A DNA stretch of 64,000 bases. Source: an uncultured Gemmatimonadales bacterium (lineage in GTDB: Bacteria > Gemmatimonadota > Gemmatimonadetes > Gemmatimonadales > GWC2-71-9). A program made the position numbers and the translations under genes. The notes beneath the pieces are model-generated. The model was given only the letters and a program-made list of their open reading frames with translations, ran no database searches and was not told the origin of the DNA. Shown here one piece after another: positions 1-64,000 of this stretch (position 1 is its first letter; every line of letters begins with the position of its first letter). The stretch lies in NCBI GenBank assembly GCA_963729985.1, contig CAVSPJ010000008.1, forward strand, positions 652,705 through 716,704, in the 5' to 3' direction.

Positions 1-2
1 TG

Positions 3-275
3 ATCGGGAATCCAGAGGACCGCCGAAAGGCCGCTCAGACGTACATTGAATCGGTTGGTGGCAAGCTCCATGGGTTCTGGTACGCTTTCGGAACACACGA
101 CGGATACAACCTCTGGGAGGCCCCCGACAACATGTCCATGGCCGCGGTGGCGCTTGCGATTAGTGGCGGTGGTGCGCTTAGCTCCTTCGAAACGACAGTC
201 CTCTTGACCGTCGACGAAGCGATAGCCGCCCTGCGTAAGGCCGAGAAAGTCCGCTACCAGGCGCCGGGCGCGTAG
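3..275 (+). CDS. GYD-domain protein, 5'-truncated by the window edge
   Basis: Open frame 3 to TAG at 273-275. Translation ...GKLHGFWYAFGTHDGYNLWEAPDNMSMAAVALAISGGGAL... matches the GYD family pattern. Confidence 0.65.
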   Translation: MGNPEDRRKAAQTYIESVGGKLHGFWYAFGTHDGYNLWEAPDNMSMAAVALAISGGGALSSFETTVLLTVDEAIAALRKAEKVRYQAPGA

Positions 276-292
276 CGCCTCACTCGGGTGCG

Positions 293-411
293 GCTTAACC
301 CGCGCATGCAGCCGACGGGCTGCATTTGCGCGCAGCTCCGCTTGGCCACGGCGCGCCTGGAGCGCGCTGTACCGGCTTGAGGGCCTGCAGCTGATGCGCT
401 AGTCGTTCGGC
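293..411 (+). repeat. attC site
   Basis: R'' GCTTAAC (293-299) and R' GTTCGGC (405-411). Conserved arms CCGCGCATGCAGCCG and CTGCAGCTGATGCGC. Confidence 0.75.
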
Positions 412-460
412 AGCGACAGGCTCGCTTAGTCTCGTCAGCAATTCGGAGAGGGCAAGATTC

Positions 461-847
461 ATGGACCTAAGTGTGCGGGATTACCTGAGGCAGGCCAAGG
501 ATCACACGATCCCACCGCTCGTGCTCGAGTTGATCCTGCGCTCGGGGAAGTCGTTCTACATCAAGAACGTCCTTGCCATCGATGAGAAGGCTGGGATGGT
601 GCCATTGCGCGTGTGGGATGTGCGAGCCCTCACCCAAGCAGACCTGGAAACCGTGCTGCGGCGCCTGAGTGCGGTCCAGTCCCGTGATGAGTTGGAGAAT
701 ATTGAGCGGCTGCACCCGAAGCTGGATCAGGGGAACCTCTGGGTCGTGCTCTCGGAGATCGAGGCCATCGTGGAATGGCACAGCGCTCTCTGGTCGGCGG
801 TCGACAGTCCGGAAGGTCGCCACGTCATCCTGGGATTCAACGCCTGA
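461..847 (+). CDS. hypothetical protein (cassette ORF)
   Basis: 128-aa ORF with ATG 50 nt after the attC core. No family recognised. Confidence 0.6.
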   Translation: MDLSVRDYLRQAKDHTIPPLVLELILRSGKSFYIKNVLAIDEKAGMVPLRVWDVRALTQADLETVLRRLSAVQSRDELENIERLHPKLDQGNLWVVLSEIEAIVEWHSALWSAVDSPEGRHVILGFNA

Positions 848-867
848 GTCGGGTGCCCAACGCCGCT

Positions 868-1008
868 GCCTAACCCGCGCCATACAGCCGACAGACCGGA
901 GGGTGCGGGCCTCCACCCCGGGCCGTGGGCCCATTGGGTGCGCTGTTGGACGTAGGTTTGTGTTGACGCGGCCTCGATCGCCTGCAGCTGATGCGCCAAT
1001 CGTTAGGC
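868..1008 (+). repeat. attC site
   Basis: R'' GCCTAAC (868-874) and R' GTTAGGC (1002-1008) are perfect inverse cores. The arms are complementary except for two extra bases in the left arm. Confidence 0.85.
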
Positions 1009-1044
1009 GGACAGGCCACGAGCTACCTTGGCGGAGGACACCGA

Positions 1045-1425
1045 GTGCGGAGCTTCGTTGCTATAGTTGTCGGCGCAGGGGTCGCTGCAGGGCTTTACCA
1101 ATTGGGTGCCATCGTCGCCTTGCTCGCCACGATCGGGCTCCCCCTAGGGGCACCTGGGGGCGAGCCCCCTGCCGCGTACTACGTACTCAACTTGGGGCTC
1201 GCCGCACTCGCCGCGGCACTGGGCGGAGCGGTTTGCGCCTGGGTGGCGCGCGGGGCCCGTCACCGGGTGGTCCCCCTCCTTGCAATCCTGTTGGCGGGCG
1301 CGGCGGTGTGGGGCTTCTCTCAACCCGCCTCCCAGTGGCCGCGCTGGTATCCGCTCGCGTTGGCCCTAGTCGGGGCAGGGGGGACCCTTGTGGGAGGTCG
1401 GCTCTGGCCCACACGTGCCGCCTGA
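1045..1425 (+). CDS. small integral membrane protein (cassette ORF)
   Basis: GTG at 1045 is preceded by GGAGGA (1033-1038). Hydrophobic Gly/Ala/Leu-rich product. The track ATG at 991 lies inside the attC. Stop TGA sits inside the GCCTGAC core. Confidence 0.6.
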   Translation: MRSFVAIVVGAGVAAGLYQLGAIVALLATIGLPLGAPGGEPPAAYYVLNLGLAALAAALGGAVCAWVARGARHRVVPLLAILLAGAAVWGFSQPASQWPRWYPLALALVGAGGTLVGGRLWPTRAA

Positions 1426-1564
1426 CCCGCGCATGCAGCCGCCAGGCCGGACGGGGCGCCGGACCTCCGCCCGGGCGGCACCCGCGGATGCAGCCGTGCG
1501 GGGAAGCCTAGGTTCGTGTGGGCGTGAGATTGGCGGCCTGCAGCTGATTCCCAAGCCGTTATGC
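1420..1564 (+). repeat. attC site
   Basis: R'' GCCTGAC (1420-1426) and R' GTTATGC (1558-1564), with the same conserved arms as 293-411. Confidence 0.8.
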
Positions 1565-1894
1565 AGCCGCACCGAAGTTCGCATTTGCCCGACGCTCCGA
1601 GACATGCACTCTGAGTCCTTCGTAGGCGTGGCGCGCTACGGCTGGCGAGGGCGCGAGCGAGAAGCCGTCAGGCACTTTGTCTTCAGCTACCTCGTACCAC
1701 GATGCCGGCCGTGGAGCGCCCCACAGAAGCGGGCGGATTGGAATCGAAGTCGCCGTACCCGGTGTGCCTGACCTCAATCCGAAGCCATAGGGTCGCAAGG
1801 GCGTCGTGCTCCGGGGTTCCGCGGGGGAGACCTGCTGGGATTCCACGGGAAAGCCGACCCGAGTGCGCCGGGTCTTCTTGAGTGGAAGTGTCAC
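1559..1894 (-). CDS. hypothetical protein (uncertain)
   Basis: 111-aa ORF downstream of the PNPOx-like gene on the same strand. Its TAA stop is the reverse complement of the GTTATGC core. GC3 is only moderate and no family was recognised. Confidence 0.3.
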   Translation of the reverse strand: MTLPLKKTRRTRVGFPVESQQVSPAEPRSTTPLRPYGFGLRSGTPGTATSIPIRPLLWGAPRPASWYEVAEDKVPDGFSLAPSPAVARHAYEGLRVHVSERRANANFGAAA

Positions 1895-2018
1895 CCAAGC
1901 TCACGTCAGCTGGAAATTAGGGGCAGGACGTGGAGTGGTTGAGGACGTTTACGGCTCGGTGGCGGAGCCAGGCTCCGCCCCCCGCCTCCCGCCGATGGCG
2001 GACAGCGGAACGTGCCGC

Positions 2019-2681
2019 TCAGGCCTCCGGGTCGCCGCTGGCGAGCTTGTCGAACCACGCCTCGATCGGTATCTCGCCCCCGCTGTGAGCCGCCCGGCCC
2101 TGGTCGGCGCGGGGCAGGTCCTCCTGCACCAGGTCGATCCGCTTCCAGCCGGCGAAGGGCGTCTCGACGGCCGGGCGCGGGACATATCGCGACGAGGCGA
2201 CCCGCTTGTAACGGTGGATGTAGCGGGGACAGTTGATGAAGAGATGCGTCACGGCGACCCGCACCACCAGCTGCGCCTCATGCCAGGTGCCGAGCAGCGG
2301 ATCGTTGGCATCGATCGTCGCGCTGCCCTGCACCCTGAGCCGGAACGGCTTCTCGAGGTCCATGAACAGCATCCCGACATTCGCCTGACCGGCGATGTTG
2401 CCCATCGAATAGAACATCCCGTTCCCGTCATAGGACGGAAATGCGAGCGTCGTGGCATCGAGTACCCGTACGAACCCCGGGTCGCCGCCCTTGTAGGAGA
2501 CCGTCGGGCGTCCCTCGTGGTCCAGGCTCGCGAGCCAGAAGAGATCCTGGCTCTCGATGAAGATGCGGTCAAGGTCGGTGATCTCGGTGTGCTGCCCGAT
2601 GGCGGCGAGCTTGTCGGCGATGCGCCGGGTATCGAACTGATCCTGCAGTGCCCGGTGCTCGGGACCGTAGAGGCTGGTCAT
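2019..2681 (-). CDS. pyridoxamine 5'-phosphate oxidase family (FMN-binding split-barrel) protein
   Basis: 220 aa containing ...FWLASLDHEGRPTVSYKGGDPGFVRVLD...FPSYDGNGMFYSMGN..., typical of the PNPOx-like family. Confidence 0.7.
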   Translation of the reverse strand: MTSLYGPEHRALQDQFDTRRIADKLAAIGQHTEITDLDRIFIESQDLFWLASLDHEGRPTVSYKGGDPGFVRVLDATTLAFPSYDGNGMFYSMGNIAGQANVGMLFMDLEKPFRLRVQGSATIDANDPLLGTWHEAQLVVRVAVTHLFINCPRYIHRYKRVASSRYVPRPAVETPFAGWKRIDLVQEDLPRADQGRAAHSGGEIPIEAWFDKLASGDPEA

Positions 2682-2715
2682 CGATGTGATATGTCCTCGC
2701 GAAATGAGGGGTGGC

Positions 2716-2809
2716 GCTTAACGCCCGGCAAGATCCTCACCAAGGTCCTGAGGCGCGGCAGCGCGGGCATCGCGTCTCATGATACTCATCCCACATGAAT
2801 TTGTTAGGC
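2716..2809. repeat. attC-like site, orientation ambiguous
   Basis: GCTTAAC (2716-2722) and GTTAGGCGGAC (2803-2813). It lacks the family-conserved arms and reads equally well on the - strand (GCCTAAC...GTTAAGC). Confidence 0.5.
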
Positions 2810-2941
2810 GGACGGACCGGAGGTTCCGAGCTACCCGATGAGGCCTGCCCCGTGATCGCCCAGTTAACCATCCTGCCGTTGGGCTGCACCAACAGGCGCG
2901 CTGAGCGTCGGCGTATCCGTGCCGGATCCGAGCGGAGCCGC

Positions 2942-3511
2942 TCACCGGCCCATGCTGTCCGGGGCCGTCACCAGGCTGTCAGCGTACCCCGGCGTCGAGT
3001 CTGACCGGGGGGGTGTCGAATCCGTGGGTGGCACCGTTCTTTTCCATGGTGGCTCGAGGCCGACTCCCGAATCCGCGGCCGGAATGATGTACCGAGGATC
3101 CAGCTTGGTGTCCACCGGAATCTGCAGCAGGAAGAACAGGGCGATCAACTCCTCTCGCGCACCGGGGTCTGAGCGGGCCAGTGCCGTGATGATGCGGTCG
3201 CGTGCGCCGAGCACAGTGGCGTAGTTCTCGGGAAGCGAGCCACGCTCGATCCCGTAATTCCGGATTCCGTCGAACACTCCGGACACCACGCTGCGGGCGC
3301 TGTCGTAATTGCCGTACTCCGCCTCGATGGCGGCGATCCCCAGGCGGCTGGTCAGAACCTGGAGCTTCAGGGCGCTTTGGGTCTGCTGGAGGGTCCGGTC
3401 GTTCGACCGCATCCGAACGTACAGCCAGGTGCCAGCCGCGAGGGCGATGACGAGCACGAGAAGCGCCAGCATCATTCTTCCCCTTCCGCTGGGTGCCGGT
3501 GCTGTCTCCAT
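2942..3511 (-). CDS. hypothetical membrane-anchored protein
   Basis: Start METAPAPS is preceded by GAGGAA, followed by the TM segment MMLALLVLVIALAAGTWLY. The track start at 3646 is probably too long. Confidence 0.5.
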   Translation of the reverse strand: METAPAPSGRGRMMLALLVLVIALAAGTWLYVRMRSNDRTLQQTQSALKLQVLTSRLGIAAIEAEYGNYDSARSVVSGVFDGIRNYGIERGSLPENYATVLGARDRIITALARSDPGAREELIALFFLLQIPVDTKLDPRYIIPAADSGVGLEPPWKRTVPPTDSTPPRSDSTPGYADSLVTAPDSMGR

Positions 3512-3676
3512 GGGTGTTCCTCGGAGTGTTGAGGGAAGCTCGGGCCGAAACGCCTGGTGGCGGTGCCTCGTCCGGGGGAATCTACTGCTCGATGCGCGCA
3601 TCGCGCGAGCGCTGATGGCGTCAGCGGGGCCGGCCGCCCATTCCATGCCACCAGATGAGGCGGGAGGCAGTTGAGC

Positions 3677-4174
3677 ATGAACGATTCCTCACGAGCGGAC
3701 GCACACTGGGGGGCCCTTGCCCTCCTGCTGGGTGGCACCGGAGCCGCAGCGCTCACCGGCGCGATTGCATCGGCTCGAGCCGGTGAGTTCTACCAACAGC
3801 TCTCAAGGCCAACCTGGGCTCCGCCAGCTCAAGTCTTCGGCCCGGTTTGGAGCGTACTCTATGTGCTCATGGCGGCCGCGGCGTGGCTCGTGGTCCGCGA
3901 GTGGGGATGGCCTCGGGCTCGCCCAGCCATCGCGCTGTACGGGCTGCAGTTGGTGCTCAACGCGCTCTGGACGTGGCTCTTCTTTCGATGGCGCCTAGGG
4001 TGGGCTGCATTTGTGGAGATCCTCGCCCTCTGGACGCTTCTACTGCTCACTGTCTGGACGTTCTGGCGCGTGCGACGCCTGGCGGGCGGTCTCCTGCTGC
4101 CGTATCTGGCTTGGGTGACCTTGGCGGCAGCATTGACCTATGCCGTCTGGCGTCAGAATCCAGGCGTGCTGTAG
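3677..4174 (+). CDS. tspO: TspO/MBR family tryptophan-rich sensory protein
   Basis: ...FYQQLSRPTWAPPAQVFGPVWSVLYVLMAAAAW...LNALWTWLFF...LLLPYLAWVTLAAALTYAVW. GGGAGG lies 9 nt upstream of the ATG. Confidence 0.85.
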   Translation: MNDSSRADAHWGALALLLGGTGAAALTGAIASARAGEFYQQLSRPTWAPPAQVFGPVWSVLYVLMAAAAWLVVREWGWPRARPAIALYGLQLVLNALWTWLFFRWRLGWAAFVEILALWTLLLLTVWTFWRVRRLAGGLLLPYLAWVTLAAALTYAVWRQNPGVL

Positions 4175-4237
4175 TAGAACGTAGGTTTGTGCGCGGGCCG
4201 GCTTGAGGGCCCGCAGCTGAGTTGCAAGACGTTAGGC
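4174..4237 (+). repeat. short attC site
   Basis: GTAGAAC (4174-4180) ... GGGCCCGCAGCTGAG ... GTTAGGC (4231-4237). The AACGT/ACGTT ends pair. 64 bp. Confidence 0.6.
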
Positions 4238-4308
4238 CGACGCAAACCCACTCATTGTGAGCGGACATAAACTGTGGGGCATTCCTGGCTGTACCACTGG
4301 CCCTGGCG

Positions 4309-4503
4309 ATGACGCGCCACCGGCGAGAGGTGGCCGGGGACCAGGGGCGGCAGGCGAAGACTCGGTTGATCCTCCTGGGCACCGGTGGCGGCCCCCGACC
4401 GCGAGCGTCCACCTCGGCGCCGGCCCAAGTGATTGTCATCGGGCACGCGGCCTATGTGGTGGATTGTGGTAAGTGTGAGGCCACGCCTCGGCGCGCGGCC
4501 TAA
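4309..4503 (+). pseudogene. N-terminal fragment of a metallo-beta-lactamase-fold hydrolase
   Basis: ...TRLILLGTGGGPRPRASTSAPAQVIVIGHAAYVVDCG is the MBL-fold N-terminus, but the ORF stops after 64 aa at the TAA inside GCCTAAC. Confidence 0.55.
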
Positions 4504-4682
4504 CCCGCTTCTGATGTGCATGTCGTCAGGCGGACGCCGACCGGCGGTTACTCGGGGCCGACAGGCCTGGGTGGGCCGGCGTTCCGTTCGGGCGCGCTAT
4601 TCCGAGAGGCTGCAGCGTGGAAAGCGTTGATTGACGCTGGCGCGAACAGGATCGCCTGCGGCTGATTGGCAAGTCGTTCGGC
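4498..4682 (+). repeat. attC site, unusually long and possibly composite
   Basis: R'' GCCTAAC (4498-4504) and R' GTTCGGC (4676-4682). A core-like GTCAGGCGGAC lies about 35 bp in. Confidence 0.6.
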
Positions 4683-4707
4683 AGCAACGTCCATAGCGAG
4701 CTAGGTC

Positions 4708-5217
4708 ATGAGCATTGAAGCAGATGACATCCTTGGTGCAATTGCCGTTGGTATTGGCGCAACTCTGGTGATGGATCTTTGGAATCTGTTCCTCAAGCGT
4801 GCGTTCAGCATTCCATCGCTCAACTACTGTTTGCTCGGACGCTGGCTTCGCCACATGCCGGGAGGTACTCTTAGGCATGCGAGTATCACCGCGGCGCCAC
4901 AGAAACCGCTTGAGTGCACGGTCGGCTGGATTGCCCACTACACCATTGGTGTCGTGTTCGCGCTTGTGTTCGTCGTGCTCACCTCAGGTGACTGGCTTGC
5001 GCGACCAACTGTGCTGCCCGCGCTGCTCTACGGCCTTGGGACCGTAGTGTTCCCGTTCTTCATCATGCAGCCGTCGTTCGGCTTCGGCATTGCTGCCTCA
5101 AGAACTCCAAATCCAACGCAGGCCAGGCTGAAGAGCCTTGCGACACACTGTGTGTTCGGAGTTGGGCTGTATGTATCGGCAGTTGGGGTGAGCTACGTGC
5201 TGCGGGTTCATGCCTAA
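4708..5217 (+). CDS. DUF2938-like integral membrane protein
   Basis: 169 aa with 4-5 TM segments and ...ATLVMDLWNLFLKR...LGRWLRHM... Stop TAA lies inside GCCTAAC. Confidence 0.6.
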   Translation: MSIEADDILGAIAVGIGATLVMDLWNLFLKRAFSIPSLNYCLLGRWLRHMPGGTLRHASITAAPQKPLECTVGWIAHYTIGVVFALVFVVLTSGDWLARPTVLPALLYGLGTVVFPFFIMQPSFGFGIAASRTPNPTQARLKSLATHCVFGVGLYVSAVGVSYVLRVHA

Positions 5218-5356
5218 CTGCGGCGCCTCTGCACGCGCTGCTCGGCGCGGGTTGCTGCCTCCCCCGCAAAATGCCGCCGACAGGCCGTGGTGGGCCGGCG
5301 CTCCTCACGGGCGCAGGGTTCCCGATGGCCTACAGCTGATTCGCATTGCGGTAGGC
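5212..5356 (+). repeat. attC site
   Basis: R'' GCCTAAC (5212-5218) and R' variant GGTAGGC (5350-5356). Right arm CTACAGCTGATTCGC. Confidence 0.7.
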
Positions 5357-5408
5357 AGACGCCGGCCACCGCTGTACCCTTAGGAGATCTCCTCGACGGA
5401 GTCTCCCC

Positions 5409-5939
5409 GTGATCTGGTTTGATAGTTGGAACAGCGTGGGCCGAGTCGCCGTGACCGCAGTGATGGCCTACGCGGCCTTGCTCTTGTTTCTCCGGCTCTC
5501 CGGAAAGCGTACCCTGTCCAAGTTGAACGCATTCGACCTGGTCGTAACGGTTGCCCTTGGTTCCACCCTCGCGACCGTGATTCTCTCGAAGGACATTGCG
5601 TTGGTGGATGGGCTGCTCGCGCTGGCCTTGCTGATCGGCCTGCAATATGCCGTGGCCTGGCTCAGCGTGCGGGCGACGGCCTTTCACAGACTGGTCAAGA
5701 ACGAGCCGACCTTTCTCTTCTACGAGGGCACCTTCCTCGACGTTGCCTTGCGCCGTGCGCGGATAACACCCGACGAGGTTCTGGCCGCGATCCGTGGCCA
5801 GGGCGTCGAGGGCTTGGGCGACGTTCGCGCGGTCGTGCTCGAGACGGATGGTACGCTCAGTGTGGTCCGTGCTCGTGGGGCGCGTCCACTCGACTCGGCC
5901 TTGTCTTCGGTGGCGGAGCCCTCGGAGAACCTTGCCTGA
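5409..5939 (+). CDS. DUF421 (YetF-like) membrane protein
   Basis: ...LFLRLSGKRTLSKLNAFDLVVTVALGSTLATVIL... GTG start. Stop TGA lies inside GCCTGAC. Confidence 0.75.
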   Translation: MIWFDSWNSVGRVAVTAVMAYAALLLFLRLSGKRTLSKLNAFDLVVTVALGSTLATVILSKDIALVDGLLALALLIGLQYAVAWLSVRATAFHRLVKNEPTFLFYEGTFLDVALRRARITPDEVLAAIRGQGVEGLGDVRAVVLETDGTLSVVRARGARPLDSALSSVAEPSENLA

Positions 5940-6024
5940 CCCGCGCATGCAGCCGAGAGGCCGGACTGGCGCCTGGCTCCCAGCGGGCGGAACCCTGCGA
6001 CTGGAGCTGCACAGACGCTTGCTG
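5934..6024 (+). repeat. attC site with degenerate right end
   Basis: R'' GCCTGAC plus the conserved left arm CCGCGCATGCAGCCG. The right arm CTGGAGCTGCACAGACGCTTGCT lacks a proper GTTRRRY. Confidence 0.5.
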
Positions 6025-6197
6025 GGGGCGGGCTCGCCGTCGATGTCAACGAGCAGAACGAGGCGGCGCTGGGTTTCTACAGAACGCTCGGGTTCTCAGT
6101 GACGGGTCGGTCGCCAACAGATGCCGGCGGCCGACCGTTCCCCATCCTCCACATGGAACGCGCAGCGCTCAGCGCGCCGATGAAACGTCTCAGGTGA
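6024..6197 (+). pseudogene. C-terminal fragment of a GNAT acetyltransferase
   Basis: Frame-3 translation ...GGGLAVDVNEQNEAALGFYRTLGFSVTGRSPTDAGGRPFPILHMERAA... has no N-terminal half and no start codon. Confidence 0.6.
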
Positions 6198-6238
6198 TGG
6201 GCCAACGGTCGGCGGCTAGCAGTTACAGAGGGGAAACG

Positions 6239-6784
6239 ATGGAGCGCAGACCGTCCAAAGCTGAGATCGCGGCGGCGGTCGGCACTACGATTCCGGATCT
6301 GATCAGCCCCGGACTCGCGGTGCTCTTCTGCGGGATCAATCCCGGTCTCTACTCTGGCGCCACCGGCCATCATTTCGCTCGACCGGGGAATCGTTTCTGG
6401 CCGACACTTCGCGCGGCGGGCCTCACGGACCGCCTCGTGCGCCCGTGGGAAGAGCATCGCCTCCTGGAGTACCGGCTGGGCATCACCAATCTCGTTGCCC
6501 GTGCGACGGCAACGGCCGCGGAGCTTGAGCCAGACGAACTGCGGGCCGCGCGTACCAGGCTTGAACGGAAGGTCCGTCGCTACCGCCCCAGAGCGGTGGC
6601 CGTGCTCGGGATTGGCGCCTACCGGCTGGCGTTTGGCAGTCCTAGAGCTGCCTTCGGTCGCCAGGAGATGTTGCTCGCTCGGGCCGCCCTCTGGGTATTG
6701 CCCAACCCGAGCGGTCTGAATGCGAATTACCAGCTCCCCGACCTGGCGCTGGCCTTCGGCGAGCTCCGGGATGTTGTTCGTTAG
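6239..6784 (+). CDS. mug: G/U mismatch-specific DNA glycosylase (Mug/TDG, UDG family 2)
   Basis: ...LFCGINPGLYSGATGHHFARPGNRFWPTL...GITNLVARAT...LPNPSGLN. AGAGGGGA is the SD upstream of ATG 6239. Confidence 0.85.
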   Translation: MERRPSKAEIAAAVGTTIPDLISPGLAVLFCGINPGLYSGATGHHFARPGNRFWPTLRAAGLTDRLVRPWEEHRLLEYRLGITNLVARATATAAELEPDELRAARTRLERKVRRYRPRAVAVLGIGAYRLAFGSPRAAFGRQEMLLARAALWVLPNPSGLNANYQLPDLALAFGELRDVVR

Positions 6785-6882
6785 GCAGCCGGCCCGAGCC
6801 TCACTACTGGGGTGCCTTGGGCGAACGAATCGCCTCCTCGCCATCATGAAGGCCGCCGCGCCGAAGCCGAGGCCTTAGGCAC
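6780..6882 (+). repeat. atypical attC-like junction
   Basis: GTTAGGC (6780-6786, containing the mug stop TAG) and CTTAGGC (6876-6882) are in direct orientation. No RYYYAAC was recognised. Confidence 0.3.
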
Positions 6883-6902
6883 CCGCCAGGGAGATTGCAA
6901 CG

Positions 6903-7355
6903 ATGCCGGCATCGCGACTGCAACCCCCGAGCGTGTTGGAGAGCTCACTGTATTGCCCCGACCTGGACACGGCGGAGCACTTCTACCGCGATGTGTTCGG
7001 CCTCGAGGTAGTCGCCAGGCAACCCGGCCGCCACGTGTTCCTTCGCTGTGGCGAGGGGATGGTCCTCCTCTTCAACCCGGATGCGACGGCCGACCCGGCC
7101 GCGCCGACCGGCGGGCCACCGATGGCGCCTCATGGGGCCCGGGGTCCAGGCCATCTCGCGTTCCGGCTGCCTGAGCGGGACATCGAGCGGTGGCGGGCGC
7201 ACCTGACCGCCGCGGGGGTGTCGATTGAAGCGGAGGTGCACTGGCCCCAAGGGGGGTACTCGCTCTATCTGCGAGACCCGGCGGGAAACAGCATCGAGTT
7301 GGCGACCGCGGCACTTTGGGGGTTCGCCGAGTCCACGATGCTCGGGGGTGCCTGA
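6903..7355 (+). CDS. VOC (glyoxalase/bleomycin-resistance/dioxygenase) family protein
   Basis: ...LYCPDLDTAEHFYRDVFGLEVV...GHLAFRLPE...YLRDPAGNSIELA. Stop TGA lies inside GCCTGAC. Confidence 0.75.
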   Translation: MPASRLQPPSVLESSLYCPDLDTAEHFYRDVFGLEVVARQPGRHVFLRCGEGMVLLFNPDATADPAAPTGGPPMAPHGARGPGHLAFRLPERDIERWRAHLTAAGVSIEAEVHWPQGGYSLYLRDPAGNSIELATAALWGFAESTMLGGA

Positions 7356-7425
7356 CCCGCGCGTGCCGCCGACAGGCCGGAAGGGCGGGCCTTCGCGAGG
7401 ACGCCGGGCGCCACCCAGGTTCTTC
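7350..7425 (+). repeat. attC site (weak right core)
   Basis: R'' GCCTGAC plus CCGCGCGTGCCGCCGACAGGCCGG. Candidate R' is GTTCTTC (7419-7425). Confidence 0.5.
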
Positions 7426-7441
7426 AACAGAACGAACTGTC

Positions 7442-8029
7442 ATGACTGACATCGTCTATCATCTGAACGCTGACGACGAAATTGTCCTGGTAAATGAAGC
7501 CTGGTCGCGCTTCGCGTCCGCAAACGGCGGTGAAGCCGCGATGGCGCCCATGGTGCTGCACCGGCGTCTCTGGGGCTTCATCGCCGACCCGCCCACCCGG
7601 CATATCTACCACACGCTGTTTAAACGGGTCCGCTCTGGCGGCGAGACCATTCGTCTGACCTTTCGCTGCGATGCGCCGGCGCTCCGGCGCTTGCATGAGC
7701 TCGAAGTCGCACCTCGCGAGGGCGGGGGGATTGGGTGCCGCGTGCATCAGCTTGCCGTGCAGCAACGTGACCCGGTCGTGCTGCTCGACCCCGCACAGCC
7801 ACGGGCGGATCAGCTCATCCGGATCTGCGGTTGGTGCAAGCGGATCGCCACCCAGGATGGTGCCTGGCTGCACCTGGAGGACGCCGTGACTCGCTCCAAC
7901 CTGTTTGTCGACCAGTTTCCACCCGAGCTGACCCACGGGATCTGCCCCGACTGTCATCGGGTGTTCGGCGCAGTCGCGAAGGGGGAGCCTTTTGAGGCTG
8001 CGGGGCAGGCCGTCATGGGTGGGCTCTAG
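7442..8029 (+). CDS. PAS-like protein with a C-terminal CxWC...HGICPDC motif
   Basis: 195 aa from ATG 7442. C-terminus is ...RICGWCKRIATQDGAWLHLE...THGICPDCH. Confidence 0.55.
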   Translation: MTDIVYHLNADDEIVLVNEAWSRFASANGGEAAMAPMVLHRRLWGFIADPPTRHIYHTLFKRVRSGGETIRLTFRCDAPALRRLHELEVAPREGGGIGCRVHQLAVQQRDPVVLLDPAQPRADQLIRICGWCKRIATQDGAWLHLEDAVTRSNLFVDQFPPELTHGICPDCHRVFGAVAKGEPFEAAGQAVMGGL

Positions 8030-8125
8030 GTGCGCGGGCGGTGTATCAGGTCCGCTGGTCCACTGCCCGCCCGCGGCCTCGCAGCACTGGAGAGCACCCG
8101 CGGCTGATGCGCATGATCGTCGGGC
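8022..8125 (+). repeat. attC-like site
   Basis: Right arm CGGCTGATGCGCATGATC plus GTCGGGC (8119-8125). The left core is not clearly defined. Confidence 0.45.
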
Positions 8126-8159
8126 GTCGGCCAACCCTTCGTTGAAAGGTCGGGCTGCC

Positions 8160-8735
8160 GTGATCCCTGACCTTCGGGATACGATCCTCAACACCTGGCG
8201 GACCAACAATCGGGTGACGGTCTTCCTGGTCGAGCACCTGCCGCCTGCGCTGTGGGCAGGCATTCTCCCTGGCGCGCCCCGCCGCACGATCCGCATGATC
8301 GCGGGCCACCTTCACAATGCGCGCTGCATGTGGATCAAGACCTTGGGTCAGGAGCTGGGGGTCACCGTGCCCCGCAGCGTCGACCGACGGCGGGTCGGGC
8401 GCAAGGAGTTGGTTCCGGCGCTGGAACGGAGTAGCCGGGGCATCCTCCGCCTCCTCACCCTCGGCTGCGAGCAGGGCGGCAGGATTCCGATGGCGTCGAC
8501 CTACATCTGGCGTAATCTTCCGCTCGACGTGGGGCACGTGCTGGCCTATTTCGTGGCGCACGAGGCCCACCACCGCGGCCAGATTGTCTGGGCGGCGCGG
8601 GCGTTGGACTCTCGACTGCCATCGGCGGTCACCGGCGGCCTGTGGCAGTGGACGAAGCGTGCCAGGGAGGCAGCCCCGAGCAGCGCTAATGCCCTGTCGT
8701 CTAACCGCGCCGGCCGTATTGGAGATGAACCCTAG
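8160..8735 (+). CDS. DinB family protein
   Basis: ...NRVTVFLVEHLPPALW...IAGHLHNARCMWI...YFVAHEAHHRGQIV. Start is GTG 8160 or TTG 8142. Confidence 0.7.
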   Translation: MIPDLRDTILNTWRTNNRVTVFLVEHLPPALWAGILPGAPRRTIRMIAGHLHNARCMWIKTLGQELGVTVPRSVDRRRVGRKELVPALERSSRGILRLLTLGCEQGGRIPMASTYIWRNLPLDVGHVLAYFVAHEAHHRGQIVWAARALDSRLPSAVTGGLWQWTKRAREAAPSSANALSSNRAGRIGDEP

Positions 8736-8743
8736 GGTGAGGC
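8699..8743 (+). repeat. very short attC-like remnant
   Basis: GTCTAAC-CGCGCCGGCC...GTGAGGC. At 45 bp it is below the normal attC size. Confidence 0.3.
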
Positions 8744-8748
8744 TCGGC

Positions 8749-9976
8749 ATGATCCCCGTCAACGGTCTTCTCGCAGCTGCCCTTTTCGCAGGTCTGGCGT
8801 GCCGCTCCCGCCCGGCTGAGCAGGCCACCGCGACGGCGGAGTATCTGTATCTCTGGACAGCCTCCACCGACTCCACCCAGGCCGACTTTCTCGCCGTACT
8901 CGACGTCACCGAAGCTCCGCCCGCTACGGCCACCTCGTCACCACGCTTGCCGGTGCCCGGCCACCGAAACAGGCCGCATCACACCGAGCACGAGATGCCG
9001 GCCGATCATCAGCTCTTCGCCAACGGCTTCGGGTCGGGGAAGACCTTCATCTTCGACCTGACCGATCCGACGCGTCCGCGTCTCGCCGAACAGTTCGGCG
9101 ACGTCGAGGATTACACCCACCCACATTCGTTTCTCCGGCTCCCCGACGGGCACGTGCTCGCGACCTTCCAGATGCGGCATCAGCCCACCGGGATGACGCT
9201 GGCGTGGACTGGTCGAGTTGACCCCCGCCGGCCAGCCGTCCGCTCCCGTTCGGCAGACACCCCTGGCCTCGATCCGGAGACCCGGGTCTACAGCGCCGGC
9301 GTCGTGCCTGCGCTCGACCGGATCGTGAGCGACCACGACCGACATGGCCGACGACTCCCCAGCCTCGCGCCAACTCCAGATCTGGCGGCTCTCCGACCTG
9401 GCACTGCTCCACACCATCACTCTGCCCGACGGCCCGGCCGGCGACGAGTCCAGGTTGACCGCGGAACCGCGAGTCCTGGCCGACGGCCGCACCGTCCTGG
9501 TCTCCACCTTCGCCTGCGGTCTCTACCTGATGGAGGGACTGGCGAGCGACGACGCCCTCGGCACGCCTGGTGGCTTCGTTCCCCCGTAAGCCAGGAACCT
9601 ACTGCGCCATCCCGATCGTCTCGGGGCACTACTACCTGGTGACGGTGCCCGCCTGGAACGCCGTGGTGAGCCTGGACATCAGCGACCCGTCCTCGCCGCG
9701 TGAGGCTGGCCGGGTCATCCTCGGCCCGGGACGTGCCGCCACTGGATCGCCATCTCAGCGGACCAGCGACGCGTCGTGATCACCGGCTACGGCGGCATGG
9801 AGCATCGCGTCATGATCGCGCGCTTCGACTCCGCGACCGGCCAGTTGGAGATCGATGAGCGATTTCGGGCGGAGGGAGTGACCCAACCCGGATTCCGAAT
9901 GGACGACAAGACCTGGCCCCACGGTGGGAAAGCGAAGGGGATACCGCACGGCGCCGTGTTCAGCCGCCGGCCGTAG
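8749..9976 (+). pseudogene. SBP56 (selenium-binding protein)-like beta-propeller lipoprotein, multiply frameshifted
   Basis: Family-like segments lie in three frames: YLYLWTASTDSTQADFLAVLDV...HHTEHEMPADHQLFANGF...HPHSFLRLPDGHVLATFQ; then GLVELTPAGQP; VRSRSADTPGLDPETRVYSAGVVPALDRIV; then ORFs 9344-9589, 9570-9779 and 9776-9976. Confidence 0.55.
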
Positions 9977-10018
9977 ATTGTCACCGATCCTTTGCAGCTG
10001 ATGCGCGTGTCGTCGGAC
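9974..10018 (+). repeat. short attC-like remnant
   Basis: GTAGATT...TTGCAGCTGATGCGCGTGTC-GTCGGAC. The right arm matches the family consensus. 45 bp. Confidence 0.4.
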
Positions 10019-10040
10019 CGCACGCTCCTGGGAGGGCACC

Positions 10041-10325
10041 ATGGTCATCGTCCGGAACATCTTCATCGCCAAACCCGGCAACGCGAGCAAGCTCGCTGCC
10101 CAGTTCAAGAGCGCCGCCGCCGCCGCGAAGCGTCCCAAGCATCGCGTGCTCACCGATCTGACCGGTGAGTTCAATCGGGTCGTGCTGGAGTACGAGGTGG
10201 ACAGCGTCAGCGGGTTCGAGGCGCAAATGAAGGACTACGCCACCAATGAGGCGATGCGCGCGGTATTGAAGGGCTACACCGACTTGTGGGTCACCGGCCA
10301 CCGCGAGCTCCTGCAAACGGCCTAA
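10041..10325 (+). CDS. hypothetical small protein (dimeric alpha/beta-barrel-like)
   Basis: 94-aa ORF, MVIVRNIFIAKPGNASKLAAQFK...RVLTDLTGEFNRVVLEYEVDSVSGFE. Starts 23 nt after the attC-like core. Confidence 0.55.
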   Translation: MVIVRNIFIAKPGNASKLAAQFKSAAAAAKRPKHRVLTDLTGEFNRVVLEYEVDSVSGFEAQMKDYATNEAMRAVLKGYTDLWVTGHRELLQTA

Positions 10326-10608
10326 GGTACCCCACACGCTTCTGCTGGTGGCCCCGACACGCGATCGCTTTCCGCCCGCGAGCTGCGCTCTGGCTGCGCG
10401 GCGGCGATCAGATCGCGGCCTACGCTCGTACAATAAAGACTCCATCACGGTCCCTTCCCACCCGTTTCATCCCTCTTGCCACATCCTCCCTCACCACACC
10501 CGGTGCGGCGGAGGGCGCCGGCAACCGCCAACCGTTGGACGGCACCAGGCGTGGCAAGCTGGCGGAGCTTCTGCCGGCTTGCAGGGAATCTTCTTGCAGG
10601 AGGTCCAG

Positions 10609-10988
10609 ATGTCCGTAACGATGCCCTTCGAACCCATTGCCGCGGTGTTCGAGCGTAACCTCAACATTCGTCACGTCTATGCCGAGCCGGTGCACCACGG
10701 GGACACCACCGTCATTCCGGTTGCCAAGGTCGCGTACGGTTTCGGTGCAGGAGGCGGCCGTCGGCCGGCTTCCGGTTCGGCGGAGATGGCAAGCTCGACC
10801 GGCGAAGCCGGCGAGGCCGAAGCCCAGGGTGGCGGTGGTGGTGGGGGGGCTGGCTGACTCCGATCGGGGCCCTGGAGGTCGGGTCGCGCGGCACGCGCTT
10901 TATCCGCTACAATCAGGTGTCGCGGCTGACCGGAGCCTTCGCACTCGGACTGGGAGCGGGCGTTGTCCTCGCATCGCGACTCCGCTGA
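10609..10988 (+). pseudogene. YtfJ/GerW family protein interrupted at a G8 run
   Basis: N-terminus ...HVYAEPVHHGDTTVIPVAKVAYGFGAGGG... runs to a stop at 10857. The C-terminus LTPIGALEVGSRGTRFIRYNQ...ASRLR* continues in another frame after GGGGGGGG (10843-10850). Confidence 0.6.
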
Positions 10989-11027
10989 GACCGTGAGCCG
11001 ACAGGCCGGTGGGGCAAGGAGGCGCAG

Positions 11028-11246
11028 ATGACAATCGGAACATGGGCCGACTCGTTCTGTATGCCCGGACTGGGCACGACCCTGTCGGTCGGCCCGACGG
11101 TGACCCTTGTCCCCGGAGCTGGCCAGGCTGTGAGGGGTGTCGGGGACGAGGCGAGTGGCGCACCTACCGTCGGCTGCCGGCCCGGAGCGACGACAATCCG
11201 GAAACCATGCCGGCGCACGGCGCACCGGGGTTCCAGAATCGGCTGA
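11028..11246 (+). CDS. hypothetical small protein (uncertain)
   Basis: 72-aa ORF with a strong SD AAGGAGG (11016-11022) 5 nt upstream of the ATG. No family recognised. Confidence 0.3.
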   Translation: MTIGTWADSFCMPGLGTTLSVGPTVTLVPGAGQAVRGVGDEASGAPTVGCRPGATTIRKPCRRTAHRGSRIG

Positions 11247-11281
11247 CGCGGGCTCCGTAAGGCCTCTACAGGGAGATTCAG

Positions 11282-11485
11282 GTGCCCAGGAGTCCCGATT
11301 CGCCCGGGGTCGTGGTGTTCCCGCCCGCTCTGTTCGGCGGTGCGCTCGTCCTCGGCCTGGTCGTCCACTGGCTTTGGCCGGTCTCGATACTTCCGTCGTT
11401 GGTGGCCCGTGTGCTGGGCATTGTCGTCCTCGTCGTCAGTGGGCCGGGGCCGCATCCGAAGGTTCGTTCTTCAGTTATTCAATAG
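11282..11485 (+). pseudogene. N-terminal fragment of an ICMT/phospholipid-methyltransferase-family membrane protein
   Basis: ...GVVVFPPALFGGALVLGLVVHWLWP... is a typical N-terminus, but the ORF ends after 67 aa. Full-length proteins are about 150-180 aa. Confidence 0.4.
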
Positions 11486-11496
11486 GAGCCGTCAGG

Positions 11497-11831
11497 ATGC
11501 ACCGTGTCCGGCAGCAAGACCTGCCATTTCAGGGCAGCGCTCACCAATTCGTCGGTGCCGAGAACGGCGACGCAACATCTCCGCATTCCTCCTCAGCGCA
11601 CTCCCCGGTCGCGGTCCAGGGCCGCATCGGCATCCGTATGACGAAGTCCAGTTCGTCCGGGAAGGGCGGGGCCTCTGGACGGTCAATGGCGAGGAATTCG
11701 AAGCCGGGGCGGGTGACATTCTCGTCATCAAAGCCGGGGAGATCCATGGCTTCCGCTGTATTGGCGACGCGCCCCTGGTGCAGGTCGATGTACACCTGAG
11801 TCCCCGCTTCATTCAGGAGAATCTGCCCTAG
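11497..11831 (+). pseudogene. cupin-domain protein with one frameshift
   Basis: MHRVRQQDLPFQGSAHQFVGAENGDA (frame 1, SD AGGAG) joins ISAFLLSALPGRGPGPHRHPYDEVQFVREGRG...GEIHGF (frame 0) near 11570-11578. Confidence 0.6.
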
Positions 11832-11915
11832 GCGACTCGGTCCTGCGACGGACCCCCATTCGCAGGGTGCCGCAATGCACATGCCCCAGAATCCCGACGC
11901 GAATATCCGCGGTTT

Positions 11916-12380
11916 CTAGCGCCGATCGATGCGCGCGATGAAGCAGCCGGCCTCCGCATTGCGCAGGTGGGCGTAGCGCACGTTCTGGTCCTCGAAGACG
12001 CCCTCCAGAACGGCCTCGAAGGGCGACGTGCCGACCCGGCGCTGAACCAGGAGCGTACCGCTCCCACCGTAGCCATCGAGGGCCAGCGGCAGGGGGCGAA
12101 GGGTCTGGGGCAAGGTGGAAGCGTCATACCGCTCACAGCGCGCACGATGGATGAAGACCGGACCCGGCGCTGGCAGGGCCTCGGGATCGGTGAACGGCTG
12201 GTAGGTAAAGAGCAGCCGTTCGTCCGTGCCCACCTCGAACGTCCGCAGGCAGAGACGGCACGGGCCATACCCGGTAGCCTTCTCGGCATGGATGGGGTGA
12301 TTGTAGTGGGGCGATCGCATGGAGGCCCTCGCGGCGGTCGCGATCGCGTCAGGAATGCCCTGAATTCGGTAGGAGCGCAT
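11916..12380 (-). CDS. DUF1203 family protein
   Basis: MRSYRIQGIP...HPIHAEKATGYGPCRLCLRTF...LLFTYQPF...GPVFIHRARC. Confidence 0.6.
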   Translation of the reverse strand: MRSYRIQGIPDAIATAARASMRSPHYNHPIHAEKATGYGPCRLCLRTFEVGTDERLLFTYQPFTDPEALPAPGPVFIHRARCERYDASTLPQTLRPLPLALDGYGGSGTLLVQRRVGTSPFEAVLEGVFEDQNVRYAHLRNAEAGCFIARIDRR

Positions 12381-12446
12381 GGTCGTTCTCGAAAGAGGTG
12401 CGACCACTGTAAGGGAGGTGGGCTCGATTCGCACTCCGAATCTTGC

Positions 12447-12488
12447 GCTTAAATTCGGGGCTGCCCGCAGCTGTAGAAGGAGTCAGGC
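12447..12488 (+). repeat. short attC-like remnant
   Basis: GCTTAAA...GCCCGCAGCTGTAGAAGGA-GTCAGGC lies directly before ATG 12489 and resembles the right half of the 4174-4237 site. Confidence 0.3.
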
Positions 12489-13127
12489 ATGGCTGAGCCG
12501 GGTCCATTGCTGACCGCCGCATGGCGCTACCTCGCCATGATCAACTACGAGGTGCCGGCGCGACTGCTGGGCCCGTTGGTGCCCGCCGGGACCGAGCTCG
12601 ACACCTGGGGTGGGGCCACTCTCGCCAGCATGGTCGGTTTTCGGTTTCTGAACACCCGGGTCCTGGGGATACCGATTCCGGGGCATCGCAATTTCGACGA
12701 AGTCAACCTCCGCTTCTACGTCCGTCGCCGTGTGGAGGACGGCGCCTGGCGGCGAGCCGTGGTCTTCGTTCGCGAGTTCGTGCCGCGACGTGCGATTGCC
12801 AGCGTGGCTCGATGGCTCTACAACGAGCCCTACACGGCGGTGCCCATGCGGCATGAACTGGAGATGGCCGACGCCGCCAACGGGCAGGCAGGGCGCGCGG
12901 CCTACGCGTGGCGCCTGGGGGGGCGCTGGCACCGCCTCGAAGTGAGGACCCGGGGACGGGCCGCGCTGCCCGATCCAGGTTCCGAGGCGGCGTTCATCAC
13001 CGAGCACTACTGGGGCTATACGGCCCAGCGCGATGGCGGGTCGAAAGAATATCGGGTGGAGCATCGGCCGTGGTGGGTTTGGGAGGCCGAGGGGGCGGAG
13101 TTCGACTGTGATGTGCGAGACGTGTAG
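12489..13127 (+). CDS. DUF2071 family protein
   Basis: ...WRYLAMINYEVPARLLGPLVPAGTELD...MVGFRFLNTRVLGIPIPGHRNFDEVNLRFYV... Confidence 0.7.
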   Translation: MAEPGPLLTAAWRYLAMINYEVPARLLGPLVPAGTELDTWGGATLASMVGFRFLNTRVLGIPIPGHRNFDEVNLRFYVRRRVEDGAWRRAVVFVREFVPRRAIASVARWLYNEPYTAVPMRHELEMADAANGQAGRAAYAWRLGGRWHRLEVRTRGRAALPDPGSEAAFITEHYWGYTAQRDGGSKEYRVEHRPWWVWEAEGAEFDCDVRDV

Positions 13128-13242
13128 GGAGCGGGCTTCGCGGAGTGTTTGAGCCGGCCCCGCTCGGCATTCGTGGCAGACGGCTCCGCGGTTGCCGTGT
13201 ATGCCGGCCGGCGCCTCAAGGGGTTGGGGTCCGGGGAGGTCC

Positions 13243-13554
13243 TCAGTGTGGCGTGATTGCGCGTTCCTGGGCGCCGTCCGAGGGAACCAGTCGCACCCGG
13301 GAGGGATCCTGGTGCAAGACGCGTTCGGTGAAGTCCTGTCGCTCCTGTAGCTCACTCAGCTCCTGACGCAACATGGCACACTCGTCCTCGACTGCCCGAA
13401 GCTTATCTTCAGTTTCCGGGCCGAGGCCAGGCGTACCAGACAAGCGCCGCTCGAGAAATCGTGCCATTGCCAGCCCCACGCGTCCCAGTACCAGCGCCGT
13501 GGTGCCGGCGAAGACCAATTGCATGATGTCCACGGGGTCCATCGAAGACTCCAT
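13243..13554 (-). CDS. hypothetical TM plus coiled-coil protein (paralog A)
   Basis: N-terminal TM followed by ...LRAVEDECAMLRQELSELQERQDFTERVL. Confidence 0.5.
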   Translation of the reverse strand: MESSMDPVDIMQLVFAGTTALVLGRVGLAMARFLERRLSGTPGLGPETEDKLRAVEDECAMLRQELSELQERQDFTERVLHQDPSRVRLVPSDGAQERAITPH

Positions 13555-13649
13555 CTTGGAGAGGGACCGTTATCAGCCAGTGACCAGCAGGACGATGCAG
13601 GCGCGCGCCGCAGCCGGGGCGCCGGACGTCAGGCGGCTCGAAGGCCATC

Positions 13650-13964
13650 CTACTCGATACGAGGAGCCGGCTCAACCTTGATGAGCTCTCGAGGATGTGT
13701 CACCCCCTGCGCCAGGAGACGCTCCGCGAAAACGACCCGCTCGTGGGTTTCGGCGAGTTGAGTCTTGAGCAGGACGATCTCCTCGCGGAGCCCCTCGAGC
13801 TGTGCTTCAAAGTCCGGGTGGCTGAAATCGCCCGCGATACGTTTGGCTATGGCGCCACCGAGTCGAGAGCGCGAGAGCAGGAGCAGCCCTCCGACGGAGA
13901 GCCCCAGAACGGGGATCAGTACGCCAAGTAGGCTCTTGAGCGCCAGTACGAGGTCCGTGCTCAT
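13650..13964 (-). CDS. hypothetical TM plus coiled-coil protein (paralog B)
   Basis: Same architecture as 13243-13554: TM followed by ...LEGLREEIVLLKTQLAETHERVVFAERLL. Confidence 0.5.
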   Translation of the reverse strand: MSTDLVLALKSLLGVLIPVLGLSVGGLLLLSRSRLGGAIAKRIAGDFSHPDFEAQLEGLREEIVLLKTQLAETHERVVFAERLLAQGVTHPRELIKVEPAPRIE

Positions 13965-13972
13965 GACGCTTC

Positions 13973-14146
13973 ATGACGGGTGGAGTGGCTCAGTGGTTTC
14001 AAGTAGCAACGCCGGTGTCCCTGACGTACACCGTGGCCGGGGAAGGCAATACGCAACTCTACGAGATCGTGACCGGCCGACTCATTGACCAATATGACAC
14101 TGACGACTCCCGGCCCCCCTGGGTGGCAGCCCTGGAGGCCTCATGA
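13973..14146 (+). CDS. hypothetical 57-aa cassette ORF (uncertain)
   Basis: ATG 13973 to TGA 14144-14146. The stop lies inside the R''-like TCATGAC of the following attC. Below the track's size cutoff. Confidence 0.3.
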   Translation: MTGGVAQWFQVATPVSLTYTVAGEGNTQLYEIVTGRLIDQYDTDDSRPPWVAALEAS

Positions 14147-14230
14147 CCTCGGGCCGCGGCTCGAGTGCCGGGGGTCGCCGGTGGGTGTGCGCGGGGCTTG
14201 ACGGCGTGCCGCGAATGCGCCAGTCGTTAG
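14141..14230 (+). repeat. attC site truncated in its R' core by an IS insertion
   Basis: Right arm ATGCGCCAGTCGTTAG matches ATGCGCCAATCGTTAG of the 868-1008 site. The core stops at GTTAG, and the missing GCGGAC is found at 15454-15459. Confidence 0.65.
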
Positions 14231-15453
<1,223 letters not shown>

Positions 15454-15568
15454 GCGGACCGAGACCGGGGCCACCCCTGTTCATCGCCGATCAGGGCGGT
15501 GCGTGGTTTTGAGGGATTTGAGCGCCACCTGGACTGCCGTGCGGAGGAGGTCCGAGGTGTATCTGGCG

Positions 15569-16027
15569 ATGAAGACCCTGCACGTCCTCGCGGTGGTCCT
15601 CTTCCTGGGGAACATCATCACCGGCCTCTTCTGGAAGGCCCACGGTGATCGGTCGGCCGACCCTCGCATCATCGCCCATACCCTCGAGGGCATCATGCGG
15701 AGTGACCGATGGTTCACTCTTCCTGGGGTGGTGCTCATCGTGGCGTTCGGGACCGCGGCAGCCGTTCTAGGCCGGCTCCCCATCCTGGGGACCGGGTGGA
15801 TCTGGCAGTCGATCCTCCTGTTCAGCATCTCGGGACTGGCATTCATGCTCCGGGTTGCGCCGCTGCAGCGCCGTCTGTGGGCGGTAGCCTCGGCGGGGAT
15901 CAGTGGCGGGGGGTGGGACGAGGAAGCCTACCGTCGACTTTCGCGCCGGTGGGAGTTCTGGGGCCTCGTGGCGATCGTGACGCCCTTGGCGGCATTGGGT
16001 TTGATGGTCTACAAACCCGGATCGTGA
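15569..16027 (+). CDS. DUF2269 family membrane protein
   Basis: MKTLHVLAVVLFLGNIITGLFWKAH... with 4 TM segments. Confidence 0.65.
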   Translation: MKTLHVLAVVLFLGNIITGLFWKAHGDRSADPRIIAHTLEGIMRSDRWFTLPGVVLIVAFGTAAAVLGRLPILGTGWIWQSILLFSISGLAFMLRVAPLQRRLWAVASAGISGGGWDEEAYRRLSRRWEFWGLVAIVTPLAALGLMVYKPGS

Positions 16028-16037
16028 CCGCCGCGGC

Positions 16038-16108
16038 GGGTAACCCATGCTGCTCGCGTAGGTCGATGCGGGGCGCGGGGCCCGCTGATCGACTCCTCGA
16101 GGAGAGGC
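16038..16108 (+). repeat. degenerate attC-like element
   Basis: GGGTAAC-CCATGCTGC...CGTAGGT...GGGCCCGCTGATCGAC...GAGAGGC resembles the family arms, but both cores are imperfect. Confidence 0.3.
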
Positions 16109-16109
16109 C

Positions 16110-16358
16110 ATGAGCTGGTATTGGCTGGCGGCGATCGCCGCCGTCGTGCTGTTGAGCCTGGTGAGCCGCCGCGGCGAGCGGCACACGACCAGGAACCTGC
16201 GGTCGGGGGATGCGGCGCCGTCCCCGGAAGAAATCGATGCGCTGCTGCGGGCCGGGCGGAAGATCGACGCGATCAAGCAGTACCGGACGCTGCACCGGGT
16301 CGATCTCAAGACGGCGAAGGACGCGGTCGACGACCGGGCCCGGGAACTGGGCAGGTAG
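16110..16358 (+). CDS. small membrane protein with a ribosomal L7/L12 C-terminal-like domain
   Basis: TM segment followed by ...IDAIKQYRTLHRVDLKTAKDAVDD... Confidence 0.55.
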   Translation: MSWYWLAAIAAVVLLSLVSRRGERHTTRNLRSGDAAPSPEEIDALLRAGRKIDAIKQYRTLHRVDLKTAKDAVDDRARELGR

Positions 16359-16741
16359 CCGGGAGGCCGTTGGGGGACACTCTCGGTTTCGGAGATGCTG
16401 TGTCAGCTCGCGGATGCCTCCGCCAGCATGGTGAGTCGCGCCGGCGGTTCTGCCGACCGCTTCCGTACCGTGCGCGGGTGGCTGGCATTGTACACCAACC
16501 TCCCATGGCCGCACGGCCTGAGCACGCCTCTCAACGTGAACCCACGGCGCGAGGGGAGCCGTCCGGCAGAGTTCGAGCAGGATCGCGCGCGCGCCATCGC
16601 GGACCTGCGGGCGTTGGCCGCGGCACCAGCCAACGCGTTGCCGGGGGGGCGCACGGTCACCTTGGTGCGATGGACCAGCGAGACTGGCGGCGGTGGGGCT
16701 ACCGGCACACGGACCATCATCTTCGCCAGTTCGGGCTGTAG
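16359..16741 (+). pseudogene. DUF1569 family gene remnant (5'-truncated, frameshift in a G7 run)
   Basis: GRWGTLSVSEMLCQLAD... opens directly after the upstream stop with no start codon. The C-terminus AHGHLGAMDQRDWRRWGYRHTDHHLRQFGL* is in another frame after GGGGGGG (16643-16649). Confidence 0.55.
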
Positions 16742-16834
16742 CGTCAGCACCGGCAGCCGGCTGGCCGTGGCGGAAGCTCCGGCCGGTCGTTGGCCGAGGA
16801 TGAATCGAGCTCAGCGAGATCCCAGTGAGGTCCC

Positions 16835-17221
16835 ATGCCGGAAACACCGGACACTACCGCCTACCCCTATACCACTCACCTCGACATCAAGTTCGGGCCG
16901 CTGGAGCGCATGGACGTGCCGGCGCTGGTGGCGGCCTGTGCCGACCGGTGGTACAACCAGACCCTCTGCCGCGTCAACGACGCGGTGGTGCGGCTCGGCG
17001 TCGTGCAGGGGGAGTACCACTGGCACAAGCACGACGCCGATGATGAGTTCTTCTATGTGGTCAGCGGTCGCTTCTGGATCGATCTGGAGGATCGCGTGAT
17101 CGAGCTCGGGACGGGCCAGGGCGTGGTCGTGCCCAAAGGGGTGGTCCACCGCCCGCGCGCGCCGGAACGATCGGTCATTCTCATGGTGGAGACCGCCGGG
17201 ATCGTACCGACGGGCGACTAG
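16835..17221 (+). CDS. cupin-domain protein
   Basis: ...GEYHWHKHDADDEFFYVVSGRFWIDL...GQGVVVPKGVVHRP... Confidence 0.7.
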   Translation: MPETPDTTAYPYTTHLDIKFGPLERMDVPALVAACADRWYNQTLCRVNDAVVRLGVVQGEYHWHKHDADDEFFYVVSGRFWIDLEDRVIELGTGQGVVVPKGVVHRPRAPERSVILMVETAGIVPTGD

Positions 17222-17328
17222 GGACGGGTCACTGTCTCTCGCCCGCAGGTGATGCGGCCTGAGCCGCCCTTGAGTCGACGGGCATCCGGTCCGCGTCACC
17301 GGCGCCATGACCCCCCGCAGTCCAACGC

Positions 17329-17964
17329 ATGACGTTGGGCCGCTCCACTCCAGCTAGAGGAACGAGTATCTCTGGACCTGTGGAGCAGCGGAGCAACCGC
17401 CTCGTGCTCGCCATCGGCTTGGTTTGGCTGGGGCTCGCCCTCGCCCTGGGCGCCTCGGGGAGGCTGGCGGGCCTGCGGCCCCCGGCCCCGCAGCTCGTCC
17501 TCCTGGGGCTGACCGCGGTGACCGTGCTCGCGGGGGTGTGGGTTCCTTCACTGCGCGCGTGGGCGCTCCGGGTCGACCTTCGGGGTGTCGTGGCGCTGCA
17601 TCTCAGCCGCTTCGTCGGCATTTATTTTCTGGTGCTCTACCAGCGGGGAGAGCTCCCTTACGCGTTCGCTGTGCCCGGGGGCTCGGGAGACATCCTGGTG
17701 GCTGCCCTGGCCCTCGTCCTGTTGCTCGGGGCGCCTCCGAGGACCAGGGGACGGCGCCTGGCGTATGTGGCCTGGAACGTCGTGGGGCTGGTGGACATCC
17801 TGTTCGTCGTAGCCACGGCCGCACGCCTTGCCCTGGGGGATCCTGGTTCCATGGCGGCGTTGCTGAAGCTGCCGCTCAGCCTCCTGCCGACGTACCTGGT
17901 GCCGTTGATCATCGCGAGTCACGTTCTGATCGCGGTGCGCCTGGCGAGAGGCACACCCGCGTGA
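17329..17964 (+). CDS. hypothetical integral membrane protein
   Basis: 211-aa ORF with 5-6 TM segments. The start is uncertain. Stop TGA lies inside GCGTGAC. Confidence 0.5.
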   Translation: MTLGRSTPARGTSISGPVEQRSNRLVLAIGLVWLGLALALGASGRLAGLRPPAPQLVLLGLTAVTVLAGVWVPSLRAWALRVDLRGVVALHLSRFVGIYFLVLYQRGELPYAFAVPGGSGDILVAALALVLLLGAPPRTRGRRLAYVAWNVVGLVDILFVVATAARLALGDPGSMAALLKLPLSLLPTYLVPLIIASHVLIAVRLARGTPA

Positions 17965-18025
17965 CGATCGCCTTCAGCCCGCCCCTCCAGAGGTCCGATC
18001 GGGGGCGCGGCTGGGTGAGTTCGGC
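17959..18025 (+). repeat. attC-like site
   Basis: GCGTGAC (17959-17965) ... GTTCGGC (18019-18025). 67 bp. Confidence 0.4.
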
Positions 18026-18094
18026 ATCACACTCCGGCAGGTCGGCTGACGCGGTGGATTGCGGGCCACGCCGGGGCGAGACGTAGATTGGGGG

Positions 18095-18625
18095 ATGGTA
18101 CCGCGTGTCTGGACGGTGGGCCACTCCACCAGGTCCCTGGACGAGTTCCTGGAATTGCTGGCGGCCCACGACATCGAGATGGTCGCCGATGTGCGCCGCT
18201 TCCCCGGCAGCCGCCGATGGCCACATTTCGGGCGCGAGCCCCTCGCCAAGGCTCTCGCGGCCGGTGGCCTCGGCTACGAATCGTTTCCGGAACTCGGTGG
18301 GCGGCGCCGACCCCAGGCTGATTCAATCAACACGGCGTGGCGCAGCGAGGCATTCCGCGGCTACGCGGATTACATGGCGACCGAGCTATTTGCCGAGGGT
18401 CTGGTGCGCCTCGCGGGGCTCGGCTGTGGTTTCCGGACGGCCATCATGTGCGCGGAAGCCGTCTGGTGGCGGTGTCACCGGGCGCTGATCGCCGACGGGC
18501 TCCGCTGGGCGGGCTTCGAGGTCTACCACATCATGGGTCCAACGGCTCCCGTCCCTCACCCGTACACCTCCGCCGCCCGAATCAGAGGGGGCCTCTTGAG
18601 CTACTCGGCTAGCGACGTCGCTTGA
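18095..18625 (+). CDS. DUF488 family protein
   Basis: VWTVGHSTRSLDEFLELLAAHDIEMVADVRRFPGSRRWPHF...AIMCAEAVWWRCHR. Confidence 0.75.
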   Translation: MVPRVWTVGHSTRSLDEFLELLAAHDIEMVADVRRFPGSRRWPHFGREPLAKALAAGGLGYESFPELGGRRRPQADSINTAWRSEAFRGYADYMATELFAEGLVRLAGLGCGFRTAIMCAEAVWWRCHRALIADGLRWAGFEVYHIMGPTAPVPHPYTSAARIRGGLLSYSASDVA

Positions 18626-18670
18626 CTACGCACGGCTCGCCTCGAGCCTTCAACTACTCAGGGGGGAACC

Positions 18671-19225
18671 ATGACGCGGAGCAAGGTCGGAAGTAGTGTG
18701 CTGCTGGTGTTCGTGCTGGCCGGATCAGGAGCGGCCGGCGCGGCGCAGGCCCAGGATTTTCGCGTCACCCGCATCCCGGCGCCCGGAGGCGAGGTCGTCT
18801 TCGCGAACCCCGGCGAGCGCGAGGAGATGTACGACCAGTTGACCTATGCCGCGGCACGACGGGCGGGCGACTTCGTGTTCCTGTCCGGAGTCGAAGCCGG
18901 TCCGCTCAAGGGCGAGGGGACCGATCCCGAAGCTCACAAGGTGCAGCTGCGTCGTGCCTTCAAGGCCATCAACGCCAGTCTGGTCGCGGCCGGGGCGGAC
19001 TTCTCGCACGTGGTGCAATTGCAGACCTTCCACAACTGCAAGACCCCCAATTTCAGTGGCGACTTCAACGATCAGCTGGGTGCCATGCTGGCCGTCAAGG
19101 CCGAGTTCATGAAGCCGCCCTATTCGACCTGGACGGCGATTTGCATCGATCGCCACTACAGCGACAATACCGTGGTCGAAATTGAGGTGACGGCCTATGC
19201 GCCGAAGGCCAAGCCGGGGCGCTGA
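18671..19225 (+). CDS. RidA/YjgF family protein with signal peptide
   Basis: Signal peptide followed by ...GDFVFLSGV...AFKAINASLVAAGADFSHVVQLQTF... Confidence 0.65.
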   Translation: MTRSKVGSSVLLVFVLAGSGAAGAAQAQDFRVTRIPAPGGEVVFANPGEREEMYDQLTYAAARRAGDFVFLSGVEAGPLKGEGTDPEAHKVQLRRAFKAINASLVAAGADFSHVVQLQTFHNCKTPNFSGDFNDQLGAMLAVKAEFMKPPYSTWTAICIDRHYSDNTVVEIEVTAYAPKAKPGR

Positions 19226-19253
19226 TGCCATGTCCGAGCCTCGACGCAGTCGT

Positions 19254-20195
19254 CTACTCGTCGGCTACCAGGGCGCTTGCCAGCGAGACCCGGTAGAAGG
19301 TGGAGAAGTCTCTCACGAACAGCAGGTAACAGCCGTCGGGTGAGGCAAGCGGGAAGTTTTCCGTCCGAGCTTGGGTGTTCACTTCCGCGCCCAGCGGTCG
19401 AGGTTCCGTCCACCGTTGCCCGGTGCGGACAGTGACCCACAGGTCGGAGGGCATCGGTTGCCGGGTGTTGGGATTGAGTCTCGAAATCTCCAAGATCACA
19501 AAGGAGCCGTCGGCCCCCGGGATGCCGCCCCAGACCCGGATGTCGCCGCGCCAGTCGACCCACTGCTGCACCGGCGTGAAGATGGTGGGGGCCTGGTAGG
19601 CATGACCGTCCCAGTGCGTCACCAGCGTCTGCGTCGTTCGCCAATCGGGGGACGTCCTGCGAAACACGATGTGGTCTCCCCAGAAGACCGGCTGAGAGTG
19701 GTAGCTGCCCGGTTCGGTGGCGGCCAGTATCGGCACGGGTCGATCCCAACCCTGACCCAGGCGGTCAGCGTACCACAGGCTTGCACTGGGATGGCTGGAT
19801 GTGTCGCCAGGGATGGGCCGGTACGATGTGAAAACGAGGCGGTGCCCATCCGTAGAGAGCGCCGGATACAGGTCCGAATAGTCCGCGCCGAGCCTCAGGT
19901 GTTCCGGGGAGGACCAGGTGCTCCCATCCAACCGGGTGACGAAGATCCGGTAGTCTTCGGCCTGGGGATCGGTAGCCACCTTCTTGAAGAAGTAGAATTC
20001 CCGGGGATCGAGCCCGACCGCTCCCCGAAAGATCCTGCCGGAGTCCGCCAGCGCGGGGGCAAAGATGGCGGTAGGTGGCGCCAACGAGTCGCAGGGAGGC
20101 GAGTGAGGCCTCTGGACCCGGCTGAAGCGGAGTTCGGCAGCATTGCCGCTCGACAGGAAGCCGATTGAGATGACGCACATCAGGTGCTTTCTCAT
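19254..20195 (-). CDS. secreted TolB/PD40-like beta-propeller protein
   Basis: Signal peptide MRKHLMCVISIGFL, then ...YPALSTDGHRLVFTSYR...FPLASPDGCYLLFV... Confidence 0.55.
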   Translation of the reverse strand: MRKHLMCVISIGFLSSGNAAELRFSRVQRPHSPPCDSLAPPTAIFAPALADSGRIFRGAVGLDPREFYFFKKVATDPQAEDYRIFVTRLDGSTWSSPEHLRLGADYSDLYPALSTDGHRLVFTSYRPIPGDTSSHPSASLWYADRLGQGWDRPVPILAATEPGSYHSQPVFWGDHIVFRRTSPDWRTTQTLVTHWDGHAYQAPTIFTPVQQWVDWRGDIRVWGGIPGADGSFVILEISRLNPNTRQPMPSDLWVTVRTGQRWTEPRPLGAEVNTQARTENFPLASPDGCYLLFVRDFSTFYRVSLASALVADE

Positions 20196-20282
20196 GACGC
20201 GGTCTCGTCGGTAGGTTATGGCAGACAATCGAAGTAGTCGTCGAGGGGATCACACCGCTGACTCACCCAACCGGAGGATGAC

Positions 20283-20459
20283 ATGGCTAAGAAAATGCGC
20301 TGCCGCGACCTTGGGATGAATTGCGAGTTTGAGGCGAACGCGGACACGGATGAGGAGATCCTCCGCCAGGCCTCGGCTCACGCGCGCAGCGCACATCAGA
20401 TCACGGACATGCCGCCCGAACTGACGGCCAAGGTTCGCGCCGCGATTCGCACCGTCTAG
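20283..20459 (+). CDS. DUF1059 family small protein
   Basis: MAKKMRCRDLGMNCEFEANADTDEEILRQASAHARSAH... with GGAGGA as SD. 58 aa, below the track cutoff. Confidence 0.65.
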   Translation: MAKKMRCRDLGMNCEFEANADTDEEILRQASAHARSAHQITDMPPELTAKVRAAIRTV

Positions 20460-20486
20460 CGGCCGTCAGAGTCGGGGCGGTCGGGC

Positions 20487-20978
20487 CTAAGGGGCCATCG
20501 GCCCCCACATGCGACTCTGGATGCGCCAGTGGCCGTCGGGCATCCGGGAGAACACGGTCAACGCCATGGTCTGGCTGGTCTGTTCGACGCGCTGGGCGTC
20601 CTTCTCGTAGACGAAGCTCAGCCGACCCGTGCCCCGCATGTAGGCCAGGTTCCCAGTGCCAGCGAGCTCGTCCACCGTCGTGGTGTATTGGGTCACGCGC
20701 GTGTGAGATCCGTCTCGCGGCCACCAGAACTGCTGAATGGCTTCCATGGTCGCGAGGGGCCTACCGCCGGGCGGCATGAGGACGGCATCAGGCGCCAGCG
20801 TCGCCAGGACCGCCGCGGTGTCGTCCCGCAGCCAGGCCTGAACGTAGGCCTGGTCGGCGGCATGGAGTGCCGCGGAGTCGACGGTGCCGAGAGGGGTGTC
20901 GCGTGACTGGCCCGCGCAGGCCGCGACGAGGAGCCACGTGATCGCTACGGCGCAGCGAGACGCTCGATGGGGACGCAC
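20487..20978 (-). CDS. SnoaL-like/DUF4440 lipoprotein
   Basis: Lipobox LLVAACAG, then ...AADQAYVQAWLRDDTAAVLATLAPDAVLMPPG... Confidence 0.6.
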   Translation of the reverse strand: MRPHRASRCAVAITWLLVAACAGQSRDTPLGTVDSAALHAADQAYVQAWLRDDTAAVLATLAPDAVLMPPGGRPLATMEAIQQFWWPRDGSHTRVTQYTTTVDELAGTGNLAYMRGTGRLSFVYEKDAQRVEQTSQTMALTVFSRMPDGHWRIQSRMWGPMAP

Positions 20979-21055
20979 AGTCCCTCCGGAGGAGTAAGCG
21001 GGGCTCTCGTGACCGGACGACCGCCCGCGGCGGCGTCTTGCGCGCTGGCGCTTCG

Positions 21056-21490
21056 TCAGGCCGGCGCGATCTCACCCTCGCGAGCCCCAGAGCTCCCGAG
21101 ATGGAACGCCCCGGGCCCGAGCAGCGCGAGCGCCAGCGCCGGGGCGAGGCGCACCGCCATCTGTGGCCACCAATCGAGAGGGCCGGCACTCCAGTTGAGG
21201 GGAGTCAGGATCACGAGTGTGTCGATAAACACCAACGTGGCCGCGACAGGCATCCTCAGCCCCAGGACCAGCAGAAGCCCGGCCGCGATTTCCAAGCTCA
21301 GGTTGAAACCGGTGGCCACGGCTGGCGCGGGGAACTGCTGACTGGCAAAGTACTGGACCCGTACGGGGAAGGTGAACAGCTTTACCAGACCGTACGGGAG
21401 AAAGATCGCGGCCAGCCCCAGGCGGAGCACAAGCAGCGCCCAGGCCGCGCGGCGAACGGGAACCTGCAGCATGGCGTGTCCGCTGGGCAT
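21056..21490 (-). CDS. DoxX family membrane protein
   Basis: ...ALLVLRLGLAAIFLPYGLVKLF... The start is M63 or M69 of the track ORF. Confidence 0.65.
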   Translation of the reverse strand: MPSGHAMLQVPVRRAAWALLVLRLGLAAIFLPYGLVKLFTFPVRVQYFASQQFPAPAVATGFNLSLEIAAGLLLVLGLRMPVAATLVFIDTLVILTPLNWSAGPLDWWPQMAVRLAPALALALLGPGAFHLGSSGAREGEIAPA

Positions 21491-21750
21491 CGTCGAGCTC
21501 CGGAGGGTAGGGCCTTTCTCCAGACGACGGGACCGAGGGAACGGTTTCGATGGGGAGCGGACATCGTGACGTACCTTCGACTCAATGGCATCATGCCACC
21601 GTCGAGCCGGCCTGGGTGAGGGGGTGCGGCTGACGTTCGTGGCGACCACCGACGCCTTGAGTGCGGTCACCCGCACGGTCGAAGCCGAGCGTCAGTGCTG
21701 CCGGTTGCTACGAAGGCGGAACGCACATCGAGCACTCGAGGTTAGCGAAA

Positions 21751-22122
21751 ATGAATCTGCCGGAACCTGTCAGCCTGGCCGCGAAGCTGGCCGCCATCAC
21801 CGAGCATTGGCGGCCCCGTGTCGTCGGTGAGCTCAATGGTCAAGCCGTCAAGGTCGCAAAGCTCAAGGGCGAGTTCGTCTGGCATCATCACGATGCCGAA
21901 GACGAGTTGTTCCTGGTGCTCTCCGGGCAGCTGCGCCTGGAGTTCCGCGATGGAGTACGGGAACTGAATCCCGGCGAGTTTCTCGTCGTGCCGCGCGGGG
22001 TGGAGCATCGGCCGGTCGCGGCCGAGGAAACGGCCGTGCTGCTGTTCGAGCCATTGGGTGTGCTCAACACCGGCAATGTGACGCATGCGACCTTCACGGC
22101 TCCAGTGGACGCGCGGGCATAA
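21751..22122 (+). CDS. cupin-domain protein
   Basis: ...GEFVWHHHDAEDELFLVLSGQLRLEF...GEFLVVPRGVEHRP... Confidence 0.7.
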   Translation: MNLPEPVSLAAKLAAITEHWRPRVVGELNGQAVKVAKLKGEFVWHHHDAEDELFLVLSGQLRLEFRDGVRELNPGEFLVVPRGVEHRPVAAEETAVLLFEPLGVLNTGNVTHATFTAPVDARA

Positions 22123-22513
22123 CGGGCCCTACCGACAAGAAGTGTCTGCGTAGAGCCCCTGGCGGGGCGTCCAGCCCGCCGACCCGGGCGTCAAGCCGCG
22201 GCAGTCGTCAGGGTCTGCGGCTTCTCGACCCGCCGCGCCCGCCCGCGAATACCCTCATTGCGGTGGCAAGCCTGGCACGCCCGGACCTGTGTTGCTGGAG
22301 ATCGAGGCGGTGGTGGACCTGCCCAAGGGACGACAACGGTAGGGTTCGAGGCGCGCGGACTCACCCGACTGGAACAACGGTGCGGCGGGGCTTTGCATAC
22401 GCGGGTGATGCCGGTAGGCTCCAAGACACTCTGGGCGCCGAGTGCTTCCACCTGTCGTTAATCCACGCCGGACTCCGCATGGATCACCGGGCTCAACTCG
22501 AGGTGCTCCCCGC

Positions 22514-22981
22514 ATGCCGTTCGGTAGCTTCGTCCCGAAGAACCCCAAGTACGAGGTGGTCGTGCGTGAGAGTTTTGGGCGCCAATCGCTCATGGCGACG
22601 CTCGGGGCCAGCATCGTTCACCTCGCGCCGGGCGAGGTTGGCCTGAGGCTGCCCTACTCGCCGGCCCTGTGCCAGCAGAACCGGTACCTTCACGCCGGGG
22701 CGGTGGCGAGCATCGCCGATTCGGCGAACGGCTACGCCGCGTACACCCTGGCCCCCGCGGACACCGACGTGCTGGCGGTCGAGTTCAAGATTAATCTCCT
22801 GGCGCCGGCCGAAGGTACTCACTTCGTCGCCTCCGGCCGAGTCGTACGGGCCGGGAGCACGCTGACCGTGTGCCTCGCGGAGGTGGTCGCGCATGAAGGG
22901 CCGCGGCAGGCGCTGATCGCGACGATGCTGTCCACCATCATCATACGGCCCCGAGGGCACCTCGCGGAGGGCGCAGCCTGA
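22514..22981 (+). CDS. PaaI-family hotdog-fold thioesterase
   Basis: ...LHAGAVASIADSANGYAAY...EFKINLLAPA...GRVVRAGSTLTVC... Confidence 0.7.
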   Translation: MPFGSFVPKNPKYEVVVRESFGRQSLMATLGASIVHLAPGEVGLRLPYSPALCQQNRYLHAGAVASIADSANGYAAYTLAPADTDVLAVEFKINLLAPAEGTHFVASGRVVRAGSTLTVCLAEVVAHEGPRQALIATMLSTIIIRPRGHLAEGAA

Positions 22982-23040
22982 GGAAGGGCGGTCGCAAGGG
23001 CGGGGCAGGAGGGATCGGGCCACTGAAACGGGAGGATACC

Positions 23041-23418
23041 ATGAGTCAGTTCGCGTGGCTGGAGCAGGTGGCCACTCTGAGGGCCATGCTGGACACGCTC
23101 GAAACTCAGGTTGCCAGCGGGGACCTAGGCTCGTCCGGGCTGGAGGAGTTCAAGAACGCCCTGGACGATCTGCGGCTCCGGGCCTGGAGTCTGCTCATGG
23201 CCACCAACTCGGCTGATCCGCCCGGGTTTCACGTGCGGTTCCGGACCCGTCGGGGAACCGACATGTGCCGTGCCCTCAGCACGGACGTGCGGGCGGGCAA
23301 GCTGAGTGGCAGCCAGGCCGAGCTGCCGGCCATGGGCGCCGCCGCGCAGGACCTGGCGGCGGCGGTGAAGGCGGTGACCCGGAAGCCGTCGAAACGGCGA
23401 GGCAAGGATGTCGGCTGA
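23041..23418 (+). CDS. hypothetical protein
   Basis: 125-aa ORF. No family recognised. Confidence 0.45.
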   Translation: MSQFAWLEQVATLRAMLDTLETQVASGDLGSSGLEEFKNALDDLRLRAWSLLMATNSADPPGFHVRFRTRRGTDMCRALSTDVRAGKLSGSQAELPAMGAAAQDLAAAVKAVTRKPSKRRGKDVG

Positions 23419-23435
23419 CGTTCGCCGGCCGGTCC

Positions 23436-23566
23436 CGCGAACAAAACGCCCGGTCGAGTGCTTGACGCACCCGCCGGGTCGGAAGTCGTGGCAGAATTGA
23501 TCACCCAGGCTGCCGCGTGCCCTGGAGCCCGAAGGCTATGTCGTATGCAGCTGCGCCTGGTTAGGC
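23436..23566 (-). repeat. attC-like sequence in reverse orientation, 3' of csp
   Basis: On the - strand: GCCTAAC (contains the csp stop TAA) - CAGGCGCAGCTGCATACGAC ... GTTCGCG. It resembles the left arm of the array attCs. Confidence 0.3.
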
Positions 23567-23773
23567 GCCGAGCTTCGTGACGTTCTCCGCCGCGGGGCCT
23601 TTCTGACCCTGGACGACGTCGAACTCGACGCGCTCACCCTCGGCCAGGCTCTTGAAGCCCTGGGCCTGAATGGCCGAATGATGAACGAAGCAGTCCTTCT
23701 CTCCCCCTTCGGGGGTGATGAAACCAAAGCCTTTGGCGTCGTTGAACCATTTCACGGTACCGGTGGTGCGCAT
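23561..23773 (-). CDS. cold-shock protein (CspA family)
   Basis: [53 protein letters not shown]. 70 aa. Confidence 0.9.
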
Positions 23774-24053
23774 TGCCGTACTCCTCAGTGTGTTCCTGTA
23801 ATCGGAGTTCGGCAGGGCCGGACCGACCGATTGCATGTACTCGTGACTGTGCCTCACGATGGGCTGCGGCCGCTCAGGTAGCAAACATAAAGGGCCCCGG
23901 CGTAACTCCCGGGACCCTTGCAGCTCCTTGGAATAGCATCGCACCGACGGCGCGACTGTCGCAGGACGGAAGTATACACGATTGGCCGGCGTTTCTCAAG
24001 GGGCATCCGCACCCGGCACCCGGCGGGTGCTCAGTTTCATCCATCGCCAGGCC

Positions 24054-25351
24054 CTAGATCGCCGACTTCGGACCGACCCCGGGACCACGAGATTCCCGCT
24101 CCGCCAGGATGATGCCGGCGACGAAGAGCAGCAGCATGGTGAGCACGAAGGTGCCGTACTCCTTGATGTACAGGTTCACGGTGCGGCCGACCAGGTCCTT
24201 GCCGCTGAGCCCCGTCGCCGCCATCGCGATTCCCAGGACCACAGCCGCGACGCGGTCCGGGAACGAAAGGTCCGCGAAGCGCACGGACAGGAACGCACAA
24301 AATACGAACAGCAGGAAGACCAGGTTCGCCGTAAACGTCACCGGAGAGAGCAGGAGACACGCCAGGAACACCACGCTGAGCTCGAAGGCCGACACCGGGA
24401 CGTGGCGACGTCGGAGGATCACGAGCATCGCGAGAAGCGGCCAGCAGCACGGCCGCCCAGAGCACCCGGTAGATGCGCTGTGCGGTCCCTCCGAAAGGTC
24501 GACGATCGGACGCCGGACGTCGTCGCCGCCCTCGGTCCGCAGCATCGTCCGATTGACGAACGACGCGATGTTGTGTCCCCGGGTGTAGGAGCCGACTTCA
24601 CCGTGCTGGTGCCCAGCCAGAAAGGAGTGGTAATACTCCGTGAGCTCGGCCGCGCCGGTCGCGGGGCCACGCACCAGCAACGGCAGGAGAACGCAGGCGG
24701 CCGCCAGCGGCGGAACGGCCAGCGCGGCGCGTCGCCGTCCCCGGATCGAGCAGCCAGGCGACGAAGAAGATCGGGACGAGCTTGATGGCGGTGGCCGTGA
24801 CGATGTACGCGGCCGCGGCCAGGTCCTGCTCCCGGAGATGGGCCCGCAGGCCGAGCAGCACGAGGACGAGGATGACCTCGTTCATCTGGACGTGGTGAAA
24901 GTTGTCGAGGAAGAACTGGGCGGACAGCAGCACGGCGAGGATCAGCGGCACCGGGGTCGACACGCGGCCCGTGGAGGTCCGCGCCACGATGTCCCGAGTC
25001 AGAACTGCCGCCACCACCCAGAGGACGAGGTTGAGCAACGAGAACAGAATCGGCGGCGACGGAGAGCGGGAGCACCCCGAGCGGTTGAAACACGAACGCC
25101 GCGAAGGGGGGGTACTTGAACACCCGGGCACCGGGAAGGTACCCGTGGTAGAGGGCGTCGCCGCTGGTGAAGTTGCGTCCAGCCTGCCAGAACACGTGGA
25201 AGTCGTGTCCGACGCGCTGGTCGAGGCCCTGCTCGATCGCGAGCGCCAGGGCCACGGCAATGACGCCGACGGTCAGGACGAGGTGTAGGCGGAGCGGAGA
25301 CGGGCCACGGCGGAAGATGCACGGGCCCTCGCCTGCCGTCCAGCAGGCCAC
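24054..25351 (-). pseudogene. DUF2029/GT87-like membrane glycosyltransferase, multiply frame-disrupted
   Basis: Family-like segments lie in at least 3 frames: GHDFHVFWQAGRNFTSGDALY...KYPPFAAFVFQPL; LNLVLWVVAAVL...TAIKLVPIFFVAWLL; C-terminal TM block ...LLLSPVTFTANLVFLLFVF... Confidence 0.5.
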
Positions 25352-25361
25352 CGGAAGGAGA

Positions 25362-26151
25362 GTGGGTTGGTCACCGAGAGGACGAGCTGAACGCCTTGGA
25401 CGATCGAAGAGACCCTGAGCAAGGTTCCCCAGGTCACGCTCATCTTCTGGGTCATCAAGATCGCCGCCACGACGCTGGGGGAGACCGCGGGCGATGCGGT
25501 GTCCATGTCGATGCACCTGGGCTACGCTCGTGGGGACGGCGATCTTCGGGGCGATCTTCGTCGTCGCAGTCATCGCCCAGATTCGGGCGAGCGGGTTTCC
25601 ATCCCTTCCTGTACTGGTCGACGATCATCGCCACGACGACCGTCGGCACGACGCTGGCCGACTTACGCGGATCGCTCCCTGGGTATCGGGTATGCCGGTG
25701 GCGCGTCGCTCCTGCTGGCCTGCGTGTTGGGGTCCTGTTCGTCTGGCACCGATCCCTGGGATCGATATCGGTCGACACCATCACCTCATCCCGAGCCGAG
25801 GTGTTCTACTGGGTGACGATCATGTTGTCCCAGACGCTGGGCACGGCACTGGGCGACTGGACCGCGGATACCGCCGGTCTCGGGTACGGCGGAGGCGCGC
25901 TCGTCTTCGGTGCCCTGCTCGCCCTGGTCGGCGCGGCCTACTTGTGGACGATCCTCTCGCGCACTCTTCTGTTCTGGGCCGCGTTCATTCTGACCCGGCC
26001 ACTGGGCGCCGTGGTCGGCGATCTGCTCGACAAGCCCCGTGACGCCGGTGGACTGGCGCTCAGCCGGTTCACCGCCACCGCGGTGCTCTTGTGGTTCATC
26101 GTGGCGTGCATCTTCGTCTTCCCACAGCGAGTCTCGCAAGGGGCCCATTGA
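25362..26151 (+). pseudogene. COG4705-like membrane-anchored protein, multiply frame-disrupted
   Basis: SKVPQVTLIFWVIKIAATTLGETAGDAVSMSMHLGY / VGTAIFGAIFVVAVIAQIRASGF / HPFLYWSTIIATTTVGTTLAD / DRSLGIGYAGGASLLLACVLGS / LFVWHRSLGSISVD... alternate between frames. Confidence 0.5.
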
Positions 26152-26180
26152 ATGAGCCATCCACCCGGTCGCGGCGCCCG

Positions 26181-26579
26181 ATGCTAAGAGTCGTTCGGCA
26201 GACCGTGACGTTGCCCGCGCCTCCGGGGGAGCTCTATGCGATGTACCTCGATTCCGCGGCGCACGCGGCCTTTACCGGCGGCGGCGCGGTGACGATTCGG
26301 GCATCAGCCGGCAGCGAGTGGAGCGCCTTCGACGGCCGGATCCACGGTCGCGTGCTCGCCCTCACCCCCGCATGCCAGATCGTGCAGAGCTGGCGGAGCT
26401 TCGAATGGCAGGCGGAGGACGTGGATTCCGTGTTGGTGCTGGCGTTCACCGCCGACGGAACCGGAACCCAGGTCGAGCTGGTCCACGTGGCGGTCCCGGA
26501 GCGACTGTACGACACCCTGACGAGCGGCTGGGCGAGTCGATATTGGGAGCCGTGGCGAACCTATCTCGAGGCCCGCTGA
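26181..26579 (+). CDS. SRPBCC (AHSA1/START-like) domain protein
   Basis: MLRVVRQTVTLPAPPGELYAMYLDSAAHAAFTGG...SWRSFEW... Confidence 0.6.
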   Translation: MLRVVRQTVTLPAPPGELYAMYLDSAAHAAFTGGGAVTIRASAGSEWSAFDGRIHGRVLALTPACQIVQSWRSFEWQAEDVDSVLVLAFTADGTGTQVELVHVAVPERLYDTLTSGWASRYWEPWRTYLEAR

Positions 26580-26639
26580 GTCGGGTGGTGCGGCGGCGCC
26601 GCGCTTGGTGACCTAACCCTGCGAACAAAGGTTGCTACA

Positions 26640-27059
26640 GTGAAAGTCTCCAAAGGACTCGAACGGGAACGCGAGCGATTGCTCGAGCGGGACAGAGAGT
26701 GGGCCGCCCTGGCCTCGACGGGCCGGGACATCGACCGCATCCTGTCGTTCTGGACCGATGACGCTCAGGTCCTGGCCCCCGGACTACCCGCCTTCGTCGG
26801 CAAGGCGGCGCTCCGAAGCTATGTCGAGGGCGCCCTGGCCATCCCCGGCTTCCACATCAGCTGGACCACGTCGGCGGCGAGTCTCTCGCCGGACGGCAGG
26901 CTCGCATACCTGCTGAGCACCAATACCGTCACGATGGCGGGGCCGGAGGGGCAGCCGGTGTCGACGCGGGGCCGTGCCGTCACGGTCTGGCGCCGGGAGG
27001 CGGACGGGATCTGGAAGTGCGCCGTGGACATCTGGAACGATGAGCCGGCTGGCCGCTGA
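26640..27059 (+). CDS. SnoaL-like/DUF4440 domain protein
   Basis: ...ILSFWTDDAQVLAPGLPAFVGKAALRSY...VTVWRREADGIWKCAVDIWN. GTG start. Confidence 0.6.
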   Translation: MKVSKGLERERERLLERDREWAALASTGRDIDRILSFWTDDAQVLAPGLPAFVGKAALRSYVEGALAIPGFHISWTTSAASLSPDGRLAYLLSTNTVTMAGPEGQPVSTRGRAVTVWRREADGIWKCAVDIWNDEPAGR

Positions 27060-27588
27060 AGTGTCTGCGCCAGCCCGGCGTCCGGTCATAGGGGTGATGG
27101 GCGCGAGTGAGCCCAAGACGTCCACGCTCCACCTGGCCCGCGAGCTCGGCCGACGCGCGGCCGAGGCGGGGTGGGTCGTGCTCACTGGCGGGCTCCCGGC
27201 GGGGGTCATGGAGGCGGCGTGCGCCGGGGCCAAGTCGGTGCCCGGCAGCCTGACGATCGGAATCCAGCCCACAGGTCCCGACGGACCTGTCGGCGCGCAT
27301 GTCGATATCGCCGTCTTTACCGGGGTGGGCGAGGCGCGAAACGCCATCAACGTGCTCACCAGCGATGTCGTCGTCGCGTGCGGGGTGGAGGGACCGGGAA
27401 CGGCGTCGGAGGTGGCGTTGGCCCTCAGGCTGGCACGGCCGACCGTCCTGTTGGCCGCGGCGCCGGACGCGGCGGTGTTCTTTCGCACGATCGCCGGCCG
27501 GGGCATGCTCCACGAGCTCCAGACCCCCGAAGCGGTGATCGAGTTCATCGAGCGGCAGCTGGGAATTCCTCGCTGGCGTGCGGTCTAG
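27040..27588 (+). CDS. TIGR00725/LOG-like Rossmann-fold protein
   Basis: ...VIGVMGAS...WVVLTGGLPAGVMEAACAGAKSVPGSLTIGIQP... Confidence 0.6.
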   Translation: MSRLAAEVSAPARRPVIGVMGASEPKTSTLHLARELGRRAAEAGWVVLTGGLPAGVMEAACAGAKSVPGSLTIGIQPTGPDGPVGAHVDIAVFTGVGEARNAINVLTSDVVVACGVEGPGTASEVALALRLARPTVLLAAAPDAAVFFRTIAGRGMLHELQTPEAVIEFIERQLGIPRWRAV

Positions 27589-27663
27589 CCCATGGGGCTC
27601 CGCTTGACACTTTATCGGCTCCGCTGCGGTAGGGATTAGACCCACAGCCAACCGGCCGCTGCC

Positions 27664-28209
27664 ATGTTCTTGTGCGCGCTCGCGCCACCACTCGTTCGGT
27701 CGCACCGCCCGAAGACCGGAGGCGCCAAGGGTCTCAGGCCCCGTTGCCTCCTCCTGCTGCTCCTCAGCCTCGGGGCGTGTGACCCCCCGCCGGATCCCGA
27801 GGCCGATCGGGCGGCCCTCCTCCAACTCCATGGGCTGGCGCAGACCGCCCACTTGGACAAGCGCGCCGACCTCCTGGTCGCATCGTTCGCGGATAGCTTC
27901 CTGAATATCTCCCGGGGTGCCGTCATGTCGGGTACTCCGGAGGAGTACCGAGTGAGGTTTCAGGCTTACTTCGACCGGTCCACCTTCGTGGAATGGGCCG
28001 ACCTGGAGCCGCCGCTCATTCGCATCTCGCCGGACGGGCACATGGCCTATGTCGTCGTCCGGAAACGAGTGCGACTGAGCGCGGTGGACAGTGCCGGCGC
28101 ATCGCGACAGGAGCACACCGTATTCGCATGGCTCGAGGTCTACGAAAAGCGAGGCGGAAGGTGGACGCTGATGGCGCTGGCGTCGACCGATCGGCCCGGT
28201 GCGGCCTGA
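27664..28209 (+). CDS. SnoaL-like lipoprotein
   Basis: Lipobox LLSLGAC, then ...HTVFAWLEVYEKRGGRWTLMALAST. Confidence 0.5.
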   Translation: MFLCALAPPLVRSHRPKTGGAKGLRPRCLLLLLLSLGACDPPPDPEADRAALLQLHGLAQTAHLDKRADLLVASFADSFLNISRGAVMSGTPEEYRVRFQAYFDRSTFVEWADLEPPLIRISPDGHMAYVVVRKRVRLSAVDSAGASRQEHTVFAWLEVYEKRGGRWTLMALASTDRPGAA

Positions 28210-28786
28210 TCACCCTTCGGCGCCGTCAGGCGAAGGCGGCCCCTGCCCGGTGCGAGCCAACCCATCCATAATCACGTTTCGGCCCCTGACACCGGTGGAC
28301 CTGCCACTGCTGCATCGATGGCTCGCCCGGCCGCACGTCGCCCGGTGGTGGACTCCCACGCCGACCCTGGTCGAGGTGGAGGAAGAGTACGGACCGCTGG
28401 CGAACCACAGGTCGACGACTCGGCCCTATATCGTGCTTGGCGATGGCGCGCCCATCGGCTTCATCCAGTCCTACGCCGCGCTGGGCTCGGGCGACGGATG
28501 GTGGCCCGAGGAGCACGACCCGGGTGTACGGGGCATCGACCAGTTCCTGGCCGATCCCGCGCAGCTGGGCCAGGGAGTCGGCACTCGGATGGTTCGCGCG
28601 TTCGTGGAGCGGCTGTTTGCCGATGCCGCGGTGACTCGAGTGCAGACCGACCCGTCACCGGAGAACCGGCGCGCCATCAGATGCTACGAGAAGTCCGGGT
28701 TTCGGGCCGTGGCAGAGGTGGACACGCCCGACGGCCGCGCATTGCTGATGGTGTGCGACCGGGAGCTTGGGCGTGTAAAGCCGTAG
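28199..28786 (+). CDS. aac(6'): aminoglycoside 6'-N-acetyltransferase, AAC(6')-Ib-like GNAT
   Basis: IGFIQSYAALGSGDGWWPEEHDPGVRGIDQFLADPAQLGQGVGTRMVRAFVERLFADAAVTRVQTDPSPENRRAIRCYEKSGF closely parallels the AAC(6')-Ib sequence as I remember it. Start is GTG 28199 or GTG 28250. Confidence 0.75.
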   Translation: MRPDHPSAPSGEGGPCPVRANPSIITFRPLTPVDLPLLHRWLARPHVARWWTPTPTLVEVEEEYGPLANHRSTTRPYIVLGDGAPIGFIQSYAALGSGDGWWPEEHDPGVRGIDQFLADPAQLGQGVGTRMVRAFVERLFADAAVTRVQTDPSPENRRAIRCYEKSGFRAVAEVDTPDGRALLMVCDRELGRVKP

Positions 28787-29157
28787 GCGCGAAGGCCGGA
28801 GTGGGCGGGAGCCCCCCTCCCGCGGAGGATGTGCCCGGCTTTCTGCGCCAACGCGCTTCCCATCGCGCAGGGACCTCTGACGGGTGGGGGGCGACTACGG
28901 CGAGAGTCTTAACCCTGCTTCATTGCGATCCAGATCACAGCCGACCCCTCGAAAGTCCCCGATATTCGCCTGGCCCTTTTTCCAGGCCCAGCCGGGGACC
29001 TATGCTGGTCCCGTCAGCGCCGGGGCATCGTGGCACACCTTCCTCCGTGAGGACGCTTACGACAACCGCTCCTTCAACCTCTCGGGCACGCGACCAGGGC
29101 CCCGAAGATCCCCAGTCGCTCGGATTGGTGGAACACACCCTCGTGGGTGGGGGCGAG

Positions 29158-32100
29158 ATGGGGGCGCTCATGCGGGCGCTGGATTGGTCCCGCACGCCGG
29201 TGGGGCCGGTGGAACATTGGCCCCAGAGCCTCCGAACCGCCCTCAGCATTCTGCTGGACTCGGGCTACCCGATGTACATCGCCTGGGGAAGCGAGTTCAC
29301 CCAGTTCTACAACGATGGGTACCGTCCCATTCTCGGCGCCACCAAGCACCCCGCGGCCCTGGGCCAAGGTACCGCCGAGTGCTTCGCCGAGATCTGGGAC
29401 TTCATCGGGCCGATGTTCCAGCGGGTGTTGCGCGACGGCGAGGCCACGTACCTCCAGGATCAACTCCTGCCTCTGGACCGGAACGGCTACGTCGAAGAGT
29501 GTTACTTCACCTGTTGCTACAGCGCGATCAGGGAGGAGTCGGGGCGGCCCGGCGGGGTGTTCGTCACCGTGATCGAGACCACCGAGCGGGTGCTGAGCGA
29601 GCGCCGCTTGCGCATCTTGCGCGAGTTGGCCCTGGCGGCGGGGCGCGCCCAGCAGGACGCCGCGGCGTGCCGGGCGGCGGGCGAGGTGCTGGATGGCAAC
29701 CCGCAGGACCTGCCGTTCGCGGCGATTTACCTGCTCGACGACCGCCGCACCGTGGCCCGGCGGGCCGGGACCAGCGGCCTCCGGGAGGGTGACCCGGCGT
29801 GGGAGGCGCTTCCCCCCCAGGTGTCGCTCGCCCCGGGGGCCGACGCTTGGCCGCTCAGCGCCGCGGTGCTGAGCGCGACGTCCACCCGGATGCGGGCCAT
29901 CGATATGGGCATCCGGGAGCTTCCGGGCGCCTCGGTCTGGGGGGTCGCCCCGGAGGAGCTCGTGGTCACCCCGCTCGTTCTTCCGGGGCAAGCTGCATCC
30001 GCCGGCGTCCTGGTCACGGGCATCAATCCACGCAAACACCTCGATGAGCAGTACGAATCGTTCCTGGGCCTGGTCGCGGGTCAGGTGGCCGCCGCGGTGG
30101 CCGAGGCGCGGGCGTTCGAGGAGGAGCGCCGCCAGGCCGAGGCGCTGGCCGCTCTCGACCGGGCCAAGACCGCCTTCTTCAGCAACGTAAGCCACGAATT
30201 CCGGACGCCGGTAACCCTGTTGCTCGGCCCCCTGGAGGACGCGCTGGAGGAGACCTCGGCGCCGCTGATCGGGCCGCAACGGGAGCGGATCGAGGTGGCC
30301 CATCGCAACAGCCTGCGGCTGCTCAAGCTGGTCAACACGCTGCTCGACTTCTCCCGGATCGAGGCCGGCCGGGTGCAGGCCTTCTACGAGCCCACCGATC
30401 TCGCCGGGTTCACCGCCGATCTGGCGAGCGTTTTTCGATCCGCGATCGAGCGGGCTGGACTCCGTCTGGTGGTGGACAGCGTGCCAGCTGGTGATCCGGT
30501 CTACGTGGACCGCGACATGTGGGAGAAGATCGTCCTCAACCTGCTGAGCAACGCCCTTAAGTTCACGCTCCAGGGCGAGATCACGGTCGGTCTGCATCAG
30601 GTGGACGACAGGGTCCGCCTTACGGTGACGGACACCGGCATCGGCATCCCCGCCGAGGAGCTGCCCCGCGTCTTCGAGCGGTTCCACCGAGTGCGCAGCA
30701 CCCAGGGGCGGACCCACGAGGGAACGGGGATCGGACTGGCACTGGCTCAGGAGCTGGCCCGCCTGCACGGGGGACGGATCGAGGTGGCCAGCGAGCCTGG
30801 CGCAGGCACCCGGTTCACCGTCACGATCCCCACCGGGACCGCCCACCTTCCTCGCGACCAGATCGGCAGCCCCGGCACCCTGGCCTCGACGGCCCTGGGC
30901 GCCGCTCCCTTCATCGAGGAGGCGATGCGTTGGCTGCCCGGCGACACCGAGCGGTCCCTGTCGGCCGGCCGGCCGGCCGACGACGAGCTCGCGGAAGGGA
31001 AGGCCGTGGGGACCCCTCGAAGCCAGCGGGCTGATCCGGCCACCAGGATCCTGGTGGCGGACGACAACGCGGACATGCGGGATTACGTCACCCGGCTGCT
31101 CAGTGCGCGGTGGACCGTGCTCGCCGTCGCCGATGGGCGCCAGGCACTGCGCGAAGCGCAGGCGCGGCCGCCCGATCTGGTCATCAGCGATATCATGATG
31201 CCGGGGCTGGACGGTTTCGAGCTGCTGGCCAAGCTTCGGGCCGACCCTCGCACTCGCACCGTGCCGACCATCCTGCTCTCCGCGCGGGCCGGCGAGGAGT
31301 CGCGCATCGAGGGACTGGAGGCCGGTGCGGACGATTATCTGGTGAAGCCGTTCTCTGCCCGCGAGCTCACCGCGCGGGTGGAGGGCACCCTGGCCCTGGC
31401 CCGCAGCCGGCGGGATGCGGAGTCGGCGCTGAGGGAGAACGAGGAGCGGTTCCGGCTGGCGCTTCGTGCGGCGCAGGGCGTGGTCATTGATTGGAACGTG
31501 GTGAATGGCGATGTGCTCTGGAGCGACGGCCTCCGGCTTTTTTTCGGGTTCGATCCGGCGGAGGCGGGAACCGACATCGGCCAGGCCATGGGCTGGTGGG
31601 AAGCGCAGCTCCATCCCGACGACCGGGAGCGCGTTCGCGACTCGTTCGACGCCTTCCTCGATAGCCGGGACGAGGGATGGATGATCGAGTACCGATTCCG
31701 CCGCGCCGACGGCCGCTGGGCAACAGTGCGCAATCACGCCTCCGTCGCCCGGGACGCCGACGGCCGGCCCCTCCGGGTGATCGGCTCCCTGCTCGACATC
31801 ACCGAGCTCAAGGGCGTGGAAGAGCGGCTCCGGCAGTCGGCCAAGATGGAGGCGGTCGGCCGCTTGGCTGGCGGGATGGCGCACGACTTCAACAACCAGC
31901 TCCACGCCCTTACCGGTTTCGCGAATTTCGTCGCCCGGGACAGTGGGCTGTCGGGCAGCGCGCGAAAGGATCTGGTGGAGATTCAGAAGGCGGCCGACCG
32001 GATGGCGAGCCTCACCCGCCAGCTGCTGGCGTTCAGCCGCCAGCAGATCCTGGCTCCCGAAACACTCGACCTCAATCAGGCCCTCGCCGACACGCAGTCA

Positions 32101-33027
32101 CTCCTCCAGCGGCTGATCGGGACCAACATCGAGGTGTACCTCGAGCTGGCGCCCGGGCCGATCTGGGTCCGCGTGGACCGGGCCCAGCTCACGCAGGTGT
32201 TCCTCAACCTGTCCGTGAATGCACGCGACGCCATGCCGCAAGGCGGGCGCTTCTCGCTGCGGACCGGTGTCCGCCGGATCGACGCCGGAAGCTCCGACGC
32301 GCCACCGGGAATGTCCGCCGAGCCGGCGACCTATGCTCAGCTCACCGTGACCGACTCCGGGACAGGGATTCCCGCCGAGCATCTGCCACGGATCTTCGAG
32401 CCCTTCTTCACCACCAAGGAGGTGGGGGAAGGGACCGGCCTGGGCTTGGCCACGGTGCACGGCATCGTCGCCCAGAGCGGGGGTCACATCTGGGTGGAGA
32501 GCGAGCCGGGACGCGGCACCACGTTCACCCTGCTGCTGCCCCTGGCGCCGGTGCCGCGGCCGTCTCCCCCGCAGACCGGGCCGACGACTCACCCGAGCCG
32601 CGGGCCCCGGGCGCGGGTGCTGGTCGTGGAGGATGAGGAAGCGGTCCGGGCCACCGTGGTGCGGGGGCTCGCCGAAGAGCACTACGACGTGCTCCAAGCT
32701 GGTAACGGGCGCGAGGCGCTGGAGTGCCTGGAACAGGAAGGTGGCCGGGTGGACCTGGTGGTGAGCGACGTGGTCATGCCGGCACTGGGAGGCGCCAAAC
32801 TCGCCGAACGGCTGGCGGAGCAGTACCCGGCGCTGCCGGTGATCTGGATGTCCGGCTATCCCCGGGAAGCGGCGTTCGCGGGGCACGAGCCGGGAGAGGC
32901 GAATTTCTTCTTGCAGAAGCCGGTGCATCTCGACCACCTGGCCGACACGGTAGCCCGGGCGCTGCAACGGTCCGGCCCACATTCCGCCGAGACCAGCGGA
33001 GGGCCATCCACGGCCCGCCAGGGCTGA
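29158..33027 (+). CDS. double hybrid sensor histidine kinase (sensor/GAF-like - HisKA/HATPase - REC - PAS - HisKA/HATPase - REC)
   Basis: MGALMRALDWSRTPVGPVEHWPQSL...; H-box 1 SHEFRTPV; REC1 ILVADDNADMRDY...DIMMPGLDG; H-box 2 MAHDFNNQL; REC2 VLVVEDEEAVR...DVVMPALGG. The first 280 codons of the track ORF overlap aac(6') and look non-coding. Confidence 0.85.
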   Translation: MGALMRALDWSRTPVGPVEHWPQSLRTALSILLDSGYPMYIAWGSEFTQFYNDGYRPILGATKHPAALGQGTAECFAEIWDFIGPMFQRVLRDGEATYLQDQLLPLDRNGYVEECYFTCCYSAIREESGRPGGVFVTVIETTERVLSERRLRILRELALAAGRAQQDAAACRAAGEVLDGNPQDLPFAAIYLLDDRRTVARRAGTSGLREGDPAWEALPPQVSLAPGADAWPLSAAVLSATSTRMRAIDMGIRELPGASVWGVAPEELVVTPLVLPGQAASAGVLVTGINPRKHLDEQYESFLGLVAGQVAAAVAEARAFEEERRQAEALAALDRAKTAFFSNVSHEFRTPVTLLLGPLEDALEETSAPLIGPQRERIEVAHRNSLRLLKLVNTLLDFSRIEAGRVQAFYEPTDLAGFTADLASVFRSAIERAGLRLVVDSVPAGDPVYVDRDMWEKIVLNLLSNALKFTLQGEITVGLHQVDDRVRLTVTDTGIGIPAEELPRVFERFHRVRSTQGRTHEGTGIGLALAQELARLHGGRIEVASEPGAGTRFTVTIPTGTAHLPRDQIGSPGTLASTALGAAPFIEEAMRWLPGDTERSLSAGRPADDELAEGKAVGTPRSQRADPATRILVADDNADMRDYVTRLLSARWTVLAVADGRQALREAQARPPDLVISDIMMPGLDGFELLAKLRADPRTRTVPTILLSARAGEESRIEGLEAGADDYLVKPFSARELTARVEGTLALARSRRDAESALRENEERFRLALRAAQGVVIDWNVVNGDVLWSDGLRLFFGFDPAEAGTDIGQAMGWWEAQLHPDDRERVRDSFDAFLDSRDEGWMIEYRFRRADGRWATVRNHASVARDADGRPLRVIGSLLDITELKGVEERLRQSAKMEAVGRLAGGMAHDFNNQLHALTGFANFVARDSGLSGSARKDLVEIQKAADRMASLTRQLLAFSRQQILAPETLDLNQALADTQSLLQRLIGTNIEVYLELAPGPIWVRVDRAQLTQVFLNLSVNARDAMPQGGRFSLRTGVRRIDAGSSDAPPGMSAEPATYAQLTVTDSGTGIPAEHLPRIFEPFFTTKEVGEGTGLGLATVHGIVAQSGGHIWVESEPGRGTTFTLLLPLAPVPRPSPPQTGPTTHPSRGPRARVLVVEDEEAVRATVVRGLAEEHYDVLQAGNGREALECLEQEGGRVDLVVSDVVMPALGGAKLAERLAEQYPALPVIWMSGYPREAAFAGHEPGEANFFLQKPVHLDHLADTVARALQRSGPHSAETSGGPSTARQG

Positions 33028-33040
33028 GCGCGCACCACCC

Positions 33041-33492
33041 TCATCGCGCAAGCATCCTGCCCGGCAGTTGTGGTCCCTCCCGAACCGAGGTATCACGGCG
33101 CCGGCCGAAAAACCTGCGTCGCACGCCGGCCTCCACGTAGTGCCCCCCATCATCAGACACTTCGATGAGTTGCCGAACCTCGCCACCCGGCAGGGGCGAC
33201 AGTGTCGTGTGATCGAGTACCAGATGGCCCTCGGGCTGACGCAACTCACCGCTGGAAGCGGACGCTCGCGCCGGGCAGCACAGCCCCGCAGCACTTTCGA
33301 GATGCGATTGGTGCCGACTTGGGCGTCTCCGACGTACACGCGCCAGTCGCCCACCCGGAAATCGAGGGCGGCGTAGGTCGAGTCGCCGGAGCATGCGCCG
33401 ACAGCCTGCGCGCCGGCCGGGCTGGTCAGGCCGGTGAGGAGCAACAGGGCAAGGGCCGCGGGTCGGCTGGCGGGGCCGCGAGTCGGTGGCAT
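33041..33492 (-). pseudogene. SnoaL-like secreted protein with an apparent frameshift
   Basis: MPPTRGPASRPAALALLLLTG...DFRVGDWRVYVGDAQVGTNRISKVLRGCA (one frame) and ...GHLVLDHTTLSPLPGGEVRQLIEVSDDGGHYVEAGV... (another frame) join near 33250. Confidence 0.4.
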
Positions 33493-33606
33493 ACTTCCGT
33501 TTAGGCGTACGCCGGCGAGCCGGTTTCGGACGCCCAACAGGGCGAGTCTTGACGAAGGGCTCCTCCGCTCCTCCACTAGTACCGTGACTCAACCGGAGAT
33601 TGTTCA

Positions 33607-34032
33607 GTGTGCTGGGTTCTCTACCTTGCAGCGGATCGGCCACTTCCATTGCGGCCCTTTGACCCGGCGGCTCCCGGCTTCAATGTCTCGGTTCCCGAGG
33701 GGCGCGAGGCCGCCGTGCGAGCTCAATTCAGCAAGCCGTACGTGTATGCGCTCGGTGCCCATACCAGCTGTGGATGCGGGTTCGATCGAGGTCAAGCCAC
33801 GCCGGACCGCCCGGAGGAGCTCGAGGCGGTCGAGTCCTCCCTCCTCGCCCTCCGGAGTTACCTCGGCGAAGCGCTCGCCAAAGCCGGCGCCGTGGAGCTC
33901 TTCGCGTGCTGGGACGGGGATCAGGCCGCTGGCGCGGAACATCGTTGGCGGCGCTCCCTGGAGGACTTCGACTCGGGGATGGTCTGGTTCCCGGATCGCA
34001 CTTTCGTGACGGTCACGCCGGGAGCGGTCTGA
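33607..34032 (+). CDS. hypothetical protein
   Basis: 141-aa ORF with GTG start, containing ...YALGAHTSCGCGFD... No family name recalled. Confidence 0.45.
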   Translation: MCWVLYLAADRPLPLRPFDPAAPGFNVSVPEGREAAVRAQFSKPYVYALGAHTSCGCGFDRGQATPDRPEELEAVESSLLALRSYLGEALAKAGAVELFACWDGDQAAGAEHRWRRSLEDFDSGMVWFPDRTFVTVTPGAV

Positions 34033-34479
34033 CCCCGCACAGGCGTGGCCCGACCGAGAAAAAGCATCAGGCGTTTCTACCGTCCCGGGCTCGGTGTGCT
34101 GATGGGATTGGCTGCCTGCGGGGGCGATCCCGGGCTCGACACCGGACTCGAAGGGACCGCCCGCAGAGGTCGCCCCCCGTGGGCGCCTTGGCGCTCGTGC
34201 TTGCCGGCGCCCGCTCTAAGGTTTTCTCGGAGCCGGGCTCGCAGTGGCCGAGTTGATACCCCCCGGCGCTCGCGCTGATTGACCTGGTGGGTGCGCTGGC
34301 CGGCACTGTCCTCCGCGGCGGTCGGGCGCGAGGGTAGGCCCCGGCACGACGAGCCACCCAGATCCACTTTCCAGATCCGGAAGGGAGGTTCGTTCCATGA
34401 GTTTCCCAAGCATGGGTGCGGCCGACCTCGGCGCCGAAGCCCTCAGAAAATTCGGGAGCGGCTTTCACGGAGGTGTCGA

Positions 34480-35010
34480 ATGGAGCTGACGCCCAACCAT
34501 ATCCATTTCTTCGCCAGCTACGCGGTGGCATTCATCGCGTTCGGGCTCATCGGTCGCTGGTATGTGTGGCCCGCCGTCAGGGACCGTGCACCGCAGGCAG
34601 CCCTCTCGCCCTTGCTGCTCTACGCGTGCCTGCGTGTCAACGGCTTGATGTTCCTCATGCCCGGGCTGGTGGCGGAGGATCTACCCAAGGGGTTCGCCGT
34701 TCCGACGGCCTATGGCGACCTCACCGCGGTGCTGCTGGCGCTGCTGGCGCTGTGGGCACTGAGATCGGACAAGCCGTTTGCGGTGCCGCTGCTCTGGCTG
34801 TTCAACAGCGTCGGGTTGCTGGATCTGGTGTACGCCAACGTGGCTACCTTCACACAGGACGTTGACCCCGGCCAATTGGGTGCGTCCTATTATCTGGCGG
34901 TGCTGAACGTTCCCGCGATGGTTGTCGTTCATATCGTCATCTTCGCGTATCTGCGCCAGGATCGTGCGGCGGTCACCGGTGGCGAATCATCCAGTCGCGC
35001 CACCGGGTGA
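34480..35010 (+). CDS. hypothetical integral membrane protein
   Basis: ATG 34480 after GGAGG. 5 TM segments. Confidence 0.55.
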   Translation: MELTPNHIHFFASYAVAFIAFGLIGRWYVWPAVRDRAPQAALSPLLLYACLRVNGLMFLMPGLVAEDLPKGFAVPTAYGDLTAVLLALLALWALRSDKPFAVPLLWLFNSVGLLDLVYANVATFTQDVDPGQLGASYYLAVLNVPAMVVVHIVIFAYLRQDRAAVTGGESSSRATG

Positions 35011-35056
35011 GCCGGGCGCACAAGGCTCCAGCGCGGGCAGGCAGACAGGAGGTAGC

Positions 35057-35425
35057 ATGCGCCGGACCAATCTCAGCTTAATCTACGTGGCCACCTACCT
35101 TCTGGCGGCCGGCATCCCGCTGATCCTTGCGCCCCGCGTCGCGCTGCAGCTCCTCTTTTCCAACGGGGCCTATGGTGACATCCTGCCCCGGCTGGTAGGG
35201 GTTCTGCTCGTCGGCCTGGGGATCCTGGTCGTCCAGATCATACGCTACCGGATAACGTCGCTCTACCGGACTACCCTCGCCGTGCGGGCGGTGTTCTGCC
35301 TGGGCTTCGTGCTGCTCTACGTGATGAGTGGTGATCCTCTGTTTCTCGTATTGCTTGCCGTAGTCGGAGTCGGCATGTTGGGAACGAGTATCTCCTACGC
35401 GCTCGACAGACGGCAGGGCAAATGA
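35057..35425 (+). CDS. hypothetical integral membrane protein
   Basis: ATG 35057 after AGGAGG. 4 TM segments. Confidence 0.55.
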   Translation: MRRTNLSLIYVATYLLAAGIPLILAPRVALQLLFSNGAYGDILPRLVGVLLVGLGILVVQIIRYRITSLYRTTLAVRAVFCLGFVLLYVMSGDPLFLVLLAVVGVGMLGTSISYALDRRQGK

Positions 35426-35498
35426 CGGTGCCTGTGCCGCCTGATGGTCGGCGATGCAGCGTCTGATCGGAACGAGGGCCGTCACCTACCCCGAAAGG

Positions 35499-35708
35499 AT
35501 GGAGACCATGAGGCCCTATCTGCAGGCCTCGGGCACCTTGTTCGTGCTGATCGCAGTGGTGCACCTGGTGCGACTCATGTACCGGGCGCCGGCCGAAGTG
35601 GCGCAATGGGCGGTGCCGCTCTGGGTCTCGGTGATCGGCTTCGTCCTGCCGGGAGTCCTGGCCGTATGGGCGTTTCGCCTCCTGCGCCGAGTGAGGCCGC
35701 GGATCTGA
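35499..35708 (+). CDS. hypothetical small membrane protein
   Basis: METMRPYLQASGTLFVLIAVVHLV... with 2 TM segments. Confidence 0.45.
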   Translation: METMRPYLQASGTLFVLIAVVHLVRLMYRAPAEVAQWAVPLWVSVIGFVLPGVLAVWAFRLLRRVRPRI

Positions 35709-35967
35709 CGGACAAACCGTATCCCCGACGCTGAGCTCCGGGAGTGAGCCATCCAACTGGCCAAGCGGACCGCCGTGAACCCCGAGGCACACCTCGAGTG
35801 TTTGCGGCGAGTACATCCCCGACTCGATCCGATCCGGAGCGACCCGCGTTACCGCCCGCTAGTCCGGCGGGTCGGCCTGGAGAGCGCCGCCGGGTAGTGG
35901 CCCGTGAGCCGGCCGTCGCCTGAGTGATGGGAGGGCCGCCGCAACCATCCGCCGAGGAAACCCCGCT

Positions 35968-36222
35968 TTGGCCACCACACGGCTCGAGCCGCACACGGAT
36001 GACGAGATCCTGGCCACTTATGCGGTCATGCGACAACTGCTGCCGCAGATCCGTTCTCGCGGCTTCGGCCGGCAGCTCCTCGAGTGGCTGAAGGACGCGG
36101 TTCGGGCCCGACGTTGCGCGGAGGTGCACCTGGACGCACGGGTGCATGGGGAGGCCGCGCACCGCTTCGACGAGCGGGAAGGATTCGCGAAGATGGCCTA
36201 CCACTTCGCTGCGGTTCTCTAA
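35968..36222 (+). pseudogene. GNAT acetyltransferase with an apparent internal deletion
   Basis: The N-terminal motif ...ILATYAVMRQLLPQI runs directly into motif A ...RSRGFGRQLLEWLKDAV...AHRFDEREGF. It is only 84 aa, against about 150 for the family. Confidence 0.45.
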
Positions 36223-36256
36223 ACCGGACGACTCGGTACACCTACTTCTGCGGGGG

Positions 36257-36622
36257 ATGCCCTTGGAACCAGCCGATCCTGTCGCCGCGCCAGCGGACGC
36301 TTTGGCGCAGCACGCCCGATCAGTGGAGCGACTGCTACAGGTGCTGCTCGCTTTCGCGGCCGGCTTCACCCTTATCTTCAGCGCCGGCCTCATGGTCGTG
36401 ATCGGTGGTGGGCGTGCCCACCTGGCAGGCCGCCTCATGATCGCCGTCACCGCGCTCCTGGCCCTGGGTGCGATCGACTCGGGAGCTACCCGGCTGGCGA
36501 AGCGGCGGCGCCCCTTACTCGCGCCGGATTCACCCGGCTACCGGCGCTTCGTGGTGTGGAGCGCCCTGGGCCTTCTGCTGGCGGCGATGCTGCTTCTGGG
36601 TCTGGCGTGGTTCCTGCCCTGA
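36257..36622 (+). CDS. hypothetical membrane protein
   Basis: MPLEPADP... with 3 TM segments. Confidence 0.45.
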   Translation: MPLEPADPVAAPADALAQHARSVERLLQVLLAFAAGFTLIFSAGLMVVIGGGRAHLAGRLMIAVTALLALGAIDSGATRLAKRRRPLLAPDSPGYRRFVVWSALGLLLAAMLLLGLAWFLP

Positions 36623-37191
36623 GCTCGGTATTCATCGCGACGAGCCTCGACGGCTTCATCGCGCGGCTGGACGGCGGGCTGGACTGGCTGCCGGCCGGCG
36701 GTGGCGAGTCTCACGGCTACGACGAGTTCATCGCTACGGTGGATGCGATCGTCATCGGCCGCAAGACGTTCGAGACGGTGCTGGCCTTCGATGCCTGGCC
36801 CTACGGGACGACGCCGGTGGTGGTGCTCAGCACCATGCCGGCGGCATTGCGCAAACCCGAGGGCGCGGTGTGCGAGATGATGACGGGCCCCCCGCGCGAG
36901 ATCGTATCCCGCCTCGAGCAACGTGGGATGAAGCATCTCTATGTCGATGGCGGAGTGACCATCCAGGGCTTCCTCCGGGCCGGCCTGATCCAGCGCCTGA
37001 TCATCACGCGCATCCCGGTGCTGCTCGGAAGCGGGATGCCGCTATTCGGGTCTCTATCCCACGACGTGCGGTTGAAGCACATCGCAACCCGGACCTATCC
37101 GAGCGGCCTGGTGCAGAGCGAGTACCGGATCGAGGACGACGGTGACGTCATACCCTCCACAGAACCGGGATGGGACAACTCACCGACATGA
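36607..37191 (+). CDS. dihydrofolate reductase-like (RibD C-terminal domain) protein
   Basis: ...VFIATSLDGFIARLDGGLDWL...DAIVIGRKTFE...HLYVDGGVTIQGFLRAGLIQRLIITRIPVLLGSG. Confidence 0.7.
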   Translation: MVPALSSVFIATSLDGFIARLDGGLDWLPAGGGESHGYDEFIATVDAIVIGRKTFETVLAFDAWPYGTTPVVVLSTMPAALRKPEGAVCEMMTGPPREIVSRLEQRGMKHLYVDGGVTIQGFLRAGLIQRLIITRIPVLLGSGMPLFGSLSHDVRLKHIATRTYPSGLVQSEYRIEDDGDVIPSTEPGWDNSPT

Positions 37192-37403
37192 CACCCGGGT
37201 CGGTGAAGGGCCTGCGCCTCGTGGTCGCGGACGTACATGCGGCGCGGCCGGCGCTGCTCGAGCGCGAACTCGACGTCGGCCGGGTCTCGGATTTCACCAG
37301 CGTCAAGTACGCCGAATTCAGCGACCCCGACGGCAACGTGTGGTTGTTACAGGAGTTTCCCCCTGAACTGCGGCAGCCGGGGCAAAGCTTCCATAAGAAG
37401 TGA
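37170..37403 (+). CDS. single-module VOC/glyoxalase-like fragment protein
   Basis: ...GLRLVVADV...AEFSDPDGNVWLLQE. Only about 70 aa, half of a VOC domain pair. Confidence 0.4.
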   Translation: MGQLTDMTPGSVKGLRLVVADVHAARPALLERELDVGRVSDFTSVKYAEFSDPDGNVWLLQEFPPELRQPGQSFHKK

Positions 37404-38239
37404 TTTCCGAGAAAGTGCCCCCGATGCCGCGACGAAGTCCGCGCCCGAAACCCGCATTCACCGCCCGGAACGCCGATCGCCATGCTCTCTACCAGCTCGC
37501 CGTCCAGGATGCCGCAACGGAGGGGCGGTTCCTCGCCCGAACGTTCGAGAGGATCGCGGGACGCAAGGCCGCGTCCCTGCGGGAGGACTTCTGTGGGACG
37601 GCCCTGCTCTGCGCGGAGTGGGTGAAGAAAAAATATCGCACGGCGGTCGGCGTCGACCTCGACCGGGAAGTGCTCGCGTGGGGCGCCGCGCACAACCTCA
37701 CCCGGCTGGGCGACCGGGCAGCCCGCGTCCAGCTGCGCCGACAGGACGTGCGGGCCCCTTGCCGCGGCCCCTTCGACCTGAGTGTGGCGCTCAACTTCAG
37801 CTACTTCACCTTCCGGACTCGCGGAGATCTCCGGGGATACTTCGCGGGCGTGCGCCGCTCCATGGCCCGCGATGGGCTCTTCGTGCTCGACGCGTACGGG
37901 GGCTACCAGTCCTGGCGGCGCCAGGTGGAGCGCCGCCGGCTGCGCGGCTTCACTTACATCTGGGACCAGGCCCGGGTGGATCCCATCGATCATTTGGTGG
38001 TGAACCACATCCATTTCGAGTTTCCCAACGGCACCCGCATGAGACGCGCCTTCACCTACCAGTGGCGGCTGTGGACGATACCGGAGATCCGCGAGCTCCT
38101 GGCCGAGGCGGGCTTCTCCCGCTCGACCGCGTATTGGGAGGACCGCGACGCAAACGGAATCGGCACCGGCACGTATCGACCCAGGACCCACGTGGCCCAG
38201 ACCCCGGCCTGGGTCGCCTACATCCTCGCGGAGCGGTAG
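37400..38239 (+). CDS. class I SAM-dependent methyltransferase
   Basis: ...LREDFCGTALLCAEWVKKKYRTAVGVDLDREVL... Start is GTG 37400 or ATG 37424. Confidence 0.65.
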   Translation: MISEKVPPMPRRSPRPKPAFTARNADRHALYQLAVQDAATEGRFLARTFERIAGRKAASLREDFCGTALLCAEWVKKKYRTAVGVDLDREVLAWGAAHNLTRLGDRAARVQLRRQDVRAPCRGPFDLSVALNFSYFTFRTRGDLRGYFAGVRRSMARDGLFVLDAYGGYQSWRRQVERRRLRGFTYIWDQARVDPIDHLVVNHIHFEFPNGTRMRRAFTYQWRLWTIPEIRELLAEAGFSRSTAYWEDRDANGIGTGTYRPRTHVAQTPAWVAYILAER

Positions 38240-38361
38240 ATCGAGTCGGTGCGTCCTTCGTCGACGGCATTTCCGCCGAATCCCTTCGACTGGCGTAACG
38301 CCAAGAAAAAGAACATGTTGCAGCTGGATTACTGCTCGTCACGGTGTCCTTCGGAGGTCCC

Positions 38362-39061
38362 GTGATCATCTCGGTCAAGAACCACTCCAAGATTCCCGAC
38401 CAAGAGGTTCTCGCCGCCGTTCGCGCGGTCAACCGCCAGATCGCGGAGGACTTCGATCCCTACTGGGACCTCGGCGGCACGCTCCGCCTCGCCGACCGCC
38501 GGTCGCGGCGGCTCGAGGCGGATGCCATCATCCGGCTCGTTCCCCACGGCCATGACTACCACTGGAGCCCAACCGGCATCCCCGAGGCCCATGTCTTCAC
38601 CGAATTGTCCCAGCTGTCGCGGGAGTCGGTTCCGTGGCTCACCTGGACCAACTCTCTCTCGCACGAAGCCCTCGAGCTGATCGCCGATCCCCAGCTCAAC
38701 ACGCTGGTGCGCGGCCCCCACCCGGTCCACCCCAAGCGGAGCGTGTTTCATTACCGCGAGGTCTGCGATCCGGTCCAGAGCGAGACGTACCTGATCGACG
38801 GGGTCACCGTTTCGAACTTCGTTCTGCCACACTACTACAACGCCATGGGTGAGTCCGGCGGGCGAAACGACTTTCTCGGCACGGGCGTGCCGGCGTTCCG
38901 CTGGAACGAGAACGGCATCATCGGGTTTTGGGACCCCCGCCAGGGGGCCCGGGGCCGCTACGTCATGTGGCCTCGATACAACCAAAGCCACCTGGTCACC
39001 AAGTACCGCCTGGCAAAGGGGACTTCCGGCCGCCTCTATCGATACGCGAGCCCGAAGGTCA

Positions 39062-39078
<17 letters not shown>
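38362..39078 (+). CDS. hypothetical protein
   Basis: GTG 38362 after GGAGG. 238 aa containing ...SLSHEALELIADPQLN... No family recognised. Its 3' end overlaps the kinase start by 17 nt. Confidence 0.5.
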
Positions 39079-41937
<2,859 letters not shown>

Positions 41938-41941
<4 letters not shown>

Positions 41942-43188
41942 ACGGACTGGGCCGATGGCCGCACCAGGAGGACCGAGGGCAGGGCCGGGTCGGCCAAGCC
42001 GAGATAGAAGTAGCCGATGCCGGCAAGCCCGATCATCAGCGACGGGTTGCTGCCGCGGCGCACCCCGCAGGGCCAGTCGGCCGGTGCACCCGCGAAGCGC
42101 GCCGCGCCGGCTGCTGCAGCAGCCCACACCAGCTCCCCGATGTCGGCGTGACCGAGCACCTGAGACGCGTAGCGGAGAATCTCGCCCAGCCCGGCACGTC
42201 CGTGACAGAGGGAGAAATCGCCGTCGACCCAGCGGTCGCGGTCGGCCAGGGCGGATCGGGTGGTCCGCATCGCCGCTTCCGCATCGGCTCGGCAGGTGTC
42301 GAAGCCAAGCTCGACGGCGCGCAGGCGGGTGAGCCCGATGCCCGGCGCCCCGTGGCACCATGCCTCACACACCGGCGCGTCGTCTCCGTCCTCCTCGCGG
42401 AAATCGGGCCAGTTGTCCTCCGTGGGGCGAAACCACCGGCTCTCGTACCGGAAGGCCTGATGTGCCGCCTCGATCATCTCGCGGTCGCCGGTGGCGTTGC
42501 CGAGCTCGAGCAGCGACCACCCGATCCCCGCGGCGCCATGCGCCAGGCCGGTGAGCGGGCGCACCGCCTCCACGCCACCGAGGCGCGCTGGCCAGGACCA
42601 TCCCTCGTCGCCTCTGGTGGCGACCGCGACCGTTCGGCGGCCGAGCCTCATGGCCAGGTCGCGGAACTCGGGGCGGCTCAGCCCCTCGGCCAGTGCCAGG
42701 AGCGGGCCGATCGCTCCCGTGCCACCCGAGATGAGGTCGACCACGAGCTCGCCGTCCGCCGCGCCAGCGAGGCGGCCGAACATAGCGGCGGCGCCGGCTT
42801 CGAGGTCGGAGCGCTCCAGCGACCGGCCGATCATCGCCGCGGCATACGCGATGCCCACCTGCCCGGTATAGAAACCGGCCCGAGCCGGTGGCGGGATGGT
42901 GTCGAGCCGGTCCAGCGCATAACCGATTCCGGCCAGCGCCGCGTCTCGCCACCGCCCGCTTCCCGTTCGCCGGCAGGCCTCGGACAGAAAGAGGGCCACA
43001 CCGCTGGTGCCGCCGTACAATTCCGGTCCCAGTGTTCCGTAGGTGAAATCCACCTGGTCGGACCCGTCCTCCACGTCCTGGGTCATGCCCATCCAGGTAC
43101 ACCGGTCGCCGTGACTGAAGGCCGTGTCGCAGAGGTGATCCGCGATGCGGGCCGACACCGCGAGCGCCGCCTGAGCATCGAAGGTCAC
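41938..43188 (-). CDS. LanC-like lanthionine synthetase C family protein (cyclase)
   Basis: Motifs GLAHGAAGIGW, EAWCHGAPGIG and FSLCHGRAGLG (Zn-ligand Cys/Cys-His pattern). The GTG start overlaps the upstream stop as GTGA. Confidence 0.8.
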
Positions 43189-44183
43189 CGCGAGTCCTCG
43201 TGGAGCGGTGCAAAGTCGTCCGGCGAGCCGGGGTTCAGGTAGATCCGGTCCAGATCATACCCGTCCCGCGCCAGCCGGGACGCTACCAAGGCGACGCGTT
43301 CGGGCCCCGAGCGAAGCGCGACGCACTCCGGGTCGGTGAGGATGCCGGCGAGCAGCCGGCCGCGGTGCTCGCCGAAGCTCGATCCGTCGCCCGGGTCTTC
43401 CGCGAGCCCGACCCCCGGAGCAATTCGTTTCACCAGCAGCGATACCGTGGATCGCAGCCACGGTGCGATCTCGACATGGACCTTCCGCAGGATCGGTCTG
43501 CCCTTCGGGTAATCGTCCCGGGCCAGGTAAAGCACCGCGGGATCGGTGCGATGGTAGCGCAGCGGCTCGCTGAGGACCTTGAGCTGGAATCCGACGCCGG
43601 CTTCGTTGAGGCGCCGGGTCATCAGGCCGACCAGCCGTTCCGCACCGGCGGGCGCGAGATGCCAGTACAGCCGGACCACGTTACCCGCGTCACGGGTATC
43701 GTCGGCGTTGCCGTGGGCGAGGTAGAAGCCCGAGGCCAGCTCGAAGTACTCTTTGGGGATTCGGACGGCGCCGCCCCGGCCGAGAGTGACGGAGCCGTCC
43801 ACCGGCCGGTACTCGCCGGAAGGGACCCAGAACCGGACTCCGTGGCGCTCGGCCACGATGCGGCTGTCAACCTCGATCCCTCGGGCGGTCCAGCCGGCCT
43901 GCCAGGTACCCGATCCCGAGTTCGCCGACGACAGCCGGTCCGCCAAGTCCCGCGCACCAACCCAGTCGGTGAAGCCTTGCGCGACCGCTCCTCGGGGCGG
44001 GACCCGGCAGTGGAGCGATGAGTAGATCTCCTCGGCGAGCGCGGCCGGCAGCGTGGACCCGGCCGCCGGGGAGGCGCCGCCGAGGGACAACTGGTGCCGC
44101 CGCCCCAGGAGGGTGAAGGAGGAAGGCGGGTCGACCCCCACCGAATGGAGTGCGGCGCGGAGATCCTCGCTGGCGAGCGTCAC
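43185..44183 (-). CDS. HopA1-like protein (putative phospho-Ser/Thr lyase partner of the kinase)
   Basis: ...VVRLYWHLAPAGAERLVGLMTRRLNEAGVGFQLKVLSEPLRYHRTDPAVLYLARDDY... fits my recollection of the 'T3SS effector HopA1 family' pattern. GTG 44183 overlaps the kinase stop as GTGA. Confidence 0.55.
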   Translation of the reverse strand: MTLASEDLRAALHSVGVDPPSSFTLLGRRHQLSLGGASPAAGSTLPAALAEEIYSSLHCRVPPRGAVAQGFTDWVGARDLADRLSSANSGSGTWQAGWTARGIEVDSRIVAERHGVRFWVPSGEYRPVDGSVTLGRGGAVRIPKEYFELASGFYLAHGNADDTRDAGNVVRLYWHLAPAGAERLVGLMTRRLNEAGVGFQLKVLSEPLRYHRTDPAVLYLARDDYPKGRPILRKVHVEIAPWLRSTVSLLVKRIAPGVGLAEDPGDGSSFGEHRGRLLAGILTDPECVALRSGPERVALVASRLARDGYDLDRIYLNPGSPDDFAPLHEDSR

Positions 44184-45355
44184 ACTGGCTCCCGACCGTT
44201 CCCACCAAGGCCGAGGACGACGGCGCGCGCCTCGTCGGGTCTCAAGAACATGTTGAGGCCGAGCTGGAGAATGGCCGCGGCGCTCCGGGGCATGTGTGCT
44301 TCGGCCTGGCTCCACTCATAGGCCGACTTGAGAAGCCGGGTGGCCACATGGCCCGGCAGACGGTCCAGGAAGGAGTTGGCTTCCATCCCAGTCAGGCGGG
44401 CCGCGGCGAGGTAATCGGCCCAGAAGTCGCGGTGGGCCGCATAAAGCCCTGGAATCACGCTGCCCAGGAGCGCCGCCGCTGCCTCGGGGGTGGTCCCGTC
44501 GGTCAGTTCCAGTCCCAGCACCGCCTCCGTGAGAGTTGCGTGGAGGACGGAACCGACATCCCACGCAGGATCGCCCAGCTGGGCGAGCTCCCAGTCCAGC
44601 AGGATTATCCCGGCCGGAGTGCCCGCGCCGTCCGTTTGGAGCAGGACGTTGTTCCACTTGAAGTCGCCGTGAACGAGCCGGGTCGGCCGCCACTGGTTCC
44701 GCAGCCGGTCCAGGGCCGCCATCGCGGCCGGCTGTGCCTGAATGGCCCGGATCACGTCGAGCTGTGCCGGTGCGAGCTCGCTCAGGCTCGCGGGTGCCGG
44801 GCGGGCGATGTCGAACACCCAGGGCGCCGCCTGGGGCAGCTTCGTCCCGATATGCCGGTCGAGCCCGACCGGCAGGCGATGGCAGTCCGCCAAGGCGGTC
44901 GCCGCCATCCGGCGCGAGATCGCGAGGTAAAGTGGTGAGGCCTGGTCTTCCAGTACCTCGAGGCGGGTGGCCTCGGTGATCAGGTCGAGGACCAGGATGG
45001 AGCGCTCGGGATCGTAGTGGCGCCGGCGCGGAAACATGCGGCGGACTCCCGCCGCTCGGAGCTCGGTCGCGACCCAGTCATACAGAGCAGCCTCGATGGC
45101 GAGGGGGCCATCGGTACCGATCTCACCCCGTGGGGCTTGCTTCAGGAAGTAAGTCTGTCCCGGACCGCCGACCACCCTGAAGTTGCGGTTCCGACCGGGA
45201 ACCTCCTCGATCCGGAGTCCGTGGTGGACTATGGAGGCGAGATCGAGGAGGCCGAGATTAAGCAGGTAGGGTACGCTCGAGTCCAGGGTCAATTCCGGCC
45301 GCGACCCGGTGACAACCGCATGGGTGGGCCGGTTGTGCCCCGGACTCGATGCCAA
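44180..45355 (-). CDS. aminoglycoside-phosphotransferase (APH)/protein-kinase-like fold kinase
   Basis: Catalytic loop LVHGDFKWNNVLL and metal-binding ILLDWELAQLGDPAWDVG. The TTG start at 45355 is uncertain. Confidence 0.75.
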   Translation of the reverse strand: MASSPGHNRPTHAVVTGSRPELTLDSSVPYLLNLGLLDLASIVHHGLRIEEVPGRNRNFRVVGGPGQTYFLKQAPRGEIGTDGPLAIEAALYDWVATELRAAGVRRMFPRRRHYDPERSILVLDLITEATRLEVLEDQASPLYLAISRRMAATALADCHRLPVGLDRHIGTKLPQAAPWVFDIARPAPASLSELAPAQLDVIRAIQAQPAAMAALDRLRNQWRPTRLVHGDFKWNNVLLQTDGAGTPAGIILLDWELAQLGDPAWDVGSVLHATLTEAVLGLELTDGTTPEAAAALLGSVIPGLYAAHRDFWADYLAAARLTGMEANSFLDRLPGHVATRLLKSAYEWSQAEAHMPRSAAAILQLGLNMFLRPDEARAVVLGLGGNGREPV

Positions 45356-45386
45356 CAGTGATCCCGTGCGCCGGTCGCTCGGCGCG

Positions 45387-45578
45387 CTAGCAGGTCTTCT
45401 TGCCGGTGCCGCATCCCGGTCCGCGGCGGGTCGGCTTGGTCTTCGGCTTGGGCTTCTTGGTCGACTTCTTCTTCGCGCCCTTCTTCTTCTTGGCCGCCAT
45501 CACCGCCACGCCACCATCCTCGTCGCTCCAGTGCTGCGCCATCACGTCGCCCGAAAAGAATCTTGCCTCGTCGGTCAT
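45387..45578 (-). CDS. 63-aa candidate precursor peptide (acidic N-terminal half, Lys-rich Ser/Thr/Cys C-terminal half)
   Basis: MTDEARFFSGDVMAQHWSDEDGGVAVMAAKKKKGAKKKSTKKPKPKTKPTRRGPGCGTGKKTC*. GGGGAG lies 9 nt upstream of the ATG. Its stop codon lies 31 nt upstream of the kinase gene start (it is the first gene of the operon). Confidence 0.55.
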   Translation of the reverse strand: MTDEARFFSGDVMAQHWSDEDGGVAVMAAKKKKGAKKKSTKKPKPKTKPTRRGPGCGTGKKTC

Positions 45579-45832
45579 GTGGATGCGCTCCCCGGTTGGC
45601 CCGGTTGGAAGGAAACTGGCCGGCAAATCCGACGCCGTGCGTGGATAGTATGCGGCTGCGATCCGCCGCGCGCAATTCCGCGCGGCAGGGCTCGACAACC
45701 CACCCAGGGCCGGCGCCCGCTTGACCACCGCCGGTAATGCGCTTCTCGTTAGGAGAAGATCGCGAGTTCGCCGCGGGGGCGCTGGGAGGGCGGCATGCCA
45801 GGTGCGCGGTGCACTACTCAAAGGAGATACAC

Positions 45833-46120
45833 ATGGCCGACATTCGCCTTTTCACGAAGCCAGGGTGTCCTCACTGCGCGGATGCCAAGGCGTGGCTCGA
45901 GCAGCACGGGTGCGCCTTCGATGTGCTCGATATCACCAAGGACGTGGCGGTGCTGCGGGAGTGGCGCGAGCTCAGCGGCGGGGTGGGGGTTCCCGTCCTT
46001 GCCCACGGTCGCGATCTCGTCATCGGGTTCAGTCCGGAGCGCTACGGCGAGTTCCTCACCGCGTGCCGGCACACGACGAGCGTTGACCCGGCCGAGACGG
46101 AGGCTCAGCTCCGGGCCTAG
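45833..46120 (+). CDS. glutaredoxin-like (NrdH/Grx family) protein
   Basis: [26 protein letters not shown]...[21 protein letters not shown] is the SD. Confidence 0.8.
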
Positions 46121-47952
46121 TCGTGTGCGCCAAGCGCCCGATCCAGGTTATAGGCTGCGCTGATCAGGGCCAGGTGGGTGAACGCCTGAGGGAAGTTGCC
46201 CAGGGCCTCGCCGCTGGGCCCGGTTTCCTCCGCGAAGAGACCGACGTGGTTGGCGTAACCCAGCATCTCCTCGAACATGAGCCGGGCCCGGTCCAGCCGC
46301 TTGCGGTCCACCCTGCCGGCGCGGGTGAGGGCTTCGACCAGCCAGAAGGTGCAGATGTTGAAGGTTCCTTCCTCGCCTCGGAGGCCATCCCGCGTCTCTC
46401 GGGTATCGTAGCGGTAGACCAGACTGTTCGACACCAGGCCCCCCTGTTCCGGCGGGGCCAGGACAGCGTCCAGAGTCTTGAGATTCCGGGGGTCGCCCGG
46501 AGACAGGAACAGCACCAGCGGCATCATCAGGTTCGCCGCATCGAGCGTGGTGCTGTCGTATGACTGTACGAACGCCTGGCGTTCCTCGCTCCATCCCCGG
46601 CTCATGATCTCCTCGTAAATCTGGTCGCGGACCTTGAGCCATCGCTCCCAGTCGGCCGGGAAGGAGCGCTTCTGCGCCAGTCGGAGCGCGCGGTCCACGG
46701 CCACCCAGCACATGAGCTTGGAGTACACGAAGTGCCGCTGGCCGCCCCGCACCTCCCAGATCCCCTCGTCGGTGCGCTGCCAGTTGTCGCACACCCAGTT
46801 GACCAGACGCCGGAGGTAGCGCCACAGCTCGTAGGAGATCGGCACACCGTGTTTGTTGAAGAGGTACACCGAGTCCATCAGCTCCCCATAGATGTCGAGC
46901 TGGAGCTGGTCGTAGGCGCCGTTGCCGATCCGCACCGGACGGGAGCCCCGATATCCCTCCAGGTGGTCCAGGATCTCTTCATCCAGCCGATGCCGGCCGT
47001 CGATGCCGTACATGACCTGCAGCGTGCCTTCAGGGGACAGCTCCCGGCAGCGTGCCTCCAGCCACTCCATGAACTGTCCGGCCTCCTCGGTGAAGCCGAT
47101 GCGCAGAAGGCCGTAGATCGTGAAAGCGGCGTCCCGGATCCAGGTGTAACGGTAGTCCCAGTTCCGCTCGCCGCCTATGCCTTCGGGCAGGCTGCAGGTC
47201 GGAGCTGCTACGATGGCCCCGGTCGGCCGGAAGGTCAGCAGCTTCAATGCCAGCGCGGACCGGTGCACCGTCTCCCGCCATCGTCCGCGGTAGGTGCAGC
47301 GCGACAGCCACCGCCGCCAGTACTCCACCGTGCTGATGGTCAGCGCTTCGGCCCGGTCCTCCGATAGCAGCGCGTCGGGGCCGGTGCGCTCGTCCACCTC
47401 GCCCAGCACGAAGATGGCGGTTTCCCCGGCCTGCAGGGTGAACTCGGCTTCGACCCCGCGCGCGTGCCGCTCGAGGGGCAGGGAGGTGGCCAGAGCCACG
47501 CTGAGCGTCGCGGTTCGGAAACAGGCACCGGCCTGCGACACATCGGTGGCGTGCTGGTCCCGGGCATAGTTGAAGGCGGGGAAGCACTCGAGCCGGAACG
47601 TCATGGCGCCGCGAATCACCTGGACCCGACGCACCACCTGATGGGGTCGCTCGTCCATGGTGTCCAGATCCAACGGCATGAAGTCGATGATCTGCCCCAC
47701 GCCGTCGGGGTGGAGGAACCGGGTGACGAGGACGTTGGTGTCCGGCCAGTAGAATTGCTTGCGGCGGCTGCCGTCAGCCGCCGGTTGGATCCGGAAGTGG
47801 CCGCCTTTGCCGTGGTCCAGCAGTGCGGCGAAGATGCTGGGCGAGTCGAAGTGGGGGTAGCACAGCCAGTCGATAGAGCCGTCGAGGCCCACCAGGCCCA
47901 CGGTGTGAAGGTCGCCGATGAGTCCGTAGTTCTCGATGGGCTGGTACGACAT
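46117..47952 (-). CDS. glycoside hydrolase family 15 (glucoamylase/trehalase-like)
   Basis: [46 protein letters not shown]...[14 protein letters not shown]... Confidence 0.85.
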
Positions 47953-48348
47953 CGTGCCTCCTTCGAGGGCGGCGGGAGGTGGCCGGGCGGAAAAGAAACG
48001 TCTCCCCGGGAGCTTCGGATTGGTGTGAGACGCCGTCAGGCTGCGCCTTCCTCGGGAGACCGACCGCGCGACTGGCAGGTGCGGAGCATGGTCGCGATCC
48101 GGGTACGCAGGGCCGGCGGGGTCCGGACCTCGCGCAGGCGTCCCTTCAGTCTTTCGCCGGGATTGCGGGTCGATCCGACCGCAGCAGTATTGGTAGCCTG
48201 GAGCGCTCTAAGTCAAGGCTAGAGCTCCCGCCCGCCGGAATTACGAGGCGAGGAAGCTCGAGCGAGGGATTGATCGGAGGGAGACCGGCTGGAGGTCTCG
48301 CGGGTGGGTGCAGTGTCTCCTGAGTCAAGCACAGGCAAATCTATCGGC

Positions 48349-48855
48349 ATGGTGCTGAGCGCTAGCGTCGTCGACATTACCACCCTCCACGCCGACGCCA
48401 TCGTCAACGCGGCCAACGAGGCGCTGGCGCCCGGTGGGGGCGTCTGCGGCGCCATCCATCGCGCCGCCGGCCTTGAGCTGGCCCGAGCGTGCGCCCTTAT
48501 CGGCGGCTGCCCGACCGGCGAGGCCCGTCTGACGCCCGGCTTCGACCTTCCAGCCAAGTTCGTCATCCACGCTGTCGGGCCGGTCTGGTACGGAGGTGGC
48601 GCGGGGGAGCCGGAGTTGCTGGCTTCGGCGTATCACGCGGCCATCCGGCTGGCGGCCAGGTACGGTCTGCGCAGTATCGCGTTCCCCGCCATCAGCACCG
48701 GGATCTACGGGTACCCGCTCCAGCCCGCCACCGAGGTGGCGGTTGCCGCGGTTCGTCGGGCGCTGACAGCGGGGTCGAGTCTGGAGCAGGTCATCTTCGC
48801 CTGCTTCAGTCCGGAAGTCCTGCGAGCCTATCGCCAGGCGGGGATCACGGCGTGA
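48349..48855 (+). CDS. macro-domain protein (O-acetyl-ADP-ribose deacetylase-like)
   Basis: ...ADAIVNAANEALAPGGGVCGAIHRAAG...FVIHAVGPVW...SIAFPAISTGIYGYP. Confidence 0.85.
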   Translation: MVLSASVVDITTLHADAIVNAANEALAPGGGVCGAIHRAAGLELARACALIGGCPTGEARLTPGFDLPAKFVIHAVGPVWYGGGAGEPELLASAYHAAIRLAARYGLRSIAFPAISTGIYGYPLQPATEVAVAAVRRALTAGSSLEQVIFACFSPEVLRAYRQAGITA

Positions 48856-48925
48856 CCATCGTCCGGCCGGTCGCTGCTGGGCGTCCGCCTGACCCGGCGT
48901 AAACAGCCGGCGGCCGAGATCGTGA

Positions 48926-49335
48926 GAGACCAGCCCTCTCGGTGTCGGTAACTCTTTGAAATCCGCCGGCCTGATCGCCCGAAGCGTGCCGGCGATCCTC
49001 GGCGCGATGGAGCGCGCGGGTGTACGTCGTCTGATCTTCACTTCCGGATACGGCGTCGGGGCGACCCGTAGGGACATGCCGCTTCTCCCGAAAATGCTGA
49101 TCCGCCTTCTGCTTCGAGACATCCCTGCCGACAAGGGAAACAACTCATCCAGCGGAGCGGACTCGACGGGACCCTGGTCTATCCGGCAACTCTCACGAAT
49201 GGAGCCCCCACCGGTCGGTATCGGGTCGGTCAGCGCCTTCGCCTGCGGGGACTTCCCAAGATCTCGCGGGCTGATGTCGCCGACTTCCTCCTGAGCCAGA
49301 TCGCACCCGAACCTTCCTGCGCAAAGGTGTGCTGA
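48926..49335 (+). pseudogene. NAD(P)H-binding (NmrA/BVR-B-like) oxidoreductase remnant, 5'-truncated and frameshifted
   Basis: ...ILGAMERAGVRRLIFTSGYGVG...LLRDIPADKG, then in another frame KQLIQRSGLDGTLVYPATLTNGAPTGRYRVGQ...ADVADFLL... No Rossmann N-terminus is present. Confidence 0.5.
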
Positions 49336-49489
49336 TCAGTTCCTGACCTTTCGTCCGCGGCCAAGTATGGAAATCAATCGGTCCGGCCAGGTCGCGACCC
49401 TGACCAATCCCGGGGACAGCGCGTATGTTGGTCAGATCTCCCAACAACCGAGGACCGGCCACACTCCTCTTTCGATCCGAGGTGTCTCC

Positions 49490-50320
49490 ATGCTTCCCAA
49501 CGTCCCTGGGCGCCGGTGTAGCGCCGCCTCCGCACGTTTCGTCGCGGTGGCGCTCGTCGCCGGCTGCGGGAACAGCGACAGCAGTGGTCCCAACCCCCCG
49601 TCGGTGGGCAGAACGATCTACGCCGTGGACCTCTCGAATAACTTCGCGCTCTTTCACAGCGGCAGCCCCGGAACCGTAGACCGCAAGCTCTCGATCAGCG
49701 GGCTTCCGGTCGGCGAGCGCATCGTTGGCATCGATTTCCGCTCGTCCGACGGCAATCTTTACGGGGTTGGTACCGACAGCCGAGTCTACATCGTGGATAC
49801 GGTGACGGCTGCCGCCACGGCGGTCGGTGCGGCGTTCATTCCCGCGGTCTCTGGAGAGCACTTCGGGATGGTGATCGACCCGGCCACCGACGAGATCCGG
49901 CTCCAGAGCGCGGAGACTGGGCAGAACCTCCGTCTGGATCCGGCAACTGGCCAGGTGGTTGCCACGGATCCGGTACTGGCTTATGCCACCGGCGATCCCA
50001 ATGAGTCCGAAGCCCCCGCCCTCGTGGCCACCGCGGTCACCGGAGCCAGCCCGACGACCTATGGGATCGATTGGTCGCTCGACGTCTTCGTGATCATGTC
50101 CGACCCCGGCACGGGCGAGGTGACCACTGTGGGGCCTACCGGCACCTCCACCGCTCGGTGCGCCGCGCTCGATCTTGGGGGTGATGGGGTGATGTACGCA
50201 ACGATGACGACGAGCGGCATCAATAATCTCTACACCATGAATCTCAGCACCGGAGCCGCGACCCTGCTGGGAGAGATCGACCTGGTCGCATCGATCCAGA
50301 GCATCGCGATCCCGGACTAG
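49490..50320 (+). CDS. DUF4394 domain lipoprotein
   Basis: Lipobox ALVAGCG, then ...GERIVGIDFRSSDGNLYGVGTDSRVYIVD... Confidence 0.7.
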   Translation: MLPNVPGRRCSAASARFVAVALVAGCGNSDSSGPNPPSVGRTIYAVDLSNNFALFHSGSPGTVDRKLSISGLPVGERIVGIDFRSSDGNLYGVGTDSRVYIVDTVTAAATAVGAAFIPAVSGEHFGMVIDPATDEIRLQSAETGQNLRLDPATGQVVATDPVLAYATGDPNESEAPALVATAVTGASPTTYGIDWSLDVFVIMSDPGTGEVTTVGPTGTSTARCAALDLGGDGVMYATMTTSGINNLYTMNLSTGAATLLGEIDLVASIQSIAIPD

Positions 50321-50547
50321 CCCGGGTGGCGGCTCGGGCTCGGCGCGTGGGGATGGAGAGCCATGAGGAGTGCAAGCTGAATCCAGGCTCGGCGGACCAG
50401 CGACAGGTGCCTTGCCGTCGCGCAGGACGGGGAGCAACCTCCGGCGGACTGGGAAGCTCGACACCGCGAGATGGAGGCGAGGCTCCGGGAGATGGGCTGG
50501 CGCCCTAGCGCATGAAGGTGCCTCGAGACGTCGCAGATCGGAGTACG

Positions 50548-50973
50548 ATGCCCGCCGCGGACGCTCAGGCGGCAGCCGGCCGGGAGCGCGCCCGGTTGCC
50601 CCTGGAGGTGTTGCCCGACACTCTGGCCATCTGCCGCCTGCCGGCGGAGGCTCTCCTGCCACCGTGGGCGTCCTCGCCGGCATCGTTTCTCACCATCAGC
50701 CGTACGCCGGACGAGTTGTCGATTACCGTGGTGCAGGACGCCGTGCCTGCGGGAGTCCGGTGCGAGCGTGACTATCGCGCCGTCCGGGTCCGCGGCTCAT
50801 TGCCACCGACTCTCGTCGGCATCCTCCTGTCGATCGCGGAGCCCTTGGCCGAGGCGGGGCTGAGCATCTTCGCCATCTCCACCTACGAGACCGACTATGT
50901 CCTCGTCAAGGCGCGCGACCTCGCCGCGGCCCTCGATGCGCTGCGAGCCGCCGGCCATCGGGTCGGCCCCTGA
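50548..50973 (+). CDS. ACT-domain protein
   Basis: ...LAICRLPAEA...TISRTPDELSITV...GILLSIAEPLAEAGLSIFAISTYETDYVLV. Confidence 0.6.
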   Translation: MPAADAQAAAGRERARLPLEVLPDTLAICRLPAEALLPPWASSPASFLTISRTPDELSITVVQDAVPAGVRCERDYRAVRVRGSLPPTLVGILLSIAEPLAEAGLSIFAISTYETDYVLVKARDLAAALDALRAAGHRVGP

Positions 50974-51091
50974 CGGCCGGTCTTCGCACCGTCGCCATGT
51001 TTCTTGACGGCACCGCGGTCATCAGCTATCCACAGAGCTGGGGCTCTGAACACCCCGAGCCCTCTCGCTCGACCAAAGCTGCGGAGGACGC

Positions 51092-51592
51092 ATGAGTGCC
51101 GATGCACTACTGGCCGAACTGGAGCAAGAGGCGGGCCCGACCCGGCGAGTGCTGGAACGCGTGCCGGCGGGAAAGCTTGGGTGGCGTCCCAGTCCCAAGT
51201 CCATGACGCTGGGCCAGCTCGCCTGGCACGTCGCCACCATTCCCGGCAACATTTCCGGGCTGGCCCGGTTGGACGGCCTCGAGGCCGCCAACGTGAACTT
51301 CGAGCCGCGCATGCCGGACGAGGTCGGGGAGCTGATTCCCGCCTTTGACGCCGCGCTCGAGGACGCGAAAGCCTTTCTGCATGAGTTCGACTCGACATCG
51401 GCGGCCGCGCCGTGGCGGCTGAGTCAGAACGGCAAGGAGGTCTTCACGATTCCGAAAGCCGCCTTGATCCGGTCTCTCATGTTCAACCACTGGTACCACC
51501 ACCGGGGGCAACTGGTCGTCTACTTCCGCTGTCTGGATGTGCCGGTGCCGGCCGTGTACGGACGGAGCGCCGACGAAAAGACCTTTGGGTGA
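51092..51592 (+). CDS. DinB family protein
   Basis: ...LGQLAWHVATIPG...LMFNHWYHHRGQLVVYFR... Confidence 0.7.
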   Translation: MSADALLAELEQEAGPTRRVLERVPAGKLGWRPSPKSMTLGQLAWHVATIPGNISGLARLDGLEAANVNFEPRMPDEVGELIPAFDAALEDAKAFLHEFDSTSAAAPWRLSQNGKEVFTIPKAALIRSLMFNHWYHHRGQLVVYFRCLDVPVPAVYGRSADEKTFG

Positions 51593-51617
51593 GGTGGGCG
51601 GGACTGGCCTGCCCGGT

Positions 51618-52121
51618 ATGGTGCGGCATGGACGCGGCCTGTTCTGGGTTCTCGCCACCGGACTGGTCGTGGTGGTGCTGATGACCACCGGACATCTCCC
51701 TCCAGTGGTGGCGTCGCACTTCGACGCTGCCGGAGTCCCCAATGGCTGGTCGAGCCGCCCGGCATACGCGCTCCTGCTGATCGCCGTGGGCGCCGTGCTT
51801 CCGCTCGGAACCATCGGCCTGGTGAACGCCGTGACCCGGGGCGGCCCGGAGCGGCTCAACATTCCCGCTCGGGAGCACTGGACTCGCGCCGAACACCGCC
51901 ACGAGGCGGTCCGGCGGGTGCGGGCCTACATGTGGTGGCTCGGGTGTGCGATGGCGGGAATCGCTCTCGCGATTCATGGGTTGGTGCTGGCGGCCCATAC
52001 CCATCTACCGCCTCAGCTCAGTTCCGCCGGGGTGGCCATCGTGCTCGGAGCGGCTGTGGCCGCCATCGGTGCGTGGATCGCCGGCTGGTATCGGCTGTTG
52101 CGGCGGCCGCCCGCCCATTGA
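51618..52121 (+). CDS. DUF1648 domain membrane protein
   Basis: ...LPPVVASHFDAAGVPNGWSSR... with 4 TM segments. Confidence 0.6.
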   Translation: MVRHGRGLFWVLATGLVVVVLMTTGHLPPVVASHFDAAGVPNGWSSRPAYALLLIAVGAVLPLGTIGLVNAVTRGGPERLNIPAREHWTRAEHRHEAVRRVRAYMWWLGCAMAGIALAIHGLVLAAHTHLPPQLSSAGVAIVLGAAVAAIGAWIAGWYRLLRRPPAH

Positions 52122-52178
52122 GTGCTGGCGCGCCGGGCGCGGCCGACGGACCCCGTCGGCCGGACCAGGAGGTCCCGG

Positions 52179-52595
52179 ATGAACGGCAAGGCTCCCCTGT
52201 ACCTGATGTTCCTGGCGGCGGGTATCCTCGCCACGGCCCTGCTCACGTTCCAGCCCTACTCCGCGGATTGGCCGGGCCGGGATTACGTCCAGCCGGCACA
52301 GCGCTACCTCAAAGCGGCCATCCGGCAGGACTCGGTGCGGCTCCTGGGGATGTCGGCCTCGGTGTCGCCGGTCTTGTGGGCGTTGGGCGCCGCCCGTGCG
52401 CATCCCGATACTCTGGCGCTCTGGGGACGGCTGGTTACAGCTTGGACGGGGGAGCGGCGGGGCGATACTACCGAGGTCTTCGTGTATCCGCCGGGGGACG
52501 CGTGCCGCGGTGCGCCGATCGTGCTCCGGTTCGTCGGCTCGGGGAACCAGGCGCGAGTGCTGCGGGCGAGCTCGGACTGCCTTGATCTCAGGTAG
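52179..52595 (+). CDS. hypothetical membrane-anchored protein
   Basis: ATG 52179 after AGGAGG. One N-terminal TM segment. Confidence 0.5.
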   Translation: MNGKAPLYLMFLAAGILATALLTFQPYSADWPGRDYVQPAQRYLKAAIRQDSVRLLGMSASVSPVLWALGAARAHPDTLALWGRLVTAWTGERRGDTTEVFVYPPGDACRGAPIVLRFVGSGNQARVLRASSDCLDLR

Positions 52596-52626
52596 TGCCC
52601 TCCCAATCCCTCACAGAGAGCCGGTC

Positions 52627-53178
52627 TTGAATCGATCCCCGTCTGGCCGTCCTGGAGCCGGCGAGTTCGCGGAATACGCCACGACGGACATCGACCAGGT
52701 TCCCGGAAACGATGCCGTCGAGGCCCTGGGCGCGGTGGCCGGCCAGACGCTCGCCTTGCTCGAGCCGGTCGGAGAAGACGCCGCAAGCGGGCTCAGCTAC
52801 GCGCCGGGCAAGTGGACCCTGAAGGAAATCGTCGGCCATCTGGCCGACGACGAGCGCATCTTTGCCTACCGGGCGCTCTGTATCGCCCGCGGCGACCCTC
52901 GTGCGTTGCCGGGCTTCGACGAGAAATTGTACGTCGCCGGCGCCGGGTTCGAGCGCCGATCCTTGGCCGCCCTTCTTGCCGAGTACCGCGCGGTCCGGCA
53001 GGGGACCATCGCGTTGCTCATCGGTCTGCCGGACGGCGCCTGGCTGCACCGCGGCATCGTCAACGGGTACTCCGCCTCGGTGCGGGGCCTGGCTTTCCAT
53101 ATCGCCGGCCACGAGCTCCATCATCTCCGGGTCCTGCGAGACAAGTACCTGCCCGGGTCGAATCCGCCGAGGCCCTGA
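52627..53178 (+). CDS. DinB family protein (paralog of 63287-63862)
   Basis: ...YAPGKWTLKEIVGHLADDERIFAYRALCIARGDPRALPGFDE...IAGHELHHLRVL. TTG start is uncertain. Confidence 0.65.
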   Translation: MNRSPSGRPGAGEFAEYATTDIDQVPGNDAVEALGAVAGQTLALLEPVGEDAASGLSYAPGKWTLKEIVGHLADDERIFAYRALCIARGDPRALPGFDEKLYVAGAGFERRSLAALLAEYRAVRQGTIALLIGLPDGAWLHRGIVNGYSASVRGLAFHIAGHELHHLRVLRDKYLPGSNPPRP

Positions 53179-53285
53179 GCGCGTGGCGATCCTGCGCCAT
53201 CCGGACCGATGGAGTACCATTCCTTGACGGGGCAGGCATCGGTTTGCCCCCGGCGGCTCCCCCCTGTTAGAAAGTAGGTCGCGGT

Positions 53286-53561
53286 ATGGCCTCGCACCTG
53301 GCCCTCATCGAGCGCTCGAACCACCGGGATCTGGATCACGTGGAAGTTCAGGTCACCGTCACGGAACTGAGTACCGGCCGCCAGTCCTGGAGCGGGGAGT
53401 TTCAGTCGCGCAGCGTCGACGGCATTCTTCCCAACGAGCGGCTCTCGTTGACGTTGGACAACGGGCAGAAGGGCGCGGCAAGAGTCAGCGAAACCCGCTT
53501 CGACAGCCGCACTCCCGACGCGACCATCGTGCACTTCACCGGCACGGGACCGTTGGCGTAG
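53286..53561 (+). CDS. hypothetical protein
   Basis: 91-aa ORF. No family recognised. Confidence 0.4.
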   Translation: MASHLALIERSNHRDLDHVEVQVTVTELSTGRQSWSGEFQSRSVDGILPNERLSLTLDNGQKGAARVSETRFDSRTPDATIVHFTGTGPLA

Positions 53562-53666
53562 GCCACGACCGGGGCACCCCAGGCATCCCGGACGAGGGCT
53601 GGAGCGGGGCCGGAGAGTCACACGAGTTGAAGCCCACCCTCGAGCACCCGACTCCGTGAGCCCGAC

Positions 53667-54017
53667 ATGCACGAGGAGATGACCACGACCGCCTTCACGC
53701 TCGACGGCTACCGCATCGTCGAGTCCCTGGGAGTCGTTCGCGGGGTGACGGTGCGGTCCCGGTCATTGCTGGGAACGATCGGCGCCAGGGTCGAGACCCT
53801 CATCGGCGGCCACATCACGATACTGACCTCGCTGTGCGAGCGCGCGCGGGCCGACGCCTTCGACATTCTCCTGGCGCATGCCCAGCGACGGGGAGCGAAC
53901 GCGATCGTCGGAGTCCGCTACGATGCCACGGAGATCATGTCCGGCGTGACCGAGGTGCTGTGCTACGGCACCGCCGTGATCGTCGAGCCGCTTGAGGCGT
54001 ACGGAGAGACCCCGTGA
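53667..54017 (+). CDS. YbjQ (UPF0145) family protein
   Basis: ...[22 protein letters not shown]...[15 protein letters not shown]...[10 protein letters not shown]. Confidence 0.8.
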
Positions 54018-54048
54018 GACGCTCGAAGTCACCCACACGGAGCGCCGT

Positions 54049-54414
54049 ATGAGTTCGAGGGAGCATGATCGCCGCATCGACTACATCGAGTTTGCCGTCG
54101 CCGATGTCTCGGCGGCAAAGCGGTTCTACAGCTCGGTCTTCGGCTGGGTGTTCACCGACTATGGTCCGGACTACACCAGTTTCGTGGATGGCCGGTTGAG
54201 CGGCGGCTTCCGGGGTGGTGAAGCGGCGCGGGCGGGCGGCCCGCTGGTGGTCATCTACGCCACCGACCTGGAGGCCGTCGCTTCGGCGGTGCAGTCCGCT
54301 GGCGGCAAGATCACCCGGCCGATCTTCGACTTTCCCGGTGGCCGGCGGTTCCACTTTCGTGATCCTTGCGGGCAGGAGCTGGCGGTGTGGTCCGATCCGA
54401 TCGAGCAGGGCTGA
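54049..54414 (+). CDS. VOC/glyoxalase family protein
   Basis: ...IDYIEFAVADVSAAKRFYSSVFGW...RFHFRDPCGQELAVWS. Confidence 0.7.
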   Translation: MSSREHDRRIDYIEFAVADVSAAKRFYSSVFGWVFTDYGPDYTSFVDGRLSGGFRGGEAARAGGPLVVIYATDLEAVASAVQSAGGKITRPIFDFPGGRRFHFRDPCGQELAVWSDPIEQG

Positions 54415-54435
54415 GAGAGGGGCCTGGGTGGTTCA

Positions 54436-54885
54436 ATGGACCGGATACGAGCCGGGCGTGCCTGGTGCGCGTTATGTGGGACCGGCATCAAAGTGGACGA
54501 CGACGCACTCCTCACCCCGGATTTCATCGCCGACGAGCTGGAGCCCCTGTGGCGGTTCTCGGACGCCGCGATGCACCGGGCATGCTTCCTGGTCTGGGAT
54601 CGGCGACAGACCTTCGTGGCGCGGTACAATCGCCTGGCCCGGCGCTGGCTGGCGCCGGACGGATGGCGCTGGCATATGACCAGTGAGGGAGACCTCGTGC
54701 GCGAACTTCAACCGCCCGCCATGGCGCCCACGACCAGCAACGGCTCCACCCCCTTTGCGACCTCCTCGGGCAGAGGCGAATCGGGCGGCTGGTGGGAAAG
54801 GTCCTGCTCGCAGGCGAAGAACCGCACGAAGGGCCGGCGCCGGTGGGTCACGTGGCCGCGGATCGTGCCTCGCAAGACCGGGTAG
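54436..54885 (+). CDS. hypothetical Cys-containing protein (3' end doubtful)
   Basis: [22 protein letters not shown]...HRACFLVWD... The last ~180 nt are antisense to the MoaD-like gene and translate to low-complexity sequence. Confidence 0.4.
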
Positions 54886-55004
54886 CTGGCTTCGAGCGCG
54901 TCCAGCACGGACCGCTGGGTGGCCGGCCCCTCCACCTGGAGCGTGATTTCCTCGCCGACCCGGGCCAGCGTGCGCAGGTGCGGTGGGAGCACGACCCGGA
55001 TCAT
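54708..55004 (-). CDS. MoaD/ThiS-like ubiquitin-fold protein ending in Gly-Gly
   Basis: [38 protein letters not shown]...[12 protein letters not shown]. Its ATG overlaps the upstream TGA as ATGA. Confidence 0.7.
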
Positions 55005-56116
55005 CGGAGCGTCTGTGCCTCCACCGACAGGACCGCGGGAAGGTCCCGGACCAGCGGTGCCCAGCTGTCGCCCGCGTCGAACGACCCGTACACCTGTCCG
55101 CCGGTGGTGCCGAAGTACACTCCGCACGACTCGAGCGAGTCGACCGCCATCGCGTCCCGTAAGACGTTGACGTAGCAGTCGCGCTGCGGCAGACCCTGGG
55201 TGAGCGCCTCCCACTCGTTCCCTCCCGTCCGGCTGCGGTACACCCGCAACTTTCCTTCCGGCGGATAGTGTTCCGAGTCGCTCTTGATCGGGACCACGTA
55301 GATGGTATCCGGCTCGTGCGCGTGAACGTCGATGGGAAACCCGAAATCGGTCGGCAGGTTTCCGCTGATCTCTTTCCACGAATCCCCGCCGTCGTCGCTG
55401 CGCATCACGTCCCAGTGTTTCTGCATGAACAGCACGTCCGGGCGCGAGGGATGCATCGCGATGCGGTGGACGCAATGGCCTACCTCGGCATTGGGATCGG
55501 GAATCCCCTGGGACTGGAGTCCGCGGTTCACCGGACGCCAGGTCTTGCCCGCGTCCTCGCTGCGGAACGCACCCGCCGCCGAAATGGCGATGAAGATCCG
55601 CGCCGGATCCTTGGGATCGAGCAGGATCGTATGGAGGCACATCCCGCCGGCACCCGGCTGCCATCGAGGGCCCGACCCGTGACAGCGCAGCCCGGAGAGC
55701 TCCTCCCAGGTGCGGCCTCCGTCGGACGAGCGGAAGAGCGCCGCGTCCTCCACCCCGGCGTAGACCGTGTCGGGGTCGGTCAGCGACGGCTCAAGGTGCC
55801 AGACCCGCGCGAATTCCCACGGATGCTGGGTGCCGTCGTACCACTGGTGCGTGCCGGGGACGCCGTCGTACCGGAACTCGTTGCCGACCGCCTCCCAGGT
55901 CTTGCCACCGTCGTTGGAGCGCTGCATCACCTGCCCGAACCACCCGCTGGACTGCGACGCGTACAACCGGGTCGGGTCCACCGGCGACCCCTTGACGTGG
56001 TAGATCTCCCAGCCCGCGAAATGGGGGCCGCTGACGCTCCACCGTTGACGCTTGCCGTCGGCCGTGAGCACGAACGCGCCCTTACGGGTGCCGACGAGTA
56101 AACGTACACCGCTCAT
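55001..56116 (-). CDS. BNR/Asp-box repeat (sialidase-fold) protein
   Basis: Asp-boxes [32 protein letters not shown] and FDAGDSW. Confidence 0.75.
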
Positions 56117-56318
56117 CCTGGGGCTCCCTTCGAGAGGACCGTGGGAAGTTCTGGCGGCGAGCATCGTGCTCGCCATAACATATAGTCGAACGAGCGGGCG
56201 ACCAATCGACATCCCGGCTCGCGTCCCTCAGGTGCCCCCACGGCAGTCGGTCGGATCCCGAGTCTCGACAGCGACCGGCCGCCGTCCAAGCCGATGTGCT
56301 CCACTCGTCTCCTGCGTC

Positions 56319-57056
56319 ATGACCAACCGCTCAATCCAGCCGGCCTCGAAGCCCTGGGAAAGCAGGACCCCGGCCGCGGTGGGCTTCCGCGCGGTGACCG
56401 TCCTGCTGCTGGCGTGTAGCGCCGCCGACCGGGAGGCCCCGAACATCGGGGAATTCCGGATCGCCAAGCCCGCCAACAGCGGGGACGCACAGGTCGGCGT
56501 CGCCGGCGTCAGGCTGCCGGACAGCCTTCGGGTGGTGGTCACCCGAAACGACAAGCCCGCGGCAGGGGTGACCGTCGTCTGGTTCACGACGGAGGGCTCG
56601 GTGAACCCGGCGACCGTTCGCACCGGACCCGACGGCATGGCGGCCACCACCTGGACGCCCCTTCTGCTCTTCGCGGAGCAGTTCATGACGGCCCGGGTCG
56701 ATGGAGACGGCGGAGCGGCCGTCGGCTTCACCGCCATCGCGACTCCCGATCCCGACGCCCCCAACACGATCCTGGTGCTGGGCGCCGGCGCCGGCCGGTT
56801 CGAGCCCGCCGAGCTGACGGTGCCGGTCGGGGGCAGTGTCAACTGGTTCTGGCCGCCGGGGAGTGTCGGACATAACATCGTGCCCGACGATGGGGACTCC
56901 CCACCCCAGTCCGGGGCCCCGGCCGACTGGCCCAAGTGGCACGTCTTCCAATTCACCGCCCCTGGCGTGTATCACTACCATTGTTCGGTTCACGGCGGTC
57001 CGGGCGGCGTCGGGATGTCCGGTACCGTCACGGTGAAGCCGGTGATACCCGAGTAG
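56319..57056 (+). CDS. secreted cupredoxin (plastocyanin/azurin-like) domain protein
   Basis: ...GHNIVPDDG...YHYHCSVHGGPGGVGMSGTVTV (Cu-ligand pattern H...C..H....M). Confidence 0.65.
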   Translation: MTNRSIQPASKPWESRTPAAVGFRAVTVLLLACSAADREAPNIGEFRIAKPANSGDAQVGVAGVRLPDSLRVVVTRNDKPAAGVTVVWFTTEGSVNPATVRTGPDGMAATTWTPLLLFAEQFMTARVDGDGGAAVGFTAIATPDPDAPNTILVLGAGAGRFEPAELTVPVGGSVNWFWPPGSVGHNIVPDDGDSPPQSGAPADWPKWHVFQFTAPGVYHYHCSVHGGPGGVGMSGTVTVKPVIPE

Positions 57057-57061
57057 GTGGC

Positions 57062-57520
57062 ATGAATTCCTGGCATGCCCTGCTGGGTCCTCTGCCCGAC
57101 GGGGCGACCCCGCGGGCGTCGCCCGTGATCCCGCCGGCGCAGCAGGCGTCGGCTCTCATGGCGCCGGTCGCCGGGTGGGAGACCCTCATCCTCGAGCTCT
57201 CGGCCGGGTCTGCCGGCCTGCGGATTCTCCAGGTGCTGCTGGACGCCACCGGCCAGACTCTAAGCGCCTCCGACCATGTGCTCTTTCGATCCGGGCCCAC
57301 CGGCGGACCCGGGCCGGTGCTGATCCGTCAGGAGAGCATCGGAGGACGCCTGGAGCCCGATGGGAGTTTCCGGGGAACCTTCTGGCTGGTCACCGGTCCC
57401 GAGCCGGTCGACGAGGAAGATCCCCAATGGGAGATGCGCCCCAGGGAGCCCACGAAGGAGGAGGTAGCTGTCCTGAAGCAGCTGGTTGCCGAGGTCGTGC
57501 GAAGGCGGCCGCCGCCGTGA
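57062..57520 (+). CDS. hypothetical protein
   Basis: 152-aa ORF from ATG 57062. Confidence 0.45.
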   Translation: MNSWHALLGPLPDGATPRASPVIPPAQQASALMAPVAGWETLILELSAGSAGLRILQVLLDATGQTLSASDHVLFRSGPTGGPGPVLIRQESIGGRLEPDGSFRGTFWLVTGPEPVDEEDPQWEMRPREPTKEEVAVLKQLVAEVVRRRPPP

Positions 57521-57545
57521 TCCTCGCCATCGGGTCGAATCCGAC

Positions 57546-57851
57546 ATGGTCACCTACGAGATAACGACGGTCGTCGAGCCGCGGCTCATCGAGGCGTACG
57601 AGCGATACATGCGGCAGGTGCACATCCCTGACCTCCTGGCCACCGGGTGCTTTCAGGGCGCGGCGCTGACCCGGTCGGCAGTCGGCCGGTATCGCGTCCG
57701 CTATGAGGCAGCGTCCCAAACGGACCTCGACCGCTACCTCACCACCCATGCGGCCCGGCTTCGGGAGGACTTCGCCTCACATTTTCCCGACGGCGTCTCG
57801 GCCTCGCGCGAGGTGTGGAGCGCAATCGAAACCTGGGAGCGTCACCGCTGA
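57546..57851 (+). CDS. DUF4286 family protein
   Basis: MVTYEITTVVEPRLIEAYERYMRQVHIPDLLATGCF... Confidence 0.65.
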   Translation: MVTYEITTVVEPRLIEAYERYMRQVHIPDLLATGCFQGAALTRSAVGRYRVRYEAASQTDLDRYLTTHAARLREDFASHFPDGVSASREVWSAIETWERHR

Positions 57852-58789
57852 GGCTGGCCTCGCAGAAACCGAACCACCGCGGGCACCACGACCCCCGGCT
57901 GCTCCAGGTGCGCCAGATGCGCCGCCGAGTCCACCGCGACGAGCGTCGCCCGCGGCATGGCCGCCTTCAGTGCCTCGCTGTCCCTGAACGGCGCCACCGG
58001 GTCCTGTTTCCCCCAGACGATGAGCACCGGCCGCGGGGACTCGCCCAGCCTCCGGATCTGTTCCATCTGGTGGGGCGCGACCGCGATCGCGGCGCGGGTG
58101 CGCCGGAGGCTCTCGCGCGTACCTTCGAACTGCTGCTGGATCCGGTAGCGGGTCACCCACTCGGGATGCCGTTCGGGGTGGAGGAAATCGGAGCGCTGGC
58201 CGTCGGCTATCGCGTCGCCGCCACCCCTGAGCACCATGTAGACGTTCCAGGCCCACGCCGAGCGCTCCTCGGGAGGGAGCGGCCGCTGGGTGTTGAAGAC
58301 CGGGTCGAAGTAGATCAGCGACCGGACCCGCTCCGGATGTCGGTCCGCGAAACTGGTGATGATCGCACCGCCGAACGAGAGCCCGGCGAGGTCCACCGGC
58401 GTCGTGATGCCCAGTGAATCCAGCAAGCCGGTGAGCTGGCGAACGAACAGGTCCTGGTCGTAGGCCGCGTCGGGCCGGTCGGACCAGCCTCGGCCGTAGT
58501 AGTCGTAGCGGACGACGCGGAACCCGGAGTCGGCCAGCCCTTGGTACAGCGAGTCCCAGATGTACGCCGGAACCGAGAAGCCCGCGGCCAGAACCACGTT
58601 CCGGCCGGTGTCGGGACCCAGCCTCTCGTAGTGGGTGACGCCGTCCGCCAAACGAACGAACCGTCCCGGCGACTCGGAGCGTGCGGCATCGTCGAGGGCT
58701 CGGCGCTCGGGGTCCTTGGCACGATAGATCAGCAACAGGCCGGTGCACGCCATCAGCAAGGCGGCGAATGCCCAGCGAAGCAGGCGCAT
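57842..58789 (-). CDS. alpha/beta hydrolase
   Basis: ...VVLAAGFSVP...DLAGLSFGG (nucleophile elbow)...VLIVWGKQD...SAAHLAHLEQP. Confidence 0.75.
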   Translation of the reverse strand: MRLLRWAFAALLMACTGLLLIYRAKDPERRALDDAARSESPGRFVRLADGVTHYERLGPDTGRNVVLAAGFSVPAYIWDSLYQGLADSGFRVVRYDYYGRGWSDRPDAAYDQDLFVRQLTGLLDSLGITTPVDLAGLSFGGAIITSFADRHPERVRSLIYFDPVFNTQRPLPPEERSAWAWNVYMVLRGGGDAIADGQRSDFLHPERHPEWVTRYRIQQQFEGTRESLRRTRAAIAVAPHQMEQIRRLGESPRPVLIVWGKQDPVAPFRDSEALKAAMPRATLVAVDSAAHLAHLEQPGVVVPAVVRFLRGQPQR

Positions 58790-58818
58790 CACGACCCAGG
58801 GGCAAGGAGTGGTGAGAA

Positions 58819-59070
58819 GTGGCAACCGCGACCGACGACTTCGATCCGGAAGACCCGGGTGAACCGCCCGAAGCAGCATTCGACACCTGGGACACGCAGG
58901 CCGAGGTCTGCTGCCCCTGCTGCGGGGAGATGGTGACCATCGGTCTCGATCCCGGCGGCGGCGCCGTGCAGGCCTACATCGAGGATTGCCAGATCTGTTG
59001 TCGGCCGTGGCGGGTCAGGGTGGTGTATGACCACGGCGGCCTGGCTCAGGTCGAGGTGGAGCCGGCATGA
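58819..59070 (+). CDS. CPXCG-motif cysteine-rich protein
   Basis: ...VCCPCCGEMVTIGLDPGGGAVQAYIEDCQICCRPW... Confidence 0.7.
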   Translation: MATATDDFDPEDPGEPPEAAFDTWDTQAEVCCPCCGEMVTIGLDPGGGAVQAYIEDCQICCRPWRVRVVYDHGGLAQVEVEPA

Positions 59071-59174
59071 AACTGTCGCTCAGGGTACGACGGGGATCGG
59101 TGCCGGCCGGTTTCCGACTCCACCCGCTACACCACCGCGATCCGGGCGCTGTTCGCCGCCCCCCGAGGAGCGGC

Positions 59175-59444
59175 CTAAGGCCGCTCCTCGGGGTGCCGGC
59201 GCAACCAGGCTCGCACGTAGGGACACGTCGCCATGACCCGCATGCCGTTCTCGCGGGCGTAGCTCAGGGCCGCGCGGACCAGCGCGTCCCCGATGCCGTG
59301 CCCCTGTCCGGATGGCGGCACCTCGGTATGCTGGAGGTCGAGCACGTCCTCGCTGAACGGCGCGTAGAACAGCTCCGCGTCTCCGTCGGCAAGCGGCAGG
59401 AAGAAGCGGGAAGCTCCGGGGTCGTGGCGAACGGACATGAACAT
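59175..59444 (-). CDS. small GNAT-fold N-acetyltransferase (YjdJ-like)
   Basis: ...FYAPFSEDVLDLQHTEVPPSGQGHGIGDALVRAALSYARENGMRVMATCPYV. Confidence 0.6.
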   Translation of the reverse strand: MFMSVRHDPGASRFFLPLADGDAELFYAPFSEDVLDLQHTEVPPSGQGHGIGDALVRAALSYARENGMRVMATCPYVRAWLRRHPEERP

Positions 59445-59615
59445 GCTCAGCGGACAGGGATGCGAGCGAGGTCGGACGGGAACCGATGCGCCCCGGCGGT
59501 CGGAATATGATGTGGCGGGGAAGCCGCCGGACGCAACCGGCGTGCGGACGGAGATCATTCTCCTACGCGACAAGCCTTGAGGCGGGGCGGTCCGGTGACA
59601 TGACACGGAGGTGGG

Positions 59616-59822
59616 ATGAGCTGGTGGCGAAACCTGTTCCGGGGTGGCGAGCGGCCGGAGGAGACCATGCGCCTGACGCGGCGCGTCATGGATCTGTTCG
59701 CGGAAGGCAAGTCCGACGCGGATGCCGAGCGCGCGCTGTTCCGGGAAGGCGTGCCGGTCGACCGGGCGCGTTCCATCGTCGCGGAGGTGCGCCGGGTACA
59801 GCAACGAATCCGGGGGCACTAG
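59616..59822 (+). CDS. hypothetical small protein
   Basis: 68-aa ORF. Confidence 0.35.
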   Translation: MSWWRNLFRGGERPEETMRLTRRVMDLFAEGKSDADAERALFREGVPVDRARSIVAEVRRVQQRIRGH

Positions 59823-59878
59823 GAAGCCGGCGGCTCCTGGCGCTCCACCCCGGTCGCCAACCATGATTCAGCCTGCTC

Positions 59879-61342
59879 ATGGACGATACTGACATCCTCA
59901 ACCGGCTGCGAAAGCTCGAGCGTGAGGCCCGCCCGCTGGAGCCAGGCACCAGCCGACGGCGACGGCTCCGCGATGCCGTGATCGCCTCCTCCGAACGGTT
60001 CCTCCGGAAGATCGAGACCCTGAAGGCGTTCGACGATGTCGGCGACAGAGGCAGCGGGTTGCTGGACCATCCCATTGCCGAGCGGGGCGTTCCGCTCGAT
60101 GCCGCGATCGAGCTGATCGAGCGCCACGTCGTGCGGCCGGGCGCCAACACCGCGTCGGGGGGGCACCTGGCCTATATCCCGGGCGGCGGGATCTACCACT
60201 CCGCACTGGGCGATTACCTGGCCGCGGTCGGCAACAAGTACGCGGGCGTCTTCTTCGCCGGGCCGGGGCCGGTGCGGATGGAGAACTTGCTGATCCGGTG
60301 GGTCGCGGACCTGGTGGGCTATCCCCCGGGGGCCGCCGGCAACATCGCCTCCGGCGGCAGCATCGCGAACCTCACGGCGATCGTCACCGCACGCGACGCC
60401 CACGGCCTCCGCGCGGCGCACTATCCCTCCGCGGTCGTCTATCTCACGGCCCAGGCGCACCACTCCATCGAGAAGGCGCTCCGCATTGCCGGCATGGGCG
60501 AGGCGCCGATCCGCCATGTTCCGATGGACTCCGGATACCGGATGCGGCCCGACGCGTTGGAGCAGGCGATCGGCGCCGACCGGGCTCAGGGGCTTCGGCC
60601 GTGGCTGGTGATCGCGGCCGCCGGCACCACCGACACCGGCGCCGTGGACCCGCTCGACGCCATCGCGAGCGTCGCCCGGCGGGAGCGGTGCTGGTTCCAC
60701 GTGGACGCGGCCTATGGGGGGTTCTTCCTGCTGACCGAGTACGGCCGGGCCGCGCTGCGAGGCATCGAGCGGTCCGACTCGGTCGTGCTCGACCCGCACA
60801 AGGGCTTGTTCCTGCCCTACGGGTCGGGCATCCTGGTGGTGCGCGACGCCGAGCCGCTCGTGGCCAGTCACGACCTCTCCGGCAGCTATATGCAGGACGC
60901 CGTCCGCGAGCCCAGCGAGATCTCTCCCGCCGATGTCTCGCCCGAGCTCTCCAAGCATTTCCGCGGGCTCCGGATGTGGCTGCCCCTCATCCTGCTGGGG
61001 ACCGGGCCGTTTCGTGCCGCCCTGGAGGAGAAGCTGCTGCTGGCGCGCTATTTCCATCGGGAGATCGAGCGGGCCGGGTACCAGGTTGGGCCGGAGCCGG
61101 ATTTGTCCGTCGTGACCTATCGCTGGGCTCCCGCGGGGGCGAGCCCCGACCGGATCGACGAGATCAACCGGGCGATCGTGGCCGGATCCCGGCGGGACGG
61201 CCGGGTCTTCCTCTCCTCCACCATGCTGGACGGCCGGTTCACGCTGCGGATGGCGTCGCTCGCGTTTCGCACCCACCGCCGGACGATCGACCTTGCCGTC
61301 CGGGTGCTGCGGGAGCAGGCCCGCGCGATCGGCGAGGCCTGA
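59879..61342 (+). CDS. PLP-dependent group II amino-acid decarboxylase
   Basis: ...GGSIANLTAIVTARD...WFHVDAAYGGFF...SVVLDPHKGLFLPYGSG (PLP lysine in HK). Confidence 0.85.
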   Translation: MDDTDILNRLRKLEREARPLEPGTSRRRRLRDAVIASSERFLRKIETLKAFDDVGDRGSGLLDHPIAERGVPLDAAIELIERHVVRPGANTASGGHLAYIPGGGIYHSALGDYLAAVGNKYAGVFFAGPGPVRMENLLIRWVADLVGYPPGAAGNIASGGSIANLTAIVTARDAHGLRAAHYPSAVVYLTAQAHHSIEKALRIAGMGEAPIRHVPMDSGYRMRPDALEQAIGADRAQGLRPWLVIAAAGTTDTGAVDPLDAIASVARRERCWFHVDAAYGGFFLLTEYGRAALRGIERSDSVVLDPHKGLFLPYGSGILVVRDAEPLVASHDLSGSYMQDAVREPSEISPADVSPELSKHFRGLRMWLPLILLGTGPFRAALEEKLLLARYFHREIERAGYQVGPEPDLSVVTYRWAPAGASPDRIDEINRAIVAGSRRDGRVFLSSTMLDGRFTLRMASLAFRTHRRTIDLAVRVLREQARAIGEA

Positions 61343-61454
61343 GGTACGATTGTGATGGCGATCCTGTCACGGACCGGCCGTTCTACGTAGGATGCAGGCA
61401 TTCCCAATTCGAGTATGGTCAATGTCTCGGCCCCTCGGACGATGAGCTGGCCTC

Positions 61455-61898
61455 ATGCGGCTACTCCATGTGCTGCTCCTGCTGCTGATCCTGCCGGCCG
61501 GCGGGGCGCGCGCGCCGGCCGCGCAACCGGCCACGGGCGGACCGGATCAGAGTCCACCGCCGCGCTGGCAGCTGGCGGCCGCCTTCGTGAAGCGCGACTC
61601 GGTCGCGCTCCGGCGGCTCCTGGCGTCCGATGTCATGATCTGGCCGCCGGCTCCCGACACCGCTCGTCGCGGGAGCGCGGCCATCAGCTACTTTCTCGGC
61701 CTGGCGCTCGCTTCGCGAGTCTCCCAGTCGGACTTCCGCCCCCGGAGGGTCACGGCCGACGGTGCGTACCTGATCGAGGACGGCATGTGGAACTTCACGC
61801 ATCGGCGGGTCAAGGTGAGTGCGCGCTATGATATCCGCTGGCGGCAGGTGAACGGCCGGTGGCAAGTGAGCTTTCTCAAGTGGGATCTCTTCCGCTAG
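61455..61898 (+). CDS. secreted SnoaL-like/DUF4440 protein
   Basis: Signal peptide, then ...ARYDIRWRQVNGRWQVSFLKWD. Confidence 0.5.
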   Translation: MRLLHVLLLLLILPAGGARAPAAQPATGGPDQSPPPRWQLAAAFVKRDSVALRRLLASDVMIWPPAPDTARRGSAAISYFLGLALASRVSQSDFRPRRVTADGAYLIEDGMWNFTHRRVKVSARYDIRWRQVNGRWQVSFLKWDLFR

Positions 61899-61907
61899 CG
61901 GAGCGCG

Positions 61908-62300
61908 ATGATGCGCGAGGGTAGGGGCATGAGGCCGGCGTGGCTTTCCCGGATCGAGACCGTGGGCACTACGCTCGTGGTCCTGATGGTGGGGAGCATG
62001 ATGCTCTGGTACGAGGCCGCCGACCGGGAGCGCCGCCTCGCCGTCACCATCGGCAGCGCCGTGGTCCTCTACGCCACCGCGCTGGTGGCGTTCGGATGGC
62101 GCTCCGCGCCGTCCCGGATCGCCTGGTGGCCCTTCGCCGCCGCCGGGCTGGTGACCGGCGCGGTCGCCGAGCTGATCAACGCAAAGTTCCTGGTGACGCG
62201 CGAGCTGTTCGTCGCCGCCGGCACCGGTCTGGTGATCGGGACGGCGCACTGGGTCGCGCTGCGGGTATGGATTCGACTGGTTCAGCGCCGCGAGGCGTAA
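61908..62300 (+). CDS. hypothetical integral membrane protein
   Basis: 130-aa ORF with 4 TM segments. Confidence 0.5.
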   Translation: MMREGRGMRPAWLSRIETVGTTLVVLMVGSMMLWYEAADRERRLAVTIGSAVVLYATALVAFGWRSAPSRIAWWPFAAAGLVTGAVAELINAKFLVTRELFVAAGTGLVIGTAHWVALRVWIRLVQRREA

Positions 62301-62324
62301 CGGGAGCACGCCGAGGAGAATCCC

Positions 62325-62735
62325 ATGGCCAACGAGGTCGTCGCGCACTACCTGGATGGTCGGGTCGTCAAAGGGGTCAGCCTGGACGTGGATCCCGGCC
62401 GGCCGAAATGCCACATCCGGACCGTGGCCCAAGGGACGCTGGAGGTCAAGCTGACCGAGCTGAAGGCGCTCTACTTCGTGAAGGATCTGGTGGGCGACTC
62501 CGGGCGCAGCGACATCCTGGCCCTGGAATCGGGTGACGGACGCGCGCGCGGTGCCTTCCCGATCGCGCTGGAATTCGTCGACGGCGAACACCTTGTCGGG
62601 CTCACGGTACGGTATCCGCCGGTGCGTCCGTTCTTCTTCGTGCTGCCGGGCGATGCGCGAAGCAACAACGTTCGAATCCTGGTGAACCGCGCGGCGGTGA
62701 AACGCATGAGCCAGCCACCGCCGCCGGCCGCCTAG
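62325..62735 (+). CDS. hypothetical conserved protein
   Basis: ...LDGRVVKGVSLDVDPGRPKCHI...LKALYFVKDLVGD...EFVDGEHLVGLT...GDARSNNVRILVNRAAV. The family name is not recalled. Confidence 0.5.
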   Translation: MANEVVAHYLDGRVVKGVSLDVDPGRPKCHIRTVAQGTLEVKLTELKALYFVKDLVGDSGRSDILALESGDGRARGAFPIALEFVDGEHLVGLTVRYPPVRPFFFVLPGDARSNNVRILVNRAAVKRMSQPPPPAA

Positions 62736-62800
62736 GGTTGCCGGATCGGGCCGCGGGATCGGGCCGCGATGGCCATCCAACCACCGGGGAAGGAGTGCAA

Positions 62801-63163
62801 GTGGCGCAGAACCTGGACGTGATTCTCAAGCGGTTCGAGCAGCCCGACGAGGTCCGGGAAATGGCCAAGGGCCGCTTCGAGCTGGTCCATATCGGGCCAC
62901 TGTCCGTCGGACGCGCGACCTACCAGCCGGGCTGGAGGTGGTCCGAGCACGTGGGGCCGACGGTCGGCGCCAATCGGTGCTCGGTCGAGCACGTGGGGCT
63001 GGTGCTCGCGGGCAGCGCCACCGTGGCGTTCGAGGACCGGGTGATCCAGATGCACGCGGGGGACTTGTTCTATGTACCTGCGGTACCCCACGACAGCTGG
63101 GTAGTGGGCAACGATTCGTACGTTTCCCTGCATTTTCTTGGCGCCGACCGGTACGCTCGGTGA
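62801..63163 (+). CDS. cupin-domain protein
   Basis: GTG 62801 after GAAGGAG. ...VEHVGLVLAGSATVAFEDRVIQMHAGDLFYVPAVPHDSW. Confidence 0.6.
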   Translation: MAQNLDVILKRFEQPDEVREMAKGRFELVHIGPLSVGRATYQPGWRWSEHVGPTVGANRCSVEHVGLVLAGSATVAFEDRVIQMHAGDLFYVPAVPHDSWVVGNDSYVSLHFLGADRYAR

Positions 63164-63286
63164 TCGGTCGGTCGGGCTCGAGGTAGAATCCAAGGCCGCT
63201 CCCCCGTATTACTTCCAGGTGTCGCGCCCCGCGTCGACAGATCGCCAGGCGGGCGGCTCACCCAGGAGCGTTTTGAGGAGTGAAAC

Positions 63287-63862
63287 ATGAGCACGCTGTC
63301 TCTCCCACGACCCGCGCCCCACGAATCCGCCCCGTTTTACCACGGGTATATCTCTCGGGTCGCGGACGGGCAGATCGGGGAATACCTGGTGGAGCAGCTC
63401 CAGGATCTGGAGCGCCTGATGGCCCCGCTCGACGACGCCATGGCGCGCGCCCGGTACGCGCCGGGCAAGTGGAGCGTCAAGGAGGTGGTGGGGCACATCA
63501 CCGACGCCGAGCGGATCTTCGGCTATCGCCTGCTGCGGATCGCACGCGGTGACGCGACGCCCCTCCCGGGGTTCGACGAGAACGCTTACGTGCCTCCCGC
63601 CGAGTTCGATGCCCGCACGCTCGCGTCGCTCCTAGGCGAGTTCCGGGCGCTCAGGCGGAGCACGATCGCCTTCCTGGAAGGACTGCCGCGTGACGCCTGG
63701 GCGCGCGCGGGGCAGGCGAGCGGCGCCTCCGTCAGCGCCCGGGCGCTGGCCTACATCATCGTCGGGCACGTCATGCACCACGCCGCGGTATTGTGCGAGC
63801 GCTACCACCTGGCACCGGCATCGGGCGCCGTGGCGGGGGCCGAAGGGCGAGCCGGACCATGA
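63287..63862 (+). CDS. DinB family protein
   Basis: ...YAPGKWSVKEVVGHITDAERIFGYRLLRIARGDATPLPGFDE...IVGHVMHHAAVL. Confidence 0.7.
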   Translation: MSTLSLPRPAPHESAPFYHGYISRVADGQIGEYLVEQLQDLERLMAPLDDAMARARYAPGKWSVKEVVGHITDAERIFGYRLLRIARGDATPLPGFDENAYVPPAEFDARTLASLLGEFRALRRSTIAFLEGLPRDAWARAGQASGASVSARALAYIIVGHVMHHAAVLCERYHLAPASGAVAGAEGRAGP

Positions 63863-64000
63863 TCTTTCGTGTCTGCGACAACGGGCAGGAGCGGATCGTA
63901 CCGGCATCGATGGAGCTGGTCGATCGGGTCTTTGCGCCGGAAGCGACCATTGCCGACGGCACCGAAATCACCCTGGCTGACGGCGACCGCTGGCTCGCGG
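63859..64000 (+). CDS. hypothetical protein, 3'-truncated by the window edge
   Basis: ATG 63859 overlaps the upstream TGA as ATGA. MIFRVCDNGQERIVPASMELVDRV... Confidence 0.4.
   Translation, partial: MIFRVCDNGQERIVPASMELVDRVFAPEATIADGTEITLADGDRWLA

Follow-up and report, generated by a model that had tools for sequence, protein, structure and literature searches.

A probable class Vb lanthipeptide operon with a polycationic precursor in an uncultured Gemmatimonadales bacterium

Introduction

Do four closely spaced genes in the genome of an uncultured soil Gemmatimonadales bacterium, assembled from a metagenome, encode a lanthipeptide pathway, and if so, to which class does it belong? The class Va synthetases include those of lexapeptide (LxmK/LxmY/LxmX/LxmD) and cacaoidin (CaoK/CaoY) as well as those of pristinin, the triantimycins and the rosins. 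Dehydration by a LanK/LanY pair has been reconstituted for CaoA (PMC9486802). According to PMC11186320 and PMC12291118, which cite Pei et al. JACS 2022, the combination of LanK, LanY and a stand-alone LanC has already been named class Vb. These sources, together with PMC12328550, describe the SmoA/SmoK/SmoY/SmoC pathway and an orthologue, SpcC, in Streptomyces pathocidini. For SmoA, reconstitution of the LanK, LanY and LanC pathway is reported (Pei et al. 2022, as cited in PMC11186320 and PMC12328550). In 2024, SmoA, which is from Streptomyces, was called the sole member of class Vb, and in a review of 2025 class V is still presented as restricted to actinobacteria (PMC12328550).

The genes lie in a stretch of 64,000 nucleotides that was analysed as a whole (the window). 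An earlier interpretation of its letters (the sequence-only reading) had proposed a class V-type lanthipeptide system and singled it out as an unexplained feature. Here we conclude that the locus is very probably a four-gene class Vb lanthipeptide operon consisting of precursor, LanK, LanY and LanC. It is not unexplained, as LanK, LanY and LanC together make up a separate and already named subgroup, and the enzyme set itself is not new, class Vb having been published. What is new is the phylum, the polycationic precursor with its acidic leader, +16 Lys/Pro tail and two predicted small rings, and the breadth of the family together with the diversity of its precursors.

Results

All four genes are on the minus strand in the order 63-aa ORF, APH-fold kinase, HopA1-like lyase and LanC (Table 1), and the ORF positions confirmed the tight co-directional packing that had first been noticed. 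The 31-nt gap between the precursor stop codon and the TTG of the kinase gene was likewise found in the sequence, as were both GTGA overlaps, in which the start of LanY overlaps the stop of LanK (44183-44180) and the start of LanC overlaps the stop of LanY (43188-43185). Translational coupling of the enzyme genes is therefore probable. The LanY frame is mechanically open to 44315, and the GTG at 44183 was chosen from the length of the homologues and the called product P0001.

Table 1. Positions in the window of the genes, precursor segments and putative expression signals of the operon
Feature	Position	Strand	Remarks
Precursor peptide gene	45387..45578	-	ATG at 45578, stop at 45387; 63 aa; MTDEARFFSGDVMAQHWSDEDGGVAVMAAKKKKGAKKKSTKKPKPKTKPTRRGPGCGTGKKTC
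Precursor leader, acidic	aa 1-28 = 45495-45578	-	net charge -5
Precursor linker, Lys/Pro-rich, length variable	aa 29-47 = 45438-45494	-	
Precursor core, conserved	aa 48-63 = 45390-45437	-	KPTRRGPGCGTGKKTC
LanK, predicted APH-fold Ser/Thr kinase	44180..45355	-	391 aa if TTG start used
LanY, predicted HopA1-like phosphoSer/phosphoThr lyase	43185..44183	-	332 aa from GTG at 44183
LanC, predicted stand-alone zinc-dependent lanthionine cyclase	41938..43188	-	416 aa
Shine-Dalgarno GGGGAG of precursor gene	45588..45593	-	9 nt before ATG; read directly
5' untranslated-region palindrome GTCGGATTTGCCGGC, then CTTCC tract	45619..45633	-	conserved
Possible promoter TTGCGC, 17 nt, CATACT	45645..45675	-	weak; conserved in window and L003-L005

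Upstream of the precursor gene, GGGAG or GGGGAG is found at the same distance from the ATG in the related loci L003-L007. The palindrome columns are invariant in an alignment of the window with these loci, and a scan for terminator-like structures also flagged the palindrome, which alone among its five matches looks meaningful and might act as an operator or form a regulatory hairpin. A sigma-70 consensus scan of 41700-46200 gave no promoter-like site, with the TTGCGC/CATACT pair below threshold.

The first enzyme gene encodes an APH-type rather than a PF00069 kinase. The APH fold, which had been recognised from HGDFKWNN and DWELAQLGDPAWDVG, both present in the protein, was corroborated by a Pfam scan (PF01636, 7.2e-17), and the active site is intact, with K72, E88, H229, D231, N236 and D254 invariant among 15 homologues. 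Its best solved relative in a profile search is LxmK (9dk1_A, 1.1e-21), and it is predicted to phosphorylate Thr/Ser residues of the core peptide.

The middle protein had been described as HopA1-like, and its lyase homology is borne out by a PF17914 match (3.2e-33) and by the catalytic Arg/Lys/Arg/Tyr set, R171, K202, R212 and Y219, which is invariant in 22 homologues and spaced by 31, 10 and 7 residues, compared with 32, 10 and 7 for the mutagenised R187, K219, R229 and Y236 of CaoY. The best solved relative of LanY is LxmY (9dk1_B; 5e-11 with the single sequence, 5.6e-32 with a profile), to which it is 27% identical, and the two chains of 9DK1, the lexapeptide dehydratase LxmK-LxmY, are thus the closest solved structures of the window kinase and lyase. 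An AlphaFold2 model of LanY (pLDDT 89) retrieved LxmY at TM 0.73-0.78 and then HopA1, with weak structural matches to CuvL, ThurKC, SpvC and OspF. Judged by sequence, LanK and LanY are distant relatives of the characterised enzymes, because the best NCBIfam match of LanK, class V LxmK, scores 73.9 bits against an equivalog cut-off of 315 and no NCBIfam model matches LanY.

The third enzyme matches Pfam LANC_like (PF05147, 4.7e-48), and the three LanC motifs picked out in the sequence-only reading are located at residues 214 (GLAHGAAGIG), 277 (WCHGAPGIG) and 328 (CHGRAGLG). Its alignment with LicM2 (6st5) covers both CHG motifs. The zinc ligands, all present in the alignment, are C278, C328 and H329, and the catalytic His is H217; these residues and D151 are conserved in 100% of 66 homologues.

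With regard to the small ORF, we regard it as a real gene because it has 38 metagenomic homologues (clusters), a conserved ribosome-binding site, and invariant Cys56 and Cys63 together with Thr/Ser at positions 50, 58 and 62. Among the 29 intact homologues, T62 is invariant along with both cysteines, only T or S occurs at positions 50 and 58, and Ser39, Thr40 and Thr47 vary freely. Codon changes relative to its relatives are mostly synonymous, with 2-7 synonymous against 0-3 non-synonymous changes in the core, and in seven Gemmatimonadota genomes (L003-L009) the gene and its ribosome-binding site are kept with the frame intact. The L008 peptide differs in sequence and retains the Thr-x5-Cys spacing (TRNRPGC). 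The core is tiny and contains two Cys. The tail carries a charge of +16 across 35 residues adjoining the acidic leader, and its Lys-rich part, which could be leader, spacer or product, tolerates insertions and deletions.

Neither the window precursor nor the long-leader precursors of related loci matched a Pfam or NCBIfam family. The leader segment FFSGDV resembles the FLxGxI motif of other precursors. A profile built without Gemmatimonadales-type peptides fails to detect the window peptide (E > 10), so that a leader recognition shared with FLxGxI precursors is suggestive only.

About 80 species-representative genomes, 53 of 80 of them not actinobacterial, share this order of kinase, lyase and LanC genes; they include members of the Gemmatimonadota, Acidobacteriota, Chloroflexota, Myxococcota, Pseudomonadota and candidate phyla. 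A LanC match is absent from the 80 fetched loci only in L078, and a kinase match only in L075 and where the upstream flank is shorter than 350 nt. One gene order repeated across 80 loci is far more than chance would produce. Sequence identity declines in parallel for the three proteins, from about 70/74/80% to 45/48/56% and then 35/42/46%. A survey of gene neighbourhoods for an accompanying small ORF, as the sequence-only reading had suggested, revealed a Cys-rich small ORF on the same strand adjoining the trio in at least 46 of the 72 loci with enough flank, and such an upstream ORF is the sole recurrent neighbour of the trio across the family. At one extreme of the precursors is the polycationic peptide of 63 aa and at the other are Cys/Pro-rich proteins about 300 aa long, the precursors ahead of the trio in other phyla being very different.

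The earlier observation that no protease, transporter, LanD or reductase gene lies nearby was upheld by a Pfam scan of ORFs at 26-62 kb, which found no transporter, dedicated protease, LanD-type flavoprotein or reductase and no LanX (second kinase-fold protein). However, this absence is not an oddity of the locus, since it is the norm across related loci: neither LanX nor LanD recurs in the flanks of the 80 loci, and no exporter, immunity gene or protease is present in the operon or within about 13 kb or recurs in the family. None of the related loci has a counterpart of the divergent glutaredoxin, GH15 and macro-domain genes, which were rejected as cluster members. A gene convergent with LanC encodes a Ser/Thr kinase with TPR repeats and follows an unknown ORF; its position is conserved in the Gemmatimonadota loci L001-L008. 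It was rejected as part of the system, being conserved beside the operon within Gemmatimonadota only; a Ser/Thr kinase lies within 5 kb in 15 of the 80 loci in all, which outside Gemmatimonadota is near chance for kinase-rich phyla.

Discussion

The class V-type reading is supported in this study, with Ser/Thr and Cys residues present in the C-terminal core of a peptide encoded just upstream of the kinase gene. The part that did not stand is the ascription of a LanC-like protein to thioamitide and class V pathways in general, as thioamitide and class Va pathways use none. A stand-alone LanC encoded in the same cluster, together with the lack of LanX and LanD in what was scanned, points instead to class Vb. 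The Smo pathway has the same enzymes, namely an APH-type kinase as a separate protein, a lyase of HopA1 type and a zinc LanC, and likewise lacks LanX and LanD; the product here would be expected to contain (methyl)lanthionine rings only. In contrast to Smo, whose host is Streptomyces, the host here belongs to the Gemmatimonadota. The precursor differs too: its tail is rich in Lys and Pro and charged +16, and two Cys stand in its core of 16 residues, whereas mSmoA is described as having two overlapping rings and a C-terminal ring. A protein search seeded with a Kitasatospora LanY and aimed at the Streptomyces Smo/Spc cluster returned no Streptomyces entries.

Class Va pathways share the homologous LanK-LanY dehydratase, the catalytic Arg/Lys/Arg/Tyr of CaoY being kept here. 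However, they lack LanC and form a C-terminal AviMeCys with a kinase-fold LanX and the flavoprotein LanD, and they often have reductases and methyltransferases, none of these enzymes being found among the scanned ORFs of the window. Class Va membership was therefore rejected, as LanC is present and the scanned ORFs at 26-62 kb contain no LanX or LanD. The cyclase domain of class II LanM and the class I LanC (NisC-type) have the same LanC fold, zinc ligands (Cys, Cys-His) and catalytic His, but dehydration is here assigned to separate LanK and LanY proteins, with no LanM dehydratase domain and no LanB. Class II was rejected since the closest NCBIfam model of LanC, the cyclase half of LanM, matched at model positions 545-932 only and at 250.9 bits, under its cut-off of 304. 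Class III and IV synthetases (LanKC, LanL) and the OspF/SpvC lyases are alike in pairing phosphorylation with beta-elimination by a related lyase fold; the former, however, are single three-domain polypeptides with a eukaryotic-type kinase. Three ORFs, a kinase that is not PF00069, and LanL/LanKC NCBIfam models that match the cyclase part only and far below their cut-offs led us to reject these classes. A thioamitide pathway (TvaC/TvaD-like proteins with YcaO/TfuA and a LanD-like protein) was rejected as well, no YcaO/TfuA or LanD-type domains being found in the scanned neighbouring ORFs.

The pathway that we infer, in every chemical step as well as in ring topology, leader cleavage site and biological role, would begin with binding of the precursor through its acidic N-terminal leader. 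Using ATP, LanK would add phosphate to two conserved residues, Thr50 and Thr58, and perhaps to Thr62, and LanY, probably in a heterodimer with LanK by analogy with LxmK-LxmY, would eliminate the phosphate to leave dehydrobutyrines. The zinc site of LanC would then activate Cys56 and Cys63 for Michael addition, so that the strongly cationic Lys/Pro-rich tail would end in two methyllanthionine rings, of which the simplest arrangement is Thr50-Cys56 and Thr58-Cys63. Enzymes encoded elsewhere would have to remove the leader and carry out export. As a default guess, the product is a cationic antimicrobial or envelope-active peptide.

The known chemistry is unchanged by this locus. Its significance is firstly that the same three-enzyme cassette exists outside actinobacteria, contrary to the 2025 description of class V (PMC12328550). 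Secondly, four genes without accessory enzymes form so small an operon that it should be an easy target for heterologous expression, and a clean system for the leader recognition of LanK, LanY and LanC and for the role of a lysine-rich lanthipeptide. A wider view, which we consider possible though doubtful, is that the locus is one face of a large, essentially unexplored LanK-LanY-LanC superfamily, distributed over nine or more phyla of soil bacteria that are for the most part uncultured, with its own uncatalogued leader type (FLxGxI, often ending a leader domain of about 100 aa); the Gemmatimonadales product would be of a new type, with two small thioether rings capping a polylysine/proline tail, and maybe a polyanion- or envelope-binding factor rather than a classical lantibiotic.

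It is conceivable, if unlikely, that the enzymes act as described but do not make a secreted antibiotic. In that case the polycationic peptide with its rings might stay in or on the cell, binding DNA, polyphosphate or envelope polymers, or serve as a signal or morphogen like the class III SapB. This would be in agreement with the lack of an exporter, immunity gene or protease in the operon, within about 13 kb or recurrently in the family, with the juxtaposition of the +16 tail and the -5 leader, and with a Lys-rich part that takes insertions and deletions like a low-complexity binding tail. However, unlinked proteases and transporters serve many lanthipeptide clusters, those of class III and IV in particular, and cationic peptides are typical antimicrobials.

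We consider it very improbable that the trio acts on proteins, creating or quenching dehydroamino acids at phosphorylated sites like eukaryotic LanCL, perhaps with the neighbouring Ser/Thr kinase, and that the small ORF is incidental. The conserved position of the TPR kinase in L001-L008 and the activity of HopA1/OspF-type lyases on protein kinases in other settings (PMC9486802) would fit such a role. Nevertheless, the near-chance frequency of such kinases outside Gemmatimonadota argues against it, the small ORF varies together with the trio and has retained precisely those residues on which a lanthipeptide core depends, and the very different Cys-rich precursors in other phyla fit a peptide substrate.

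That the small ORF is a chance frame, of which many arise in high-GC DNA, or the operon a silent remnant, can hardly be credited: the exact 63-aa peptide is absent from a large protein collection (best match 97% identical), so that gene calling on this contig probably missed it, yet its start codon and ribosome-binding site are conserved, its changes are mostly synonymous, its core is invariant in 29 intact homologues, and none of the three enzyme genes is broken or lacks a catalytic residue. Frameshifted copies of the small ORF also exist, among them that of L001; their breaks lie in AAG-rich stretches on long-read or short contigs and have the appearance of assembly errors.

Operon organization and class assignment

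In this study, we show that the window carries four tightly packed reverse-strand genes, in which a small peptide gene is followed by those for an APH-type kinase (LanK), a HopA1-like lyase (LanY) and a LanC cyclase (see table). The sequence-only reading had proposed a class V-type lanthipeptide or dehydroamino-acid operon here; reading of the ORFs bore out every detail of its layout, including the intergenic gap and both GTGA overlaps, and Pfam confirmed its three enzyme identities. A ribosome-binding site, GGGGAG, lies 9 nt 5' of the precursor ATG. Among NCBIfam models, the kinase scores highest against LxmK, a class V lanthionine synthetase subunit (73.9 bits; the equivalog cut-off is 315), and the cyclase comes nearest to the C-terminal half of LanM (250.9 bits); no NCBIfam model matched the lyase or the precursor peptide. 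As the same reading had it, there is no transporter, protease, LanD or reductase nearby: a domain scan of ORFs found none within about 13 kb of the operon in the window, and none is recurrent among the flanking ORFs of the best 80 of 155 related loci. A four-gene cassette without accessory genes is normal for the LanK-LanY-LanC family.

Features of the operon and its surroundings (window positions)
Feature	Position	Strand	Remarks
ORF without Pfam match	38344-39078	+	244 aa; precedes Ser/Thr kinase gene
Ser/Thr protein kinase with TPR repeats	38849-41941 (ORF)	+	true start probably near 39065
Cyclase ORF (LanC)	43188-41938	-	416 aa; GTGA overlap with lyase stop; Pfam LANC_like 4.7e-48
Lyase ORF (LanY)	44183-43185	-	332 aa; GTG start overlaps kinase TGA stop (GTGA); Pfam HopA1 3.2e-33
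Kinase ORF (LanK)	45355-44180	-	391 aa; 31-nt gap after peptide ORF; Pfam APH 7.2e-17
Precursor peptide ORF	45578-45387	-	63 aa
Palindrome GTCGGATTTGCCGGC then CTTCC tract	45619-45633	-	precursor 5' UTR; core columns invariant in window and L003-L007
TTGCGC-N17-CATACT	45645-45675	-	upstream of palindrome; conserved in window and L003-L005
Glutaredoxin	45827-46120	+	divergent from precursor gene, 248 nt off
GH15 glycoside hydrolase	46117-47952	-	beyond glutaredoxin
Macro-domain gene	48304-48855	+	beyond GH15

Class V lanthipeptides are defined by LanK (PF01636) together with LanY (PF17914); class Va adds the kinase-fold LanX and the flavoprotein LanD and forms AviMeCys without LanC, and class Vb has a dedicated LanC and forms (methyl)lanthionines only (PMC12291118; PMC11186320). 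Class Vb was founded on the work of Pei et al. (JACS 2022), which covers SmoA with SmoC and SpcC of Streptomyces pathocidini, and mSmoA is described in a 2024 paper as the "sole member to date" (PMC11186320). A 2025 review still places class V in actinobacteria only (PMC12328550). The dedicated LanC is common to class Vb and the window operon, and the window locus carries every defining class Vb feature that can be tested in silico, the match to the Smo enzymes being by description. Class Va, class II, class III/IV and the thioamitides were rejected, as the window locus fails a defining feature of each. The identity of the trio, the conserved catalytic residues and the conservation of the peptide support the class V-type lanthipeptide reading.

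Systems of this kind have been described and named before (class Vb); new are the host phylum, Gemmatimonadota, the unusual precursor, in which an acidic leader is joined to a polycationic stretch rich in Lys and Pro and to a core of 16 residues with two Cys, and the evidence for a wide and diverse occurrence of the cassette outside actinobacteria. The literature searched yielded no account of a class V system from Gemmatimonadota. We infer the chemistry, ring pattern, leader cleavage and function of the operon, which is a compact target for expression.

Catalytic residues and structural relatives

Alignment of LanK with 15 homologues shows invariant Lys72 and Glu88 (ATP binding), His229, Asp231 and Asn236 (catalytic loop) and Asp254 (metal binding). 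LanC His217, Cys278, Cys328, His329 and Asp151 are 100% conserved among 66 cyclase homologues; by analogy with NisC, the His is the acid/base and the Cys and Cys-His are the zinc ligands. The two CHG motifs of LanC align with those of LicM2 (6st5). In LanY, Arg171, Lys202, Arg212 and Tyr219 are invariant among 22 lyase homologues, and their spacing is 31, 10 and 7 residues versus 32, 10 and 7 for Arg187, Lys219, Arg229 and Tyr236 of the cacaoidin lyase CaoY, in which mutagenesis has shown Arg187, Lys219 and Arg229 to be required for phosphate elimination (PMC9486802). The best solved relatives of the kinase and lyase profiles are two chains of one PDB entry, 9dk1_A (1.1e-21) and 9dk1_B (5.6e-32), which is the lexapeptide dehydratase heterodimer LxmK-LxmY (PMC12141560). 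An AlphaFold2 model of LanY (pLDDT 89, pTM 0.87) superposes on LxmY with a TM score of 0.73-0.78 at 27% identity.

Two homologous proteins, P0101 (526 aa) and P0248 (500 aa, partial), have a HopA1-like lyase fused to a LanC domain (PF17914 + PF05147); such fusions are intermediates between split class V enzymes and fused synthetases.

The precursor peptide

Related trio loci from other genomes (L003-L009) encode homologues of the peptide in the corresponding position, preceded by the same ribosome-binding site, and a large protein collection holds 38 clusters of them, all named "hypothetical"; the exact 63-aa product of the window was not found in that collection. Across 29 intact members, the leader residues M1, T2, E4, F8, G10, V12, M13, W17, E20 and G23 are invariant, a Lys-rich middle varies in length (55-67 aa in total), and a C-terminal KP(T/S)xxGPGC(G/Q)(T/S)xKKTC is nearly fixed. 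In this set Cys56, Thr62 and Cys63 are unchanged in 29/29, positions 50 and 58 are exclusively Thr or Ser, and Ser39, Thr40 and Thr47 are free to vary. The Thr-x5-Cys spacing also holds in L008, whose peptide is more distant (TRNRPGC, then TTGPAC), and codon differences in the precursor gene are mostly synonymous. The leader has a charge of -5 and the other 35 residues +16. The invariant Cys and Thr, the sites restricted to Thr or Ser, the L008 spacing and the mostly synonymous changes together are the signature of a two-ring lanthipeptide core. In the simplest topology the rings would link Thr50 to Cys56 and Thr58 to Cys63, but they may instead be nested or overlapping.

Precursor copies at L001:6620-6794 and in P0153, P0155, P0157 and P0158 are frameshifted within the AAG-rich (Lys) run, most likely through homopolymer or repeat errors of the assemblies. 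Automated gene calling will frequently overlook this peptide or cut it short.

Upstream elements and flanking genes

The palindrome in the precursor 5' UTR could act as an operator or a regulatory hairpin, and TTGCGC-N17-CATACT as a promoter. The glutaredoxin, GH15 and macro-domain genes have a counterpart in 0/80 related loci (the best 80 of 155), which places the operon boundary immediately upstream of the peptide gene; the genes on this side are not conserved. On the other side, the 244-aa ORF and the Ser/Thr kinase converge on LanC, with stop codons overlapping by 4 nt, and the pair is held at the same position in the Gemmatimonadota loci L001-L008, its C-terminal half also in L021. The arrangement may reflect simple synteny or a regulatory connection. 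Some 9 kb away from the operon is a hybrid sensor kinase of 1569 aa (28318-33027, + strand; GAF, PAS, two HisKA/HATPase_c sets, two receiver domains), and no link between the two was seen.

Distribution of the trio

Scanning a single genome for each species gave 155 confirmed loci, the best 80 of which were fetched (L001-L080). In these 80, kinase, lyase and cyclase keep one order on one strand, bar missing matches: the kinase match is absent in L040, L044, L053 and L060, where the upstream flank is shorter than 350 nt, and in L075, and the LanC match only in L078. In L075 (69-2870, + strand; Bryobacteraceae) the gene before the lyase encodes a 933-aa protein in which a protein kinase domain of eukaryotic type is combined with PD40 beta-propeller repeats, and no APH-type kinase was detected; LanY and LanC may have this protein as an alternative kinase partner, or it may simply be a neighbour.

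Identities of the three proteins to those of the window drop in parallel, from about 70/74/80% to 45/48/56% and then 35/42/46%; the three have evolved together. By record titles, the best 80 of 155 loci comprise 27 Actinomycetota, 25 Acidobacteriota, 11 Gemmatimonadota, 8 Chloroflexota and 4 Pseudomonadota, with one each from Myxococcota, Eremiobacterota, Verrucomicrobiota, Dormiibacterota and an unclassified bacterium. The window comes from a Gemmatimonadales MAG, with its lyase gene on a contig of 1.1 Mb. The nearest relatives of the window operon are on Gemmatimonadales contigs, and a further protein search adds cultured myxobacteria (Archangium gephyra, Sorangium), Longimicrobium and Ktedonobacterales.

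Precursors across the family

BLAST clustering of all flanking ORFs of the best 80 of 155 loci left a single widely recurrent neighbour of the trio, an upstream same-strand ORF found in 28 loci. An iterated profile centred on (A/E)xFLxGxI matched a Cys-rich upstream ORF in 46 of the 72 loci with at least 700 nt of upstream sequence, so that the co-occurrence with small Cys-bearing ORFs suggested for survey by the sequence-only reading is upheld; in all six frames of the loci its other matches were three, all adjoining the trio. In many of these precursors the leader runs to about 100 aa; their Cys-rich cores are highly diverse, and no Pfam or NCBIfam model covers them. FFSGDV of the window peptide aligns with the FLxGxI motif, and its invariant F8, G10 and V12 are motif positions. 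Because a profile built without Gemmatimonadales-type peptides does not retrieve the window peptide, we regard this likeness as no more than suggestive of a common leader recognition.

Several kinds of precursor stand out. An upstream ORF of about 300 aa, in which a long leader precedes a greatly extended repetitive Cys/Pro/Thr/Ser-rich region offering dozens of possible ring sites, is found in Solirubrobacterales and some Acidobacteriota and Verrucomicrobiota (L014, L020, L022-L026, L031, L035, L041 and L047, at about 5400-6800; L027, L062, L063); these would be unusually large lanthipeptide precursors. Chloroflexia precursors (L071:927-1592, L072:5952-6629) have tandem repeat cores (GGGGSFLCGG... 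and CGGHSFACGGQSFACGG...), pointing to multi-core precursors or to numerous small rings of one kind. In Acidobacteriota (L039:6176-6325, L046:6214-6366, L057:6705-6932, L061, L066:6286-6450), two kinds of small ORF precede the kinase. The first combines a leader of QRKYLRG type with the core SSWFWYCYPC; the second is Lys-rich at its N-terminus and has a conserved IPSVKRLxPVxxL stretch as well as a short Thr/Cys core. In its motif leader and Lys-rich stretch, the Gemmatimonadales peptide seems to blend these Acidobacteriota features.
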